Below are positions 1 through 64,000 of a stretch of 64,000 bases of DNA, one piece after another (within the stretch, counting starts at the first letter, position 1; each line of letters begins with the position of its first letter). The stretch is taken from positions 1 through 64,000 of IMG/VR virus record IMGVR_UViG_3300028676_000005, one strand, 5' to 3'. The notes beneath the pieces are model-generated. The model was not told where the DNA came from. It saw nothing but the letters and a program-made list of their open reading frames with translations, and searched no databases. A program made the translations under genes and the position numbers.

Positions 1-885
1 GGTTACATACATTGCAGCAGTTACTGGTTGATACGAGAAGGAGAAAGTATCCTTGCCGCTCTTTTCCAGGATGGTGCTGTAACGGTTCGGTACCTTCATG
101 TACTCTGGAAAAGCGATATGCTTATATTTGTTCCAGACTTCCATGTAGGCAGCCGCTTCTTTCGAATCTTTGAAATGCCGCCGCCCTTCGCCCAGAAGAA
201 TGTAATCCATAATTCTGTCAGCGTTATGATAAAACGTGTTGATGTTGAACTCCGTGATTTCCAGAGTTTCAAACATCTTCTTCAAAACAATACCGGTCAT
301 GTTCTTGGTTTTGTTAACCAGTCGCCGGTAATCTTTATCCAGGAAGTACCACGGTACGCAGACCTTAGGGCTACCCAGGGTAATATTCTTAAAGAACGTT
401 GTCATAAAACCAATATGCACAAAACGTTCTACACCTTCTGGTGCCTTAAGCCAGAGCTTGGTGTCGTTACCTTTATTAAGGAACTTTTCTGGAGAGTCGC
501 CACAGCGGTCACACACTTGTGGGCGATCTTCTCTGACTCGGAAGTTACCGCGCAGTTTACCACAGGAACACTTAGCCACCGTTTCAAAGGTGTTACCCGT
601 AAACTCCATCCTGGTTAACCGGCCGAGTAGTTCTCGGTCTTCTTCCAGTTTGAGGTCCAGCTCGTTAAGGTAAATTGGCTTCAGCTTTGTAGTTGCATGC
701 AGGTAATCGTAATCTTCAAAGTCTGGATATAACGGTGCAGAATAACGAGGATCATCTCGAACTATACCACCAAAGGGTCTGGCGAATTTTTCGAAGTGAT
801 TAATAGGGTCCAGCCTTTCAAGACTAAGCGCTGTTAATACGTCAATAGCTCGTTGATTGGATGGGGTAATTTCTGGTAATTCCAT
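1..885 (-). CDS. Non-virion RNA polymerase beta' N-terminal subunit (phiKZ gp55-like), truncated by window edge
   Basis: Not in the ORF track. Manual translation from ATG at 885 (GGAG upstream) is open to base 1: MELPEITPSNQRAIDVLTAL...KCSCGKLRGN...VCDRCGD, a beta'-type Zn-binding CxC...CxxC. It lies directly downstream of chimallin, as in phiKZ-like phages. Confidence 0.8.
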   Translation of the reverse strand, partial: MELPEITPSNQRAIDVLTALSLERLDPINHFEKFARPFGGIVRDDPRYSAPLYPDFEDYDYLHATTKLKPIYLNELDLKLEEDRELLGRLTRMEFTGNTFETVAKCSCGKLRGNFRVREDRPQVCDRCGDSPEKFLNKGNDTKLWLKAPEGVERFVHIGFMTTFFKNITLGSPKVCVPWYFLDKDYRRLVNKTKNMTGIVLKKMFETLEITEFNINTFYHNADRIMDYILLGEGRRHFKDSKEAAAYMEVWNKYKHIAFPEYMKVPNRYSTILEKSGKDTFSFSYQPVTAAMYVT

Positions 886-971
886 TAACAGACTCCCATT
901 AAAACAAAAATAAAATAAAGACCAGGGAGGTATTACCCTCCCTAGTCTCTACTCAGTTACAGGCCGAGACC

Positions 972-3023
972 TTAGTATTGCGGGTTGAAGAAGTTCATCA
1001 TCTGAGCACCGCCACCCATGGCGTTGTTGCTGCCAGCAGTGTGCGTAGTAGCCAGGCCACCACCAGGAGCGAAGGCCAGCTTGTTGACGCGGAACGAACC
1101 GAGGTTGTTCGCGGAGTTCAGTTGACCGATGCCATCCATCGCGGCGCCCAGTACTGCCATGAAGTCAGGTGCCCACACAGCCGCGGTACCGAATGCGTTG
1201 ATGTGGTTGCGACCGTCGAACAGGGAAGAACCGTGCTCAACACGCAGCAGCTGAGAACGCTGTTTCACGTTCTGGTTTGCTTGCGAGCCGTAGACGATGC
1301 CCATGAAGTTTTCGATACCAGCTTTCGATGCAGCCGTCGCGCCTGGTTTGGCGTTGCAGATGTACATCTCGTCGACTTCGAGGGTGTTGATGTGACGCTC
1401 TTTGTCGTCCTTGCTCACCTGGCTGACTGCCAGACCGTTCACCACGATGGTGTTGGTACGGATCAGGATCGGCTTGCTTGGGTTCCAGCCGCGGCCGGTG
1501 GTGATGTTTTCCTGGATGATCTTCGAGAAGCGCTTCTTCGACATGGAGTCGATGAGTGCAACCACAACCTTGACTGCGTCTTGGTTGTTGACCGGATCGA
1601 GCAGGCGACGCATGAAACGAACGATCGGCGAATCGACACCGCTGTCGACCAGGTTGTACTTGAACGTTGCGTGTGGAGAAACGTTCTGGTGTACCCAGCT
1701 GGTAACGAAGTCGGTATCGTTGATGTTCTTTTCGTTCAGCGGAGCGCGCAGGGTTGGGTTGAGGATCGCCTGAGCATTTGGCATGCCAGCGATAACCATC
1801 TGGATACGAGTTTCCAGACCAGCCATGGAGCCACGGCCACCGACGTGCAGTTTACGCAGAGCATCAGCCCAGACGTACTGTTGGTTGGTGGTCATCAGCG
1901 TGTAGAGACCGAAGAAGATCGGGTACAGGCCGCCGTTGTTGTGCATCATTTCGCCAGCGGTTACGTTTTCGAGAGTGATCTCTGGACGCAGCGGACGGTA
2001 CGAGCCTTGGTAAATCGAGTTGTTCATCGAGTTACCGAACCAGCTACGCAGGTTGGTCATGTAGTCAGCAGACTGCGACAGTGCGAACTGCTGAGCCTGG
2101 TACTCTTCCCAGGTTACACCAGTCAGCGATACCGACGCAGTGATGCGGGCGATTTCGCGGGAGCTGTCGTTGTTCGGGTTGTAGTTGCCGTTGCCATTAC
2201 GGTTGTTGACGGTGGCTACCACAACTTCCATGTTGGCCGGGCTGAGGGTTTTGGCGTGGGTCACGCGGCCGGATACTGCTTGAACGCGAGCTTCAGCGGT
2301 GTTGTCTTTGCCGTACGGTGTTGCTGGTTCCAGCCATGGAGCTGGGATTTCGCGGCCAGCGGCGACGATCATGTTGGCACCGGTAACCAGCAGGGATTCT
2401 TCCCACTGACGAGCGGCGTACATGGCGATGTTGTGAGCCCAGTCTTTCTGATCGCCCGCTTCCGGGTGACCCAGCATTTCCATGTCCTGGACGAACAGGT
2501 TGATCACTTCGATGCCGGTGGCGCCGTTGGTTTGTGCAACACGGCCGTAGTGCTCTTTCAGCTTGGCGATGAACTGAGCGTTGACCTGAGCGGCCGGAGT
2601 CACTGGGATCGATACGCGTTGTTGCTGTGCGGTACCCTGGTTGACGTCGATGTGCTCGGTAGCGAAGCTGTTTTCGCGGTTAGAGAACAGCATGCCCATG
2701 ATGTACATGGTGCCGTCGAGTACGACGTAGAAGCCCAGGCCAGGCAACGCCGAGGAGATGGCAGAGGTCAGGTGTTCAACGGTCGGGATGATCTGACGCT
2801 GGTGTGCGTCGGTGGTCGATGTTTGGATGTTCTTGTAGATGCCTTCGGTCAGCACCTTGTAGACGTCGTCTACGATCTTCATGCCGCGGTTGTCGGCTAC
2901 CAGGGAGTTGACACGGAACAGACGATCCAGGATACCACCACCGGTGCTACCTTGTTGTTGAGCATTGTTGCCGTTGTTTTCCTGCCAGTTGTTGAATTCG
3001 TTGTTTTCAGTTTCCAGACCCAT
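972..3023 (-). CDS. chmA: Chimallin, major phage nucleus shell protein
   Basis: 683 aa with an N/Q-rich N-terminus followed by GSTGGGI. Colinear similarity to recalled 201phi2-1 gp105 segments (PANMEVVVATV, KPILIRTNTIVVNG, APDFMAVLGAAM). Flexible G/N-rich C-tail, strong codon bias, and position between DNA polymerase and nvRNAP beta'. Confidence 0.88.
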   Translation of the reverse strand: MGLETENNEFNNWQENNGNNAQQQGSTGGGILDRLFRVNSLVADNRGMKIVDDVYKVLTEGIYKNIQTSTTDAHQRQIIPTVEHLTSAISSALPGLGFYVVLDGTMYIMGMLFSNRENSFATEHIDVNQGTAQQQRVSIPVTPAAQVNAQFIAKLKEHYGRVAQTNGATGIEVINLFVQDMEMLGHPEAGDQKDWAHNIAMYAARQWEESLLVTGANMIVAAGREIPAPWLEPATPYGKDNTAEARVQAVSGRVTHAKTLSPANMEVVVATVNNRNGNGNYNPNNDSSREIARITASVSLTGVTWEEYQAQQFALSQSADYMTNLRSWFGNSMNNSIYQGSYRPLRPEITLENVTAGEMMHNNGGLYPIFFGLYTLMTTNQQYVWADALRKLHVGGRGSMAGLETRIQMVIAGMPNAQAILNPTLRAPLNEKNINDTDFVTSWVHQNVSPHATFKYNLVDSGVDSPIVRFMRRLLDPVNNQDAVKVVVALIDSMSKKRFSKIIQENITTGRGWNPSKPILIRTNTIVVNGLAVSQVSKDDKERHINTLEVDEMYICNAKPGATAASKAGIENFMGIVYGSQANQNVKQRSQLLRVEHGSSLFDGRNHINAFGTAAVWAPDFMAVLGAAMDGIGQLNSANNLGSFRVNKLAFAPGGGLATTHTAGSNNAMGGGAQMMNFFNPQY

Positions 3024-3109
3024 GATGCTTTTTCCTTATCTTCGAAGATAGTGTTTGTAACTAGCGGAATACCACAAGAATGAGATTATCATTACTGTGA
3101 TTCGTATTA

Positions 3110-3118
3110 GTAATACAG
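3110..3118 (-). promoter_or_regulatory. Candidate early (virion RNAP) promoter for chmA, CTGTATTAC
   Basis: One-mismatch copy of the CTATATTAC motif seen four times elsewhere, oriented toward chmA. TATTAC is the known phiKZ early promoter core. Confidence 0.5.
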
Positions 3119-3263
3119 GTTTGAAATATTCTTGACTATCCAAATTCTATAGTCAAGAACCTTTAAACTGTACTACTGAATTTTGAAAGTGCGTGCTCGT
3201 CCCAGTTGTGGAGGACGCGAACGTCATTTCCTATATAATAGACTTCTACTGAGAACTTACTTA

Positions 3264-4358
3264 ATGATCACTTTGCCATTTCCAAAGCACAGGCTATCTC
3301 AGTATCCACTGAAACGTTTCCCAGGGCTTGGTAACCTGCACCGAGTCACAGCACATAATCAGAAAGCTTTTCGAGAGTATCTGGACCGATCGGTCATCAA
3401 CCTCAATGATGAACATTTCTTAGTACAGCTTTTACGACACCTTGCAATTGACCCAGAATGGGATCTGGCAGAAGTTATTGCCAACGCAAAGTTTCGTTCA
3501 TACTCATTATCAACTCTGTTTAATATCACTTCCATGAATGGAGTGGGTTCTGTTATTAAAGTGGGAATGTACGGTGAGGGCTGCAATGAACTGTGGAGCC
3601 TTATCGAACATGACCGTGTTTATGATGAAGCTAAGCTAGCCCAAGATCATTTAAGACCCATTATTCCGGTTTACACTAATATACTCACTCGTGGGTACAA
3701 ATTAATTGCAGAACGCAATCCGGACAGTGTGGTTAACAAGGATAAGATAGCTATTGTGGCTATTAACGTTGTGGAGCTGGCAATTGGCTGGTGGCTATGG
3801 ATGCGGGAAGACCGTACCCGTGACACAGGACCTGCTGCTTATCTTTGCATGTGGCCTCTGTACACAGCCCAGCTCATCCATAACCAAAGTGTAATGGTTA
3901 ACTCTTTATACGAGTTCTTTGTTAACGGAGTTAGCACAAAAGACTTGTTTGAGATGGAGACCGTTAAGTTTACCACTCTTAATGAGGCAAAGCTTATTAA
4001 GGAATGGTTTACGTTTAAGCTGGATATCTTGACCAGTACTCCATTATCGGATATTGGGCATTTGTTAGCTAACGTTGACAGCATCTACCCAACACCTTTC
4101 TTTAACTACGAGGATGGTGGGGACAACAAGATGTTTGTTCAGACTCGTTGGTTGTGGGATCAAAACGTTATTAAATGGTACAGCATTTACTTTGCTATTT
4201 TTAACGCTCTAGGAAAGCCTGTGGGCGACGTTAAGTCTGTTACCCAACGCGTACTACCCTTCGTGGTCGCGAGCTTCTCTAAGGCCCCTTCCAACTTATG
4301 TAGAGATAACTTCAAGGGAATAGCCCAGGAGCTGTCTCAGTTAGTTTCTAAAAACTAG
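3264..4358 (+). CDS. Conserved hypothetical protein of the chimallin/DNA polymerase block
   Basis: Long ORF (track 3183..4358; ATG at 3264 preferred) on the opposite strand between chmA and the polymerase. No recognisable motif. Confidence 0.75.
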   Translation: MITLPFPKHRLSQYPLKRFPGLGNLHRVTAHNQKAFREYLDRSVINLNDEHFLVQLLRHLAIDPEWDLAEVIANAKFRSYSLSTLFNITSMNGVGSVIKVGMYGEGCNELWSLIEHDRVYDEAKLAQDHLRPIIPVYTNILTRGYKLIAERNPDSVVNKDKIAIVAINVVELAIGWWLWMREDRTRDTGPAAYLCMWPLYTAQLIHNQSVMVNSLYEFFVNGVSTKDLFEMETVKFTTLNEAKLIKEWFTFKLDILTSTPLSDIGHLLANVDSIYPTPFFNYEDGGDNKMFVQTRWLWDQNVIKWYSIYFAIFNALGKPVGDVKSVTQRVLPFVVASFSKAPSNLCRDNFKGIAQELSQLVSKN

Positions 4359-4374
4359 AAATAAGTGTTACGAT

Positions 4375-4412
4375 AATACTCCCCTAGCCCCGCAAAGGGC
4401 TAGGGGAGTATT
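4375..4412. terminator. Bidirectional terminator hairpin
   Basis: Perfect 16-bp inverted repeat AATACTCCCCTAGCCC / GGGCTAGGGGAGTATT between convergent genes. Confidence 0.85.
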
Positions 4413-4424
4413 TTGCTTATTGCA

Positions 4425-6533
4425 TTAATGTTCGTCTGAAACCAAACGCGTCACTTTGCTGTTCATGAAGTACAACCCTAACGATTCCAGGATGGCATAG
4501 ATGCTCTTAAAGTTCTGTTGGATAATGAGACGTGTGTCTACAATAGGCAACAACTCTTTAGGAATACCTCCCAGGTTAGCTACCATGTCTTCAGGGATAT
4601 ACACCGCAGTCAACTTAGGCCGACTTTCGATATACGCACTAAAGGTTTTGGTATAAGCACTTTCACCCAAGGAATCAAAATAGACTTTCATTTTGCTCTT
4701 GTTGTGTAATGCCAGGTTGACTTTAACCGCACGATAAGGCAACTCTGGTGCTTTGCCGTAACTAGCGCTAAACACAGATTCCCACAGCTCGTGATAATAA
4801 TGAATGGAGGACTCAGGATTAGTGTAGGCTGATTCCTCTTTAATGTTTTCTTTACGCAACCAAGTTACACCGCCAGTTTTAATGTCGGTGAACAATGCAC
4901 GTTCCAGATCGCCAATCTCACCAAGGATTTCAGCTGCATCAAGTTTCTTCTTCTTGTAGATGGCATCCAGTACATTTCGCATAAGCTTGTTAGTAAAGTC
5001 GCGTACCATCTTAGCGATTTTAATCCCTCTAAGGTGAACACCTTTAAGTTCTAACTTAGGCACCTTGTGCAAAACACCCTCAAGCATCAACTGCATGGCG
5101 TAATAGTGTTTAGACATAAGGGTGGTAACATACGAACTGAACAGGTATTCGTTCTTCATGGTCAAACGGTTACGGAACCGGTTAGCCACGTTCATGTTAA
5201 CACTTAGACGAGCGTGTTGGTCTACAGAAGCGCAACGAATAAAGTACGTCATCGCCGCGTTGAAGCAAATGCCACTTTCTTCGTCGTCAACGTAATCATC
5301 AATGATCATGTCAACGGAATAGATCATGGAGTCAGTGTCGGAAGTCAGAACGTTTTCACGAACCAACTCTTTGATACTGAAGATACTTGTAGGTGGGATG
5401 TCTGCCCGCAAGAAAGCACTAATAAAAGTAGCCCACTTACGTTCCATCTCCACATGGTATCCGTTTACATAAGCCATTTCATCTTTGTTTGGCTTACGAC
5501 CCAACTTAGTTACGATCATAGTCTCATAATCGTCGTTAGCTGGTTTGATACCGTCCTCTGCTTTAAAGCCTTCTGGCATTACAGGGATGTGGCACCATTC
5601 ATTAAAGAACCGTTTCATCAGCTCTTTGTTAGTGGTGTACAGCCCGCGCAAGTCCATTGTGCAGAGGATAATTGTTAGTTCAAGCTTGTTAAGCCCGCGC
5701 AAGAACATCCTGATCGCTTTAAGCTGACTAGGGTTGTTCCAGTAATAACCAGCGCAACGTTTAACCATGTCCATGACTTGGTCAACTGTTGCATAGTTCA
5801 TTTTGTATTCGTTGATTACATCTTGAATCTCATCACGACGAGAGAACGCCAAAGTGCTCAGGAAGAGCTCCATGGTCTTATCGTAGCTGAGCAGTAACCT
5901 GTTACCGGTAATCAGTCGTTCGTTAAGCAGGTTGGCCGTAGAGGTGACGATACGGCAAGTACTAGTCAACGACGTGTGACCAGACTTGTTAAACAGTGGG
6001 GTGCCTGATGAGGACATGCCGCCAGATTGTGCGTTGTTAAAGATCTTCAGCGCTTTCTGAAATTCGTCAAATGCTTTCTTGGCTTCGTCATCGCCAACTG
6101 CAATTGCTTCTTTCATCTTACCTTTATAAAGTGCGCGAAACTTCATAAAGGTTTCGGTACCAATCGAATTAACCGATTGTTCGTCGTCTGCGTGTTTGTA
6201 CGCTACTAACGAAGGAGACAATACCCAATTGTTTTGCCTAACTGTATTAAAGAACTCGTTGGCGCCCATTACAACAGGTACACGGTCACCGTGCTTGTTC
6301 TTTTTGAATACACCAAACTTTACTTCTTTAAAGCCATTCTCATTTGGTATGAAGACTTTTTCGCACAATTCCAATACGTGCTTGTAATCATGACCGTAAA
6401 AGTTTGCTAAGTAGATTGCCGCTTGTACGTGGTACGATTTAAGGATATCCCGATTGGGTACATAATCCTGTGCAATAAACGGAGAAAGTTTAACTTCTCT
6501 CGCTTTATCAAAATTCAAGACTTGAGCTGTCAT
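4425..6533 (-). CDS. Family B DNA polymerase, catalytic part of the split phiKZ-type polymerase (gp50-like)
   Basis: 702 aa. PolB motifs KIFNNAQSG (KxxxNxxG) and SDTDS. No 3'-5' exonuclease motifs visible. Synteny with chimallin. Confidence 0.85.
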   Translation of the reverse strand: MTAQVLNFDKAREVKLSPFIAQDYVPNRDILKSYHVQAAIYLANFYGHDYKHVLELCEKVFIPNENGFKEVKFGVFKKNKHGDRVPVVMGANEFFNTVRQNNWVLSPSLVAYKHADDEQSVNSIGTETFMKFRALYKGKMKEAIAVGDDEAKKAFDEFQKALKIFNNAQSGGMSSSGTPLFNKSGHTSLTSTCRIVTSTANLLNERLITGNRLLLSYDKTMELFLSTLAFSRRDEIQDVINEYKMNYATVDQVMDMVKRCAGYYWNNPSQLKAIRMFLRGLNKLELTIILCTMDLRGLYTTNKELMKRFFNEWCHIPVMPEGFKAEDGIKPANDDYETMIVTKLGRKPNKDEMAYVNGYHVEMERKWATFISAFLRADIPPTSIFSIKELVRENVLTSDTDSMIYSVDMIIDDYVDDEESGICFNAAMTYFIRCASVDQHARLSVNMNVANRFRNRLTMKNEYLFSSYVTTLMSKHYYAMQLMLEGVLHKVPKLELKGVHLRGIKIAKMVRDFTNKLMRNVLDAIYKKKKLDAAEILGEIGDLERALFTDIKTGGVTWLRKENIKEESAYTNPESSIHYYHELWESVFSASYGKAPELPYRAVKVNLALHNKSKMKVYFDSLGESAYTKTFSAYIESRPKLTAVYIPEDMVANLGGIPKELLPIVDTRLIIQQNFKSIYAILESLGLYFMNSKVTRLVSDEH

Positions 6534-6581
6534 CTAAAAGCCCTTAAAGAAAAATACAAAATACAAAAAATAAAAATATAA

Positions 6582-6615
6582 CTACCAAGCTCCTACTTAA
6601 TAGGAGGCTTGGTAG
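6582..6615 (-). terminator. Rho-independent terminator
   Basis: CTACCAAGC-TCCTA / TAGGA-GGCTTGGTAG hairpin followed on the minus strand by a long T-rich tract. Confidence 0.75.
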
Positions 6616-6630
6616 AGAATTACTTTAAGG

Positions 6631-7044
6631 CTATTCGTTATCAACTTTGTTAATCGTCCAGTTGACCCCGAGATCAGCAAAGAACGATGTTGTTGGGGCG
6701 GTGAACTCTTCTCGCCAGTTCGACACGTTAATTACCGCACGGCGGCTTTGAACGTACTGGAACGAGCTTTCCAGAATCCACGGTACACCAACGATCTCGA
6801 GTTGACCGTTGTTGTTGATAATGCCAATGTACGAATACGCCGATGGGTCATTGTTACCACCCACCGACGAAGAGAAGTAAGGAAACAGCGTTTCATGTTT
6901 CCGATTGATCTCGGGGTCGATAGCCTTGGCGATACTGTAATTGATATCGCCTTCGACAAGAACCTGGACTTTAGGGTCACCAATAAGACCATTACGGATA
7001 AACTGGAAACTAACGATGTCGCCTTTTTTCGGGGTGATGGCCAT
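6631..7044 (-). CDS. Hypothetical protein (beta-rich)
   Basis: 137-aa ORF with RBS (GAGG) in a tightly packed operon. Confidence 0.75.
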   Translation of the reverse strand: MAITPKKGDIVSFQFIRNGLIGDPKVQVLVEGDINYSIAKAIDPEINRKHETLFPYFSSSVGGNNDPSAYSYIGIINNNGQLEIVGVPWILESSFQYVQSRRAVINVSNWREEFTAPTTSFFADLGVNWTINKVDNE

Positions 7045-7052
7045 GTGAACCT

Positions 7053-7406
7053 CTAATGGAAGTTATAATCAATAAAGATTAGTGGAAGCTTCAAAAGATG
7101 TTCGCCATGACGTATTGCCATTCCGTAACCGCTGCCTACATGATAATTAAGCACTTCTTCAGAGGAGTGAATATCATCAGTAAGCAAATGATGGATAGCG
7201 CTTTCCAGGTCTTCTGCTTCGTTGTTATCGTTAATGGACATCAAACGCTTTGTTTGGTCAACCAGATACTTTTGGATAACTGCAAAAGTCAGTTCTCCTT
7301 GCCCATCCACGTCGTACAGCTTATCGATTAGGTGGGCGGAAAGCGCATCTGGGTCAACATACAGAACACGCTTCAGCATATGGCTATTCCGTGTAGTTGA
7401 AGGCAA
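7053..7406 (-). CDS. Hypothetical protein
   Basis: 117-aa ORF in a packed minus-strand operon; the start may be the internal Met (MLKRVL). Confidence 0.65.
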   Translation of the reverse strand: MPSTTRNSHMLKRVLYVDPDALSAHLIDKLYDVDGQGELTFAVIQKYLVDQTKRLMSINDNNEAEDLESAIHHLLTDDIHSSEEVLNYHVGSGYGMAIRHGEHLLKLPLIFIDYNFH

Positions 7407-7692
7407 AGACCGCGGTCATACCGTTAAAGGTCATGTTTTCGAAATTGAGAGTACCGTGTTCCATCACCAAGCCTTGGATAAGGCTCATGGTCGCCATGTA
7501 TTCACTGGTCATCTTCTTGAGGCATTCCTCGATAGGATGGGTGACACCGCCGACGGTAGATGGAAAGGGGATAATGTCAGTGTTCTTCACGCCCAGGGTT
7601 TCAAACAGGGCTTTGTAAGCGCCACCCAGTTCTTGCATGTCAGTGTTTGGTGGGACCTGGATATTGTGGGTAATTACTTTAACGCCACTCAT
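7384..7692 (-). CDS. Hypothetical protein
   Basis: 102-aa ORF overlapping the upstream stop by 4 nt. Confidence 0.7.
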   Translation of the reverse strand: MSGVKVITHNIQVPPNTDMQELGGAYKALFETLGVKNTDIIPFPSTVGGVTHPIEECLKKMTSEYMATMSLIQGLVMEHGTLNFENMTFNGMTAVFAFNYTE

Positions 7693-8030
7693 TGTGAATA
7701 CTCCAAAAGAATTGTGTGCTTATTTACAGAGAAAGTTGTGATGGCACCGTCGAGGGAGGCGGTATACACTTGTTTTCCAATCTCTGCAAGAAACGGCAGA
7801 ACTTCGACAATTAACAGTTGTTCTACTAACTCGTCCAAATCCATCATTTCCAGACTGGACTTAATTAGGCGTTCATGATCTTGAATCGGGTTAGTTAACC
7901 AGATCTTAACCAGGAAGTTAATCAGTACTATTGCATTACTTTCTTGTACGTCGTGCTTAACAAACACGTCGACAGTCTTACCTAAAGGGACGGATACTTG
8001 CTTAATCGCTGTCATCTGGACTCCACACAA
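7689..8030 (-). CDS. Hypothetical protein
   Basis: 113-aa ORF in the operon; likely starts at the second Met. Confidence 0.65.
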   Translation of the reverse strand: MCGVQMTAIKQVSVPLGKTVDVFVKHDVQESNAIVLINFLVKIWLTNPIQDHERLIKSSLEMMDLDELVEQLLIVEVLPFLAEIGKQVYTASLDGAITTFSVNKHTILLEYSQ

Positions 8031-8472
8031 GCGGTTCAGGTTTTAATGGATTGGGGATTAACATATCCCGCGCATCAATCTCAACCATAATGTTTCTAGG
8101 GTAGACCAATTTGTAGGCTGGCTTGTATTCCAAATACCCTTTAGGGGGTATGCGTGTAACTTGGCTTATAACGTACTGCATGTTATCTTGGATGAGATCC
8201 CAAACGTCATCATGCAAGATGTGTCTTCTGAACAAACGCTGGTTATACGTTGGCTCATCAAGCCGGTGACCTTTCTGCAAATAGTCAAAGGCAGTTTCGA
8301 TCGTGTTCTCCCAAAGCCCCATCGCCAACTCATCATAACGGGTTATTGGCAAATCACCTGTTATTAGACCACTAACTTCTTTTCTTAATGTCGCGTATAA
8401 ACTTTCCGCCTCGATCAGATAGCTGAGGCTGTCTTGGCCGAGTCCTGCTACGAGCCTGTCGATGGAATGCAT
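8002..8472 (-). CDS. Hypothetical protein
   Basis: Track ORF 8002..8586; ATG at 8472 (MHSIDRL, GGA upstream) preferred. Confidence 0.6.
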   Translation of the reverse strand: MHSIDRLVAGLGQDSLSYLIEAESLYATLRKEVSGLITGDLPITRYDELAMGLWENTIETAFDYLQKGHRLDEPTYNQRLFRRHILHDDVWDLIQDNMQYVISQVTRIPPKGYLEYKPAYKLVYPRNIMVEIDARDMLIPNPLKPEPLVWSPDDSD

Positions 8473-8935
8473 TGATGTCATCCAGAGTCGGATTATCTTT
8501 AATGGCCGTAGTGGCCATGTCCTTCCGTGGGGCGTCTTCATTGACGTCTTCTTCTTGTTCTGGAGCTTTCCACCCCAGCTTGACACCAGTTGCTTCGAGA
8601 TCCATTTCGATGCGCACGCTAAACAGATTACCGCCCACTGATTTAAACGAAGTCTTTACGACCAATCGTTTATCCCAACCGGCTTGATGGATAAGTGACT
8701 GCACATCATTAATACACTTATCAAAAACCATATCTGGCATTACCATTGGATACATCGTCTCGCCAATGTCGATAACATGCTGAGTAATCTCGTCACGTTT
8801 TTCTTGATCGGCTGTATTGACGTAATCCACGGCATTAGTTAGAAAGCTTTTAGCGATTTCCAAACGCACGCCAATGTGCTCAGATTTCTCTAAGACAAAA
8901 CTTTCTGCCAAAGCCAATAGGTTAATACTGGGCAC
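8372..8935 (-). CDS. Hypothetical protein
   Basis: 187-aa ORF with AGGA RBS. Confidence 0.7.
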   Translation of the reverse strand: MPSINLLALAESFVLEKSEHIGVRLEIAKSFLTNAVDYVNTADQEKRDEITQHVIDIGETMYPMVMPDMVFDKCINDVQSLIHQAGWDKRLVVKTSFKSVGGNLFSVRIEMDLEATGVKLGWKAPEQEEDVNEDAPRKDMATTAIKDNPTLDDINAFHRQARSRTRPRQPQLSDRGGKFIRDIKKRS

Positions 8936-8947
8936 GTTTATGTCCTT

Positions 8948-9268
8948 TTAATAATCAAAAGAAACAGTAAGATGATTCTTGTGTTTGCCTACCGCTTTAA
9001 TGCTAACAAAAGCGTCGCGTGGTACACCCAAGAGATTACTTACCACCTGTTCACGCAAACCTTCGAAGTCATAACCGCTCATGCGGACATAAGTTCTAGG
9101 TTCTTCAAAGTCGTTAAACCCTTCTTCGATCAACACTGACATTAAATCAGTGACGTCTAATCTGCGACTGGAGACGCGTTTCTCGGCTCCTAAGACTCGT
9201 GTCAGGGAAAACTGCTTAATATCCACATGGAAGCTTCTAGACACCTTGTTGGCCCCTCCGTTAAACAT
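8948..9268 (-). CDS. Hypothetical protein
   Basis: Track ORF 8948..9334; ATG at 9268 (MFNGG) is a possible start. Confidence 0.6.
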   Translation of the reverse strand: MFNGGANKVSRSFHVDIKQFSLTRVLGAEKRVSSRRLDVTDLMSVLIEEGFNDFEEPRTYVRMSGYDFEGLREQVVSNLLGVPRDAFVSIKAVGKHKNHLTVSFDY

Positions 9269-9355
9269 AGTATCAGACCCTAGTTTAAAGTTAACAAAAA
9301 ACAGACATAAACTAAGAGCAGTGGCTAGTGCCACTGCTCTTATTTAGGCCTGGTG

Positions 9356-10372
9356 TTACAGGATCAAACCATTGGCGTTGGCATTGCTTGCTTCAACGGT
9401 GCGGCTGACGAAGGTACTGCTGGTCTGCGCTTTGCGTTTTTCCAGTTCCGCCAGTTGTTCGGTCAGCGTGGCTACGGACTCGCCGTGGTCCAGCAACATG
9501 TGCATTTGGTTTACGCCTTCTGGCAGGACAGTATTCGGAGAGAAGACACCAATCGAACGAACCACAGCGCCTTCAAAAGCAACAGTGATGTTTTCACGCT
9601 TGTCGTACAGGCTCAGGTGGGCAACAGGAGTCTTGCCTTTGAACTTGGCCGGCTCGTCATAGAACGAGATGTGCGACAGGGTTGGTGCAACCTTGTAGTT
9701 CTTGGAGTAGTCCAGAATTTCCAGCAGGTCGCTGATGTCTTGTTCTTCGTTTTCACGAGTGGCGTACAGCGAGAGGAGCGAGATCTTGTTGATCAGTGCG
9801 CGGTCAATCTGGCCGCGGGTCTTGCCTGCTTCGTTACGGAATTCCATATAAGGAATTGCGGCGTTCAGTAGGTTAGGCCCGGTTTGCAGCAGCAGGGAGT
9901 GAACGGTCTTCAGGGAGTTTTCCATTTCTACCTGGGTGGTGTGGTCAGTGATGATTGCTACGACCACGCCTTTGTAGCCTTGTTGCTTCAACCAACGCAC
10001 GGTCAACAGAGCCAGCATGGAACCAGAACCACCGGCACCGGAGCACAGAACCACAACTACGCCTTTAGGACGGTTTTGAGTCAGGGTCTGGTCAACGAAA
10101 GGAATTGCTTCCTCGTAGTTGGCGCCCATTACTTTGCCGGAGCCTTGTGCTTCTTTTTCATTTGGGGTGCCGCCCTTAGGAGCAGGTACGCGGAACAGAG
10201 GAATGTTCAGTTCTGGCTTCAGGCGATTGTTGCCGCTGGCGTCGATAGCGATGTAACTGGCATTGGTGACACTGGCGCTCAGACCGCTGGTCTTCAACAG
10301 CATTGCCATGTTGATACCGGCGCCGCCACATGCGATGAAGCTCAATTCGGAATTAACAACTTGATTAGACAT
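9356..10372 (-). CDS. phuZ: Phage tubulin PhuZ
   Basis: 338 aa. Tubulin/FtsZ GTPase motifs ACGGAGINM, GSGK and CSGAGGSGS. Size and location match phiKZ gp39. Confidence 0.92.
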   Translation of the reverse strand: MSNQVVNSELSFIACGGAGINMAMLLKTSGLSASVTNASYIAIDASGNNRLKPELNIPLFRVPAPKGGTPNEKEAQGSGKVMGANYEEAIPFVDQTLTQNRPKGVVVVLCSGAGGSGSMLALLTVRWLKQQGYKGVVVAIITDHTTQVEMENSLKTVHSLLLQTGPNLLNAAIPYMEFRNEAGKTRGQIDRALINKISLLSLYATRENEEQDISDLLEILDYSKNYKVAPTLSHISFYDEPAKFKGKTPVAHLSLYDKRENITVAFEGAVVRSIGVFSPNTVLPEGVNQMHMLLDHGESVATLTEQLAELEKRKAQTSSTFVSRTVEASNANANGLIL

Positions 10373-10439
10373 GTGCCACTCTCTTCTACTGGGTTAAAAA
10401 AATCTTTAGAGAACTATTCTCTACTGTTATTACAAAGTA

Positions 10440-10448
10440 GTAATATAG
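10440..10448 (-). promoter_or_regulatory. Early promoter motif CTATATTAC upstream of phuZ
   Basis: Exact 9-mer repeated at four intergenic sites, all on the minus strand ahead of genes; contains the phiKZ early TATTAC core. Confidence 0.7.
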
Positions 10449-10496
10449 AGCCAAAAAGTTTTTGACTCCTATAATTAGTTGATACAGTTAAAATGC

Positions 10497-10543
10497 AAAA
10501 AAAAGCCTCGTTCTCAGAACCCGATTAAAGGTCTGAGACGAGG
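10497..10543 (-). terminator. Rho-independent terminator closing the RNA island
   Basis: CCTCGTCTCAGA...TCTGAGAACGAGG hairpin followed by T8 on the minus strand. Confidence 0.75.
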
Positions 10544-10544
10544 G

Positions 10545-10860
10545 TGGAGTATCAAACGGTTACAAACTCTTGTACTTAAACAAGAGGCAGGAATATAAAC
10601 ACCAGGCCTTTCGTTATGTGCCAGTATATTCGCGGTTCGCAATACCGGTGGTTCACAAAAGGTCTGGCGGGAAGTTTTCATTGGTCTTTTTACATCGACC
10701 AGCAACCAACAAGCCTTGGGAGGTACCCGTTGGTTGGCTACAAAGGACTTCCTAACCTCTACAGCAAGCGACAAACACCAGGCGAAAAGAGACGTCCAAC
10801 TGACATCTCCGCAAACAGTGAAGGATGGCACTGTTTACTTACACGGCCGCTAGACCATGT
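10545..10860 (-). ncRNA. Putative structured non-coding RNA domain (hairpin series)
   Basis: Consecutive hairpins on the minus strand: GTAAACAGTG/CACTGTTTGC, GAGATGTC/GACGTCTC, GTAGCCAAC/GTTGGTTGC, CTCTTGT/ACAAGAG. No credible ORF. Confidence 0.45.
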
Positions 10861-10956
10861 TGGGTGGAAGACTGGATGGATTCGAACCACCGACCAGCGA
10901 GGAGGGTAAATGATACCCGAGGACTCCCCGTTCTAACCAACTGAACTACAGTCTTC
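10861..10956 (-). ncRNA. tRNA-like RNA A with extended anticodon arm (22-nt 'loop' folding into GGGTA/TACCC with a TCATT tip)
   Basis: Acceptor AAGACTG/CAGTCTT plus G-1:C73. D arm GTTC-AGTTGGTTA-GAAC. T arm GGTGG-TTCGAAT-CCATC. 15 extra nt in the anticodon arm. 3' end CCACCCA. Confidence 0.75.
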
Positions 10957-10961
10957 ACATT

Positions 10962-11050
10962 TGGGGGAAAGGGCAGGACTTGAACCTACGACCTCCGAAC
11001 AAAGGCATGACCATTCGCACGGTGCTCTAACCAACTGAGCTACAGTTCCC
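10962..11050 (-). ncRNA. tRNA-like RNA B with extended anticodon arm (18-nt 'loop', TCATG tip)
   Basis: Acceptor GGAACTG/CCTTTCC (2 mismatches) plus G-1:C73 and encoded CCA. D arm GCTC-AGTTGGTTA-GAGC. T arm GTAGG-TTCAAGT-CCTGC. 11 extra nt in the anticodon arm. Confidence 0.75.
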
Positions 11051-11206
11051 ATAAATCTTGACTCGTTTACATGTGATTGGTTGTCACACGCATACTTTCT
11101 GAGGGCACGAGGCACCACCCATTTGGCGAACACACCAGTAACCCACCACAGGCCCCAACATGTCGTTTATCAGAAAGTTTCATCACCCATTGCTAGGTAA
11201 AGAAAA

Positions 11207-11282
11207 TGGCTCCGCGACCTGGACTCGAACCAGGGACCAACAGATTAACAGTCTGCTGCTCTACCAACTGAGCTATCGCGGA
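11207..11282 (-). tRNA. trnN: tRNA-Asn (GTT)
   Basis: Canonical 76-nt cloverleaf, loop CT-GTT-AA, perfect acceptor stem, G73-CCA. Confidence 0.97.
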
Positions 11283-11414
11283 ATGTAGCAGAAATCATTA
11301 GACATGTCTTAGGACTTTTACCCCACGTTTTTATCAAGGGCCGACTGCCTAGGCGCCCTGCGTGTTTTCTTTCTTTACCAGATTACCTTGATCACGGGGT
11401 CTGATAAAACAATG

Positions 11415-11490
11415 TGGCGGCGTAGCCAGGAGTCGAACCTGGAACCTTCGGTTTTGGAGACCGATGCTCTGCCAGTTGAGCTACTAGGCC
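11415..11490 (-). tRNA. trnW: tRNA-Trp (CCA)
   Basis: 76-nt cloverleaf, loop CT-CCA-AA, G73-CCA, C4.C69 mismatch. Confidence 0.95.
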
Positions 11491-11502
11491 TAATCTAAAT
11501 CT

Positions 11503-11586
11503 TGGGCGTCATTGGGTTCTTACCACGGGCCTTCAGCGGTGACCGACGACCAGGTCACACCCACGTTCTTCAGCCGAAGCAACGAC
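11503..11586 (-). ncRNA. ~80-nt stem-loop RNA with an acceptor-like terminus
   Basis: Closing stem GTCGTTG/CAATGAC followed by G-CCCA. Inner stems CTTCGGC/GCTGAAG and GTGACC/GGTCAC. G.U pairs form only on the minus strand. Confidence 0.5.
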
Positions 11587-11595
11587 TAAATCTTG

Positions 11596-11895
11596 AAATT
11601 GAATCCGTTAGCTATTATCAGGGTAGGAGACTGCCCGGTTACCAAGCCTGATAATAACTGAGTCACCTAGTCACGGAAAACAACGTAGGTAACTGCCAGG
11701 ACACCCCTGGCTGGTGTAACAGAGTTAATCCCCCGACTCCCATCTGTTACTTAACACGAACCACCAGCGTCATGGGTCAGTGTTAACATTTGAATTCAGG
11801 TAGGTCTACAGACTTTTACTGTACGTCATGAGTAACAGACCGGCCTCCAGATCTGTAACGGTTTTCTTCAGGGCGCAGGGCAGCGGCTAGAATAA
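11596..11895 (-). ncRNA. Putative structured ncRNA domain (large-loop hairpin series)
   Basis: Hairpins at 11611-11658, 11716-11750, ~11751-11796 and 11832-11859. No ORF. Confidence 0.5.
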
Positions 11896-12016
11896 GGTAG
11901 AGAGTGTGGGATTCGAACCCACGGGAGCAAGCTCACAGCCGGTTTCAAAGCCACCGCGCGGAAGACCGTACCGCAACTAATCCACCAGCCTCCTTCAACC
12001 ACTCGGACAACTCTCC
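11896..12016 (-). tRNA. tRNA-Ser(TGA)-like gene with a 35-nt insertion at position 31/32 or 32/33; no encoded CCA
   Basis: Acceptor GGAGAGT/ACTCTCT, Ser-type D arm TCCGAGTGGTTGAAGGA, anticodon stem GCTGG/CCGGC, long variable arm and T arm GTGGG-TTCGAAT-CCCAC. The 42-nt loop ends TTTGAAA. Confidence 0.7.
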
Positions 12017-12370
12017 AGAAACAAGATCCGTTCGCCATGACTGCAAGAAGGCGGATAACCGTCTACCAGCAATATGTTCTTACTTTCCCGTAGCCACGGA
12101 TAACAGCGGACCGAATACCCTGGAACAACATGAATGGGTACTGGATCAGCACGGGAAAGACCTCATGCGAGGTGGGTCGTCAAGGCTACTCTAGGAGTGC
12201 GTCGACTATCGAGCCAGCGACCAGGCCGGCTAATGAACGGGTCATCCCCGTTTATCCAGTTACAGGTGCCGTGAATGGGGACCTGTAACCAAATTTGTAT
12301 TAGAGTAGGGACATTATCCTTAGTCTCTTCGAAGGGCCCTCCGCAGATTGCACCCAAGACTGTATACTAA
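12017..12370 (-). ncRNA. Putative structured ncRNA domain
   Basis: Stems GTTACAGGT/ACCTGTAAC, AACGGG/CCCGTT, AGCCGGC/GCTGGCT, ACCTC/GAGGT and long-range CTTTCCCGT/ACGGGAAAG. Confidence 0.5.
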
Positions 12371-12378
12371 CCACCCAA

Positions 12379-12432
12379 TGTGTCGTGAGGGACTCGAACC
12401 CTACATGCCGCTATGGCGACAGAACCCAACCT
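12379..12432 (-). pseudogene. 3' half of a class II (Leu-like) tRNA
   Basis: Variable arm TGTCGC-CATA-GCGGCA, T arm AGGG-TTCGAGT-CCCT and acceptor 3' strand ACGACAC. No matching D arm or 5' acceptor strand upstream. Confidence 0.55.
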
Positions 12433-12484
12433 ACGCATTGATGATCTGACTTACCTGCCCGAGGAGACTAAGGTAAATCAAATA

Positions 12485-12561
12485 TGGCGCAACCAAGGGG
12501 ACTCGAACCCCTGACCACCCGCGTGACAGGCGGGTATTCTAACCAACTGAACTATGGGTGC
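12485..12561 (-). tRNA. trnD: tRNA-Asp (GTC)
   Basis: 77-nt cloverleaf, loop CT-GTC-AC, G73-CCA, C4.T69 mismatch. Confidence 0.96.
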
Positions 12562-12574
12562 TTTGTATAACATA
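12561..12574 (-). promoter_or_regulatory. Late-type promoter/leader TATGTTATACAAAG (copy 1, ending at G1 of tRNA-Asp)
   Basis: Exact 14-bp repeat of 13119-13132. Begins with TATG, the phiKZ nvRNAP late promoter core. Confidence 0.6.
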
Positions 12575-13119
12575 GTAAATCGGGACGAAGTCGATATGAG
12601 TTCTACTCTCATACTCTCTACAAGTGATCGAAGTCACTAGCAGTCTGGATCGCCCTTCATCATCGGCTTTTCATCCTTAAGCGCAGTAAACCCTGACGAC
12701 CGTTAGGCTAGAGGGAACCCACATTGCCCAGGTTTATCCAGATACCATGGAACCCATGGATTCTTTTTCAACACCGTCATATAACAGTGTCGAGTAATAA
12801 GTTAAGGAGAGGTCGCAGACGTGAACCACGGTCCTCTCCTGACCTTGAGACTATGATAAGGGCGGCGCCGCCGATATCACGTAACAAGCCGCCTCACTTT
12901 GTCAGTAGCCAGCCCGCGTGCTTTGCCGCAGAAGCGGCTCCCGCGAAACTGGTCTGTAGTAGACTTAGTGTGACTAAGAGTCTTGACGGGACTCCCATAG
13001 GGTTTTGATAAGAGCGCCTGTCACAGCTAACCCCGACCATCATAATTCATCCGGCACCACCCTTAAGGCTCCGAACAGTTTCCCCAAAGGGAAATTCCGC
13101 GAGATCATTTACTGGTCTC
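12575..13119 (-). ncRNA. Putative ~545-nt structured non-coding RNA
   Basis: No credible ORF. At least eight hairpins. Starts after the same 14-nt promoter/leader as tRNA-Asp. Confidence 0.55.
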
Positions 13120-13132
13120 TTTGTATAACATA
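13119..13132 (-). promoter_or_regulatory. Late-type promoter/leader TATGTTATACAAAG (copy 2)
   Basis: Exact repeat of 12561-12574 at the 5' edge of the RNA island. Confidence 0.6.
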
Positions 13133-13139
13133 ACAACTC

Positions 13140-14900
13140 TCAGTTTTCTTCTACCAGCGCAAACACAAATTCACCTTCTGATTGATGCACATTCCAGACA
13201 GTTTGCGTTTTAGGTGGGTAGACGTCAGTCTTGCCGAGTGGAGTAACCATTGCGGGAAACTCCATCATGTGCTGCGCGGTAGATATCTTGACCGTGTCAG
13301 TATAAGAACCAGCACCACAAGTAGTCGTAACTCGCACATCGGCTCTGAGAAGCCCTTTAACGTGATCTATTACAAATGCTTTGAACTTATCAAGCCCTTC
13401 TTCAGTAAGGTTGTTTGCAATACCTACAGGGATGTTATCAAGCTTGTCAAGCAAAACTTGTTTCATTTGATCGGTATTGGGGGTTGCTGTTAATACTGCT
13501 TTCGAATCTGCATCAACTTCATCAAAAACAATTTTACCACCGTCGAGAGCATAGACCTTAAAATAGGTCTTGCTTGCTGCTGGCTTAAGTTCTCCGCCAA
13601 GGATGGCCACGTGTGTAGGTGGCAATTCAACAACGCGGTGTGCTGTGTCGAGAGTAACCTGAACGAGATACCCGTTAACATCCGGGGTTACTTTAACAAG
13701 TATGTTTCCCTCAAATGGTTTATAGATCGTGTCGCCAATAGCATTTGTAAGTATTACAAGAGAACTCTTACTCAGCGTGGCGGTTATTTCACTAGGGATA
13801 TCAATTTTGTAATGAGGTTTTTCAATTTCCTCAACACCAGCCAATTGAACTCCGGTGCTTACTGACAACGAGGGTCCTTTCAAAGCATCAACAATGCCTG
13901 AAACAGACGTTTGCGCCGCACTAAGGGTTTCCATAAATTGAGGATGTGCCTCGTAAAAACGTTTACGAGCTAAGGCTGTTTGGTAATAGTCACTCTGTGC
14001 CGTATTATCCAGAGAAAGTTTAGTGAGGATCACAGCGCCCTTATCGCGGTAAACTCCGAAAACACTGTAATCACCCATACCAATATAGGCTTTAAGATCG
14101 GCAGGCAAAAAGTCTTTTGGTGTCATTGTTTTGCCAGGGTAATATGCCGTGCAGCTATATTTGTCATTATCAGCCGCCACTACCAAAACACTGGACAACA
14201 AATTACTAACAATCTCTGGGGTATGGACAATAACAAATGTAACATCTGGGTCATCTGTTAACTGTTTTTCACAAGCTTCTAAAGACTCGGGCGATAATAC
14301 TTCTTCTATTGCGCCGAGGGCTTCCTTGGAATTAAGAAACCAAGGTTTGCCTACTTCAGTTACCGTAATGGTCTTTGACTCAGGATTGTACTTTTCTGCG
14401 TTCTCTTTAAGCAGTGTAAGAAAGACATAAGAAACCAGCTTGGTCTTACGCAATTGTTCAATAATCTCGTCACTGGCATAAACACCATACTCACGCACTA
14501 GCGATGGAGCGATGCAGTAGAACGGGTAGAAGTCCAGTCCGATAAAAGCACCAAACTCAGCACCACGATGCTGCTCTTCCATTTTTTCTGGTTTGAAAAT
14601 GGGAGTACCTGCGATTACGTCTACCGTTTTCTCGGCATAGGTAATCGGTTTGATTGGCTCGGGTGTCCCAACCTTGGTCAGGGCCTTATAATCGATCTTC
14701 GAGATGGTATCACCCTTCTCGTTCATGATCCACGCATCATTGGCGATGATGTGTTTAGAGGGTGGGTTGCTAACCGTAAGTACGGGAACGCCACCCAAGT
14801 CTGGATCAGAGGCAATCACTTGGATGTTGACGGGATCTACCGCAGTGAGGAGCCGGAAGCTTACACCGTCTTTCAAGAGCATCTTTACATGTACAGTCAT
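13140..14900 (-). CDS. Hypothetical protein; N-terminal domain belongs to the local paralog family
   Basis: 586-aa ORF with AGGA RBS. Confidence 0.8.
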   Translation of the reverse strand: MTVHVKMLLKDGVSFRLLTAVDPVNIQVIASDPDLGGVPVLTVSNPPSKHIIANDAWIMNEKGDTISKIDYKALTKVGTPEPIKPITYAEKTVDVIAGTPIFKPEKMEEQHRGAEFGAFIGLDFYPFYCIAPSLVREYGVYASDEIIEQLRKTKLVSYVFLTLLKENAEKYNPESKTITVTEVGKPWFLNSKEALGAIEEVLSPESLEACEKQLTDDPDVTFVIVHTPEIVSNLLSSVLVVAADNDKYSCTAYYPGKTMTPKDFLPADLKAYIGMGDYSVFGVYRDKGAVILTKLSLDNTAQSDYYQTALARKRFYEAHPQFMETLSAAQTSVSGIVDALKGPSLSVSTGVQLAGVEEIEKPHYKIDIPSEITATLSKSSLVILTNAIGDTIYKPFEGNILVKVTPDVNGYLVQVTLDTAHRVVELPPTHVAILGGELKPAASKTYFKVYALDGGKIVFDEVDADSKAVLTATPNTDQMKQVLLDKLDNIPVGIANNLTEEGLDKFKAFVIDHVKGLLRADVRVTTTCGAGSYTDTVKISTAQHMMEFPAMVTPLGKTDVYPPKTQTVWNVHQSEGEFVFALVEEN

Positions 14901-15007
14901 GATAATGTTTCCTGTTTTATCGAGTGAGTACTGCTAGGGAGTTGTATTACGTTCTACGATTACTGCTAAGACCCGAGCCGCCCCAGGTCTTAGTATTGCA
15001 ACTACAG

Positions 15008-15256
15008 TTATTTTATCCTTAAGGCGTGCAACTCTTCTTTTGTTGCTTCATAGATCACGTTGCCACGGTCATCAAGAACTTTGATACCACCGTAAATAGT
15101 GTAAGATTCTTTTTGAACCCCAAACTGCGTAATGTAAACTTTTGGATCAGGTACTAATGAGCTTGGGGTGTGGATATCGAACTCTAATTCTTTTTCATCG
15201 AGTACGACAATTTTTACATTGCCGTTTGAACTCTCTAAAACTAATTTCATACTCAT
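15008..15256 (-). CDS. Hypothetical protein (paralog family)
   Basis: 82-aa ORF ending IKVLDDRGNVIYE. Confidence 0.7.
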   Translation of the reverse strand: MSMKLVLESSNGNVKIVVLDEKELEFDIHTPSSLVPDPKVYITQFGVQKESYTIYGGIKVLDDRGNVIYEATKEELHALRIK

Positions 15257-15271
15257 GATGTAACCCTTTTG

Positions 15272-15772
15272 TTAATACAGGTCTTCTGAAAAAAGAGTCC
15301 CGGGAGTTGTGCCCCGACCTTTATTGGTAATTATCTGTTTATTACGTTTTGCTATTACGTAAGCTTCTTCACGATCATGGAAAGTGCCGTACTGATCTAC
15401 GAATCCTTGCTCACAGTTCTCATCTCCAGCCCAGTTGTGAAGAAAGACCATACCACCAAAGGCCATGATGTTTTGAAACATGGCCGGGCCGCTGTGCCTT
15501 GGGGCACACAGGATAATCCCGCCATAACGGTTAGCTGCGCTAACAATGACCAACTTAACTTTGTACTTTTCCCAACGCCACCCGGTGAATCCGTCAGCAT
15601 CGTTCTTTAGGTAGTTGTTGTTGATATACTCATTGAGACGCATCTTGGCAGCAATATCAAGAATTTCTGTTAGTGTCTGGTTGTGCTTATCCACAATACT
15701 TTTAACAGATTTACTTGCAGAAGGGTACGGTTTCCCATAGACGTCTGCAACATGAGAAATGTTAGGATACAT
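15272..15772 (-). CDS. Conserved phage hypothetical protein
   Basis: 166 aa; C-terminal QGFVDQYGTFHDREEA...LFSEDLY pattern that I recall from many phage proteins of unknown function. Confidence 0.75.
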   Translation of the reverse strand: MYPNISHVADVYGKPYPSASKSVKSIVDKHNQTLTEILDIAAKMRLNEYINNNYLKNDADGFTGWRWEKYKVKLVIVSAANRYGGIILCAPRHSGPAMFQNIMAFGGMVFLHNWAGDENCEQGFVDQYGTFHDREEAYVIAKRNKQIITNKGRGTTPGTLFSEDLY

Positions 15773-15780
15773 GGCGGGCT

Positions 15781-16500
15781 TTATTCTCTAAGTTTAATGC
15801 GGGCCGCTTCTTCGTTAAAAGCAGATCTGGTAGATTTGGAAATGTCATTAGCAATTGCAGTAACTACACGTTTAGGGTCTTTCCAAAACATTGTTCGCCA
15901 ATCAGATTCTGCCTTTTCTAGAAGTACCAACTCGTCAATGAAATTTATTGCTAATCCGCCTGTGACCTCTTTGGTTAACTTATTAAAATTACCCAAAGCC
16001 CAAATGGTATTATCTTTGTATTTGTTATTGGGTATGTGCCGTATTGGCACCCCAATCAGTTCTTTGGGTCCGTGAACAACTTTAAATTCATCGGTTATTG
16101 TGGGCTGGTCAGCTAAGATGATTTTGTTTTCAAAGCCGAAGAGTCCAGAAGGAAACACTTGACTGATTAATTCTCCTTCTAGGGCCAGCCCACAAAAAGA
16201 ATAATCGGTGTGCATAATCGCCGATTTAGGAGTTTTACCAAACAAAGTAGTACTAAATAATATATTTCGATCAAAGCGAAGGTATTGATCTTCAACTAAT
16301 TGGTTAGTAGTATATCTTTCGATAACCTCCCCGCTATCAGTCATAATGACCAATTTAGCCAGCAGCTCCAAGCGGCCACGTTCTCCTATTTGAACATATG
16401 GAACCCCTTGTGAAGTATTCCTAATAATAACTAAAGAACCTTCTTTTACTTGGATAGTTTTTTCTGCAATGCCACGAGAGTTATAAACTACAAGAATCAT
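15781..16500 (-). CDS. Hypothetical protein (paralog-family N-terminal domain)
   Basis: 239-aa ORF with GGAG RBS. Confidence 0.75.
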   Translation of the reverse strand: MILVVYNSRGIAEKTIQVKEGSLVIIRNTSQGVPYVQIGERGRLELLAKLVIMTDSGEVIERYTTNQLVEDQYLRFDRNILFSTTLFGKTPKSAIMHTDYSFCGLALEGELISQVFPSGLFGFENKIILADQPTITDEFKVVHGPKELIGVPIRHIPNNKYKDNTIWALGNFNKLTKEVTGGLAINFIDELVLLEKAESDWRTMFWKDPKRVVTAIANDISKSTRSAFNEEAARIKLRE

Positions 16501-16510
16501 GTTGTATCTC

Positions 16511-16753
16511 CTACCCTTTTAGACTTTTGAAAGGTATGGTGCCCAAATGGGTACCACAACTGGCGTACATGGCAACGTCACCATGCAAAGGAATAACTAC
16601 TGGCTGGGCATCACCTTTACCAGTAAGTACTATTACTGGTAACTTGCCATCTTCAGTACTACCTTTGTTAAAAGTAACGTCCTGGGTATCTGGTATTTGT
16701 AACACTTTAGAGATGACGCCATCTTTATCATTCAGTCTAAAAATTAAACTCAT
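16511..16753 (-). CDS. Hypothetical protein (paralog family)
   Basis: 80-aa ORF. Confidence 0.7.
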   Translation of the reverse strand: MSLIFRLNDKDGVISKVLQIPDTQDVTFNKGSTEDGKLPVIVLTGKGDAQPVVIPLHGDVAMYASCGTHLGTIPFKSLKG

Positions 16754-16825
16754 GGTCTACTCCAAATGTTAAAATACATTAATAACTCTACCTGCCTGGT
16801 TAGGGCAGGTAGAGTTATATTTGCT

Positions 16826-17437
16826 TTACGCCGCTTTAGCAGGCTTTTCTTTTTTGCCGTCTTTCTTGTCTTCATCTTTGGCCTTTGGTTCTTCAACCTT
16901 AGGCTTCAGGTGTTCAGGGCGCACGCTAGGTACCGCTGGCGCTTCTGGGGTGACGAACTCAATGATGTCGCCGCCACTATGAGGATCGAGACGGATCGCC
17001 GCTTTAACAGCCGATTTAGCGTCTTTACCAATTGCCATGATGGCCATTGCATAACGACCGCCGCTACCTTTGGCAACCGGACCGCTGTAAGGGATAAGCG
17101 CGGAGTGGGTGTTACGCTTTTCTTTGTTGGTGTCGACAGTCCAGTCGTAGGCCAGACGGTCTTCAGTAACCAGGATGGTCGAGAAGAACATGTCGTCTTC
17201 AACGTCCACTTGCGTACGGTAGGTAATACCTTTGTGCAATTCGTGCTTGATGTAATCAATCGACCGAGCGTCACCTGAAACAGCGAATGCAATAACACGT
17301 TTGCCGTTAGCTTCCCAGTATTCGGTTTTGTCGTCTGGAAAGTAGATCTTCTTGAAGGGTGTCAACCCAATAGCGCCATTGCTGGTAATTTGGCTGTCAC
17401 TGGCCAGGTTCTTACCATCCCAAACAATTGTGGTCAT
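16826..17437 (-). CDS. HslV/proteasome-beta-like Ntn hydrolase
   Basis: N-terminus M-TTIVWDG...ASDSQIT (Thr nucleophile), plus GSGGRYA and RLDPHSGG motifs; K/E/D-rich tail. Confidence 0.75.
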   Translation of the reverse strand: MTTIVWDGKNLASDSQITSNGAIGLTPFKKIYFPDDKTEYWEANGKRVIAFAVSGDARSIDYIKHELHKGITYRTQVDVEDDMFFSTILVTEDRLAYDWTVDTNKEKRNTHSALIPYSGPVAKGSGGRYAMAIMAIGKDAKSAVKAAIRLDPHSGGDIIEFVTPEAPAVPSVRPEHLKPKVEEPKAKDEDKKDGKKEKPAKAA

Positions 17438-17547
17438 GTACTATTTCCTTTCTACCGGTTTATTGATATCAACTTGGCTTGCTTAAGCAATATACTAATT
17501 AGTCTAGTAATAAACTAATTACTTTATTCAGTTCTCCACACGCATAG

Positions 17548-17556
17548 GTAATATAG
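17548..17556 (-). promoter_or_regulatory. Early promoter motif CTATATTAC
   Basis: Exact copy, ~110 bp upstream of the HslV-like gene. Confidence 0.7.
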
Positions 17557-17964
17557 GTTTATAATCTCTTTGGAATGGCTCTGCATGCAAATATAACCCT
17601 TACCCACCACTCCTGCTAGGGAGAGGTAGATAAACTATTATTTATTAACTTAAAAGCACATTCTACGGGTATTATTATTATTATAAATTAGGGCTTCGCC
17701 CTAAGGGACTTATTCTGTCTATACTAAAGTATAAGAAGCATAGGTCGTCATCTCTGAAGAGATTCCTCCTCTAGCATCCTCCCCGGTAAGGCTATCCACT
17801 CCGTTACGTTCGCCTACGGCTCACTTCACTTCGTTCCTATCCTTACCACCCCCTCCTTCAAAAACCTCGAAGGAAAAAGCGGTTAATTACATAGCATGTA
17901 ATTTCACCTTAAAAATACTTACTTAACAAAAATGTTATAGACCGGTTTCTTAGAGGCAACAATT

Positions 17965-18813
17965 ATGAACGCAGTTCAGTATGCGATTAACAGACTGTTT
18001 GGTAGCAACATCGATGATTACCTACTTAAGCTAGCTTTTGAAAAGAACCCAAATACTAACTGGGCTGGCAACTGGTACAACACGATTAACTCTACTACGG
18101 TAGAACAAGGTATCATGGAAAAGGTTATCCACCGGGTTGTATTGCCAGCGTGTAACGCCCGAGGTGGTAAGACTGAGTACATCGATCTGAACGGTAGTGT
18201 TATCCGTGACCTTGGTAATGGTTGCATTGAGGTTAACGTACCTGAGACTTTGACTGGTGGTCGAAAGATCATTTCTGTTGCAGAAGTCTTCTTGGGTAGC
18301 ATGACCTCCGCTAGCGGTATGTTGGGCATGGGTATTAACGATACGGGTACTTGTGGTCAAGGTAGCGTAAGCGACATGACCCAGGCATTGGTAGACGGTC
18401 TTAGCCCTAGTCGGATGATGCCCATCACCTATACCAACATTCACATGACCGGCAACAACTGTTTTGTTATCTTTGGTATGAACAGCGGTACGTTCTCTAT
18501 GTCTGCCAAGATGACACTAACCTATGATGAAGGTCTGAGCAGCATCAGTACTCGCCACCATGAATTGTTTGCAGACCTGGTAGAACTGGCTGTTAAGGCT
18601 TACATCTACCGTACCTGCCGTCGACCTACTAGTGAGGCTATCCGCCGTGCTGGTGTTAACCTCGATGACATTCGTGATGATATTGCGGAGTTCCGAGGCG
18701 CTTGGGACGAATACAAAGAAATGGTTAAGACCACCTGGACCAATGCAATGGCCTGGAGTGACCGTCTGTCTGTTCATAACAACATCAAGGCATCGGTCCC
18801 TCGACGGATGTAA
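17965..18813 (+). CDS. Conserved hypothetical protein, probably virion/morphogenesis
   Basis: 282-aa ORF with GAGG RBS in a three-gene operon convergent on terL; function inferred from position only. Confidence 0.7.
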   Translation: MNAVQYAINRLFGSNIDDYLLKLAFEKNPNTNWAGNWYNTINSTTVEQGIMEKVIHRVVLPACNARGGKTEYIDLNGSVIRDLGNGCIEVNVPETLTGGRKIISVAEVFLGSMTSASGMLGMGINDTGTCGQGSVSDMTQALVDGLSPSRMMPITYTNIHMTGNNCFVIFGMNSGTFSMSAKMTLTYDEGLSSISTRHHELFADLVELAVKAYIYRTCRRPTSEAIRRAGVNLDDIRDDIAEFRGAWDEYKEMVKTTWTNAMAWSDRLSVHNNIKASVPRRM

Positions 18814-18822
18814 GGACTAACT

Positions 18823-20205
18823 ATGTTTGATGCTCAAGTGGAATACCCGTTCATCAGTTGGACGGGTAATGATGGTTCGGTTACTGGTGCTGAAGTGTTC
18901 AATTTCTTTGAACCAAAGTCCGACCACGGCGTTGACTGTATTGACGGTATGGAGGCTTTGTTCTCCGACATCAACTACACTAGCCAAAAAGCCATTCTGG
19001 CTGTCTGTGAGAAGTTTGGGGTTGATTTAGAGATAACTCCAGCCTGGGCGTTGTCTTTGCGTCGTTACGTCTACAACTTCATTACACGGACCGTAGGGGT
19101 GGTTGACTACCAACAGTTTTTCGGTAGCCCTTACCTGGGTCTTCAAAAGATCACCTTTACCACTGGCGACCGTAACCTGTGGTTTAGTGAGATCTTTGAC
19201 GTGGATGAGGAGGAACTTAAAGAGAACCTCCACGAAGTAAGTTCCATTAAGAAAGAATGGAACGTAGTAGGCGATGTGTTCAACATGACCATCCCTTACC
19301 TGATGTATCGTATCTACCACTCCAAGCTTGATGCTAAAACCAAGCACCAGGCTCTGGTAGACGTTGTGTCGATGTATCACTACAAGTGCTTCACCAGTAT
19401 CATCCATAACGACTATCCTTTCCAGGCGCGTCGTGAGGTTGTTCTGGAGACCTACAACCGGCTGAGTCTGAAATACGACATCAAGCGTTACGGTAGTTGG
19501 CGAGCACTGATTGAGGCGCGTGCTGAGTTTATTATCGATCCCAAGACTGGCATTCACTTTGAAGCCTTTACTGAGATGAAAGACGATAAGAAGATCATCT
19601 ACATGGTAGGTGACATTCAGAACCGTTTCCGTCGGGTGATTAACGATATCAACAAAGTGTTCCACGAAGTCAAGAACAAAACAGACATTGTCTCCATTGA
19701 AGGAGCCAAAGTTAACCTCAAGGACGAACTTACCATCAAGTCGGTAAGTAAAGAGGTTAGTCAGTACAACTTGTATATTGAGCGAATTCTCACTGAGGAA
19801 ACATCCTTTTACAAGACAGAGCTGGCAAGGTACGCATCCTCGGTTTTGGAAAACCCAAATACTGACAAGCTTGGTTACTTGTTGCAGAAGTTCCCCGCTG
19901 TATACAAGAACCCGAAAAAACCGCAATACAAAAAGTTCATTGACGCTGTAATTACCCACATGTACGAATACCTTCACGTTAACAATATCCGTAAGACTAA
20001 CGTCTACGAGGTGTTGGTTCGTCTCCGCGGAGCCTACGGGGCACCAAAGAGTAAGAACGATACAGTTAAGGATGTTCGGATGCTGGGCGATGAGATCGTT
20101 AAAGAACTGACTGGGATTAAAACCCCTATCACGATTCAATCTCTTCGTGCAGGACTAAGCTTGTACATTGTCTTGCGAATCCTCTCCCGCGACTACTACG
20201 AGTAA
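18823..20205 (+). CDS. Conserved hypothetical protein, probably virion
   Basis: 460-aa ORF with AGGA RBS. Confidence 0.75.
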   Translation: MFDAQVEYPFISWTGNDGSVTGAEVFNFFEPKSDHGVDCIDGMEALFSDINYTSQKAILAVCEKFGVDLEITPAWALSLRRYVYNFITRTVGVVDYQQFFGSPYLGLQKITFTTGDRNLWFSEIFDVDEEELKENLHEVSSIKKEWNVVGDVFNMTIPYLMYRIYHSKLDAKTKHQALVDVVSMYHYKCFTSIIHNDYPFQARREVVLETYNRLSLKYDIKRYGSWRALIEARAEFIIDPKTGIHFEAFTEMKDDKKIIYMVGDIQNRFRRVINDINKVFHEVKNKTDIVSIEGAKVNLKDELTIKSVSKEVSQYNLYIERILTEETSFYKTELARYASSVLENPNTDKLGYLLQKFPAVYKNPKKPQYKKFIDAVITHMYEYLHVNNIRKTNVYEVLVRLRGAYGAPKSKNDTVKDVRMLGDEIVKELTGIKTPITIQSLRAGLSLYIVLRILSRDYYE

Positions 20206-20213
20206 CAACTACC

Positions 20214-20507
20214 ATGAGCGTCTCTAAAATTCTTCCCCTCACGTTCAATCCTACCCACATGATCGGCCGTGCTGAAATCAAGCACGCCAAAGGTAGTACC
20301 GACGTGTTCTTTGTTGCTCCAAACTCCGCTGTCACCGTCCCAGCAGAAGAAACCGTTGAGTTGGACGGTACTGAAAGTTACTTCACCAGTCGCTTGCTGG
20401 CAGAAGCCAATTACAAAGATGTCAGTAACGATGTTAAGGTTATCCCGTCGCTTCTCGGTCGTGGCCTGTCCGATATGACAGACTTCCTCGGCAAGACGTC
20501 GCGTTAA
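20214..20507 (+). CDS. Hypothetical protein
   Basis: 97-aa ORF closing the operon. Confidence 0.7.
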   Translation: MSVSKILPLTFNPTHMIGRAEIKHAKGSTDVFFVAPNSAVTVPAEETVELDGTESYFTSRLLAEANYKDVSNDVKVIPSLLGRGLSDMTDFLGKTSR

Positions 20508-20523
20508 TAAGCCCACGTAAAGG

Positions 20524-20561
20524 TATACTCCCAGAGCCCTTGTAGGGGCTCTGGGAGTATA
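20524..20561. terminator. Bidirectional terminator hairpin
   Basis: TATACTCCCAGAGCCC / GGGCTCTGGGAGTATA between convergent genes. Confidence 0.85.
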
Positions 20562-20566
20562 TTGCT

Positions 20567-23500
20567 TTATGCTGCTTTTTTCTTGTTCTGCACCATACGC
20601 TTAGCTCTTTCGAGTTTGGCGTTTTCAATCAACGTATCTACTGTCAACAGTTTAGCTGCATCTGGTGGAAGCAGTTTGCTAAGCTTGATGATCTCAGCTT
20701 CCAAACGAATAGCCAAAATGTTGTCAGGAGTTTTAAGCAACTCTTCTGTAAACGCGGCAATCTTGAGACGGATGTTCTCAAAGAACTTCAACATCGAAGG
20801 ATCTACAGGAGGTGCTTTCTTGTCCTTACCTACATCGAGGAGACTTTGGGTCTCAATAAGAGCAAGCGCTGACATGATGCCGTAAAACGGTTTGTTTGCC
20901 CCCAACTTGATAAACCAGTAGGTAAGCAACCAGGAGATAACCAAGTCATCGTGCTGTTTCGAATCGTGGTCAATGCGATCGCCCTTAGTCCTTAGGTTAA
21001 TCAATTCATCGGCCAGCTTATCGTAGTTAATCCCATACCCAGTAATGGCAACCGCTTCTTGAATAAGACCATACAGGACCTTACGCGAGTTAGCTGTTGT
21101 CACAAACCCAAACAGATGTTTAAGTTTCAGATAGAAGTTCTTATCACGATAAGCAAACTTGGTGTTTTGAACAATCTCCAATTCTTTCTGATGGTTAACA
21201 GGGTCTTGATAGACTTGGTTGTAGATCCGTGTGAACGGGTCCATTCCTTTACTTGGCAAGATAATCAGCAAACTGTCGATCATGTGGTGAGCATAGTTAC
21301 GCTCAATCACCAACACACTGTTCTGAATAACTTCCAAGAGGTCCACGATAACCGCTGTCACATCGTCCAGGAGAGCCAAAGCGTAACGACCCACACCAAC
21401 TACCGTACCTGTCTTCATCGACCGTATAACGACCGTACAGGCGTCCTTGTTGATAGCAGAAGAGGTATCCACCCCAATGATGAAGTGATCGTTGTGTTCC
21501 TTCTTACTCATTTCAGCAAGTTTTTCTTGAGTAACAAAGAAGTCCACAAACAATCCACTATTGCGATACTCTTTGCTCCAGACACGTTCTCGTTTAACGT
21601 TGTTAATTGCCTCACGAGTAATGTCGTCGAACAAACGACTCTCACCATCCTCAACCCACATTAACAACAAGTCGATCTTGGCCTTAGCCAAAGTCAATTT
21701 GAGATCGTCAATGGTGCGTTTTACCCAGTCCTTGTTCTTACCTAGTTGCAGGTAGTTGTAAATCATGGATACCGCAGGAGAAGTAGTACTCTCCGGAGAT
21801 GCCCTAATCAACCGATCCTTCAGATGGCTTTCGCTGAACGAATCAAAGAACTTCTCACGCCACTCGGTAGCAGACATGAGTTTCTTGAACATGAACTCGC
21901 CACTCGGGTGAAGAGTAGTGTTCGGGGTGGTGATGTAACCAATACCGTACGTGATGCCAGCTTCTCGACAGAGTTCCATTTCCGTCAGAGCAGAAGGCAT
22001 CGAACCGTTGATGATCGCCTCAATCCAAGGAATGTATCCAGGCTCATCGAGGAACGTTGTACCTACCGTAAGACCACGACCAACGTCACCAGCGGCATCT
22101 TTACCGATCTGTGGAACGTTAATCGTTAATACGTTTACCTTATCGTCACCAAAAGACCTGTACGTCAGCGAGGTACCAGCATCCTTGTCCTTATACGTCG
22201 GGTTAACGAGGTACGTGGGGATACAGCTTCGCATCCGTTTAACAGCATCAATGAACTGAGCCCTGTTATCACTTTTCAGGGTAATAACGTGAGTCTTGTA
22301 ACCACGCCCATTGATGTAAGTCAGCCAGAAGTTAATAACCTGAACAGACACTGTGTTGTGAGTAACAATGAAGTCATCCGTTACGTACAGATGTTCCTCG
22401 TTGTCAACCTCAATACAGGTGCATTCATCATGACCAGCGTAAGACGTCTTGGTAATGAACAAACGGTTTTCTACATCTGGTCTTGGTGCATCTTTAAATC
22501 GGAAGTAACCAACTTCGTCTGGAAGGGTGACAACTACCGAATCTTTAAAACCTTTAGCTGTACCGCCAAGACTACGCGCCAGGTATTGAACCTGGTTAAT
22601 CAGGACCGGTGTAAGCCCTTCACAGAGAACACCAGACTTCGTTACCTGACCTTGGTCAAGAAACGCCTGTAGCGCAGCTGTACGGTCTTTAATAGAGCCT
22701 TCCAGATAGTCCGTGGGAAGGCCAGCTTCTCGACGAATACTGAAATCTTTGTTATTACCCATTGTCAGGTAATACGCGTCACCTTCAACCACCAACCGCA
22801 AATGCTTTGGCATATTGGTAGCAATGAAGTTAACAGCCGTAGTCGACAGGTTAGCCAACTTAAGCTTACCACCTTGCTGCTCTTGAGCAAACAAAGTACC
22901 CATGATGTACGGGTCGGTAATGTGATTCTGGCAAGGACCGTCTTCAGGGGTAATTACTGGCAACTCAACCTTCACACCTTTCTTGATAAGGGTGATGATT
23001 TGTGCTGTGGTGTATTCATCCCAAACTGGCTCACCATTGATCTCGTTAGAGTGGTCACCAATGTTCCACAAATGCTCAGCACCAGCGTCAGTGCGACGTC
23101 CGTCAGAACACTCAATTGTGTAAAGACGTTTTTTACCTTGTGGGTGAATACCGATAACCGTTGTAGGTTTACCAAGCCGGTCAATAACCTCATCGCCAAT
23201 ACGAAGGTCTTTTATCTTGACCCAACGATCTTCAAGACGAATCGTGCCATTACCCGGCATGTAACGCTTGACGCGAACCTTAGAACTGTTACGCTGGAAC
23301 TTGCCTTGCTGACGAGGCATGATCATGTAAGAAGTAATGTGGTTCAGGTAGTTCCAGATAAAACTAATGTTACCCCGGTTTGCCTGAAAGAAACGGTCAG
23401 AACGAACCTTGCAGATCTCTCGTAGAAAATACCAGAAGTTAGTTCGGCATTCTTCCATGATCCACATGCGCTGATCGTTAGTCAGATCTTCCGCATATGG

Positions 23501-23854
23501 GTCCACACCTTTCAGCATTGGGTTGTTAAGTTGCAAACAGAAGAAGTAGTTCTTAATCCCCTGCCTTTTAAAAATCTCTGCCGTACGTAAGAAACTTTTG
23601 TTAGGGGTTTCCATATCCGGAACTGCCCGATAACGCATGAAGTCCTTAAGAAAACGTACAGTCTTAATGCTGTGCAAACTATCTTCGTTGAAGTGAGCCA
23701 TTAACAACTCATCTTCGGTACGTGCTTTCCAATCGACACGCAGTCTATCGTCGTCAATCAATTCCTTAGGAAGATTGTGTGTCCCCAGATAGTCGTACAT
23801 GCCCTTGGCCGATTCGAGTAATCTAGCGTACTCTACATTCGTGACCATGACCAA
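20567..23854 (-). CDS. terL: Terminase large subunit (intein-containing)
   Basis: Walker A MPRQQGK|T interrupted by an intein, Walker B TTFLDE, YITT coupling motif, nuclease IIGVDTS and HDDLVIS. About 780 aa after splicing. Confidence 0.93.
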   Translation of the reverse strand: MVMVTNVEYARLLESAKGMYDYLGTHNLPKELIDDDRLRVDWKARTEDELLMAHFNEDSLHSIKTVRFLKDFMRYRAVPDMETPNKSFLRTAEIFKRQGIKNYFFCLQLNNPMLKGVDPYAEDLTNDQRMWIMEECRTNFWYFLREICKVRSDRFFQANRGNISFIWNYLNHITSYMIMPRQQGKFQRNSSKVRVKRYMPGNGTIRLEDRWVKIKDLRIGDEVIDRLGKPTTVIGIHPQGKKRLYTIECSDGRRTDAGAEHLWNIGDHSNEINGEPVWDEYTTAQIITLIKKGVKVELPVITPEDGPCQNHITDPYIMGTLFAQEQQGGKLKLANLSTTAVNFIATNMPKHLRLVVEGDAYYLTMGNNKDFSIRREAGLPTDYLEGSIKDRTAALQAFLDQGQVTKSGVLCEGLTPVLINQVQYLARSLGGTAKGFKDSVVVTLPDEVGYFRFKDAPRPDVENRLFITKTSYAGHDECTCIEVDNEEHLYVTDDFIVTHNTVSVQVINFWLTYINGRGYKTHVITLKSDNRAQFIDAVKRMRSCIPTYLVNPTYKDKDAGTSLTYRSFGDDKVNVLTINVPQIGKDAAGDVGRGLTVGTTFLDEPGYIPWIEAIINGSMPSALTEMELCREAGITYGIGYITTPNTTLHPSGEFMFKKLMSATEWREKFFDSFSESHLKDRLIRASPESTTSPAVSMIYNYLQLGKNKDWVKRTIDDLKLTLAKAKIDLLLMWVEDGESRLFDDITREAINNVKRERVWSKEYRNSGLFVDFFVTQEKLAEMSKKEHNDHFIIGVDTSSAINKDACTVVIRSMKTGTVVGVGRYALALLDDVTAVIVDLLEVIQNSVLVIERNYAHHMIDSLLIILPSKGMDPFTRIYNQVYQDPVNHQKELEIVQNTKFAYRDKNFYLKLKHLFGFVTTANSRKVLYGLIQEAVAITGYGINYDKLADELINLRTKGDRIDHDSKQHDDLVISWLLTYWFIKLGANKPFYGIMSALALIETQSLLDVGKDKKAPPVDPSMLKFFENIRLKIAAFTEELLKTPDNILAIRLEAEIIKLSKLLPPDAAKLLTVDTLIENAKLERAKRMVQNKKKAA
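22355..23299 (-). mobile_element. Class 3 intein (315 aa) with a degenerate LAGLIDADG endonuclease
   Basis: Starts FQRNSSKV, block B AEHLW, block F CTCIEV, ends IVTHN before extein Thr. Eroded blocks DPYIMGTLFAQ and AALQAFLDQG. Confidence 0.88.
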
Positions 23855-23873
23855 ACTCCGTTTGTTGAAAACA

Positions 23874-23903
23874 CTAACCTACTGGCTTACGCCAGTAGGT
23901 TAG
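23874..23903 (-). terminator. Terminator hairpin
   Basis: 13-bp perfect stem CTAACCTACTGGC / GCCAGTAGGTTAG. Confidence 0.7.
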
Positions 23904-23928
23904 CTCGCCTGTAGTATTTACACAGTTG

Positions 23929-24135
23929 TTACTGGGCCACAGGACTTTCTACAAAACCAGCAGGAGGTTTTTCTACTTCACGGCTAGTGACAGCCCGATC
24001 ATCGTAGATAAGAACTTCGGTGCTTTCGCCGTTTTGCAGAATGCGCTCTTCGATAACCTTACCGTTGGCGGTAACACTTACCAACACGTATTTGGTATCA
24101 GCGCAATGCGCACTAACGTTTACTTTAGAAGTCAT
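23929..24135 (-). CDS. Small hypothetical protein
   Basis: 68-aa ORF with AGGA RBS. Confidence 0.65.
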   Translation of the reverse strand: MTSKVNVSAHCADTKYVLVSVTANGKVIEERILQNGESTEVLIYDDRAVTSREVEKPPAGFVESPVAQ

Positions 24136-24150
24136 GACAGTTCCTTGAGG

Positions 24151-25872
24151 TTAAAGGGTTACAACAATACCAGTTGCAGCAAGCTGCAACTCATTACCCT
24201 GACCATCGCGGGAGACCCAATTCATGAACCAGGTTTTGCCTGGCTGTAGCGAAACAGGAATCGGAAGATTCTTATTCCAGTCATTAATCGAGAACAACCA
24301 CTTACGCCCATCTTCATGCATCAGATAGAAGTGCGTTGGGTCAGGGGCCTTCTCCTCGTTCCAAGTAGCGAAACTAGGGTAGACACCGCGATACAACCCA
24401 GCAAGCCATGCAGCCTGGTCAAGGAAGCCGTTAGTTACAGTAGCAACAGATGCGGACCCGTTGTTACTGACAACTTTCAGATTCAAGGCCTGGTAGGTCG
24501 GCTTGTTGAATACAAAGCTCACATCAAACTTCTTACCTGCTGTGTTAATGTCTCGATACAACGAGATATCAACGTGCTGGATAAACGTAGCGCTCACGTA
24601 AGTAGGAGCCACGTCACGCAAGTTAAGGTTGAAGATCATGCTCTGCGTAATGCCGTACCCACTTGGACGCCATGCAGGGCTGTTATCGTTGAATGTAACA
24701 AATGCAGACACATCGACAAAGGTCTTACGATCCAAGTCGTACATGAAGTGCTGCAAGCGATAACCAGCCAGGCTAGCATCCCATTGAGGATACGTGTACA
24801 GACGTGGGCTGTACGCCCCATCTTGATCACCAGCTTCAAGAGTGTAGATCTTGCGCTCAAACAACGGGTTGCCAGGGCGACTGATGTAGAACTGCTCGTT
24901 TACACCCAACTGATAGACAAGCACAATCTCGCTCGTCTGGCCAGGCCAGGTTGGTCGATGCTCGTTGACACCTTCCAGACGGAACTTGCCACCGTTAACA
25001 GGTAACAGACCAGAGGTAGATCCATCGCTGTAAAGAACCTCCGCACGCAATTCCAAACTCAACAGGTTAACGTTGATAGGTACGACGACCTTGTCTGGGT
25101 TGTTGCTGTTGGAGAACCAAGGTGAAACCAAACGAATGGTGTCAATGTACTTGGTACCAATGCGGTGATCCTTCATGTAGGCCGAATGTTGAGTGCGCAC
25201 AATCTGACCAGGAGGAATGAAGTTACCACCCTGATCGTAGAACGCCAAGAAGCACTGGCTACCGTTAGGCAACGACTGTTCGTTCTCAGTAACACTGAAA
25301 GGACCAGTGGTCATGATCTCGAGGTTAGTGCGGTCAACGATCTCTGCCAAACGAGTCGGTACTTCGTTGTTCTGCTTAACGCCACCTTGGTCATAAACAG
25401 CCGAGATAACGTTACCCAGATTACTAGGGCCAGGTCCACGGAACAACAGAGCGTATGCCGCACCAGGTCGCATGATTGTCGCATCAACACGAGCAACGTT
25501 TGGACGAACACTGAAGTCAACAGACAACAGCGCCTCGCCAATCATTGGGCCACCCTTCATACCAAACAACCAGTCCTGATCGATAACGTTCTCGTCAGTA
25601 GGGTTATTCAACGACCAGGGTACGAGAGTAGCTTTGAGGGTACCCTCGTAGTCAACCTTGGTGCAGAGCAACAGATAGCCATTGTTGGTATCGGCAATCA
25701 GCTCGTTCTCAAATGGAACAACATATTTATCTTTTTCAGACACCGGGTGGACGTCAGGGTCGTAGACGTCCTCCAGGTACAAGAGTGTGCGTCGCTCCCC
25801 ACGGTTACGTTGAGACGGCGCAACCCCGGCTACAGCATTTACAGCCGAGCTTTTGGGTACGTTATCGAACAT
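24151..25872 (-). CDS. Virion structural protein (phiKZ gp26-position)
   Basis: 573 aa, beta-rich; conserved position between terL and the sheath. Confidence 0.7.
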   Translation of the reverse strand: MFDNVPKSSAVNAVAGVAPSQRNRGERRTLLYLEDVYDPDVHPVSEKDKYVVPFENELIADTNNGYLLLCTKVDYEGTLKATLVPWSLNNPTDENVIDQDWLFGMKGGPMIGEALLSVDFSVRPNVARVDATIMRPGAAYALLFRGPGPSNLGNVISAVYDQGGVKQNNEVPTRLAEIVDRTNLEIMTTGPFSVTENEQSLPNGSQCFLAFYDQGGNFIPPGQIVRTQHSAYMKDHRIGTKYIDTIRLVSPWFSNSNNPDKVVVPINVNLLSLELRAEVLYSDGSTSGLLPVNGGKFRLEGVNEHRPTWPGQTSEIVLVYQLGVNEQFYISRPGNPLFERKIYTLEAGDQDGAYSPRLYTYPQWDASLAGYRLQHFMYDLDRKTFVDVSAFVTFNDNSPAWRPSGYGITQSMIFNLNLRDVAPTYVSATFIQHVDISLYRDINTAGKKFDVSFVFNKPTYQALNLKVVSNNGSASVATVTNGFLDQAAWLAGLYRGVYPSFATWNEEKAPDPTHFYLMHEDGRKWLFSINDWNKNLPIPVSLQPGKTWFMNWVSRDGQGNELQLAATGIVVTL

Positions 25873-28540
25873 TAGCGTTCACCTCATAATGTCCTTCAAT
25901 GGAACAAACCGAATTCAAGAAGAGGTCATTGACTTTCTTGATAAAGATAAATTCCCGAGGGGTTACAGTTGGAATGTTAAAGTTTGCGTACGGCATGATC
26001 GCAAAGTAACGACGATCATAATTGAGAATGACCGGGTCAAACTCAAGCCACCAGATATAGTTCTTAACCAGGTCCCGTACTTGCTGGTCGCTAAAGGTAG
26101 TTTCATCTTCGTTAAACTCAGGAAGTTCAATAAACCGATTAAGGATACCGTTGGTGATCACACTTAGGAAAGGACTAAACACCCGGTACTTGTCCTGCAA
26201 TGTAGGAACCGCAGGGTTACCGCTGCCAATTGGCTGTGTATCGTCACCCTTCTCATAACGGATCTCTTCAGCCAAAGTAGCAGGCTTAGGAAGATTAACG
26301 GTGAGGTAGTCAGAAACACGTTGGTCCATGTCTCGGCTACGCTTGCGCATAGGGAAACTCTGATGGTCCTCAACAAACCGAATAGGGCAGAAACTGTGTT
26401 TAACGCAGTAAGGCAACCCGTTCAAGTCTGTCCACTGATTATCTGGTACCAATCGTTCTGCACGAGGCACTTCATCTGTTAAGTAAAGCGCACCGCCAAT
26501 AACCGTACGAGTAACTCGATCCCCACGCAGGTTGTAACGATTAACGCGGCCAATAACGCCGCCGTCGATGAACCCAAGTTCGGTGTCAGCGTTTGGTCTA
26601 TCCAGATTATCGCTGAAACTATGCGCTCGTAAAGTGATTTCCTGCGCCCCATCAACAATGAACTCCTTGTTGACGATGTAGATGCGTTGTTTCTTCCAGA
26701 TCCAGTCAACCTTTTCGATGAGTGGATGCTTGTTAAGCCACACGTCTACTTCAGCAGGGCTGTACGGGAAGATATGCCCGCCACCTTCATAAATGTCGGT
26801 GAGAGCAAAAGACAAGCTGTGATCAAGGTGATCCAAGCTGAACGTGTAAGCAACGGATTTCTTGTTAGTTACCAAGATCCCACGTTGGTTGACACGGTCT
26901 AAGCCTTTCCAAGCTAATACACCGTTAACGATTGTGTAAACGTCTGTCTTCCCTGTGACGTCGACCCACTCACCTACAGTTTGGTTTAAATCAATATTCC
27001 AGCCGCAGGTGTAAACACGCAGGTCAAAATTACGATCCACCACAGTGTCACGGTTAGTGACTGTAATGTCAAACGACCGACCGTAGGCACCAAGTGTAAA
27101 CTCAACCATGGCACAGTTCTGATAAACAGGTGCGTAGTACTGACTACCTTCAACGTTGTGGTAATCAATGAGCAGCCCTTTGTCGTCGTATTCCCATGCG
27201 GTGTAACCGCCCTGGTAGGTCACAGGAACCTCGACGCCTATCGAACCTACCTCATACTTGACTCTTACTGGAGTCTCGCTCAAAACGCGTGTAGCGGCGT
27301 TGTAACCAACTGCTAAGTTAGCCTTTGGCCGAGTAATGCCATCCCACTGCAAACGAGTGAACGCCATTGAGGAACCTGATTCCAATCCAGGAGCAGTCCA
27401 CTCAGGGATTGTAGACTTATCGCCAGTCATCGCACGAATGATCCCGGTATCGTTAAGACGATAGAGATAACGAATGCGTTGATGTTCATTAGGCCATTGA
27501 TAGACCCAAGACGTTTTGCGCACTAGCACCGTAACGTATACGTCACTTAGCTTGGCCAAGTCAGGATGGTAAGTTGTGGCGTTCTGAATGAACTCATCTG
27601 CCAGAGCCACATCAACATGGGTCAGCTGACGAACAGCAGTAACGTCATTCCGTGGATACAACAAGCCACGTTTGTTCTTACCGGTCAGGTAATAGTCATT
27701 GTCGTCAAAATAACGAACAGTGAAATCACCTTTAACTTTTGGCGGGTGCAATATCAGTTTACGCTTTTTATCCAGATCGGAGTAAAAGTCGAGAAGCTGA
27801 CTGTACTTATATTTCTCGGTACGGATAACAGTTGGATCATGCCAGAACTCGACAATATCACCAGCTGCTAATCCTGGTATTGCATTAGGCGCTCCTTCAA
27901 AGTAAGCACCGTTATGGAATACCCCAGTATACCCAGGCTTGGCTTTCCACTGTTGATACATCGCCATAAAGGCGTTCATATCGATAGACGTGGAATGAAT
28001 CAGTGTTTCGTAAACATAGGGGTTATTAGCATCCAAGCTATTTTCCCATTTGTCCACACCCCCAGTTGAGTTATAGCAACGAAACCACATGTCCTGGGTG
28101 TAAGGTATTGGGTACTGTTGAAACTTCTCAAACGCAATCAGTGTAAGACCGTCGTAGGTTTTCATTACCCACGCGTGACTACGGCTGTACATGGAACCTT
28201 TATCGTTGTAAAGATCCAGCTGCAAACCACGCTTGCGACTCAACCGCCCAATGTTGATCCAGCGATCCAGTGGGTTGCGATTGAGGATCTCGTTATTAAA
28301 GTTCCAAAAACCAGGAGAAAGACCGCCCACACTAAAAATGTGAAAAGCACGTTTCTCTCTTGGCAACGCACGCCAACGGCCCATGTAAGGAAAGTTAACA
28401 GTAACTCCCCCATCCGCAGTTAACCGTACCAGCTTTACTTGGAATTGCCCGTTCTCTTCTGGATTACCCCAAATGTTGCGCTGGGCATACTTCACCAATG
28501 GGGTGTCGTCTGCCAGATTTCTTTGAGCCATACAGATCAC
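25862..28540 (-). CDS. Virion structural protein (phiKZ gp27-position, baseplate/tail-associated)
   Basis: 892-aa ORF; synteny. Confidence 0.7.
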   Translation of the reverse strand: MICMAQRNLADDTPLVKYAQRNIWGNPEENGQFQVKLVRLTADGGVTVNFPYMGRWRALPREKRAFHIFSVGGLSPGFWNFNNEILNRNPLDRWINIGRLSRKRGLQLDLYNDKGSMYSRSHAWVMKTYDGLTLIAFEKFQQYPIPYTQDMWFRCYNSTGGVDKWENSLDANNPYVYETLIHSTSIDMNAFMAMYQQWKAKPGYTGVFHNGAYFEGAPNAIPGLAAGDIVEFWHDPTVIRTEKYKYSQLLDFYSDLDKKRKLILHPPKVKGDFTVRYFDDNDYYLTGKNKRGLLYPRNDVTAVRQLTHVDVALADEFIQNATTYHPDLAKLSDVYVTVLVRKTSWVYQWPNEHQRIRYLYRLNDTGIIRAMTGDKSTIPEWTAPGLESGSSMAFTRLQWDGITRPKANLAVGYNAATRVLSETPVRVKYEVGSIGVEVPVTYQGGYTAWEYDDKGLLIDYHNVEGSQYYAPVYQNCAMVEFTLGAYGRSFDITVTNRDTVVDRNFDLRVYTCGWNIDLNQTVGEWVDVTGKTDVYTIVNGVLAWKGLDRVNQRGILVTNKKSVAYTFSLDHLDHSLSFALTDIYEGGGHIFPYSPAEVDVWLNKHPLIEKVDWIWKKQRIYIVNKEFIVDGAQEITLRAHSFSDNLDRPNADTELGFIDGGVIGRVNRYNLRGDRVTRTVIGGALYLTDEVPRAERLVPDNQWTDLNGLPYCVKHSFCPIRFVEDHQSFPMRKRSRDMDQRVSDYLTVNLPKPATLAEEIRYEKGDDTQPIGSGNPAVPTLQDKYRVFSPFLSVITNGILNRFIELPEFNEDETTFSDQQVRDLVKNYIWWLEFDPVILNYDRRYFAIMPYANFNIPTVTPREFIFIKKVNDLFLNSVCSIEGHYEVNANVR

Positions 28541-29454
28541 CCGTTGAGGTTATAAGCCAGATCAATACCGAGGGTAAACCCTTCCAGCAGTTTCTGGTTG
28601 AATTTAGGATCGAGTTGCAATCCAAGTGGCGTCTTGGCGTAAGCTTTAAATACAACAGCTCCGTAAACAAATGCGGTCATCAGGGTAGGGCATTCACAGG
28701 CAGCCCCAATGATGTGTTTCCCAAGAGCTGCGTAAGTAATGCTACCAATGACGTGCAAGAAATCTTTAAAGCTGAGATGCTTTAACTTGTAAAGTGTGGG
28801 GTTAGAAATGATAGCTTTGTGTAAAGCAATCAAATCAGTAAGCGGTTCGTCTACTTGCTCCAGAACCGTTACGATGTAACCTTTATCAGTTCCGTAGATG
28901 TTACGGAGGACATTGATAGTGACAAGCTCTACATCACTGCCAATGGGCTCTTCCAAACCAATGAAGTAGTGGGCCAAAAGGACCTTCAGTGTAAGTGCCT
29001 CATCACTAACCATTTGACTGCGACCAATCATGTTGTTCGAACCGAGGCTTGCCCGGTTTACCAACAGGTTACCGATCGAATCAGCAAAGGCTTTAGTAGT
29101 AACGTTACGGGCTTGCTTCAATGGAGTGAGCTTACCCGTTGCGACGTCCTGTTGTAAAAAGGCCGCTAGCCGCATGATGACCATCTCATTAGCGTTGGTC
29201 ACTTGATTGTTGTTTTGATTCCGATACGGCCGTTCGTCGTAAACGGTGATTGTCTTGCGGTTGTAAGCTTGCAAGGTAATTGGAAAACCGAATACTTCGA
29301 TGGGAAGCTTGTTTTCGTGGGTAAGAACAAATACTCCCTCTTTTTTAGATGGAGTAAGACTCTGACTAAGGTGAAGCGCTTGAATGGTTGCCTCCACCTT
29401 GTTAGCCACACGGAATGGCTTACCAACCGTGGTGCTGTATGCGTCGATTTGCAT
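28537..29454 (-). CDS. Conserved virion-block protein (gp28-position)
   Basis: 305-aa ORF with GAGG RBS, divergent from the sheath gene. Confidence 0.7.
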   Translation of the reverse strand: MQIDAYSTTVGKPFRVANKVEATIQALHLSQSLTPSKKEGVFVLTHENKLPIEVFGFPITLQAYNRKTITVYDERPYRNQNNNQVTNANEMVIMRLAAFLQQDVATGKLTPLKQARNVTTKAFADSIGNLLVNRASLGSNNMIGRSQMVSDEALTLKVLLAHYFIGLEEPIGSDVELVTINVLRNIYGTDKGYIVTVLEQVDEPLTDLIALHKAIISNPTLYKLKHLSFKDFLHVIGSITYAALGKHIIGAACECPTLMTAFVYGAVVFKAYAKTPLGLQLDPKFNQKLLEGFTLGIDLAYNLNG

Positions 29455-29474
29455 CGGTGACCTCGCAGAAATAA

Positions 29475-29483
29475 TATGTTATG
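29475..29483 (+). promoter_or_regulatory. Candidate late promoter (TATGTTATG) for the sheath/tube operon
   Basis: TATG core in the divergent intergenic gap; resembles the TATGTTAT start of the 14-bp repeat. Confidence 0.45.
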
Positions 29484-29570
29484 TGCCAGTGGTAAAAGAA
29501 CACTGAATTGCCATATAGGCTTGCATACGATTGTTTTAGGACCACCCCTTCAAACATTAACGAGGTTCAC

Positions 29571-31748
29571 ATGACTTCAGTTACTAGCATTGTTGCGGGG
29601 AAGGTAGAAAATCGGGGGATCAATGACGTATCGATTCCCGAGTACACACCTGCCCGGACAACTCGTCCACTTCACTCACCGGTCATCCATGGGGTCTTTC
29701 CAAAAGGTCAGCTCGCGGATGAGAACGGTATTGTCTGGGTAAACACCAGCCAAGTTAGTGCAGTGTTCGGTAGCGAAATTTTCGATCCGCTTTCCCCTTA
29801 CTACAACCCGACTTCCGTTCTCTTGCAGCGTTTGCAAGCCGGTGGTCAGGCTACTGTCGGTATTCGTCGTCTGTCTGCTAACAAAGTAGTGGCTACCACT
29901 CCAATGTCGGCGTTCGTGCAACGTGTTACCGTTCAGGATTATAAACGCGATGCGACTGGTCAGTTCCTCCGTGACGAAACCGGCGAACTCGTTCCAAATG
30001 ACGGTGTCACCTTCAGTGGTGTAAACATCGTTATCAAGATCGACCCAACTGGCGTTGGTAAAGGTCCAGGTGTTCTGAAGCGTCGCACCATTGCTGGCAC
30101 CCCAGCTGATGGCGCCACCCCAGCAGTTCCGGATACCGAAGTATTCCCTCTGTGGGACGGCATCGCTGGTGTAGGTGATTTCTACAACCGTGGCGGTATG
30201 AACTTCGGCGTTGCGCCAAACAGCTTCTCCTTTGGCGAAGTTGCGGCGTTCGTAAAAGACACCGGTGCTTTCCCGTTCAGCCTGCGTACCTTCACCGATA
30301 CCGACACTGGTCGTCGTGTAAACATGAAGACTCAAGCCGGCCGTGAAGTTGTTGAAGTCACCCTGTTTGACGTTACCAGTAATGCTGGTGTTCGTTACGG
30401 TCTGAAACGCGCCTTTGGCGAATTCACTGGCACCAATGCCAACCGTAAAGTGGTGCCGATCCCGGCTCCATACTCGGGTGTTCACGTTTATTCCGAATCG
30501 ATTGCTTCCCTCTGCCAAGCGCTGTATGCGATTGAAAAACCGCACAACACCGGCTTGCTGGAGACCAACAAGCTTCCGTATCGTCAAATGAACCCGTTCA
30601 CCTGTGTGAACCACAACAACGTACCGTACTTCGCTATCACTACCGAAGACACCATCAACTGGGACATGACTGCTGCTGTTAAAGTAAGCGGTGGTATCTC
30701 CCCGTTCTTCACGGCTGAAGGCAAACTGCCGGACTTCGTTACCCCGACTGAATTGGATGACCCGTTCGGTGTGTTGGTTGACTACAAGGCTCCGGTTAGC
30801 GTTCAAGAAGCCTGGGATGTAAACAACGGTCTGATCGCTGCTGACATGGAAACTTACGTGACCAGCATCGAACAAGCGAACGTTGTTCGTAACCGTCAGT
30901 CCGTGTTCTGGGACATCGGTTACTCGCAGGACGTTAAAGAACAAGCCATCCGACTCCTGGGTGCTCGTAAGGATATCATCGTGATTCCTTGCACCACCAT
31001 CTGGACTCCTGGCAAGTTCAACAACGTTCAGCAAATGTACGCGCGTGCTTCGCAGCTGAACAACCAAATGCGCATGTTCCCGGAATCTGATTTCTGGGGC
31101 ACTCCGTCCACTCGCGGTTCGATCAACCTGATCGAAGCTTTTGCGATCGACGAAGCAACTGGTAGCCCGTTCTCCGGTAACGTTGACCTGGCTTACGCGT
31201 TTGCACTGTTTGCTGGTAACGCAGCTGGTATGATCGTCCCGTCGGCTTCGCCTTCGCATGGCGACAACCGTATCCTGCGCACCATGCACAGCCCGAGCAT
31301 CGAATTCGAAGAAGACGTTCAGTCTGCTGAGAACTTCACTCGTGGTTGCATTACGCTGCGTCCGTACGACACCACCGATCAACTGTTCCGCCCTGCTCTG
31401 GTAACGATCAACCCTAACGTTGACTCCGTGATCAAAGACCTGGTAACGGCCTTCCTGTGCGTATGCGCTGAGAAGATCTCCCAGGATGAGTGGAACCGCG
31501 TTTGTGGTGACACCAACTACACCGCTGCCAACTACGTTGCTGTCTACAAAGATGGTTGCGAACGTCAGCTGCGTGACCGTCTGGGTTCCCTGGTACGTAA
31601 CATCACTGTTACCCCAAGCTATCTCGAAGGTGTTGTTGGTTCCAAGGCCGTGATGCAAGTTCGCATTGATGCTTACTTCAACAAGGCTAAATACCAAATG
31701 ACTCTCGACCTCTTCGCTCACAACGAAGAAGAGTTGAACAACGCCTAA
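29571..31748 (+). CDS. Contractile tail sheath protein
   Basis: ~725 aa from the ATG at 29571 (GAGG RBS). Sheath-like C-terminal WDIGYSQDVK...R.D motif, strong codon bias, followed by a ~300-aa tube gene as in phiKZ gp29/gp30. Confidence 0.85.
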   Translation: MTSVTSIVAGKVENRGINDVSIPEYTPARTTRPLHSPVIHGVFPKGQLADENGIVWVNTSQVSAVFGSEIFDPLSPYYNPTSVLLQRLQAGGQATVGIRRLSANKVVATTPMSAFVQRVTVQDYKRDATGQFLRDETGELVPNDGVTFSGVNIVIKIDPTGVGKGPGVLKRRTIAGTPADGATPAVPDTEVFPLWDGIAGVGDFYNRGGMNFGVAPNSFSFGEVAAFVKDTGAFPFSLRTFTDTDTGRRVNMKTQAGREVVEVTLFDVTSNAGVRYGLKRAFGEFTGTNANRKVVPIPAPYSGVHVYSESIASLCQALYAIEKPHNTGLLETNKLPYRQMNPFTCVNHNNVPYFAITTEDTINWDMTAAVKVSGGISPFFTAEGKLPDFVTPTELDDPFGVLVDYKAPVSVQEAWDVNNGLIAADMETYVTSIEQANVVRNRQSVFWDIGYSQDVKEQAIRLLGARKDIIVIPCTTIWTPGKFNNVQQMYARASQLNNQMRMFPESDFWGTPSTRGSINLIEAFAIDEATGSPFSGNVDLAYAFALFAGNAAGMIVPSASPSHGDNRILRTMHSPSIEFEEDVQSAENFTRGCITLRPYDTTDQLFRPALVTINPNVDSVIKDLVTAFLCVCAEKISQDEWNRVCGDTNYTAANYVAVYKDGCERQLRDRLGSLVRNITVTPSYLEGVVGSKAVMQVRIDAYFNKAKYQMTLDLFAHNEEELNNA

Positions 31749-31754
31749 GGAGGA

Positions 31755-32663
31755 GTGACAGCCATGGCTAGTAACACTAACCTGCCGCACCGTACGCCCA
31801 ATACGCTCTTGCCCCAGAGCGATCCGTTTGTCCAGGCAATGGACATTGGCGACCGTCCGGTTATCAACCCAGTCGAAGGTGGGCAATACGGCTGGGCAGG
31901 TAACATCTTCAACTACGTGGGTACTCACCCGCACGTCTCGCAACAGGCATTTTGCGTAGTCCTCAGCACTCCGGCCGCGTTCTCGCGTCTGCCAGCTGGC
32001 GACCAACTGCACTCGCTCTGCAAGTCGTGGTTCGAGAACCGTACCCGTATCTTCGACGGCCTGTCCGACCAAACGCAAATCAGCTACAGCGATATGCGTT
32101 GGACCGGTCACCGTATGGCCATCGCCGTGGGCGCTCAGCGTACTCTCGGTGCTGTAACCCATACCGGTTACGACGTTGAAGGTGAACCCTTCACCAAGAT
32201 GTTCAAGGTGTGGACCTCGTGGCTCGTAATGGACGCCGAGATCCTCAACGCGAAACTGGTGATCTTGGACGATCCAGGAGACATGCTGCTCGACGAGACT
32301 GGCTACTCGGCCATCTACTTCGAACCTACCCGTAACTGGAAAGACGTTGCTCACGCAGCTCTCCTGGTGGGTGGTCAGCCAACTCAGAACGTACAGATCA
32401 CTCTGCGTCGTAACAAAGACGAAGAGAACCAGATCCGTGACATCGCCATGGAAATGACCGGCGTGATCGAGTTCGATACCTACGCGGTAATCGAGATCGC
32501 TCGTCAGATCATGAAGCTGATGCCTTTGTACAACCCTTCGGCGACTACCGCTCCTACTGGCTTCACTCAGCGCACTGCCGCTGTGGAAAACAGCCAAGCT
32601 GGTACCATCGAAAACATGATCGAACAGTCGACCAACATCGACTTCCCTTCGTACATGGGTTAA
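31755..32663 (+). CDS. Tail tube protein
   Basis: 302 aa immediately after the sheath (AGGAGG RBS); size and synteny match gp30. Confidence 0.8.
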   Translation: MTAMASNTNLPHRTPNTLLPQSDPFVQAMDIGDRPVINPVEGGQYGWAGNIFNYVGTHPHVSQQAFCVVLSTPAAFSRLPAGDQLHSLCKSWFENRTRIFDGLSDQTQISYSDMRWTGHRMAIAVGAQRTLGAVTHTGYDVEGEPFTKMFKVWTSWLVMDAEILNAKLVILDDPGDMLLDETGYSAIYFEPTRNWKDVAHAALLVGGQPTQNVQITLRRNKDEENQIRDIAMEMTGVIEFDTYAVIEIARQIMKLMPLYNPSATTAPTGFTQRTAAVENSQAGTIENMIEQSTNIDFPSYMG

Positions 32664-32681
32664 GCAAAAAAAGACACACTA

Positions 32682-32717
32682 CCTAGTACTCTCAGCCTTG
32701 CGGCTGAGAGTACTAGG
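32682..32717. terminator. Bidirectional terminator hairpin
   Basis: Perfect 16-bp stem CCTAGTACTCTCAGCC / GGCTGAGAGTACTAGG. Confidence 0.85.
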
Positions 32718-32729
32718 GGTATGTTTGCA

Positions 32730-33170
32730 TCAAACTACAAGCTGCCGACTGTCACTATCGTCAAACGTGTAAATCTTCCCGCTGATCGATATCAACGCAT
32801 CGTTCTTAAGGTTGATCACTTGGTTGAAGATAGGAACGTCTTTACAGTGAGATGTTCCTGGTTTTATTGACTTGCAGTATTCCTGAAGGTAGTCGCACAT
32901 GTCTCGCAAGGTATAGTGACCGGGAAACCTGCACTCCCAACCATTTACACCAACAGTAAAGCGAGGTGCAAACAACGACGAATCACGGATCATAAGAACC
33001 CGTCCCGCGTAGACACCCAGAGTGTACTTGAAGCTAAAGCCATCTTCGGTCTCAGCCATGTTGTATTTGAACGAGCGACGCTCAAGCAACCTGACTAAAA
33101 CTAAAAAGAGCACATAGGCCCAAAGTATCCACGCTAAAACTGTTAAGCCGGTATCGACCATAATGATCAC
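32730..33170 (-). CDS. Hypothetical protein with an N-terminal transmembrane helix
   Basis: 146 aa; hydrophobic residues ~8-27. Confidence 0.7.
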   Translation of the reverse strand: MIIMVDTGLTVLAWILWAYVLFLVLVRLLERRSFKYNMAETEDGFSFKYTLGVYAGRVLMIRDSSLFAPRFTVGVNGWECRFPGHYTLRDMCDYLQEYCKSIKPGTSHCKDVPIFNQVINLKNDALISISGKIYTFDDSDSRQLVV

Positions 33171-33904
33171 CTGGAATATATACGTTTATAGTTTTGAGTA
33201 AGGGTCTCCCTAATTCCTGGGGTGCCCATCACCATGTTTTGAAATGCGTTAATTTCAAACCGGAAGTGTTTCTTGGTAGCAGGAGTTATTGTCTGCCAAG
33301 CAAACCCTTCTGGTCCGTAAGAACGCTCCAGTTCAATCACGACATTTTCATGCCACTTGCCCGTACTGCCACCCTCATTCGGATCAGCATTAGCCGTAGG
33401 GTGTTCTCGGACATAGTTTACAACGACACTAGCAAGGTCGCGGTAGACCACATCAGCTAGCATAGCAACCTCACCTACCAACAGAACAAATGACCCGTCC
33501 ACGCCGCGTCTGAACCGTTCCCTGTTATATCGAAGACAGTAGGAAATGGTTTTGATCTCATCATCAGTAAAGAACCCTGGGATTACCTTATTGATGAATG
33601 AAATACCAAACGCCACAGATCCTTCTCTTCGGTCTACTCCTATAAATTTGCGACCAGTCTCTAACAACATTACCGCGGTAAGAAGAACACCGGTATCAGA
33701 AGCCGATAAATTGTGAGCTTCTGCTACGCGTTTACCAGTTGCAACAGCTCGTTGTAACCATTCAGTATCAAATCCTTTTGGGTTGTCCCGCATGTGCTGA
33801 AAGACACCCACAATGAAGTCTAGTGGTAAATACCCCTCCACAGCAATAAGGATATCCTTGAATACTTCTAGCTCTCTTACTTCATGTGGCCTGAATCGAT
33901 TCAT
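33167..33904 (-). CDS. Degenerate HD-domain-like protein
   Basis: 245 aa; LLTAVMLLETGR resembles the AALLHDxG helix but lacks H-D. Confidence 0.5.
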   Translation of the reverse strand: MNRFRPHEVRELEVFKDILIAVEGYLPLDFIVGVFQHMRDNPKGFDTEWLQRAVATGKRVAEAHNLSASDTGVLLTAVMLLETGRKFIGVDRREGSVAFGISFINKVIPGFFTDDEIKTISYCLRYNRERFRRGVDGSFVLLVGEVAMLADVVYRDLASVVVNYVREHPTANADPNEGGSTGKWHENVVIELERSYGPEGFAWQTITPATKKHFRFEINAFQNMVMGTPGIRETLTQNYKRIYSR

Positions 33905-33970
33905 AACGTTTATTCCTAAACAAATAAATTTGTTCCCCCTAGAAAATTGAAAAACAAAAGTTTAAGTAAC

Positions 33971-34000
33971 TACTAACCCTCCCGCAAGGGAGGGTTAGTA
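33971..34000 (-). terminator. Terminator hairpin
   Basis: 13-bp perfect stem TACTAACCCTCCC / GGGAGGGTTAGTA. Confidence 0.75.
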
Positions 34001-34020
34001 ACGGTTATTGACGGAGTGAA

Positions 34021-34848
34021 TTAATACAGATTAGGCTTTGGTTGGTTAGGCATGGCGCCAAAGATCTCAGCCAAGGTAACACCGTTCAGCACCCCAGGAA
34101 AAAGATTGTTTCCCATCAAGCGATTAACACCTTGGAATGCGCCGTTTTGTCGAAGAGAGAACCGCACCGCCAGCGGCGACGTGACATTGACGTAGATTTG
34201 AAAATGGTTATGGCCAAGTTGCTTTTGACCAAGGATGTTGGCCTCAGCGCGAACAAGTTCTTCAACTTGTCCGGTCGTAACCGTTTTATCACCAAATTTG
34301 TTTTTCAGCCAGTCCGGGTTAACCGAGTAAACACCAAATACAGCATCGCGCTGCTCTTCGGACAGGAAAGGAATTGTGGCCGGTTTGGCGGGCGTCTTTT
34401 TGATGTGATTATTGTGGATGTAGGACGATTGCAGTTCAACAAGCGCGGTGAGTTCGCCTACTTGGGCACGGAGTGCTTTGATTACAGCCTCGTCGTCAAT
34501 CTTGACGTGATTGGTCTTCAGTGCCTTGTTTTCACTGACCACCAGCTCAACTTCATGACGGGCTTCTTTCAAAACGCTTACGATTTCTTTACGGTTACTT
34601 GCTGATAACCGCGTTTGTGTGCTGAGCAAATCAAGAACGAAATCCAGTCCCGGTACAATGGTATTTGGAGACTGCGCAACTTTTACTTCACGCTCTTGGT
34701 TAATCAAATTGATAACGTTGTCAAGCAGTTCCAACAGGCTAGCGGACTGACTTTTGTCAACCGGCAATGAACCATCAGCAATAATCATCTTAAGACCGGT
34801 CAAAATACGTACTGGTTCTTGAGATGGCTTAAACATATCAGCGAGCAT
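34021..34848 (-). CDS. Hypothetical protein with a coiled-coil
   Basis: 275-aa ORF with GGAG RBS. Confidence 0.75.
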   Translation of the reverse strand: MLADMFKPSQEPVRILTGLKMIIADGSLPVDKSQSASLLELLDNVINLINQEREVKVAQSPNTIVPGLDFVLDLLSTQTRLSASNRKEIVSVLKEARHEVELVVSENKALKTNHVKIDDEAVIKALRAQVGELTALVELQSSYIHNNHIKKTPAKPATIPFLSEEQRDAVFGVYSVNPDWLKNKFGDKTVTTGQVEELVRAEANILGQKQLGHNHFQIYVNVTSPLAVRFSLRQNGAFQGVNRLMGNNLFPGVLNGVTLAEIFGAMPNQPKPNLY

Positions 34849-34918
34849 AACTTTTCTCCAAAAAATAAAGCCCAGGTAGTTACCCAGGCTATTTGTTAAA
34901 TAAGCACAACGAGTAAGA

Positions 34919-35416
34919 TCACTCGTTGTCTACGTAGGACATGTCTTTGAACAGTTCGTCACCAACGCTCAGACGAGCAATGGTTTTGCAGGTGTCGTGC
35001 AGACCAACGGCATTGTCCATGTCCATGGTGAATTCGACGTCTACTGCTTTACCAGTATCAGTGATTGAGAGCTTGCCGCTTTCGTCACCGTTGGTGTAGT
35101 AGATTTCAACATTGTCCACTTTCTGAACACTGTTGTACTCACGGCTCCAGGCCATGTCGTTGGTTTTCTTTACAACCGAATAAGTGGGAGTGTCCAGCTC
35201 TACCCCGTAATCCAGAATGAAATCGTGTCCATCAGCCAGTACAACCTGGAGCGTGCGACCGGTTTCGGTTTCACACTTGAGGATGGTTTTTGGACTTTCG
35301 AATTCGACTTTGGCAGCTGGTGCTGCTTGGACTTTGGAGACATAGCTCACAGCTCCCAGAGCGCTACCCACCAGAGCTGCGCCGATGATGAACATAACAA
35401 GATTAGATTTTTTCAT
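34919..35416 (-). CDS. Secreted/periplasmic hypothetical protein
   Basis: Start MKKSNLV at 35416 (GGAG RBS); signal peptide ending VQA; two Cys. Confidence 0.7.
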   Translation of the reverse strand: MKKSNLVMFIIGAALVGSALGAVSYVSKVQAAPAAKVEFESPKTILKCETETGRTLQVVLADGHDFILDYGVELDTPTYSVVKKTNDMAWSREYNSVQKVDNVEIYYTNGDESGKLSITDTGKAVDVEFTMDMDNAVGLHDTCKTIARLSVGDELFKDMSYVDNE

Positions 35417-35464
35417 GATAAAGCTCCACTGTAATAATGAAAACCCAGTACGCAATTGTCTGGG

Positions 35465-35902
35465 TTATTTGTTCATTGCCAAATACATCTTGTCTAAGAA
35501 AATCCCAATGTTTTCTTTGACGTTATAATCTGTTACCACTAGCGAGAACTGAGCAATGCTCAAGTAGCTCCCACCAAGCAGACGGTCTAACAATTGGTTG
35601 GCGTTATAACGCAACCGGAAGGAACCGTTCTTTTCAGGAGGGTAACCTTCGAATACAATCACGGTATCCATCGGAGTACCCACCAGGATACACCTACGAC
35701 CGCTGTCAGGGCACGATGAGCGAGATACCTCACCAATCTTCAGGTTAGCGTTAACAGCACCCGACAGACCACCAGACTCATCTTGCCAGCTTGAGTCAAA
35801 CACGACTACGCTTGAAATGTTTTTATAAGCGCTTTCAAAACGTTGACGCAGTTCTAATGTATGATCCACGAGTACCATCTTCCGCTCCTTTGCCTGAGGC
35901 AT
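35465..35902 (-). CDS. Hypothetical protein
   Basis: 145-aa ORF directly after an early promoter motif. Confidence 0.75.
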   Translation of the reverse strand: MPQAKERKMVLVDHTLELRQRFESAYKNISSVVVFDSSWQDESGGLSGAVNANLKIGEVSRSSCPDSGRRCILVGTPMDTVIVFEGYPPEKNGSFRLRYNANQLLDRLLGGSYLSIAQFSLVVTDYNVKENIGIFLDKMYLAMNK

Positions 35903-35931
35903 ATTAGTTTAAATTGACCTTACTCATCAAA

Positions 35932-35940
35932 GTAATATAG
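35932..35940 (-). promoter_or_regulatory. Early promoter motif CTATATTAC
   Basis: Exact copy, 30 bp upstream of the 145-aa ORF. Confidence 0.7.
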
Positions 35941-35976
35941 ACCTGAACGTCGCTAGGAATTAAAAACAAAATAGAT

Positions 35977-36012
35977 TAATTACCTCTAGCCCTTACAGGC
36001 TAGAGGTAATTA
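35977..36012 (-). terminator. Terminator hairpin
   Basis: 15-bp stem TAATTACCTCTAGCC / GGCTAGAGGTAATTA. Confidence 0.75.
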
Positions 36013-36021
36013 TTTAGAAGA

Positions 36022-36663
36022 TTACCGGATAATCATTCTTTTCTTGCTACCAATTGTTACTTTGTTTACACCAGACACAACAACTTCACCACCAACCGGA
36101 TAAAGCATCAGATGAGAAACACTCGCAGCATACTTCTTAAAGTTATCTTTAAAGTCATCTCGTTTAACGGCTTTAAAGAAATTCTCTTCAAGGGTGCCTT
36201 GTGCATTTTTGATCTGTAAAAGCAGCTTGCTATGATCGTTACCGTATTCACCCCATTTGATCTTTTCAGCAAGGATGAACGCAAACCACTCTTTTAACAA
36301 TTTAGGGTCATCATCAACCCAGTTATTGTCAGCAACAAACTTATCCAAAGCGGCAATCTCGCGAGGAGACTCAACAACCTCATAAAGACTTTTGCTAGGG
36401 ATTTTGCTTGCGTCTACTTTGTACTCATACAACTCACTGCCAGCAAACCAAACCGGATGGTCATGCCCATAAAGAACATGAAGAATTTCCGAAGGGATCG
36501 GTTCAAAGAAGAACGAGAGGTGATCTACGTACAACGCACCAGGCTGAAGGATACGTACTGCTTGAGTTTGAGCTTTACGTATTTCTTCAGCTGTGGCGGC
36601 CCCTCGCCTACGCTTTGTTTGCAACGTGTCAAACAACAACGGTGAATAATGGTAAATGAACAT
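36022..36663 (-). CDS. Hypothetical protein (possible ADP-ribosyltransferase-like fold)
   Basis: 213 aa; N-terminal YHYS strand and a later HLSFF strand. The fold call is weak. Confidence 0.6.
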   Translation of the reverse strand: MFIYHYSPLLFDTLQTKRRRGAATAEEIRKAQTQAVRILQPGALYVDHLSFFFEPIPSEILHVLYGHDHPVWFAGSELYEYKVDASKIPSKSLYEVVESPREIAALDKFVADNNWVDDDPKLLKEWFAFILAEKIKWGEYGNDHSKLLLQIKNAQGTLEENFFKAVKRDDFKDNFKKYAASVSHLMLYPVGGEVVVSGVNKVTIGSKKRMIIR

Positions 36664-36684
36664 TGCCCACCCACTTATTTATTT

Positions 36685-37449
36685 TTAAAGGCCTTTGTTT
36701 GACACGTACCCGGGAATAATCCGGCTAAGCGCAGAAGAATCCTGATAGAACTCACCCAAACGTTTATCAGCTTCTACAACAAATTGCTCCAAATTAATGG
36801 AGCGTTTTGGGATTTCCAGATTATCTCGGATTTCCACAAGCAAGGGAACTACCTGCTCAAAGACCCCTTCTTTACTGTCTTCAGCATCAACCATCCAGTG
36901 AGCTTTTGGATTTTCTTCAGTAGTGCGTTCAAACTCGAACTGAAGACGATCTTGATAGTCAATGTTTTTTGCATCGAATTGGTCTGTCAGCTTTTCAGCG
37001 TCGGACACACGCGCATTAAACACTTCGGCATCACCGTGCATCACAATAGTCTTGTCTGGCATCAACCCAATTGCATGATGATGCAGCTGCTCCAATGTAA
37101 ACCTGGATAGTCGTTCACCGGCGCCCTGGTAAGCGTACGTAGTCAACACATAACGATCACAGAGAACAACTTTGCCAGCTTCAAGGGCTGACTTGATAAC
37201 AGTCTCTACGTGTTGTACACGAGCGGTCATGTACAACATTGCATTTGCCAACGGTGTTAACTTCTCACCATTTACAATGCCACTCCGACAGAGAACACGA
37301 AGCTCACTAGCCGCAGGAGTGCCACCAGGTTCATGCGTACGAATGTAGTCAACATTGTTTTCTTTGAGCCACTGCTCGATTGAGTCACACAAAGAAGTCT
37401 TGCCACTGCCACCGATACCCTCTACTACAAGAAAATAACCTTTATACAT
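36685..37449 (-). CDS. tmk: Thymidylate kinase
   Basis: P-loop VEGIGGSGKTS, HEPGGT, CDRY...AYQG, PDKTI motifs. Confidence 0.93.
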   Translation of the reverse strand: MYKGYFLVVEGIGGSGKTSLCDSIEQWLKENNVDYIRTHEPGGTPAASELRVLCRSGIVNGEKLTPLANAMLYMTARVQHVETVIKSALEAGKVVLCDRYVLTTYAYQGAGERLSRFTLEQLHHHAIGLMPDKTIVMHGDAEVFNARVSDAEKLTDQFDAKNIDYQDRLQFEFERTTEENPKAHWMVDAEDSKEGVFEQVVPLLVEIRDNLEIPKRSINLEQFVVEADKRLGEFYQDSSALSRIIPGYVSNKGL

Positions 37450-38581
37450 CTCTATCCCCTAAAAAACGTTCAGCAACATTTTGTCTCAGAGCAACAGAAA
37501 CTGTAGGCCTGTCTTCTGAGATCCGTTCGCCAACTTGTTCATCTTCGGCAACAATAACATCGCCTTTTACAGAAGATGGGTGGTCTTCAAGGATGGGCTC
37601 TTCTACAACTGGGGGCGTTGGCCATTCAAAACGACTTGCTGCGCTATACAGCTCTTTTACTGCATTTTTAAAATTGTCTTTAAGGACTGTAAGCCGCGAT
37701 TCGTAAATAAAGTTTTCACGAGCATCAATAAACGGCTGATCATTAACAAGGTTAATAAGAAATTGCGCCTCTCGTGGCAAGTTCAAATCTTTCCAAGTAA
37801 CCATTTTCAGCAAACGCTTTACAAAGAAACCAAGATCAGTTTCTTCTATTTGCAAAGTGTACTTTTCTTCAATTGGTATCTTCGCATCCACATACTCTTG
37901 TTTTTTGTTGTCGAATGGTGTGTGGATTACCCAAGAGTTTTCTTCTTCATACTTGCACCACCCATTAGGAATAATGAATGGTTCAAGAGCCGGGTCTAAT
38001 TTACTCCAGACTTGTTGTTTGGTCATTTCCCACAATGGGGCGCGGAAAGGAATTGCCAAACGATCGGAGTTAGAAAGGCGACCCAAGGTTACGGGCAGCT
38101 TTAGAAACTCTTGGTACTCGGCTGCACTGAAATCGTAATCATCGTAACTTACATCAGATGAGTCTTCTTTAAGCCAACCGATTAACACCGTAGGGGATTC
38201 AACACCTCTAGAGTGTGCAACCAAAGCAGAACGCAGTTTAGTTAATGCCATAACTACTGAAATCTGTTGGTTAATATTGTTTGCCTGGCGGTTTTGCGTC
38301 TCGCCATGATATCCGTTACTGTGAAGCACATTTAAATAAGGCTTGGCAAGATAATAGAGAACTTCTACAATCTCACCAGGATATTGCTTTTTATCTAAAT
38401 CTTTAGAACGGAAGTAATCAAGAGTTTTGTTCATAGACAAAAGCTCTCCCACACTACCTTCCGCCACACCGGACACGTTGATATACACAACGGTAATCTT
38501 GGCGCGCATGGTCATTGCATGTTGAAGCAAGTAAGTGGACTCAAGACCACCTGAAACTGGGACGATGATATTCAAAGACAT
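37442..38581 (-). CDS. PP-loop (QueC-like) adenine nucleotide alpha hydrolase
   Basis: N-terminal IIVPVSGGLESTYLL, later PLWEMTKQQV as in QueC. The C-terminal Zn-binding Cys cluster is not seen. Confidence 0.6.
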   Translation of the reverse strand: MSLNIIVPVSGGLESTYLLQHAMTMRAKITVVYINVSGVAEGSVGELLSMNKTLDYFRSKDLDKKQYPGEIVEVLYYLAKPYLNVLHSNGYHGETQNRQANNINQQISVVMALTKLRSALVAHSRGVESPTVLIGWLKEDSSDVSYDDYDFSAAEYQEFLKLPVTLGRLSNSDRLAIPFRAPLWEMTKQQVWSKLDPALEPFIIPNGWCKYEEENSWVIHTPFDNKKQEYVDAKIPIEEKYTLQIEETDLGFFVKRLLKMVTWKDLNLPREAQFLINLVNDQPFIDARENFIYESRLTVLKDNFKNAVKELYSAASRFEWPTPPVVEEPILEDHPSSVKGDVIVAEDEQVGERISEDRPTVSVALRQNVAERFLGDRDV

Positions 38582-39430
38582 TTAGTACAACTCCGGGTTG
38601 AGTTTTTCGTCAATCAGACTTATTAGGCTAAAATCGTTTATTAGTTTAGCGCTCCATGGTTCCATGGTAACAAGAGTGTTGCCTTTAATTTTTGCATCCA
38701 GATCCAGATCAGCAAACCGTAATTCATTATTAGCTAATAACGGATCAAGACTGACGGCCATCTGCATGTTGACAATACTTAACAATTGATTATATTTAAA
38801 CCAACCAATGAACTCTTTATCTTCATCAAAATACTTGGGTACGACGTCATAACGAACTTCCACCAAATACGGAAGACAGATATGAGGAGCACCAACATAC
38901 CCTGGCTTTCTAACACCATCGCGCATAAAGCCTAAGACACCATGATGTAAAGGACCGCTGGCCAGGTAGTACTTCAATTCATCATTGATAATACGATGAC
39001 CTGCATTATCGACTACTTCTGGGAAGTCGTGATAGGACAACGGACCACCGCCAATACCAGGTCCTGGGGGTGCTACGAATTTGCTAACGCCTTCAAGATC
39101 GTCAACAAGCACACTACCACTTAAACCAATACTTAAAACTGCACGATCTTTCTTGTTCTGTTTGTACAAAGCAAGTTCAAAGTTACACCCATCAAAGGAC
39201 CGGCCCGGAATACTTCTTAGGACGATCCCATAAGGCACTAGCGGCGCTGCAAAGCCCATAACGCTAAGGTAGTTAGTGTTAACACCGCAAAGCGACATAC
39301 TGGCCACACGGGTGTTAATGTCACTAAACTTAACCAGATCAAAACAGTCGTAAGTTTCACACGAAGTTATCGGAACAATCCTGCCCAGATTACGTTGATC
39401 CAGTGCGTAAACAAAATCTTTCATAATCAC
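38582..39430 (-). CDS. Hypothetical protein
   Basis: 282-aa ORF in a packed operon. Confidence 0.75.
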   Translation of the reverse strand: MIMKDFVYALDQRNLGRIVPITSCETYDCFDLVKFSDINTRVASMSLCGVNTNYLSVMGFAAPLVPYGIVLRSIPGRSFDGCNFELALYKQNKKDRAVLSIGLSGSVLVDDLEGVSKFVAPPGPGIGGGPLSYHDFPEVVDNAGHRIINDELKYYLASGPLHHGVLGFMRDGVRKPGYVGAPHICLPYLVEVRYDVVPKYFDEDKEFIGWFKYNQLLSIVNMQMAVSLDPLLANNELRFADLDLDAKIKGNTLVTMEPWSAKLINDFSLISLIDEKLNPELY

Positions 39431-39645
39431 AAACTCCAGATTCTAAGAATATTGCCAATAAGCAAAATTACGTTTATAAGCAGATACGGCACAACAACTA
39501 CATTGTTGAGTACAACACCAAAGGCAATCGGGTCCCATCGGGAAAGAACCAGTCTAGCTCCAGCGATCTTTAAAAGATCTTTGTGGAAGTAGATTGTTAA
39601 AGTTAAATAAACAACACACAAGGCAACAATTAATTCAGCAGGCAT
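39427..39645 (-). CDS. Small membrane protein (two transmembrane helices)
   Basis: 72 aa with two hydrophobic segments. Confidence 0.65.
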   Translation of the reverse strand: MPAELIVALCVVYLTLTIYFHKDLLKIAGARLVLSRWDPIAFGVVLNNVVVVPYLLINVILLIGNILRIWSL

Positions 39646-39891
39646 TTATACACCTACTAATTTGTAGATCATCCAACCGTAATAAACCGCACTGCCAAAA
39701 ACAAAGAGCCCGGAGAAGATGGCAAACACGTCAATACCCCGGCCGATGATAATCTTTTTAATACGGTTCTTGTTAGTAATACCAAAGGTGTACGCGTGAA
39801 GGATCATGTTAACACCTTCAGCAAATACAAAGATAGCCAACAACCAAAACACAATAAGTATTGCAGATACAACGCCAGGCCAAATAAGCAT
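39646..39891 (-). CDS. Small membrane protein (two transmembrane helices)
   Basis: 81 aa; two hydrophobic segments separated by a basic loop (KNRIKK). Confidence 0.65.
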   Translation of the reverse strand: MLIWPGVVSAILIVFWLLAIFVFAEGVNMILHAYTFGITNKNRIKKIIIGRGIDVFAIFSGLFVFGSAVYYGWMIYKLVGV

Positions 39892-39965
39892 ATCTAGGTT
39901 TCCTAAAATAAAAATGCGGCATAGAGGCTATCCCCAGTATTACCTGGGGATAGATTCAGGACGGC

Positions 39966-40409
39966 TTAGCCGAACAGCTTGGTGGCCATGTCGATGTTGA
40001 CTTTGTCTTGGTCAGCCAGGTAGTCAGCGTGATCCTGGGAGTGAGCGTACGAGATGGTAGTGGTGCTACCGCCGTAGATGTGCTCGTCGTTACCCAGGTT
40101 TTGTTTTAGGTGGTGTGCGCTGTTCCAGGTGACACCGCCGAATTCGAGCGCGCCGTCGAGCGTGGTCAGCTTGTCATTGTTGCCGAATTCAGTACGGGCG
40201 ATTTCAGCAACGGCATTGCGGAGTTGGCCAGAGGTGTCGTTGATGAACGATACGTGGGTTTGCAGCGAGTCAGCGGTGATGCCTTTTGGGAGTTCCAGCT
40301 TGGATGCGTCAAAGGTGACGGTTGCAGTGGCTTTGTGGAACGTGGCATTGTCTACCAGGTTCTTGGTGCCAGCGCTCATCAACTTAACGTATTCATTGTT
40401 CAAAGACAT
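39966..40409 (-). CDS. Hypothetical protein, probably highly expressed early
   Basis: Start MSLNNEY at 40409 (GAGAG RBS); strong C-ending codon bias; early promoter motif upstream. Confidence 0.75.
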   Translation of the reverse strand: MSLNNEYVKLMSAGTKNLVDNATFHKATATVTFDASKLELPKGITADSLQTHVSFINDTSGQLRNAVAEIARTEFGNNDKLTTLDGALEFGGVTWNSAHHLKQNLGNDEHIYGGSTTTISYAHSQDHADYLADQDKVNIDMATKLFG

Positions 40410-40509
40410 GCGGTTCTCTCTTATCGGGGGATTGAAATTGAGTTTACTTAGACAACAAGGAAAAGCATGGTACACTTCCCCTCAGGCAATTGCCTGCGTG
40501 GTCATCTAA

Positions 40510-40518
40510 GTAATATAG
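40510..40518 (-). promoter_or_regulatory. Early promoter motif CTATATTAC
   Basis: Exact copy, ~100 bp upstream of 40409. Confidence 0.7.
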
Positions 40519-40525
40519 ACTTGAA

Positions 40526-41212
40526 TTATTCTTGGCGCAAAAGGTTCAGCGGATTGACAACGTGCGGGTCGCCATGCTCGAGCTCACTGCTCAGGTAAGC
40601 AACGATGGCGTTGACCTTGTCGATGTAGAACTGAGGGGTCAGACCCTGCGTGATGATCAGTGCATCAATGAAGTTGATTTCCCGGTCGTACATATCCAGG
40701 ATGTCTTCTTTACTTTCGCTCAGGTCAAAACGACTGGCCAGGTAAGTTACCAGCGCAGTAGCGCGGACCAGACTGTCACCGGAGATTGCTGCTTCAACCA
40801 ACTGGTCATCAAAACCCAGCAGACGAGTTGCCACAGGGCGGAAGAGGTCTTCGTGGCTGGAAATAGGGGAGCCTGCCAAGATGCCAGCAATGGTCTTGGT
40901 AGTGAAGTTTTCACTACTGATGGTGTTCTTTGTCCAGGCCGTGGAACGAATGCCGTCGGCGCTCAGATAGGTCTTGACCACTTTGGAGATGTAAGTGAAG
41001 ATGGCATCAGACTTCAAACTGCCGACAGTGTTGTCTTTGATGAGGTGAGTGCCTTTGGCGGCGTCGTAGGTGCGTTTCCACTCATCCTTGGAAATCTCCA
41101 GGAGTGCTTGCAAAACCACGATAGCGCCGGCAGCTTCACGAAGGGTAGAAACCATTGCGATACCGTCCAGGATGTGAATGTTGCGCTGTTCGGCGATAAA
41201 CTCAGGGGTCAT
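40526..41212 (-). CDS. Hypothetical protein (head-block position, gp174-like location)
   Basis: 228-aa ORF with GGAG RBS. Confidence 0.7.
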   Translation of the reverse strand: MTPEFIAEQRNIHILDGIAMVSTLREAAGAIVVLQALLEISKDEWKRTYDAAKGTHLIKDNTVGSLKSDAIFTYISKVVKTYLSADGIRSTAWTKNTISSENFTTKTIAGILAGSPISSHEDLFRPVATRLLGFDDQLVEAAISGDSLVRATALVTYLASRFDLSESKEDILDMYDREINFIDALIITQGLTPQFYIDKVNAIVAYLSSELEHGDPHVVNPLNLLRQE

Positions 41213-41320
41213 GATGTAACTCCAAACAAAAAGTGATTTGTACCCGGTTTGGGTATACCATTGCTAAGTAGCAAAAATAAACTATAAGCCTAAGGCGGGT
41301 TTCCCCACCTTAGGTACTTA

Positions 41321-42166
41321 TTAGAACACGTTCAATGCGTTAGTGGTTTTCAGCTTGACTGGGTCACTATGACGATACGTCTTTTTCAGTTGCTCGATCA
41401 TGGTTACCAGTTGCTTGTGATCCTCAGTGCCAGCGTAGCGCATCTGGAATGCTTCACGTTGCATCTCACGCTCACAAACGTAGATAGCTTCATCAACGTT
41501 AATGTGCATTTCAGCAGGAGCGGCGTTCAGTTGGTGAGACATGAAGTCTTCCAAACCAGAAGTCCGGTACTTGCATGCTTCCAACATGCCTTGTTCGATC
41601 ACTTTATCGTAGCCAGTGAAGAAATCAACTTCACGAACACGATCACCCATTTTCTGCGGTTTGGTCACAGTACGGATACTGAAAGCGGTATTCATGTCTG
41701 GATCTTCCAGACTGTCTTTCAGAATCTGTGCGTGCACACCAAAAGGACGAACTTCGATCTTGTTGTGTACAGGATCGTTGTCACCACCCGTCATGATCCA
41801 ATGGATCTTCCGGATAGAACCGCACACGTTAGGCTCCAGGATTGTCCGAAGACGATGAATCCACTGGAACACATCAGTGATAGGGGTTTGAACAATACGC
41901 CCGTTAATCCACTCCCAGTAGTACTGTGGAGGGTGGCCCAGTTCACACTGGAGCTGACCTTCACTAATACGACGGTTGAGATCACTGTCAGGGCGCATGC
42001 ACTCTTTCAGATACTGGTTGAAGCGATACTTAATACCGCTCCGGTTCTCGATGTTGAAACCACCCGAGTTAACCAGGTAATAATGCCCACCTGGCTCCAT
42101 CGGTTTGATGATACCCCGAGTGCCGGCATCGAGTACCGTGCTCCCGAAAGTAATGATCTTGCTCAT
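41321..42166 (-). CDS. Prohead (head maturation) serine protease, phiKZ gp175-like
   Basis: CELGHP (His) and AFSIR (Ser) motifs of the T4 gp21/gp175 family; synteny. Confidence 0.85.
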   Translation of the reverse strand: MSKIITFGSTVLDAGTRGIIKPMEPGGHYYLVNSGGFNIENRSGIKYRFNQYLKECMRPDSDLNRRISEGQLQCELGHPPQYYWEWINGRIVQTPITDVFQWIHRLRTILEPNVCGSIRKIHWIMTGGDNDPVHNKIEVRPFGVHAQILKDSLEDPDMNTAFSIRTVTKPQKMGDRVREVDFFTGYDKVIEQGMLEACKYRTSGLEDFMSHQLNAAPAEMHINVDEAIYVCEREMQREAFQMRYAGTEDHKQLVTMIEQLKKTYRHSDPVKLKTTNALNVF

Positions 42167-42894
42167 GTAGGAATACCCCTCATAATCATTTCGTAGTCCG
42201 TTACCTTGTCATCAGGGTTAACAATTGCAGCCAAGGTGTTATCTTGGAGATAACCACTTGTAATCTTGGCAAACGTACCGTCGATCAAAACACTGCCGTT
42301 GTTAAGACCCATGATTAGAGGAGGTCTACCTTCTTTTGCAGCCTCACTATACCGATATGCCTTGAAGGGGTCATCGGGGTCGCGAAACATAATTGAGGTG
42401 AGTACTCGAACAACCTGCAAGCTACTACCAACTTCACTGCCACATTCAGCCTTGGCGTAGTCAAACATACCAAGTACGTCAAGGTGGTTTACATACCAAG
42501 GGATCTTGGCGTAGTAATAAAACTCCAACATGAACGCAAACGGTTTGTTAGGATCTTGGATAACTTCCAAACTGTCAAATACGGTGTCACCCTTTTCAAA
42601 CTCAAGAATCAGATACGGCACACCCTCAATGCTAGCCTCTCGGATGTTCAAAGGAACCAAAGTAATGTCCATCAGGGCGATCAGGGGAGCGTAACTCTCC
42701 CCCGGTATAACCAACCCCAACACGGCAGCGGTATGGACCTTGTCACTAACCGTAGCCATTCCGTTATCAACAAACCGCTTGGGGACGTAAACATCCAGTC
42801 GGCGATTTGCGATAACAGACTTGTCAGGTAGTACCGTGATGGCCCTGCTTCTGAAAGAGGCGCTCTCTTCCCGTTTCAGGCCAAGTGGGTTCAT
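42163..42894 (-). CDS. Virion RNAP-associated subunit candidate (gp176-position)
   Basis: 243 aa immediately upstream of the protease; assignment by synteny and size. Confidence 0.55.
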   Translation of the reverse strand: MNPLGLKREESASFRSRAITVLPDKSVIANRRLDVYVPKRFVDNGMATVSDKVHTAAVLGLVIPGESYAPLIALMDITLVPLNIREASIEGVPYLILEFEKGDTVFDSLEVIQDPNKPFAFMLEFYYYAKIPWYVNHLDVLGMFDYAKAECGSEVGSSLQVVRVLTSIMFRDPDDPFKAYRYSEAAKEGRPPLIMGLNNGSVLIDGTFAKITSGYLQDNTLAAIVNPDDKVTDYEMIMRGIPT

Positions 42895-44423
42895 TCGAGA
42901 GAGATCCCCACAATGAGGTTAATGACAGCTACGTGGAGGCGCTGACGCTGGTCCACAATGTTGTCTTCACCAGACTGAGTGATAAAGGTATCTTCCAGCA
43001 ACTGAGCAGCTAACGTGCAGTTAAGTGCACGCAAGAACAGAGGTACCAGACGAGAAGACATGATCACATCAGTCAGCGTGGCGCCGATTTCTTCTTCGGA
43101 GCTGATTGCGTCGCTGGTACCAACTTTCAGTGCAACCACTTGGTTGTAGCACTGCTCCAGCTCTGCGCCAAAGGTCGACGTCACCCAGGTCTTCAACAGA
43201 GTACCGCGATTACCACGGATCTCGGCAGAACGCTCTGCGACCAGTTCATTGCTCGAGATGTATTCGACAATAGCGTCGATACCCATCTTCACAAAAACCT
43301 TGTAGCCGAGGCTCTGGAGCTTTTCGTGAACGTAGTTGTAGTACGCACCACACTCTGCCTGGAAGCGACCTGGATCGTTGATCACGTCATTGATAGTGGC
43401 GTTTCCACCACGCAGACGGTTCCAGTAGTAACCCAAGATTACTTCAGTAATCGAGTTGCCACCAGAGGTAACCTTTTCCAGGTAAGCATCGGTGTAGTAG
43501 ACCGTCGCTTCAACGTCGATCAGCATGACACCCGATTCGTGCTCTTCCTTGGATTCTAGCAAACGAGGAGGGCGAACCTCAGTCAACACCAGCTCACGCT
43601 CTTGGTATTGCTTGATAACGCTGCGCAGCTTAATGATGTAACGAGTCAGACCCTTCCACAGGAAGTTTACGTACTCGCGATAATCAGACAGCTGACCTTG
43701 TTTGAGCCACGGCACTGGAGCAGTAGAGCCGTACATGCGGGTCAGGATCACGTAGATCTTGAGCAGCAGCTCGGAGTTGGTGGATTTCAGCTGATTGAAG
43801 TTGAACACGTTGTTGTTGTTAACCAACATGCTTTTCAGTGAGTCCAGGTTACCGATCACTTCAGCTGCCGAACTGGCGGTGTGGTCACGATCGCGCAGAA
43901 CTTCAACAATGTCTGGATACGTGCTGCCAACAAACTCAGTTACCTGATCGCTAGTTGGATAGTCGAAAGTCAACTTGCTCAACACGCTCAGATCAATTGC
44001 GTCGTAGCTGTAACCGTCGTTCTCAAAGGAAGTAGGAAACAGGTCAGAAGAAAAGAACTGATCGTCCAACGAAGTAAACGACGGACCGAAGTAACGGCCG
44101 GCAATGCGACTCAGTTGGCTACGGTTATAAACAACCGCGATACGTTGGCTGAGCAGCGATGCAAACGGTTTACCGAAAGAACTGATGTTCTCCATGGACT
44201 CGGTAATGATCTCTGCCAGGCGGGTGCTAGAAGCGCCCATGTAGGCAGTGTGCTCATTATTGTCGCTGGTCGTAACGGCAACGATTTCTTTCCGGTAGTT
44301 ATCCGAATAAGGAACCATGCCAAACGACTCGCCGTTGAGCCCCTCGATAATGTCCGTTGGATGTACTTCGGGATTGGTAACCGCGATCAGCTCTGCCAGG
44401 GCAATGCTAGATGGACGAATCAT
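42891..44423 (-). CDS. Virion head protein (gp177-position)
   Basis: 510 aa; synteny only. Confidence 0.6.
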   Translation of the reverse strand: MIRPSSIALAELIAVTNPEVHPTDIIEGLNGESFGMVPYSDNYRKEIVAVTTSDNNEHTAYMGASSTRLAEIITESMENISSFGKPFASLLSQRIAVVYNRSQLSRIAGRYFGPSFTSLDDQFFSSDLFPTSFENDGYSYDAIDLSVLSKLTFDYPTSDQVTEFVGSTYPDIVEVLRDRDHTASSAAEVIGNLDSLKSMLVNNNNVFNFNQLKSTNSELLLKIYVILTRMYGSTAPVPWLKQGQLSDYREYVNFLWKGLTRYIIKLRSVIKQYQERELVLTEVRPPRLLESKEEHESGVMLIDVEATVYYTDAYLEKVTSGGNSITEVILGYYWNRLRGGNATINDVINDPGRFQAECGAYYNYVHEKLQSLGYKVFVKMGIDAIVEYISSNELVAERSAEIRGNRGTLLKTWVTSTFGAELEQCYNQVVALKVGTSDAISSEEEIGATLTDVIMSSRLVPLFLRALNCTLAAQLLEDTFITQSGEDNIVDQRQRLHVAVINLIVGISLE

Positions 44424-44596
44424 TGCTTAGCCCCTTTCTTGATACGGCGGATGACAGCCTTGCTGATTTGTTCGTCTTGAACAGACTCTTCCAGCGGGGC
44501 AATGTAGGTCAAACCCAACTTAGCAATGGTGTTCTTCACCAGCTCAGTTGTGTTTGCGATGGTGATAACATCACCAATCAATTTATCTTTAGACAT
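44420..44596 (-). CDS. Small hypothetical protein (58 aa, below the ORF-track cut-off)
   Basis: MSKDKLIGDVITIANTTELVKNTIAKLG...KKGAKQ; GGGGAA RBS; ATGA overlap with the next gene. Confidence 0.65.
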   Translation of the reverse strand: MSKDKLIGDVITIANTTELVKNTIAKLGLTYIAPLEESVQDEQISKAVIRRIKKGAKQ

Positions 44597-44612
44597 GAAC
44601 CATTCCCCTGGA

Positions 44613-45521
44613 TCAGTAGAGAGTGTTTACGCGAACACGGTTGGTAAGGCGCATACCTTCGTAATACTCCGAATACATCCGCTCGCAAATTTGACCAACG
44701 GTGATGACGCCGGTGTTAGCCGCATCAAAACCTTTATTCTGAACATAACCTTTAGCGTTCATGCGATCGGTGGAGTCACGACGGAAGATAACTTCGTTAG
44801 GACCTTTACCAACAGCAGCAGGATAGAAGATAGTCAGATAGAAATCTTCCAGACGACGGTAGACCTTACCGCGCTTCTCCCACATTTCGAAATACTTGAA
44901 GACCAGGTCCAATTGTTCCAACTGCGACATGGCCTTAATTTGATCAAGGGTAAGACCCAGGTCAGTGGCGGCATCTTTACCAAACTGAATCAGACCAAAG
45001 TACTGAGCACCACCTTGATTCTGAATGGTAGGGCTGAAAGTACCAGCCGACTCAAACTTCATGCAAGCCATCAGGTCAGAACCAGCACGGGCCCAGTAAC
45101 CTTTCCTGCCAACCCAAGACTTAACTTTGGCCAGGAACTCAGCAGGCACCTTAGTGCTGTACGCCAGGTCATAACCGCGAATCTTGTTGTAAGCACGATA
45201 ACTGTTAAACACTTTGAGCAGGCCAGCGTTGCTACCCTCACCCCAAACACCGTCAATGTCACCGGAGTAAAGGTTCAACAGTTTCAGGTTACGTTGGATA
45301 ACCTTAATAGCTTCGCTACCATCATCCCAAGTAGCTGGGATGGGAAACGGAATGATCGGATGACGACCACCGTTAACACGTTGATTGTAATCAGTAAAAA
45401 TGGCGGTGGCAGCAACAACGCTACCTTTACCCCATTTGCCGTCAATTGATCCGGAGTAAAGGTCGCACTCTTGCGAGGCGACCTGAAAGTCCCGGATTGC
45501 ATTAAGCAATCGGTAATCCAT
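44613..45521 (-). CDS. Modular endolysin: two peptidoglycan-binding repeats plus an SLT/lysozyme-like domain
   Basis: Repeats YSGSIDGKWG and YSGDIDGVWG; catalytic MKFES...GLIQF motifs. Confidence 0.85.
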   Translation of the reverse strand: MDYRLLNAIRDFQVASQECDLYSGSIDGKWGKGSVVAATAIFTDYNQRVNGGRHPIIPFPIPATWDDGSEAIKVIQRNLKLLNLYSGDIDGVWGEGSNAGLLKVFNSYRAYNKIRGYDLAYSTKVPAEFLAKVKSWVGRKGYWARAGSDLMACMKFESAGTFSPTIQNQGGAQYFGLIQFGKDAATDLGLTLDQIKAMSQLEQLDLVFKYFEMWEKRGKVYRRLEDFYLTIFYPAAVGKGPNEVIFRRDSTDRMNAKGYVQNKGFDAANTGVITVGQICERMYSEYYEGMRLTNRVRVNTLY

Positions 45522-45524
45522 TGT

Positions 45525-48500
45525 TTATTTACCTCTGTAAATTCTTGCAGCCTGAAGAGAAACATCGGAAACCAGCTCACCGGTAACAGCCTCGTCACGC
45601 AAGCTGTTAACCATCCGGTTGAGTACACCCTTAAAGCTCTTCTTGACATCCACCCGCTTACCGCTCTTGGTATAAATAGCTTTAGGCATCACATAACCAG
45701 TGGTTGCCTTCATCTGATTGCCAAGAACGTATTTGTCAGCCGTTGTACTTCCGTCCAACGTCTCGATGTAGATGGTGATTGCAACCAGTCCAGGCGGGAT
45801 AACAGGTTTAGCTACGTTAAGGTTACTGTTGACAGCCCCAGTTACTGGCTTCTTGCCTTCAGTTTCCATGAAACGTTTACGCTTCTTGTCACCATCCTTA
45901 ACCAGTTTTGCAATTGTCTCGGACATCTCCTCAAAAGGGGAGTTGTATTTGACATCAATGTCCACAATGGTGCCGTGGTTCTTAGAGCGAATTTGGCGAA
46001 TGCCCAAACGGTTAATTTCGTTGGAAAGATCCTGTACCTCAGACGTACCGCCAAAAGCGGCGCTGTCTTCGATTTCGCATAAAATCGCATCATAATCGAC
46101 TTCGTCCCCAATCTTTACCCGCAAAGCAATCGAATGATTGGCCTGCATGGTAAATGGAACTGGGTTAAGGAACGGAGTGATGAAGATGGATGCAAGCTCA
46201 CGCGACATTGCAATGGAGTCTTCATACGTGTCTTGGTCTTCAACCATGGCAATACGAACCTGGTAACCTGTGAGCAAAACAACCTGCCCAGGGTTAAAAG
46301 GATCTCGCTTAAACCACTGCTCATCCCAACCAATAACGTCACCCTTCTTGAATTTGTCACCAACTTTAAGATCGGTAACACGGGTATGCCTGTGGTATTC
46401 ACCACTCGCTTCCCCAATAACAAATCCAAGAGGATACTTGTCGGTAGTGCCATCGGAATAAGTAACCAGCAACTGGTCTTTCTCAACACCCGTTACCTGG
46501 CCATGGTCATTGGCAACCTTGCTGTACAGTGTGGAGGTGCGGTGGGCCAATACAGAATCGTAGCCGGTACGCACGGTGCTCCACTCATAGTTGCTAGCAC
46601 TAACTGCTTGCGACCATTGCGTAGACACAAAGACTTGACGTTTAGAGTCATCCTTGGTAATAGAGGGTGACAGGTTACCAGTTACAGACATCAGCCCAGT
46701 GTAAGAAGGCTTACCGAGCATGTCCATGTTGCCACGGTAGTCTGCAATTAGAGGGTCACTGGTAGTGTAGGTTACAAACCCTACCTTACCACTATCTTTG
46801 TTAGCCTCACTGATCCGACCTTTGTAACTTGGAAGTTGAATACGAGCACGCTCTACAACAGTGATCTCGCTACGACCACCCGTACCACCAAAAGTGACCT
46901 CTTCCTGATCTTTACATTGGTGAACCGGGTTTACTTCTTCAACCAAGTTTACCGACGTATCGGTAATGATCTTCATGGTAACCGCGTCAGGGTTAATCTC
47001 AAGCTTGTACTTGCGATCAGTCCCTTTGTTGTTGTACTTCCGCACTGCCTCACAGAACTCGCCATACAGGTGACCTGCAAAGCGCTCATAGCCGACAATA
47101 CGTTGTTCTTCAAGCTCTACTTCGTTACGAGTCTGATCAGTCTCCAGCAGCTCTACAGCATCAAGCAGTAGGTAGTGCCAAGAATCGGCATACTTAAGAC
47201 GACGCAAAGCTTCTTTGGTAATCGGATCAACAAACAGGTCGTAAGTGTTCTTCATCTCTTTGAAATGACGAGCCTTAACTTTAGGGTCAGCCATGAGCGG
47301 GCCCCAGACACCATTGTTGTTCAAATCACTTTTGCTAAAGTTGCTGATGTTGCCAAGACCAACCAACCCACCAAAGATCATGGTGGCAAACTTTTCACGA
47401 CGATCAAAGATCAAATACTCATCGTTAAAGGTAATTGCGTATTCATCGCTTGCCAACTTAGGACGAGTCCCAGCTGGAACGCTACGAGTGGTGGCCTTAG
47501 TCACCTCAAGCAGTTTTGTGATACCAAAGTACCAACAAAGAACAACACCGATTGGAAACAGATAACCACTGATGTTAATGGATGCATATTCAAGAGGCGC
47601 CTTAGCCAACGTGAAACCCATTAACTCTTCAATAGTACCTACGTCCTCATCACCTTTAAAGATATTACCAAAGCTGTCGATAGTCAAAGGCTCTTTACCC
47701 TTAACACCGATCAGGAAACCATCTTTCTTCGTGAACTTGCTGAACTCAGGATGCTTCTCCAGTAATTCTGCCAATCGGAAGTCGAAGGTATAGTCTTTGG
47801 TTTTAATCCATTGGAAACGAGTAGCCAACGCACTGTAGATACGAGGGCTTGGATAGCTTTGATCAAACTGGCTACCACGGTTAAAAGTAAGGACCCCAGC
47901 TTCACCTTGTTTAAGAACCTGCTTACTCAGCCAGATCCCCAGGTCTTGGGCAACCTTCCGACTACGGGTAACCATAAAGCGGCTTGGGTAATAACTACTC
48001 AAAGCTACTTTAGCTCGACCAATCTTGCGAATTGGTTGCTCACGACGTTGCAGCTGCATGTGTGACTTAACACCGTCTACCGTAAAGGTAGCGTCATCCT
48101 GGACCGTAGGGAACCGAATAACGTGAGTGGATTGATCACCATTGACAGGGTGGAATTGAACGCTAAGAACGTCATACTCACCTTCAACACTGGTAACCGT
48201 TTCCAACTTAAAGTTGTTAAGTGCAACACCGGCGTTTTGAATGTTAACCGCCATAGCTGCGATGTCTTTATGCAGGAACTTCTTGGCATAGGTCTGTTTA
48301 AGCACCTTAGCTTTTGACTGAAGCATGCTCTCGTCAAGGATGGTGATAAACTCACCGGTAATCAAACCATCAGCTTTAAGCTCTTTCAGTTCCTCTGGGG
48401 ATACCTTCATGAACTCTTCAAGCGTTTGGCCGTTACCCATTTCAATATGCTTGAACTGAGTACCTTTTCGCATAAAGAACTGCTGCTCTGCAACACTAAG

Positions 48501-49976
48501 GTTACCAGTGGTGCGTGCACGTTCTTCCAGAGCTAGCGCGATGCCGTCTTCTGGAGATGCAAATGGATCTTCCTTAACGGAGATTTCTGCAACAGAAGTT
48601 TCCTGTTCCAGGAGCTTGTCGTCTACTGCCGAGTTCCATTCCGAATCACTCTCAACAATATCTCGACTTCCCTCGTCTCCTTGCTCATCATCTGGTGCTT
48701 TATCGCGTACGATATTTTTTGCGAGAGCAGCAAGAAGAGGATTGCCATGAGAATTATCATTGCCGCTCTCATCTTCGTTACTGACGTCGTCGTTAACCGT
48801 TCCTTCTTCTTGTCGGCTGCTTTCTTTTTCCTGGCGGCCTGTCTGTCCCTTAGCCAACGGGGTAGCTTGTGCTTCTCCATCTGAATCATCCTTGTCAGGG
48901 TTTTCCTTCTCTACCTCAGTGATGCCACCCTTAGAGAGATTCATCAGCGCAAGATAAAACCGTTTAGCTGCGTTTAACCGTTTAGGGTGACCCAAACGAC
49001 GACTCACAGTTTTCCTTTCGCTAGGTGCTTTTCCGGCAGCAACTAGCTTTTCGTTTTCTAGCGCATGAGCGATATCCGCTTCAGCTAACTTAGCCAGGAA
49101 CTTTTTATCGTTCTCTTGGTCAAGCCACTCTTTAATAGTACCCATGTTGACAACCAGGCAGCGGCTATCAAACACAAAGATGACGTGCAACGTGCGCAAT
49201 GCGTCATCGTCCAACTTGTCAAACAAACTGTACTCGTAATCACCAAAAGCAAAAGCCATGAAATCAAGAAGCCAGTAACTACCCTCTGCCTTGTTCATGC
49301 GAACAGTTTGGTTGCTTGGCACAGGACGTTTAGTGCTTAGGTTAAAGTTGCTGATGTAATGATCATAGTCGATCATCAAATCGTTAAACCCAGGAAACTT
49401 GATAGGCAAGTCAATGCGCATATACTGCATGCGCTGATTCATGCCAGGACGATTTACCTCAGTATTAATACCGTCCATCAAAGCGTTGAAATGGTTGTAA
49501 TACTTTTCGTAATTAACAAAGATACTTGGACGTTGCACAAACATCCGGTCAAACATGCCGTAACTCTTAACAATCAAGTTACGCTCTTTGTTATAAACGG
49601 TCTGGATCTCTTTAGTCCAGTTATAGTTGAAATGAGAAGCGCGATATGCTTGGATCGCTTTACGCGGTTCAAAAGGAATTACCCGGCCACTGCCCATTAC
49701 TGGATTGTAGTTAGGGACAAACTCCAGAAACACATCACCTTCAAAGTTACTTACAAATGCTTCGCTACGACTGGGACCTATCTCCAGAGGAGTATTAGGG
49801 AAATAGTGCAGCAGTGACATCCTTGGGAGAGTAATGTCACTAATCGACAAGAAGCGCGGGCTAACAAGCTCCTGCCGTTTACGCATCACGTACATGCGGT
49901 GGAACTGGGTATACAAAAGCGCTAACGCCTCGTCACCAGTCACCGCATTAAGCGCGGGATTCGTAGTCAGGTTCAT
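45525..49976 (-). CDS. Virion RNA polymerase beta subunit (N-terminal/major part, gp178-like)
   Basis: 1483 aa with beta motifs (DQEEVTFGGTGG, SEANKDSGKVG, QWSQAV, EDQDTYEDSI, GDKFKKGDVI, ADKYVLGNQMK) and an acidic linker. Confidence 0.88.
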   Translation of the reverse strand: MNLTTNPALNAVTGDEALALLYTQFHRMYVMRKRQELVSPRFLSISDITLPRMSLLHYFPNTPLEIGPSRSEAFVSNFEGDVFLEFVPNYNPVMGSGRVIPFEPRKAIQAYRASHFNYNWTKEIQTVYNKERNLIVKSYGMFDRMFVQRPSIFVNYEKYYNHFNALMDGINTEVNRPGMNQRMQYMRIDLPIKFPGFNDLMIDYDHYISNFNLSTKRPVPSNQTVRMNKAEGSYWLLDFMAFAFGDYEYSLFDKLDDDALRTLHVIFVFDSRCLVVNMGTIKEWLDQENDKKFLAKLAEADIAHALENEKLVAAGKAPSERKTVSRRLGHPKRLNAAKRFYLALMNLSKGGITEVEKENPDKDDSDGEAQATPLAKGQTGRQEKESSRQEEGTVNDDVSNEDESGNDNSHGNPLLAALAKNIVRDKAPDDEQGDEGSRDIVESDSEWNSAVDDKLLEQETSVAEISVKEDPFASPEDGIALALEERARTTGNLSVAEQQFFMRKGTQFKHIEMGNGQTLEEFMKVSPEELKELKADGLITGEFITILDESMLQSKAKVLKQTYAKKFLHKDIAAMAVNIQNAGVALNNFKLETVTSVEGEYDVLSVQFHPVNGDQSTHVIRFPTVQDDATFTVDGVKSHMQLQRREQPIRKIGRAKVALSSYYPSRFMVTRSRKVAQDLGIWLSKQVLKQGEAGVLTFNRGSQFDQSYPSPRIYSALATRFQWIKTKDYTFDFRLAELLEKHPEFSKFTKKDGFLIGVKGKEPLTIDSFGNIFKGDEDVGTIEELMGFTLAKAPLEYASINISGYLFPIGVVLCWYFGITKLLEVTKATTRSVPAGTRPKLASDEYAITFNDEYLIFDRREKFATMIFGGLVGLGNISNFSKSDLNNNGVWGPLMADPKVKARHFKEMKNTYDLFVDPITKEALRRLKYADSWHYLLLDAVELLETDQTRNEVELEEQRIVGYERFAGHLYGEFCEAVRKYNNKGTDRKYKLEINPDAVTMKIITDTSVNLVEEVNPVHQCKDQEEVTFGGTGGRSEITVVERARIQLPSYKGRISEANKDSGKVGFVTYTTSDPLIADYRGNMDMLGKPSYTGLMSVTGNLSPSITKDDSKRQVFVSTQWSQAVSASNYEWSTVRTGYDSVLAHRTSTLYSKVANDHGQVTGVEKDQLLVTYSDGTTDKYPLGFVIGEASGEYHRHTRVTDLKVGDKFKKGDVIGWDEQWFKRDPFNPGQVVLLTGYQVRIAMVEDQDTYEDSIAMSRELASIFITPFLNPVPFTMQANHSIALRVKIGDEVDYDAILCEIEDSAAFGGTSEVQDLSNEINRLGIRQIRSKNHGTIVDIDVKYNSPFEEMSETIAKLVKDGDKKRKRFMETEGKKPVTGAVNSNLNVAKPVIPPGLVAITIYIETLDGSTTADKYVLGNQMKATTGYVMPKAIYTKSGKRVDVKKSFKGVLNRMVNSLRDEAVTGELVSDVSLQAARIYRGK

Positions 49977-51595
49977 TTATGATTCCTCATGCCGCTGGTA
50001 GCAGCCTTCAATACAAACATCAATGGTTCGTTAACAGGGTCATACAGGAAATTCCCGTTACCACTGATGTAGTACTCACGTTTACCAAACAACTCTTTAG
50101 CCTGGTCTTTCGAGTCTTCTGCACAAAGAGAGTTGCTGTTCAAAGCATCGCCATCGTGGTCAGAGTCGAGACCTGCTTCACGGGTAGGGTCTACCGACAT
50201 TGCGTCAAAGTAATCAGGTTTGCCTTCCTTTACAGGATAACGTGGCAGATCGCCAATTACCTCTCCCGTTGTATCCAGGAGAACTCGACGTTTACTACCA
50301 ACCGTGGTCAGCAGGTTTACCTTAGCCGGGAAGATAGAACCAATACCAATGATTGGATAACGAGTCTGTTGACTCATTTGATTCCTGATAGCTGCCTGAC
50401 AAGACAAGTAGAACAACTCCATGTATGTGATCGGAGTTACTTTCTTCTTATCACGACCTGCTGGCAAATCATTGATGTCACTAAGCACCATTACTTCTTT
50501 GCCATCATCGTAGACAAGCGCCAGATAATGACCGCTAATAATGATTGGCTTGTTGCGTAAATTAACGTTAGAGAAACCGTTAAAAAGTTTACCAAGCCCG
50601 GTAGCCGTGGTCCATTTGTCCACAGTAGCCGGAAGTACCTCGGTGTACTCGTATTCCAGGGTTTTGGTGTTAACCAGTTTAGCCACCTGGTTACCAGCAG
50701 TAAATATCCCTTCCAGATAAGTAGTGGTCATCGCGTGAACACAAACATACTGGAAGTTCAGCAGAGCCTGCATGAGACCCATATCGACACTGTTAGGATC
50801 TACACCATCATCTTCAAAGAGAAACTCTCTGGAGACCTTACGTGCGGTAATAACGTTACGTGTGCCAGATACCACACCACGAGTCGACATACGACGTTGG
50901 AGGATACCGCCTTTACCGCCTTGAAGACCAAAGATGTAATGGTCGATCTCGTTAAAGGAGTTTTGGATACCCCAGCGTACAGCATCGTACAAAGGGTTCT
51001 CGGTGTCATCCTTGTTGGAGATACTAACCACCCGGGTACGGAACATCAACTTGCGGTAGTACTCGGTAATCTCTGGTTCGCTTGGTGCGCCGTTAGGCAT
51101 GAACTGGATATCGCGAATACCGGCAGGTGGAACGATCACCTTAGTGGTCAAGGCAATCTCACGAAACATGTTAACTGCTTTAACCTTTTGTTTACGACGT
51201 TGTGAATCTGTGGTCGTAACAACCAAGTCAAGAAAGTGACTGATAAAGAAACTATAACCAGTTTGACCTTCCAAGATGTTGGATTTTATGAAATCTTTGG
51301 ACTTTTCGTCCCATACCGCATATTCTGAACCTTTGAGAATTCCCAGATAGAGGGATTTGATTTGGCCCAGGGCCTTAAGGTATGTAGGGTTAAAGATTGG
51401 AAGTTTTACATCAATATACGCTTCTGTCTTATCCCGTTCCTTTGTGCCCATCTTTCCGAAGATTTCCAGGGAGTAAAGCCCTTCTTCGTTAAGGTTCTGG
51501 GTCATACCCTCAAAAGCATCTGTAGACGTCACAGGTTTAAAGATCCCAGGGACGATTGTCCTGGGGTCTAATAACGTTATGTTAGTGGGTTTCAT
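49973..51595 (-). CDS. Virion RNA polymerase beta' subunit with catalytic loop (gp180-like)
   Basis: GLYSLEIFG, VPPAGIRD, GGKGGILQRRM..R...GTRNVIT and the Mg-binding D-H-D-G-D. Confidence 0.88.
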   Translation of the reverse strand: MKPTNITLLDPRTIVPGIFKPVTSTDAFEGMTQNLNEEGLYSLEIFGKMGTKERDKTEAYIDVKLPIFNPTYLKALGQIKSLYLGILKGSEYAVWDEKSKDFIKSNILEGQTGYSFFISHFLDLVVTTTDSQRRKQKVKAVNMFREIALTTKVIVPPAGIRDIQFMPNGAPSEPEITEYYRKLMFRTRVVSISNKDDTENPLYDAVRWGIQNSFNEIDHYIFGLQGGKGGILQRRMSTRGVVSGTRNVITARKVSREFLFEDDGVDPNSVDMGLMQALLNFQYVCVHAMTTTYLEGIFTAGNQVAKLVNTKTLEYEYTEVLPATVDKWTTATGLGKLFNGFSNVNLRNKPIIISGHYLALVYDDGKEVMVLSDINDLPAGRDKKKVTPITYMELFYLSCQAAIRNQMSQQTRYPIIGIGSIFPAKVNLLTTVGSKRRVLLDTTGEVIGDLPRYPVKEGKPDYFDAMSVDPTREAGLDSDHDGDALNSNSLCAEDSKDQAKELFGKREYYISGNGNFLYDPVNEPLMFVLKAATSGMRNHK

Positions 51596-51620
51596 GTCTG
51601 AGACCTAATGGAGTTAAAGA

Positions 51621-54600
51621 ATGAGCGAATACGACGACATTGACAACGACTGGGGTGAAGATCCATTCGAAGGCGACATGGACTTCGACATGGACTTCGA
51701 TAGCCCCGGCAGCAAGAAAGGTTTCCTGCGCAGCGCTGTCAGCGGTTTCCTTGACGGTATCGTAGAGCGCACTATCGGTTCTACCGACGCTAAGATAAAC
51801 TCTTTAAAGCGGGTATTACCTGAAACTTGGGCTCCTGCGTTTCGCAACGTAAGAGAGTTTAATGACCGTGCTTCCGAGATCTTTGCCGACCTCAAGCAGA
51901 ATAGTTCTCAAACTGTAGACGACCTTCAATATCTGGCTTTGCGTGCCGCGAAGGCTGCTGGAAATAAGATCCCTAATAAAATCTCCGGAGCACTGTTAGG
52001 CTTTAGCCAACATGACTTCAGTGATTGGGACCAAACGTCCGCAGCTACTGACGATACTCCTCGAATGGGTGACACTACCAGCGAGGAAATCAAAGCGCTT
52101 ATTGATAGTGAAGATGCCAACTCAACATTATCTCGTGAAACGTTTAAAGCAGTTGGTAAGCAAACAGTTGACATGATGGCTCAGGTTGGCGGGCGCAGCA
52201 TTGCTGGCATGCACGCGATAACCCAAACCAACTTGCGCACTAATCAGTTGCTGGAACACCTGTTGGATTATCAACGCCGTGTTCAACAACGTACTGACAA
52301 CTTGCAGCTTTCCGTTGCAGCTCGTCAGTTGCTTACCAGCTCCAAGTATTACAAGTTCATGGAAGCAAGCCAGCACAGGTTGATTGAAGAGACTAAACTC
52401 ATTGTTAAGTACTCGCAACAATCTGATTACGAAAAGACCACTAACTCCCAAGCATTGAAACGTAACGTTCGGGAAACTGTGTTCAATACCGTCAAGAGCC
52501 GCTTTGGTGGCGCTGCTGACTACTTTGCTGACAAGTTCGGTAAAGATGCCCGTGATGACATTACCGGCAACCTGGGTGAGCTCACAGGCAGCCTGCGTAT
52601 GGTTGCTGAGATGACCGAAGGCATGCCAATCAATATTGGTAGCATGGCGGGTAACGCGGCAGCTGGCTTGTTCCTTAACAACATCCCCAAACTCATGGGC
52701 TCGGCAAAGGGTAAAGAGTACCTTGCCAAATTCAAGAAGCAATTTCCTGGATTGTCTAAATGGGCTGAAGATGCGTACATTCGTCTCGGTGATCTCGGTA
52801 ACGTAGCAAACTACGCAACTGGGAACATTGAAGAACTTGTTAACACCATGGCCAAGCATTATCAAGGTCAAGGTTTTGATGAAGCTTCTGAGATGACCTA
52901 TGAAGAATACGTTGACTCCGTACCCAAGGGCAAGAAGCCAATGCCTAAAGCGCAATGGTTTATTGCTAAGTCAGCTCGTGGCATGTTTAACAATGCATCC
53001 GGTAAAGTTCTGGATGAATTGTGGGTCGGTGGTAACACCAAGTACAGTCTTGCACAACGGACTCTTCGAGATAGCCATGAACAGGCTTATTGGAGTCGTC
53101 GCTCTGACCGTACTCTTAACGAGGAGATCCCTCGTTGGTTTGGTCTGTTGCACCAGTCGCTTGAAAAGATTCGTACTGGCAATGACGACACTGGGGTTGT
53201 TTCATACGACTACGTTAAGAACAAATTTGTAACTAGCCAGCAGAAAGCGGCTACCGTAACTAATGCCGTGTTTGACCATGGGCAGTTCTCTTCCCAGGCC
53301 AGCAACGCAATGAACTTTGCTAACTCAGTGGACAAGGAGGGATTGCTTACTCCTGACGCTAAACGCAAGCTTGCAATGCATCTGGCTAAAGACGCTGACC
53401 GTAAACTGGGCTTTAACCCGTATAACCTTCTTGACCTTGAAAACGAAGGCTACGATAAAAAGACAGCTGAAGCTATTAAACGAGCTGTAATGGCAACGTT
53501 TGATATCACTGACGAGCATGTTGATAAGTTCCGTAATGCTGACGACACAACTCGTTCTGCAATGCTGACGTACATGCCATCCGAGAAAGCTCGCAAGTTG
53601 TTGCCTGAGTTTGCTGATACCGCACGGTCACTGTCTACGTTCATGCCTGACATCACTAATGCCTTGGATACTTACAAGTCCGCTGGTTATTACGATGCCA
53701 TGAAGAACGCTGGTATCATTACCCCGGATAAAGACACCGGACAAGACGACATCTCTGAAGAGAAGTTCTGGAATGTGCTTGAAGAGTACATGAAAGACCC
53801 AAACAAAAAGCGTACGGTAGGAACAATACCTGATGCTGCTCCGGATAAAACCAGGGCTATGGGTGGCTTTGCTCCAAGTCTGAATCCGTTGCAAGATGCA
53901 ATGAACCCAATTGCCTCCAGAAAAATCCCGGAGTTTACATTCAAGCCTAAAGGCGAAGAAGAACCGGTACCTGTTAAGTTGATGGGTATGGAAGAATTAC
54001 TTAAGAGCTTTGATACACTTAAGGACGTCTCTCAAACTTTACAGCTTAGTTCGGCTGGTATGGACAAGATGAAGACCATGGATCTTACCCCGTTGAATAC
54101 TGGGATGGATCTGTTGGTTAAAGACGTTTCGCAGTTGTTGGCCTTGGCCCAGTCGCGTAACGACATTCTTACCAAAATTCAAGAGGGTGTCCCCAAGCCT
54201 AAAAAGGTTAACAAGGAAGATGAACAGAACATGCGTTCTGGTACTGCTCAGATCATGGACAAGATCAAGCAGTTCTCTTTCAAAGACTTCTACAACAAAG
54301 CGGTGGATACAGTTCTCCGTAATGAGCCATTGATTCTTGGCGGTTTGTTGGGTGGTCTTGCTGGTGTTGCTTTGCATAACCCTAAAGCTGCTGCATTGGT
54401 TGCCGGTGGTGCTGTAATCGCAACGGCCTATGGTAAACTACATTCCTTGGCTAAAGCTCGTGGACCAGACGATAACGAAGACCTTTACGAAGAAGGTGTA
54501 GACAAACCAATTCTGGAAGCTTGGAAATTGCAACGTGGCGATTACTACGATGCAACTAAAGGTTTCTTGATTAAGAGTTGGAAAGACATTAAGGGTAGCG

Positions 54601-57600
54601 TTAAAGATACTGCGGAAAACGTAGTCATCGGTGCTCAGCGTCTTGCAGGTAAACTGTTTACTGCTGAGAACAAGGAAGTATTCCTTAGTGGTCTGAACAA
54701 ACTTCGTGAAGCCTTGATGGCAGCCTTTAAATGGTTTGATCCGATGGGGCGTATCACTGCCCTTAAAGACAAGGTCGCAACTCGCTTCTTCCAAATGGAT
54801 GTTTATAAAGAAGGGTCTAAGACTCCTACTCTGATCGGCAAGAGCTTTGCTGGCGGGGCCTACTACAAAGTTGGGCCTACTGGCACTGCGGTAATGCTTA
54901 ACGGTTGGAATGAGATTGACGGGCCTGTTTACGATCGAGATGGCAACCTCCTGATCACTCAGGAAGATTACGATCGTGGGCTTGTTACATCCATGGGTGT
55001 GAGCATTAACAAGCTTGGTAACCTGAGTCGCAAGATTGCCGGTTGGGGTTTGGACGCCCTTAAGTTCGGTAAAGACAAAGCGGTTGAGTACGGTGGCAAA
55101 GCATACGACAAAACATCGTCCATGCTTAAAGCCGACTACACCCCTATCGTTAGTTCGGTAGATCGTATCTATCACTTGCTGTTGAAGAAGTGGGATATGA
55201 AACCTGACGAGGATGGTAACGTTCCTGAAGCCGCTCCATCGGCTCCTTCTGTAAACCCACAGAAAGGCATTGATCCTGATGCCCCTGCCAAGGTACCAGA
55301 AGAAGTGGTTAAAGTGCGTGAGGAAGAAGACGCGCAGCCTAAGGACGTTAAACGTAAAGACTTCAGTCAACTGATCAAGGAAAAGATCGACGCGTTGCAT
55401 GAAGGTAAACCTTTACGTAAGAACTCTCTTGCCGACCAGGAAGTACAAAAGGAAAAAGCTAAACGTGATGAACGCGATGGTGCGATTATCCAAATTGCCA
55501 AAGCCTTTGGTTACAAAGAGAAAAAGGTAGAGCCTAAGAGGGCTGGCCTGTTTGGTATGTTGGCGTCCATGATTGGCGGTACTTTCACTGCAATCACCTC
55601 CATCTCTACTTTCTTTATGAAAGCTTTGTGGAGTCCGATTAAATTGATGGGTACGTTTGCGTCAATGGCTCTCAAAACCATTCCGTTGATGGCTACAGGG
55701 ATCACTGCCATTGCCAAAGGGTTGTTTACGCTGCTTAAAACCAAGAGCATCACCGCAGCCGGGACTAGCATTCTTGACACAGTAATGGACCGTGATCCTG
55801 ATATGCACCCAGCAGAAAAGGCTAAGCGTCGTTCTGACCGTGCTGAAAACCGTAAAAAGCCAAGTACCAAGATCAGGAAAGGTGGTTTGGGTATTGGGCT
55901 TGGTATGTTGGCAGGTGTGGTTACTGACAACATGGTTGATAGCGGGATCATTGAAGAAGATGGTCTGGCTGATCATGTTGGCGGTGCGGTTAGCACAGCA
56001 GCAACGATTTACGGCGGTTATCAGTTAGCGTCTGGAGCAGCCGCGCTGGCTGGTGTTGAATTAGGCGCTGTTGCGGCTGGTGCTGGCGGCGCGTTGCTTA
56101 CGGCAGCTGGCTGGCTTGCCACTGGTGCTGTTGCAGTATTGAGCAGCCCCTGGGTTCTTGGTGCTTTAGCTGTTGGTGCTGTTGGTTATGGACTCTACAG
56201 CCTGTTCAAAGAAGGACAGTCAACTCAACAAAAGCTGCGATTGACTCAGTACGGTATCTCTGATGTTGAGAGTGATCTGGCAGAGAAAGTAATCAAGGCT
56301 GAGGAGATGTTGGCCAAGTTTGTCGTTATTGGTAATGGTCGTGCATCGATATCCAAAGATGCGCCTCTTGAGGAAGTGTTTAAACTCTTCTTAGCAGACC
56401 CTAACGACAAGAGACAAATTGCTGAAGTCTTTACCTGGTTTAATGGTCGTTTTAAACCTGTCTATCTGACCTACATGGCTTGCTTGGATGCTGCCAAGTT
56501 TAAGGACTTTGAGACTTACGACAAGTCTAAAGATCAGACGGCATACACCGTGGCTAAACAAGCGCATGCAGCGCTTAGCAGTGTTGCCCCTTATCCGTAC
56601 ACTATCGTAGCCAAGATTGACAAAGATACACCGATCATGGCGGAAAAGCAGACCGTTATCCGGATCAACAACTATCTGGAAGCGCTCAAACAGTACATTG
56701 ATCGCAAGACCGATAAGGAAGATCTGAAAGCCATTGCCCTACCTGCTGGTGCTGTTGCACTTAAGTCGGAAAAGGCTAGGCTAGAAGAAGTCCTTGACAA
56801 GGGCGGTAATAGCCTTAGCAGCGAAACAAAAAGCCAGGTTAAGGAAAAACTGGACTATATCGATAAGCAACTGGCTGGTTTTGACACCTCCTTTAAAGTA
56901 GCTCCACAGATTGCAGGTATTTACATTAAAGACCTGTTGCCAGACGATCGCGCAATGAGCTTGCTCACCGCTATCCGATTGGCGACTTATGGTAATGATG
57001 AAGATACTAGCTGGCGAGTAGAAGCGGTGCTGAAGTTAGAGCGCTACTGTGAAAGTCTGTTTGTCCTTAGTAGCGATACTGTGGTGTTTAACGGAGACGT
57101 TGAGAAGATTTACAGCTTCTTTAAAGACGCGTTCCGTTTAGGCGATGGCGACGGTGAGATGTGGGCTAAGTGGTTCCGCGATCGTTTCTCTCCAGTCATG
57201 TCTAACTATGTCAAGCTGATGGCTAACTACCGTAAGGGTAATCCAGGAGTTGTTTGGAAAACTCTGTCTGCTACGGCTCGTTACGAAATAGCACAAGGTC
57301 TTGTTCAAACTCAAGTTTACATCACGAGTTCGTTTACCGCTCCAGTTTGGAAAGTACGTGCTGCTCCGTTTAAAGATGCTGTTTCGACAGATAGAACGGA
57401 TAAAGTAGATCGCATGCTGACCATGCTTGGTGAAGCAAGTACTCAAGCCAAAGTTAAAGATCCAGAAAAGGAAGCTGGTAAAACTAACACGTCTTCTTGG
57501 GCTAAAGCTATCTCCCCTCACAAGGTTGGTGGTGGGATGACCGAGAAGCAGGCTAACGTACAAACAGCTGATCAATACAAGACCAAAAAGGACTTGGCAC

Positions 57601-59555
57601 TTGGTGGTCAGTTTGGTACTAGCACTTCCAGAGGCGCTGGTACTGGTAACCTCTATGGAGCTGGGGCCAACGGTGTATTCCGTACTCCAGAAAACCAATT
57701 TGGTTATAAGCCGTTAACCGGCAGTGGTGACACTAGCCACCTTGACATGACTGGTGTTCAGAAAGTCGATGGTGGTAAGGATACCGGAGTTAAGGTTCCT
57801 AAGAAGTTAGCAGAACAGCTAATGATCCGTGAAATGCTTAAACAAGGTTTTACAGATCCTCGTGCTATTGCCGAGATGCTGGCGCTGACTAACTACGAAA
57901 GTGATAACTACAGCCGCACTGTTGAGAACCTGAAATACTCAGACCCAACCCGTTTGATGAAACTGTTCCGAGAAGTTACTAGTCTTGATCAGGCCCGTCA
58001 ATTGGTTGCTATGGGTGAGGTTGCTATCGGTAACACTGTTTATGGCGGTGGTAAAGGTGCTTCCTTGGGTAACACTGATCCTGGCGACGGTTACAAATAT
58101 CGTGGTCGTGGGTTTGTGCAATCCACTGGTAAATATAACTATGCGAAGCTTGGGCAATCCCTTGGTCTCGATTTGGTTAACAAACCAGAATTGCTGTCTG
58201 AAGATCCAAACGTTATGGCTGCTGCTGCGGTTCAGTTCTACAAGGACTCGAAACTGCTGCAAGGCATCACAGTCGACGGTGACTTCGGTAAAGCAGCAAC
58301 AGGTATCAACGGCGGTAATCCAGTACCTGGCATGCAAGATCGCTACAAGCTGTATCTGAGCTACTTGGATCAGCTAGGTAAGGGTGAGTTGACAGGAGAC
58401 GATAAAGACACTCCAGACGCTTCTGGTGCAGCCACAGCTGCTACCCCTGGTGCTTCTGGTAGCGGTGGGGCACAAAGTAGCAACGGACCAGCTATTGGTC
58501 AGTCTACTGCGCTTCCACCTCTGGGCGCCGCAAGCGCTGGTGGACCAATGAGTGCCGGTACTACTGGCGGTGGGATGTACTCCACTCCAAGTAGCGCGCC
58601 AGGCGCTGGTCAGTATGGCAGTAATCCAGGCATGGGTGGCTCAGGTCAACCGTTTGTATTGTCTGGTGCTGGTTCTGACAACGCTGGTCTTCGTCTGAAA
58701 AGTGCAGAAGCCACTGCTGGTGGTGACTCACATCCTGGTGTTAAACGTTTGGCTCAACTGGTTCAGTCTAACGTTAGTACGTTTAAAGAGATTACTTCTT
58801 TGAACGATGGCTGGCACCGGAAGAACAAACCAAATTCCAAGCACACCCAAGGGTTGGCATTGGATTTCACTCTTACCGATGGTGTTCGTAGTAGTGACCA
58901 AGCAGTTGCCATTGTTAAAGGGCTGCTGCAACAAGCCGGTTTGCAGCCTAATGAGTTCTTAGTACTCAATGAGTACAAACGAATGTCAGCCGGGGCTACT
59001 GGTGGTCATGTCCATGCAGGGTTTGCTTCGGCTGCCGCTGCTGATAAGTTCAATGCTGCCGCTGGTGGCAATGCGACTAATGGGCAAGACACTACTACTG
59101 GGGGCGGTCCGGTACAACAGAAGGATCTGAACGCACCACCGCCACAAATGGGTGTTGAAACCGAGTCTATATCGAGCGGTGAGACAGAGGTTGCTGGTGA
59201 AGGTAGTGGCCCAATCAAACCACGTCTGCCAGGAGAAGCTCCGCCTAAGGGTAATCCGGTTAATCCGCGACCTAACAGTCCGTATGACACCGGACCTGGT
59301 GCTGCAATGGGTCAACCAGAAAACAGCAATCAACGGCGACAACCAAATAACCAAGCCAACAACAATGCTCAATCTGCTCCGGCTCCGGCTCAAGTAGACA
59401 ACAGCAGAGTTGAAAGCCTGTTAGAAGATCTCCTGAAGGCTATCAACGACAAAGGGGATGCACAAACAGGTGGTTTAGGTGAAGTGGTTAAGCAGTTGAT
59501 AGAAGCTAACAACAACCTTAAATCCAAAGAAACCCAGAAACGGGTAACCATTTAA
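51621..59555 (+). CDS. Tape-measure/tail-tip lysin (gp181-position) with GH19-like and M15-like peptidoglycan hydrolase domains
   Basis: 2644 aa; helical body and G/A-rich hydrophobic segments. GH19 motifs NYES and GDGYKYRGRGFVQSTG; M15 motifs SKHTQGLALDF and GGHVH. Confidence 0.82.
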   Translation: MSEYDDIDNDWGEDPFEGDMDFDMDFDSPGSKKGFLRSAVSGFLDGIVERTIGSTDAKINSLKRVLPETWAPAFRNVREFNDRASEIFADLKQNSSQTVDDLQYLALRAAKAAGNKIPNKISGALLGFSQHDFSDWDQTSAATDDTPRMGDTTSEEIKALIDSEDANSTLSRETFKAVGKQTVDMMAQVGGRSIAGMHAITQTNLRTNQLLEHLLDYQRRVQQRTDNLQLSVAARQLLTSSKYYKFMEASQHRLIEETKLIVKYSQQSDYEKTTNSQALKRNVRETVFNTVKSRFGGAADYFADKFGKDARDDITGNLGELTGSLRMVAEMTEGMPINIGSMAGNAAAGLFLNNIPKLMGSAKGKEYLAKFKKQFPGLSKWAEDAYIRLGDLGNVANYATGNIEELVNTMAKHYQGQGFDEASEMTYEEYVDSVPKGKKPMPKAQWFIAKSARGMFNNASGKVLDELWVGGNTKYSLAQRTLRDSHEQAYWSRRSDRTLNEEIPRWFGLLHQSLEKIRTGNDDTGVVSYDYVKNKFVTSQQKAATVTNAVFDHGQFSSQASNAMNFANSVDKEGLLTPDAKRKLAMHLAKDADRKLGFNPYNLLDLENEGYDKKTAEAIKRAVMATFDITDEHVDKFRNADDTTRSAMLTYMPSEKARKLLPEFADTARSLSTFMPDITNALDTYKSAGYYDAMKNAGIITPDKDTGQDDISEEKFWNVLEEYMKDPNKKRTVGTIPDAAPDKTRAMGGFAPSLNPLQDAMNPIASRKIPEFTFKPKGEEEPVPVKLMGMEELLKSFDTLKDVSQTLQLSSAGMDKMKTMDLTPLNTGMDLLVKDVSQLLALAQSRNDILTKIQEGVPKPKKVNKEDEQNMRSGTAQIMDKIKQFSFKDFYNKAVDTVLRNEPLILGGLLGGLAGVALHNPKAAALVAGGAVIATAYGKLHSLAKARGPDDNEDLYEEGVDKPILEAWKLQRGDYYDATKGFLIKSWKDIKGSVKDTAENVVIGAQRLAGKLFTAENKEVFLSGLNKLREALMAAFKWFDPMGRITALKDKVATRFFQMDVYKEGSKTPTLIGKSFAGGAYYKVGPTGTAVMLNGWNEIDGPVYDRDGNLLITQEDYDRGLVTSMGVSINKLGNLSRKIAGWGLDALKFGKDKAVEYGGKAYDKTSSMLKADYTPIVSSVDRIYHLLLKKWDMKPDEDGNVPEAAPSAPSVNPQKGIDPDAPAKVPEEVVKVREEEDAQPKDVKRKDFSQLIKEKIDALHEGKPLRKNSLADQEVQKEKAKRDERDGAIIQIAKAFGYKEKKVEPKRAGLFGMLASMIGGTFTAITSISTFFMKALWSPIKLMGTFASMALKTIPLMATGITAIAKGLFTLLKTKSITAAGTSILDTVMDRDPDMHPAEKAKRRSDRAENRKKPSTKIRKGGLGIGLGMLAGVVTDNMVDSGIIEEDGLADHVGGAVSTAATIYGGYQLASGAAALAGVELGAVAAGAGGALLTAAGWLATGAVAVLSSPWVLGALAVGAVGYGLYSLFKEGQSTQQKLRLTQYGISDVESDLAEKVIKAEEMLAKFVVIGNGRASISKDAPLEEVFKLFLADPNDKRQIAEVFTWFNGRFKPVYLTYMACLDAAKFKDFETYDKSKDQTAYTVAKQAHAALSSVAPYPYTIVAKIDKDTPIMAEKQTVIRINNYLEALKQYIDRKTDKEDLKAIALPAGAVALKSEKARLEEVLDKGGNSLSSETKSQVKEKLDYIDKQLAGFDTSFKVAPQIAGIYIKDLLPDDRAMSLLTAIRLATYGNDEDTSWRVEAVLKLERYCESLFVLSSDTVVFNGDVEKIYSFFKDAFRLGDGDGEMWAKWFRDRFSPVMSNYVKLMANYRKGNPGVVWKTLSATARYEIAQGLVQTQVYITSSFTAPVWKVRAAPFKDAVSTDRTDKVDRMLTMLGEASTQAKVKDPEKEAGKTNTSSWAKAISPHKVGGGMTEKQANVQTADQYKTKKDLALGGQFGTSTSRGAGTGNLYGAGANGVFRTPENQFGYKPLTGSGDTSHLDMTGVQKVDGGKDTGVKVPKKLAEQLMIREMLKQGFTDPRAIAEMLALTNYESDNYSRTVENLKYSDPTRLMKLFREVTSLDQARQLVAMGEVAIGNTVYGGGKGASLGNTDPGDGYKYRGRGFVQSTGKYNYAKLGQSLGLDLVNKPELLSEDPNVMAAAAVQFYKDSKLLQGITVDGDFGKAATGINGGNPVPGMQDRYKLYLSYLDQLGKGELTGDDKDTPDASGAATAATPGASGSGGAQSSNGPAIGQSTALPPLGAASAGGPMSAGTTGGGMYSTPSSAPGAGQYGSNPGMGGSGQPFVLSGAGSDNAGLRLKSAEATAGGDSHPGVKRLAQLVQSNVSTFKEITSLNDGWHRKNKPNSKHTQGLALDFTLTDGVRSSDQAVAIVKGLLQQAGLQPNEFLVLNEYKRMSAGATGGHVHAGFASAAAADKFNAAAGGNATNGQDTTTGGGPVQQKDLNAPPPQMGVETESISSGETEVAGEGSGPIKPRLPGEAPPKGNPVNPRPNSPYDTGPGAAMGQPENSNQRRQPNNQANNNAQSAPAPAQVDNSRVESLLEDLLKAINDKGDAQTGGLGEVVKQLIEANNNLKSKETQKRVTI

Positions 59556-59563
59556 CATTTTAG

Positions 59564-59593
59564 GAGGAGGTGGGGGCTTCGGCCTCCTCCTCT
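59564..59593 (+). terminator. Terminator-like hairpin
   Basis: GGAGGAGG...CTTCGG...CCTCCTCC followed by a T-rich tract. Confidence 0.55.
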
Positions 59594-59615
59594 ATCCTTT
59601 TATTTCGAGGTTCTT

Positions 59616-61784
59616 ATGGCCAAGATTTCAACTAGAGATCGAGATATCATCTCTAACTCTTTCCGCTTGCTTACTCGTGGCATTCCGCCCGATGAAGTAA
59701 TGGAGCGCATGAACTGGGATAAGTACTTTAACGTATTCAGTAGCGCTACTGGTGATAACCGTTACATCAACCCAGTTCCTCAATCTAGTCCGTATACTGA
59801 TCCACGTTACGGTCGTTTGTTGCAAAGCCACGAAGGTGGGATGGGTTCCTATTACAAGAAGCAAATTGAAGATAACGTTACACTGCTGACTATTGTCCCT
59901 GGTGTTCCACAGTTTGCTGGTATGTTGCAATTTATTCAAAACATGTTTAGTCCTAGTGCTGCGATTATTGCTAACAAAGGTCGAGCACCTGGTCTTGCGT
60001 TTTACATGGGCCAGGCGATTACTTCGGTTGCTTTCTACCCGATGCAATTACTGTCTGCTAGTGTTCAGTTTCTTAACTTCTTCTTGGACAACCCAGTAAA
60101 CACCTACTGGAGCGTTAAGCCTGCAATGGGTGCCTACACCATGGCGTCTACTGGTGTGCTTAACGACATCATGGTCAGACTTAACTGGATTGACCCGTTG
60201 TTACCTAAACGGGCTCAGGAACAGAATGATCCTTTGTTTGGCCTTAAGCCTAACTACGACATCTCGTCACGTCTTGCTGACTTAAGGCTCTTAATGCCAG
60301 ACGTCATCAACGACGATGGTACTGTTGACCTTATGCGGCTTATCATGAAGGGTGTTCGTAAGCACCGTGTTATGCTTCGTGAACTTGCCAAGATGGACAA
60401 CGAACAAATTAATACAGTCGAAGAACGCTTTGCTCGTGGTCGTCAGATTATCGAAGAAGTTGAATTTGATGAAGTGACCATGGCAGGCGAACCTAGTCAG
60501 TCGTTTGTTGAACAGGAGATGAACTCTGTTGGTCGTGCTCGTGAGGGCGAGATTAACTACGCTGAACAAGACAGTGCATATACCCAGCGTGATGCTTATT
60601 TAAACGCCTACAACTCTACCGCAGGCATTTCTAACATCGGTTCTGCTGATGGCGCAGACGGGCGTAACCTGGGCACAATCATTAGTGAGCTTGGTAAAGG
60701 TTCTAGCGAAGCTAGCTTTGGTACAGGCAACCCTAACGAGTCGGCTGGTCGTCCTAAACCTTCGTCGATCTATACCGGGGCAGACTCCAGTGTTGCTGGT
60801 GGTCAACAAATCTTCTACGAAGATAACCCGGATGATCGCACTTGGGCAGGTGACATTTTTGACTTGCTGCGTTCGGCACAGTACGGTGGTATGGACGCCA
60901 TCACCTGGAGAGTAGATGGAGCCGCGGGTCCTACAACTGACTCCTTTGCTCACTCGCATGCACAATCTCCACTGGCTAGTAAATTCAACAGCGTAGTTAA
61001 AGCAGCGAACGATTTCCGCTTTGACGTTGCTGGTGGCGCTACTGGTATTGGTATTGTTGACGGTTTGATTAATACCTTTAAAGAAGGTATCCAAGGTGCT
61101 CTATCAGGTACTGTTATTGGCAACATCCCATTGGCTCTTACTAACAACTCTTACGTTAAGGTAGCAGACCACTGGGACGGTTCCACGACTAACCTGCACA
61201 AAGAGTCCTACAGTATCTACTTCCACTGCACATACGCTCACCCGTATGAAGAGTTGATGAAGATTTGGGTTCCCTTCTCGTTGTTCCTCCCGCTGATTGC
61301 TCCTATGTCGGCTGGTGCTGGTACATACACCTCACCGTTTATGTGTAAAGCTTTCTGTACCGGTCGTTCCCTTATTCGTACAGGCATGGTTGAGAACGCA
61401 ACACTTACTTGGGGTGATGGTGAACGTGGTTGGACCAAGACTCGTCGTCCGCTTAACTTGCGTATTGACTTCAACATTGTTGACTTGGAACCAATCATCT
61501 CTGTGCCGATTGACCGTTCTATCAGTCTGCTGGAGGTTACTAACCTTAGCGGGATTGCTAGCAAGATCTTGACGGATGATACTGGTTACAACAACTACCT
61601 TGGTCGTATTGCGGGGACTACCTACTTGGATACCATTCTCAAGTACAGTCGCCTTAACCGTGGTTTGACCGGTGTTGCAACTAGCATGCGCCAAAGTATC
61701 CGCGCTGACAACATTGCTTCTAAAGTATCCGACTCCATTGTTGGTTCTTTCTCTACACTGTTTGCCAGACCGCTTGCACGATAA
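59616..61784 (+). CDS. Baseplate/tail-tip structural protein (gp182-position)
   Basis: 722 aa directly after the tape measure; synteny. Confidence 0.65.
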   Translation: MAKISTRDRDIISNSFRLLTRGIPPDEVMERMNWDKYFNVFSSATGDNRYINPVPQSSPYTDPRYGRLLQSHEGGMGSYYKKQIEDNVTLLTIVPGVPQFAGMLQFIQNMFSPSAAIIANKGRAPGLAFYMGQAITSVAFYPMQLLSASVQFLNFFLDNPVNTYWSVKPAMGAYTMASTGVLNDIMVRLNWIDPLLPKRAQEQNDPLFGLKPNYDISSRLADLRLLMPDVINDDGTVDLMRLIMKGVRKHRVMLRELAKMDNEQINTVEERFARGRQIIEEVEFDEVTMAGEPSQSFVEQEMNSVGRAREGEINYAEQDSAYTQRDAYLNAYNSTAGISNIGSADGADGRNLGTIISELGKGSSEASFGTGNPNESAGRPKPSSIYTGADSSVAGGQQIFYEDNPDDRTWAGDIFDLLRSAQYGGMDAITWRVDGAAGPTTDSFAHSHAQSPLASKFNSVVKAANDFRFDVAGGATGIGIVDGLINTFKEGIQGALSGTVIGNIPLALTNNSYVKVADHWDGSTTNLHKESYSIYFHCTYAHPYEELMKIWVPFSLFLPLIAPMSAGAGTYTSPFMCKAFCTGRSLIRTGMVENATLTWGDGERGWTKTRRPLNLRIDFNIVDLEPIISVPIDRSISLLEVTNLSGIASKILTDDTGYNNYLGRIAGTTYLDTILKYSRLNRGLTGVATSMRQSIRADNIASKVSDSIVGSFSTLFARPLAR

Positions 61785-61798
61785 AAAAGATATAGGCT

Positions 61799-61835
61799 AA
61801 TACCCCTACCTCCCTTAACGGGAGGTAGGGGTATT
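61799..61835. terminator. Bidirectional terminator hairpin
   Basis: Perfect 16-bp stem AATACCCCTACCTCCC / GGGAGGTAGGGGTATT between convergent genes. Confidence 0.85.
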
Positions 61836-61842
61836 ATGTTTG

Positions 61843-62964
61843 CTATCGGGGAAACTTAGGAGCACTTTTGAACTGACTACGCAACTCAATGAGGGCGGAG
61901 CTTTCAGTAAAACGACCAGCAGTACACAGCAGTGGAATGATTGGTTCATAGCCACTAAGAAGTTTAATCATGTCTTTACTGACACGAGTCATGATCGCCA
62001 GGTTAGCAGCCTCACCAAACTCTGTGTACTTCATCCACCAGTTAGGTCCAATGATACGCTCGAACACTTCCAACATGTCAGCTAACAGTGCTGGATAGTC
62101 TTCAGGGAACACATCATCGTTAAACCGAAAGTTGCTAAACAAGATCTCAATGAAGTTTGGATACTTGGAGCGAATCATTTTGCGATTCTTTTCAATACCA
62201 AGATCGTCTTCATCAAGAATGGCAAGAACTTCTTTAATACTTTTAATGTCACCATTGGTGATCATGTACTTAAGAGCTTCTAACGCGGCATCTCTTCGTA
62301 CATCGCCAAAGCCAGCGGGATAGCTGTTCCAGATACCACGGTAACCGTTACGCATCCCATACTGCGCCGCGTTGTTAAACAGTGTGTTATACAAAGCACT
62401 TGTAACGCTGCGGTCTACAAACTGGTCAACACCGGTGAGCTTGGTAAGCATCTTTAACGTGTTACCGCCAATGATACTGCGCCAGTTCTTGTTAGCGGCA
62501 AACTTCTTACCGTCTGTAGTAACCAGCCCCCCAAGGTTAACCCCAGTAATGCGGGTAAACTCTGAGTTAATCTCGTTAGCAACTTTTCGCATTGCATTAG
62601 ATTCACTGCTAACAGGAAACCCAAGCTGTCGACTAGCCGCTGCTAAGATACCGTCGGTGTCAAACGTAACACCGTCACGACCAACTTTAATACTTTTGGT
62701 AATGTCCTTGGTATTAAGCAACCCATGGGAGATTGCGCCAATAACACCATCCAGCACACTTACTACGTCATCACGGTATTCGGTAATGGTACCCTGCACA
62801 CCAGTATCACGACTGGTTTTAGTGGCAATACCATTCTTCATCCGATCCGATGTGACGTTCATTGGATCTAAGTTGTCTTGCTTAACCCGAAGCATCGAGT
62901 TATTGGTCTTAGTCTTAAACGTGTTAAGACTAGGCGCAAGGTTGACTCCCTGAAACGGGTCCAT
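61843..62964 (-). CDS. Conserved hypothetical protein, probably virion
   Basis: 373-aa ORF with GGGG RBS. Confidence 0.7.
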   Translation of the reverse strand: MDPFQGVNLAPSLNTFKTKTNNSMLRVKQDNLDPMNVTSDRMKNGIATKTSRDTGVQGTITEYRDDVVSVLDGVIGAISHGLLNTKDITKSIKVGRDGVTFDTDGILAAASRQLGFPVSSESNAMRKVANEINSEFTRITGVNLGGLVTTDGKKFAANKNWRSIIGGNTLKMLTKLTGVDQFVDRSVTSALYNTLFNNAAQYGMRNGYRGIWNSYPAGFGDVRRDAALEALKYMITNGDIKSIKEVLAILDEDDLGIEKNRKMIRSKYPNFIEILFSNFRFNDDVFPEDYPALLADMLEVFERIIGPNWWMKYTEFGEAANLAIMTRVSKDMIKLLSGYEPIIPLLCTAGRFTESSALIELRSQFKSAPKFPR

Positions 62965-63026
62965 AGCTTACCCCTTTTCCTACAAAAAAATAAAACAAGT
63001 TAAAGGGGGATTTCTCCCCCAGTAAC

Positions 63027-63485
63027 TTACTTGTTCTTTTCAGCTTCTTTGGTAACTGCAACTTCGATCAACTTCTTACGATCTCTAGTCACCAACTTGA
63101 TGCTGTCTGAAACCCTTATGATGTTACCATTAAGGTCTTTTACGGTAATGTCTATTTGACATTCTTCAAATTCTGTAATGCTTAAGCCTTCTAAGAATTT
63201 GTTGAATGTTAGTCTGGGTGTATGAAAATAAGTGTCCCGAATATTACCGCTTCGGGTTTGCCGCTCGACTTTAGCCTTTTCTGGATCTGGATTGGTGACT
63301 ACCCAATCGAGATACCGACTTAAGAAGTTATTCCACCGAAATGGGTTCATCTCCATCTTTCTAAGAATTGCACGGAACAGCTTTGCTGGAGAATCCTCTA
63401 ACTGGTGATCCTCGACATACTTAGGAGAAATGGAACTTAGCTTATTTGCTTTGAGTTCTTTCCTCCCTTTAGAGGGCTTTGTCAT
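63027..63485 (-). CDS. Conserved hypothetical protein
   Basis: 152-aa basic ORF. Confidence 0.7.
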   Translation of the reverse strand: MTKPSKGRKELKANKLSSISPKYVEDHQLEDSPAKLFRAILRKMEMNPFRWNNFLSRYLDWVVTNPDPEKAKVERQTRSGNIRDTYFHTPRLTFNKFLEGLSITEFEECQIDITVKDLNGNIIRVSDSIKLVTRDRKKLIEVAVTKEAEKNK

Positions 63486-64000
63486 TGACCAACCTCAACT
63501 GGGAATGGATTGCAATCCGCACCACAGTGAGGAAGTCATCCAGCATTAACTTGAAGTACCGAGAGTTAAAGAACTCCATGAGCCCTACTGACAACTCGAT
63601 ACGGTTAACCGCATCAAAACGTTGGCCTTCTTCCCGCTCGTGTTCTTTAGGGAACTCAAGACAGTAGATGTGCAGTAGCTGTGCAAACTTGTAGATAAAT
63701 GTTTGAGTTGCTTTATGGTTGCTGTGCCAATCCAGAAATTCACGTTCCCTTGTGATGTCACCCAGTTGATGAAAGAACGGATCGAACTTGAAACGCTCGT
63801 CGGTAACTACCCGCTGAAGTAGCTCTAAGGCTTCTCCAGACGTTTTCGTGTAGGCCGAGATGTCGAGTGTCATAAGCCACTCAAAATCGTTTTCAAGCTC
63901 TAGTGGGACGTTCTTAAGACAATCGTATAGATCATGAATTGTTGAGTCAAAGCTGACCATCGGGTGCTTTGCTCTGGCTATAATCAAATCGATGCTTGAG
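63469..64000 (-). CDS. Hypothetical protein, 5' end possibly outside the window
   Basis: Frame is open from the window edge to 63469. Confidence 0.65.
   Translation of the reverse strand, partial: SSIDLIIARAKHPMVSFDSTIHDLYDCLKNVPLELENDFEWLMTLDISAYTKTSGEALELLQRVVTDERFKFDPFFHQLGDITREREFLDWHSNHKATQTFIYKFAQLLHIYCLEFPKEHEREEGQRFDAVNRIELSVGLMEFFNSRYFKLMLDDFLTVVRIAIHSQLRLVNDKAL

What the first reader, a model, noticed from the sequence alone, without database searches (positions are those of the whole stretch)
12575..13119. ~545-nt ORF-less structured RNA sharing an exact 14-nt promoter/leader with tRNA-Asp
Seen in sequence: TATGTTATACAAAG occurs exactly at 13119-13132 and at 12561-12574. In the second copy the final G is G1 of tRNA-Asp; in the first it begins a hairpin (GAGACCAGTAAATGATCTC). 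Between the two copies lie at least eight hairpins (13079-13094, 12962-12982, 12926-12939, 12805-12840, 12771-12790, 12623-12638, 12594-12614 and others) and a possible long-range CCTTAAG/CTTAAGG pair. I found no tmRNA tag or ends, no RNase P GAGGAAAGUCC and no clear group I P7. Inference: a separately promoted, late-expressed large ncRNA of unknown family.
Basis: partly seen in the sequence, partly recalled or inferred. Interest (0 to 1): 0.75.

Follow-up and report, generated by a model that had tools for sequence, protein, structure and literature searches.

The report
Two conserved jumbo-phage noncoding RNAs
The flagged 545 bases hold two separate, conserved, structured RNAs of a nucleus-forming jumbo phage. 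One of them, about 330 nt long, belongs to a new RNA gene family that also sits unannotated in the laboratory phage EL, so its unknown function can now be tested.

Summary
TATGTTATACAAAG occurs exactly at 13119-13132 and 12561-12574 on the minus strand. The second copy ends on G1 of tRNA-Asp. The interval has no conserved ORF and matches no Rfam family.

It is not one RNA family but two.

Module A (13119 to about 12793, roughly 327 nt) is 86-96% identical in seven relatives whose neighbouring protein is only 48-78% identical. It recurs at 53-56% identity in more distant uncultured nucleus-forming jumbo phages (chimalliviruses). It also lies in an unannotated 323-nt gap of Pseudomonas phage EL. 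Covariation is strong: in the 5' domain 98.9% of cells pair, and 11 of 18 pairs carry compensatory changes (0 of 500 shuffles reach this). In two metatranscriptomes, apart from generic tRNA matches, the contigs laid on this stretch lie only inside A.

Module X (about 12759-12575) is a second covarying family. It usually sits just 5' of a tRNA, and its own 3' tail carries the second copy of the motif in four lineages.

The repeat is therefore a conserved box, probably a promoter plus leader, and not a chance match or an insertion scar.

The function of A is unknown. I read it as a stand-alone, trans-acting stable RNA. The closest analogues are ROOL and GOLLD, but it is not a member of either.

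The parts
13119..13132 (-). Box copy 1 (TATGTTATACAAAG), directly 5' of module A. Probably a promoter plus initial transcribed sequence.
   Evidence: Exact match. Invariant in all 8 close genomes. TATGTTATACA in L016 and L043, TTATATACAAC in L014, L015, the L020 group and L021, and TATTATATAC in phage EL.
12793..13119 (-). Module A: a conserved, structured, stand-alone ncRNA of about 327 nt (a new family).
   Evidence: 86-96% nt identity in 7 relatives whose flanking protein is 48-78% identical. nhmmer hits in distant phages with E from 7.5e-21 to 5.4e-13. 81 alifold pairs, 38 of them compensatory, against a maximum of 22 in controls. RNA-seq contigs at 12844-13080 and 12888-13069.
13101..13119 (-). 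P1 hairpin at the 5' end of A.
   Evidence: The stem sequence is replaced entirely but stays paired: GAGA../..UCUC, AGGUGU../..ACACCU, GGAAG../..CUUCC.
12970..13097 (-). 5' domain of A (P2, P3, P4, P5), modelled as covariance model R1.
   Evidence: 98.9% of cells paired and 11 of 18 pairs with changes on both sides; 0 of 500 shuffles and no slid control come near. G-U pairs make the structure specific to the minus strand.
13048..13077 (-). P3 hairpin whose loop carries the invariant palindrome CCUUAAGG (13068-13061) followed by GUGG.
   Evidence: The loop letters are invariant in the 14 sequences of A4; CUUAAGGGUG is kept in EL and L043. The stem covaries (helix 2).
13010..13034 (-). P4 hairpin with a variable, covarying stem and a conserved apical loop UGUGACAG (13025-13018).
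   Evidence: The stem changes GGUCGGGG/CUCUUAUC to GUAGUGG/CCUGCUGC to GUUGCGG/CCCGCAGC. The loop UGAC is invariant in the metagenomic homologues. GUGACAG is complementary to the tRNA-Asp anticodon loop.
12844..12897 (-). 3' domain of A, with GUGAGGCGGCUUGU (12897-12884) and a covarying 12+4-bp hairpin.
   Evidence: 7 of 12 and 3 of 4 pairs are compensatory. The identical 14-mer is present, colinear, in EL.
12793..12840 (-). Terminal hairpin of A (12840-12805) plus the tail UAACUUAUUACU (12804-12793). Terminator-like.
   Evidence: Inverted repeat I1. Followed by CCUUUUUUAUUU in L009, UUUUAUUUUCU in L007 and U8 in EL. Missing in L015 and L021, so optional. The simple terminator scan does not call it in the window.
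12771..12790 (-). Junction hairpin with loop UAUAUG and a 7-10-bp stem, between A and X.
   Evidence: A hairpin with a T(G/C/T)ATATG loop and a covarying stem follows A in most lineages. L016 has no TATG there. The hairpin-TATG combination is not enriched genome-wide: 60 found against about 70 in shuffles.
12575..12759 (-). Module X: a second conserved structured RNA family (nhmmer core 12751-12577), lying 5' of tRNA-Asp.
   Evidence: Homologues in L016, L043, L020/L030, L032-L034, L027 and L021/L025, with E from 1e-27 to 1e-52. 39 pairs, 93.5% canonical, 15 compensatory, against a maximum of 9 in controls.
12561..12574 (-). Box copy 2, the native 3' tail of module X. Its last G is G1 of tRNA-Asp.
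   Evidence: GUCCCGAUUU(A/C)C-UAUGUUAUAC ends X in the window, L016, L043 and the L020 group, where all 14 nt are exact. In L021, X meets tRNA-Leu without the box.
12485..12561 (-). tRNA-Asp(GUC) with encoded CCA.
   Evidence: ARAGORN and Rfam, 64.8 bits.

Best explanation
The interval holds two independent RNA genes of a 2.6-kb RNA-only island (13139 to about 10500, minus strand) in an uncultured PhuZ-encoding jumbo phage. Module A (13119 to about 12793) is a stand-alone structured RNA. It is transcribed from a dedicated box, (T/C)AT(G/T)(T/A)TATAC(AA), and ends at its own terminal hairpin. It accumulates as a stable RNA and acts in trans through invariant loops (CCUUAAGG-GUGG, UGACA, GUCAA, AGUCAC, UGAGGC). 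Module X (about 12759-12575) is a separate structured module that normally lies directly 5' of a tRNA. It is most simply read as a conserved pre-tRNA leader or spacer RNA that RNase P releases at the tRNA 5' end. The second 14-mer is X's own 3' tail: a second copy of the same box, which starts or marks the next RNA gene. Shown here: conservation, covariation, strand, module boundaries, module shuffling and the presence of A in RNA libraries. Inferred: the promoter role of the box, termination after A, processing of X, and any molecular function.
For: Genome and island. A is conserved far above its flanks, and conservation stops at 12793 in every close relative. A recurs in distant phages, and in EL it sits in a different gene context with a canonical terminator and no adjacent tRNA. 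Covariation of A. Metatranscriptome contigs lie only inside A, while flanks that are 94% identical in relatives are uncovered. X family and its covariation. X sits next to tRNA-Asp (window), tRNA-Leu (L021), tRNA-Tyr (L043) and a class-II tRNA-like gene (L020 group). The box lies at both positions in the window, L016 and L043, and at the X tail in the L020 group, where A's own box is the TTATATACAAC variant. In phiKZ the late promoter is TATG with G as +1, and downstream sequence matters (PMC4666361; PMC12809450).
Against: No 5' or 3' ends were mapped. The RNA evidence is low-depth assembled contigs (depth 2-6) without strand information, and DNA carry-over cannot be strictly excluded. In L016 and L043 no terminator-like element separates A from X, so A and X may be one primary transcript there. 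TATG is not conserved (TATT in EL, TATA in L014 and the L020 group), and the box differs from the genome's 14 early-type CTATATTAC promoters, so its promoter class is unknown. An AU-rich RNase processing site would fit the same data. In the window the tail after A's hairpin is U-poor, and the terminator scan does not call it.
Confidence: 0.7

Rival explanations
1. One reading: one functional RNA of about 545 nt (A+X), bounded by two copies of the same promoter/leader.
For: The layout box-A-X-box recurs in L016 and L043, and A and X are adjacent in L021. No obvious terminator separates A from X in L016 or L043.
Against: A occurs without X in seven close relatives and in EL. In the L020 group a tRNA-Leu lies between A and X. 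A has a terminator-like end. RNA contigs cover A only. The only proposed A-X pairing is not conserved.
Confidence: 0.15
2. The 14-mer is an RNA processing site, an AU-rich single-stranded linker cut by RNase E or a similar enzyme. On this reading the whole island is one long precursor read through from the upstream 586-aa gene.
For: No terminator lies between the 586-aa ORF (stop at 13140) and A. The box is AU-rich and sits between structured modules. tRNAs in the island must be processed in any case.
Against: In EL the box lies in an intergenic gap 45 nt after gp101 and the motif is kept as DNA sequence. About 20 nt upstream of copy 1, overlapping the last codons of a fast-evolving protein, are also invariant, which is promoter-like. 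The TATG core matches the known promoter of the nvRNAP, the phage's non-virion RNA polymerase.
Confidence: 0.25
3. The repeat is a scar: a target-site duplication or recombination junction left when a cassette (X plus tRNA-Asp) was inserted.
For: Compared with the seven closest relatives, 12792-12448 is an insertion bounded on its left flank by A, and the two 14-mers are direct repeats 558 nt apart.
Against: The same motif ends X in L016, L043 and the L020 group, independently of what precedes A. There are no terminal inverted repeats and no paralogue elsewhere in the genome. The direct repeats do not flank the inserted segment: copy 1 lies 5' of A, which is ancestral. Recombination at shared boxes may still be how cassettes move.
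Confidence: 0.07
4. The interval is decayed coding sequence or a neutral spacer with chance hairpins.
For: The single-sequence fold is only moderately better than shuffles (z = -3.0).
Against: Nucleotide conservation exceeds that of neighbouring genes. Changes are compensatory. Substitutions and indels ignore reading frames. The element persists in EL, where the flanking proteins have no detectable homologues in this genome.
Confidence: 0.02

Closest known systems
ROOL (RF03087) and GOLLD (RF01998) RNAs
   Same: They are phage-encoded, ORF-less and extensively base-paired. They are often next to tRNA islands, with tRNAs sometimes inside GOLLD's linker, and they are abundant RNAs of unknown function. 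Conserved palindromic loops act as intermolecular kissing bridges in them (bioRxiv 10.1101/2024.12.08.627333). Module A has an invariant palindromic loop, CUUAAG.
   Different: Neither model matches, even at E<=10. A is about 300-350 nt, against about 580 and over 800 nt. A occurs in nucleus-forming phages of Gram-negative hosts. Oligomerisation is untested.
Stable 'species 1 and 2' RNAs (rnaC, rnaD) of the phage T4 tRNA cluster (from my own knowledge; not checked with a tool)
   Same: They are small stable RNAs of unknown function, encoded among phage tRNA genes and matured with them. This resembles module X and the other inter-tRNA modules.
   Different: They are unrelated in sequence and shorter (about 120-140 nt). 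A has its own promoter-like box and terminator, and in EL it stands apart from tRNAs.
phiKZ late (nvRNAP) promoter, 5'-TATG-3' with G as +1
   Same: The box begins with TATG in the window, L016 and L043. In phiKZ the sequence downstream of TATG strongly affects promoter strength (PMC4666361, PMC12809450). This would explain why 10 further bases are kept.
   Different: TATG is replaced by TATT or TATA in EL, L014, L015, the L020 group and L021. The conserved core is TATAC(AA). No transcription start was mapped.
PeSL-type mobile regulatory cassettes (promoter plus stem-loop) of T4-like phages (from my own knowledge)
   Same: Short conserved promoter and hairpin elements lie at the junctions of modules that are shuffled between related phages. 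Here these are the box, the UAUAUG hairpin, and the CCA-UAUU(U)G tRNA trailers.
   Different: Here the shuffled units are RNA genes and tRNAs, not ORFs. A role in recombination is only inferred.
T-box specifier loop / anticodon kissing
   Same: The P4 apical loop of A shows Y-GAC-A. In the window, GUGACAG is a 7-nt perfect complement of the tRNA-Asp anticodon loop. The P3 loop carries an invariant GGUGG that could pair with an NCCA end.
   Different: There is no T-box architecture and no Rfam hit. A acts in trans, if it acts this way at all. The chance level is high. The EL loop (UGGCA) does not fit EL's only tRNA, Thr-CGU.

Membership tests
Any Rfam 15 family (tmRNA, RNase P, group I/II introns, 6S, SRP, ROOL, GOLLD, YrlA and others) | Covariance-model score at or above the family's gathering threshold. 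| tested here: not met
   Only tRNAs pass. In 12575-13119 the best other match is a chance lncRNA hit on the opposite strand at 18 bits, E=1.5. The same holds for four distant relatives.
Structured non-coding RNA (generic) | Base pairs maintained by compensatory substitutions on one strand, with no conserved reading frame. | tested here: met
   A. X. Frames are broken by indels and stops.
ROOL/GOLLD-like ornate phage RNAs (kind, not family) | A phage-borne large RNA beside a tRNA island. | tested here: met
   A is the first gene of a 2.6-kb tRNA/RNA island in the window clade. In EL it lies 3.6 kb from the only tRNA.
ROOL/GOLLD-like ornate phage RNAs (kind, not family) | RNA-only homo-oligomeric assembly. 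| not testable with these tools
   Complex prediction refuses RNA-only jobs. Only an invariant palindromic loop hints at it.
phiKZ-type late promoter | TATG with transcription starting at the G. | tested here: inconclusive
   The motif is present in the window, L016 and L043 but is TATT or TATA elsewhere. The start site cannot be mapped here.
Chimallivirus early promoter (CTATATTAC type in this genome) | Match to the motif found 14 times in the genome. | tested here: not met
   The box differs from CTATATTAC. The early motif precedes PhuZ at 10447.
Intrinsic terminator at the 3' end of A | A G+C-rich hairpin followed by a U tract. | tested here: inconclusive
   Met in EL (U8), L009 and L007. 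In the window the hairpin is present but the tail is U-poor and the scan does not call it. The hairpin is absent in L015 and L021.
MITE or insertion with target-site duplication | Terminal inverted repeats, and direct repeats flanking the inserted segment. | tested here: not met
   There are no terminal inverted repeats, and the repeats do not bracket the inserted segment.

The most novel reading that the evidence does not exclude
Module A is a trans-acting RNA machine kept from peat and lake phages to Pseudomonas phage EL. It could be a tRNA-binding RNA: its invariant P4 loop (Y-GAC-A) would kiss the anticodon loop of tRNA-Asp, and its GGUGG loop would hold the CCA end, giving a free-standing T-box-like sensor, shield or decoy for the GUN (queuosine-family) tRNAs that dominate the island. 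Alternatively it could be a self-assembling RNA that dimerises through the invariant CUUAAG loop, as ROOL and GOLLD do.
Probability: 0.12. Interest if true: 0.85.

Novelty: new variant of a known kind. Interest (0 to 1): 0.62.

Why it matters
Nucleus-forming jumbo phages are studied intensively, yet almost nothing is known about their non-coding RNAs. Here a 2.6-kb block with no conserved ORF in the parts I tested evolves more slowly than the protein genes around it. Only about 0.4 kb of it is recognisable tRNA. Its first gene, module A, survives across phages whose flanking proteins have lost all detectable similarity. It is detectable in environmental RNA libraries. It also exists, unannotated, in ten Elvirus genomes, including the cultured phage EL. 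That turns a metagenomic curiosity into something testable at the bench by Northern blot, antisense knock-down and pull-down. It also adds a Gram-negative, nucleus-forming counterpart to the ROOL/GOLLD puzzle of large phage RNAs beside tRNA islands.

Tried and rejected
- Rfam at gathering and at E<=10, on the window and on four relatives: only tRNAs.
- ARAGORN tmRNA search: none.
- blastn and tblastn against GenBank phages with the window's RNA block and the 586-aa protein: only tRNA hits, or nothing.
- The long-range CCTTAAG/CTTAAGG pair: not conserved.
- RNAalifold's closing helix GAGAC/GUCUC, and the pairing of the P4 loop with GCUUGUUAC: the distant homologues do not support either. The local P1 hairpin is supported instead.
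- Hairpin-TATG as a genome-wide promoter type: not enriched.
- k-mer enrichment upstream of genes recovers only the early CTATATTAC motif, not the box.
- Third copy at 62383: antisense inside an ORF, E about 0.2, treated as chance.
- Paralogues of X elsewhere in the genome: none.
- Pattern hits L022, L024 and L026 (gut metagenomes) are chance matches inside a bacterial gene.
- The phiKZ hit of model R1 (16 bits) lies inside CDS PHIKZ266 and is treated as false.
- R1 finds nothing in Erwinia RisingSun, Shewanella FishSpeaker or Klebsiella Miami.
- The core motif of A is absent from 185,579 prokaryote species genomes.
- The supplementary tables of the 10,006-candidate viral RNA catalogue (PMC10690425) are not held, so I could not check whether A or X is already listed there unnamed.

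Full report
OBSERVATION. The 14-mer TATGTTATACAAAG is exact at 13119-13132 and 12561-12574 on the minus strand. ARAGORN and Rfam place tRNA-Asp(GUC) at 12485-12561, so the last G of the second copy is tRNA position 1. The first copy abuts the hairpin 13119-13101. No Rfam family other than tRNA matches anywhere in 10500-13400, even at E<=10. The 578-nt stretch folds somewhat better than shuffles (z = -3.0). Only short ORFs occur. The 49-aa minus-strand ORF meets an early stop in relative L003, and 1-4-nt indels in relatives break all frames. What needs revision is the idea that the interval is one unit.

CONTEXT. The window is the first 64 kb of a complete 229,429-bp IMG/VR virus record from peat metagenomes. 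It encodes a PhuZ tubulin (9356-10372, phrog_4733, E = 4e-55). Its relatives carry chimallin (the phage-nucleus shell protein) and the divergent DNA polymerase in synteny. It is thus an uncultured nucleus-forming jumbo phage. The nearest GenBank PhuZ is at most 37% identical. On the minus strand, from the stop of a 586-aa ORF (13140) to an intrinsic terminator at about 10500, lies 2.6 kb without a conserved ORF in the parts I tested. It holds tRNA-Asp, tRNA-Trp, tRNA-Asn, two or three aberrant tRNA-like genes, and about 2 kb of other sequence.

COMPARATIVE ANATOMY. Homologues of the 586-aa protein (78-48% identity) and of PhuZ (93-40%) led to contigs with the same island. Pattern scans added more.

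In the seven close relatives the stretch 13196-12793 is 86-96% identical at the nucleotide level. This holds even where the adjacent protein is 48% identical. The similarity stops at 12793 in five relatives, at 12804 in L007 and at 12847 in L009. I call this stretch module A (13119 to about 12793).

None of the seven has the next 345 nt (12792-12448). That slot instead holds 29 nt (L003), other sequence (L007), a tRNA-Tyr (L009), or a different module C with or without tRNA-Tyr (L008, L010, L012, L013).

More distant phages (PhuZ 49-61% identical) have A at 53-56% identity. In these, the window's 3' part reappears as a family of its own, module X (window core 12751-12577). It is found in L016, L043, L020/L030, L032-L034, L027 and L021/L025. 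The layouts are:
- box-A-X-box-tRNA in the window (Asp) and L043 (Tyr);
- box-A-X-box-other module in L016;
- A-X-tRNA-Leu in L021;
- A-tRNA-Leu-X-box-tRNA-like gene in the L020 group.
A and X are thus often neighbours, but they are separable.

STRUCTURE. For A, RNAalifold on 11 sequences gives 81 pairs with 91.5% canonical cells. Of these, 38 pairs have changes on both sides, against 10-19 for slid partners and a mean of 13 (maximum 22) for permuted partners. On 15 sequences the universal core is 36 pairs, 95.7% canonical, with 18 compensatory against a maximum of 11.

I modelled the 5' domain (13097-12970) as covariance model R1. On the alignment of 16 sequences to that model, 98.9% of cells pair. 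Eleven of 18 pairs change on both sides, against 5.3 +/- 1.1 in shuffles (0 of 500 reach the observed value) and 1-5 in slid controls. That alignment is fitted to the model, which favours the structure somewhat. Frequent G-U pairs show that the folded strand is the minus strand, the same as the tRNAs.

Unpaired letters that never or hardly ever vary are the P3 loop CCUUAAGG-GUGG, then UAUGAU, the P4 loop UGAC(A), then ACCUAUG, GUCAA, AGUCAC and UGAGGC. This pattern is typical of RNAs with tertiary or intermolecular contacts.

For X, six sequences give 39 pairs, 93.5% canonical, with 15 compensatory against a maximum of 9 in controls. A closing helix CUGGAU/AUCCAG also covaries in L021 (UUGGUU/GACCGA).

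EXPRESSION. Two metatranscriptomes (freshwater X21 and lake X23) hold 58% and 52% of the sampled words of A but only 6-7% of the words of the whole 2.7-kb island. When laid on 10400-13500, their phage-specific contigs lie only inside A: 12844-13080 (237 nt, 5 differences) and 12888-13069 (182 nt, no differences). Nothing covers the upstream ORF, module X or the downstream modules, although those parts are about 94% identical in the nearest relative and would have been laid. Depth is low (2-6), contigs carry no strand, and DNA carry-over cannot be formally excluded. The result fits A being the most abundant and stable product of the locus.

THE 3' END OF A. A ends in a variable hairpin (12840-12805) followed by UAACUUAUUACU. 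The hairpin is followed by CCUUUUUUAUUU in L009, by UUUUAUUUUCU in L007 and by eight U in EL. It is missing in L015 and L021. It behaves like a terminator rather than a functional part of the fold. A second hairpin with loop U(G/C/U)AUAUG and a covarying stem follows in most lineages (12790-12771 in the window). I could not decide whether this is a promoter, a processing signal or the true 3' end of A. Hairpin-TATG is not a general motif of this genome.

THE REPEATED BOX. Copy 1 is invariant in the eight close genomes, together with about 20 nt upstream that overlap the last codons of a fast-evolving protein. It reads TATGTTATACA in L016 and L043, TTATATACAAC in L014, L015, the L020 group and L021, and TATTATATAC in EL. 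The common core is AT-N-N-TATAC(AA).

Copy 2 belongs to X. The tail GUCCCGAUUU(A/C)C-UAUGUUAUAC ends X in the window, L016, L043 and the L020 group. In the L020 group all 14 nt are identical to the window, although A there is preceded by the other variant.

The repeat is therefore neither chance nor a target-site duplication. It is a conserved element placed 0-17 nt before the first base of an RNA gene. It differs from the 14 early-type CTATATTAC promoters of this genome, one of which precedes PhuZ. In phiKZ, late promoters are TATG with G as +1, and downstream sequence controls their strength (PMC4666361; PMC12809450). That would account for a box made of TATG plus ten conserved downstream bases. 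It predicts a 10-nt leader, GUUAUACAAA, before both A and tRNA-Asp. Because TATG itself is not universal, I give the promoter reading about 0.6 and an AU-rich processing site about 0.25-0.3.

PHAGE EL. Model R1 finds one match in the complete genome of Pseudomonas phage EL (106656-106779, 29.7 bits, E about 1e-3 for the genome). It finds none in RisingSun, FishSpeaker or Miami, and only a weak match inside a CDS in phiKZ.

The EL match lies in an unannotated 323-nt gap between gp101 and gp102. Outside the modelled part, EL also has the upstream box, the 14-nt string GUGAGGCGGCUUGU at the colinear place (an independent nhmmer hit with E = 0.003), and a textbook terminator. The element is 95.5-100% conserved in ten Elvirus records and is annotated as RNA in none of them.

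EL gp098-gp102 have no detectable homologue in the window's genome. EL's only tRNA (Thr-CGU) lies 3.6 kb away. A is therefore an autonomous gene kept across a distance at which its neighbours are unrecognisable. It is not a cis-element of any flanking gene. No prokaryote genome among 185,579 species carries its core motif.

WHAT IT IS LIKE, AND WHAT IT IS NOT. A and X fail the membership test for every Rfam family. In kind they resemble ROOL and GOLLD: large, ORF-less phage RNAs beside tRNA islands, with tRNAs sometimes embedded and function unknown. X also resembles the stable non-tRNA species of the T4 tRNA cluster (my own knowledge). The box and hairpin junctions between shuffled modules recall the PeSL regulatory cassettes of T4-like phages (my own knowledge).

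MECHANISM. My best reading (0.7 for the anatomy, much less for function) has two parts. A is made from its own box, stops at its hairpin, accumulates, and acts in trans through its invariant loops. X is a structured leader or spacer that is co-transcribed with the following tRNA and released by RNase P.

Two leads for A's function are recorded but not established.
- The invariant palindrome CUUAAG in the P3 loop could mediate dimerisation, as in OLE, ROOL and GOLLD.
- The P4 loop GUGACAG is a perfect 7-nt complement of the tRNA-Asp anticodon loop, and Y-GAC-A is kept in 15 of the 16 metagenomic homologues compared (L043 reads UGACU). However, a 10-nt complement is expected about 0.25 times by chance in this stretch, and EL's loop (UGGCA) does not fit its own tRNA.

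VERDICT. The finding is real and more interesting than a single orphan RNA. It consists of two new structured RNA families, one of which reaches a laboratory phage. The 545-nt unit, the 'late' label and the long-range pair are not supported.

LIMITS. No transcript ends were mapped. RNA evidence is low-depth. Alignment depth is modest (15-16 sequences, about 8 lineages). I could not check whether the families appear, unnamed, in the 2023 catalogue of 10,006 viral RNA candidates.

Noticed in passing
window 12296-12484 (-): Module C is another conserved RNA, also present in L008, L010, L012, L013 and L021. It has a T-arm-like GUAGGGUUCGAGUCCCUCAC and a D-loop-like GGUUAGUAUAC placed after it. It may be a tRNA-like or permuted-tRNA-like element. 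Its length and layout parallel those of X.
   Followed up: partly
window 12016-12300 (-): Module B (about 280 nt) is conserved in all relatives that extend this far. Like X, it starts with a hairpin followed by CUGGAUAAAC and has a distant AUCCAG partner. It directly precedes a tRNA-like gene.
   Followed up: partly
window 11896-12016 (-): A class-II-type tRNA-like gene with a good acceptor, D arm and T arm but about 37 extra nt in the anticodon region. ARAGORN with introns allowed reads anticodon GAA. Rfam gives only a 22-bit tRNA-Sec hit. It is conserved in L003 and in the L020 group.
   Followed up: partly
window 10866-10955 and 10965-11049 (-): Two further aberrant tRNAs that only Rfam detects (44 and 40 bits). 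With a 12-nt 'intron' allowed, ARAGORN reads the first as anticodon UUA, an ochre-suppressor type. In L009 the homologue is called with a 4-nt anticodon.
   Followed up: partly
window about 11810-11880, 11500-11580 and 11310-11400 (-): Repeated structured leaders of the form GAAGAAAAC ... hairpin ... GUAAAAGUC(C/U) occur in the island. The two downstream copies lie just 5' of tRNA-Trp and tRNA-Asn, and CAAGAUUUA(U/G) lies just before several tRNAs.
   Followed up: no
window 10500-10870 (-): A further RNA of about 370 nt lies at the end of the island and is 81-97% identical in relatives. The 105-aa ORF in it is broken in L003, L009 and L010. Substitutions fall 29/33/33 by codon position. There are 115 alifold pairs, 16 of them compensatory. 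An intrinsic terminator follows at about 10545-10500.
   Followed up: partly
whole genome, e.g. window 10447 (-): There are fourteen copies of CTATATTAC with conserved flanks (..CAAACCTATATTACT..GTGAGTAA), 13 of them on the minus strand and one in front of PhuZ. This is the phiKZ/EL-type early promoter. EL's annotated 'putative phage promoters' read AAACCTA(G/A)ATTATT.
   Followed up: partly
NC_007623.1 (phage EL) 106612-106934; L041:3113-3435: This is an unannotated intergenic gap that holds the module A homologue with a strong terminator. The same element is unannotated in all ten Elvirus records.
   Followed up: yes
window 13140-14900 (-): The 586-aa ORF upstream of A has no PHROG hit and no GenBank phage match. 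It has only 8 clusters among 5.8 billion proteins, all in this phage clade.
   Followed up: no
window 62383-62399 (+): A third near-copy of the box (TGTGTTATACAAAGCAC, 15 of 15 nt matching box copy 2 plus the tRNA-Asp start) lies antisense inside a 373-aa ORF. It is probably chance (BLAST E = 0.22).
   Followed up: partly
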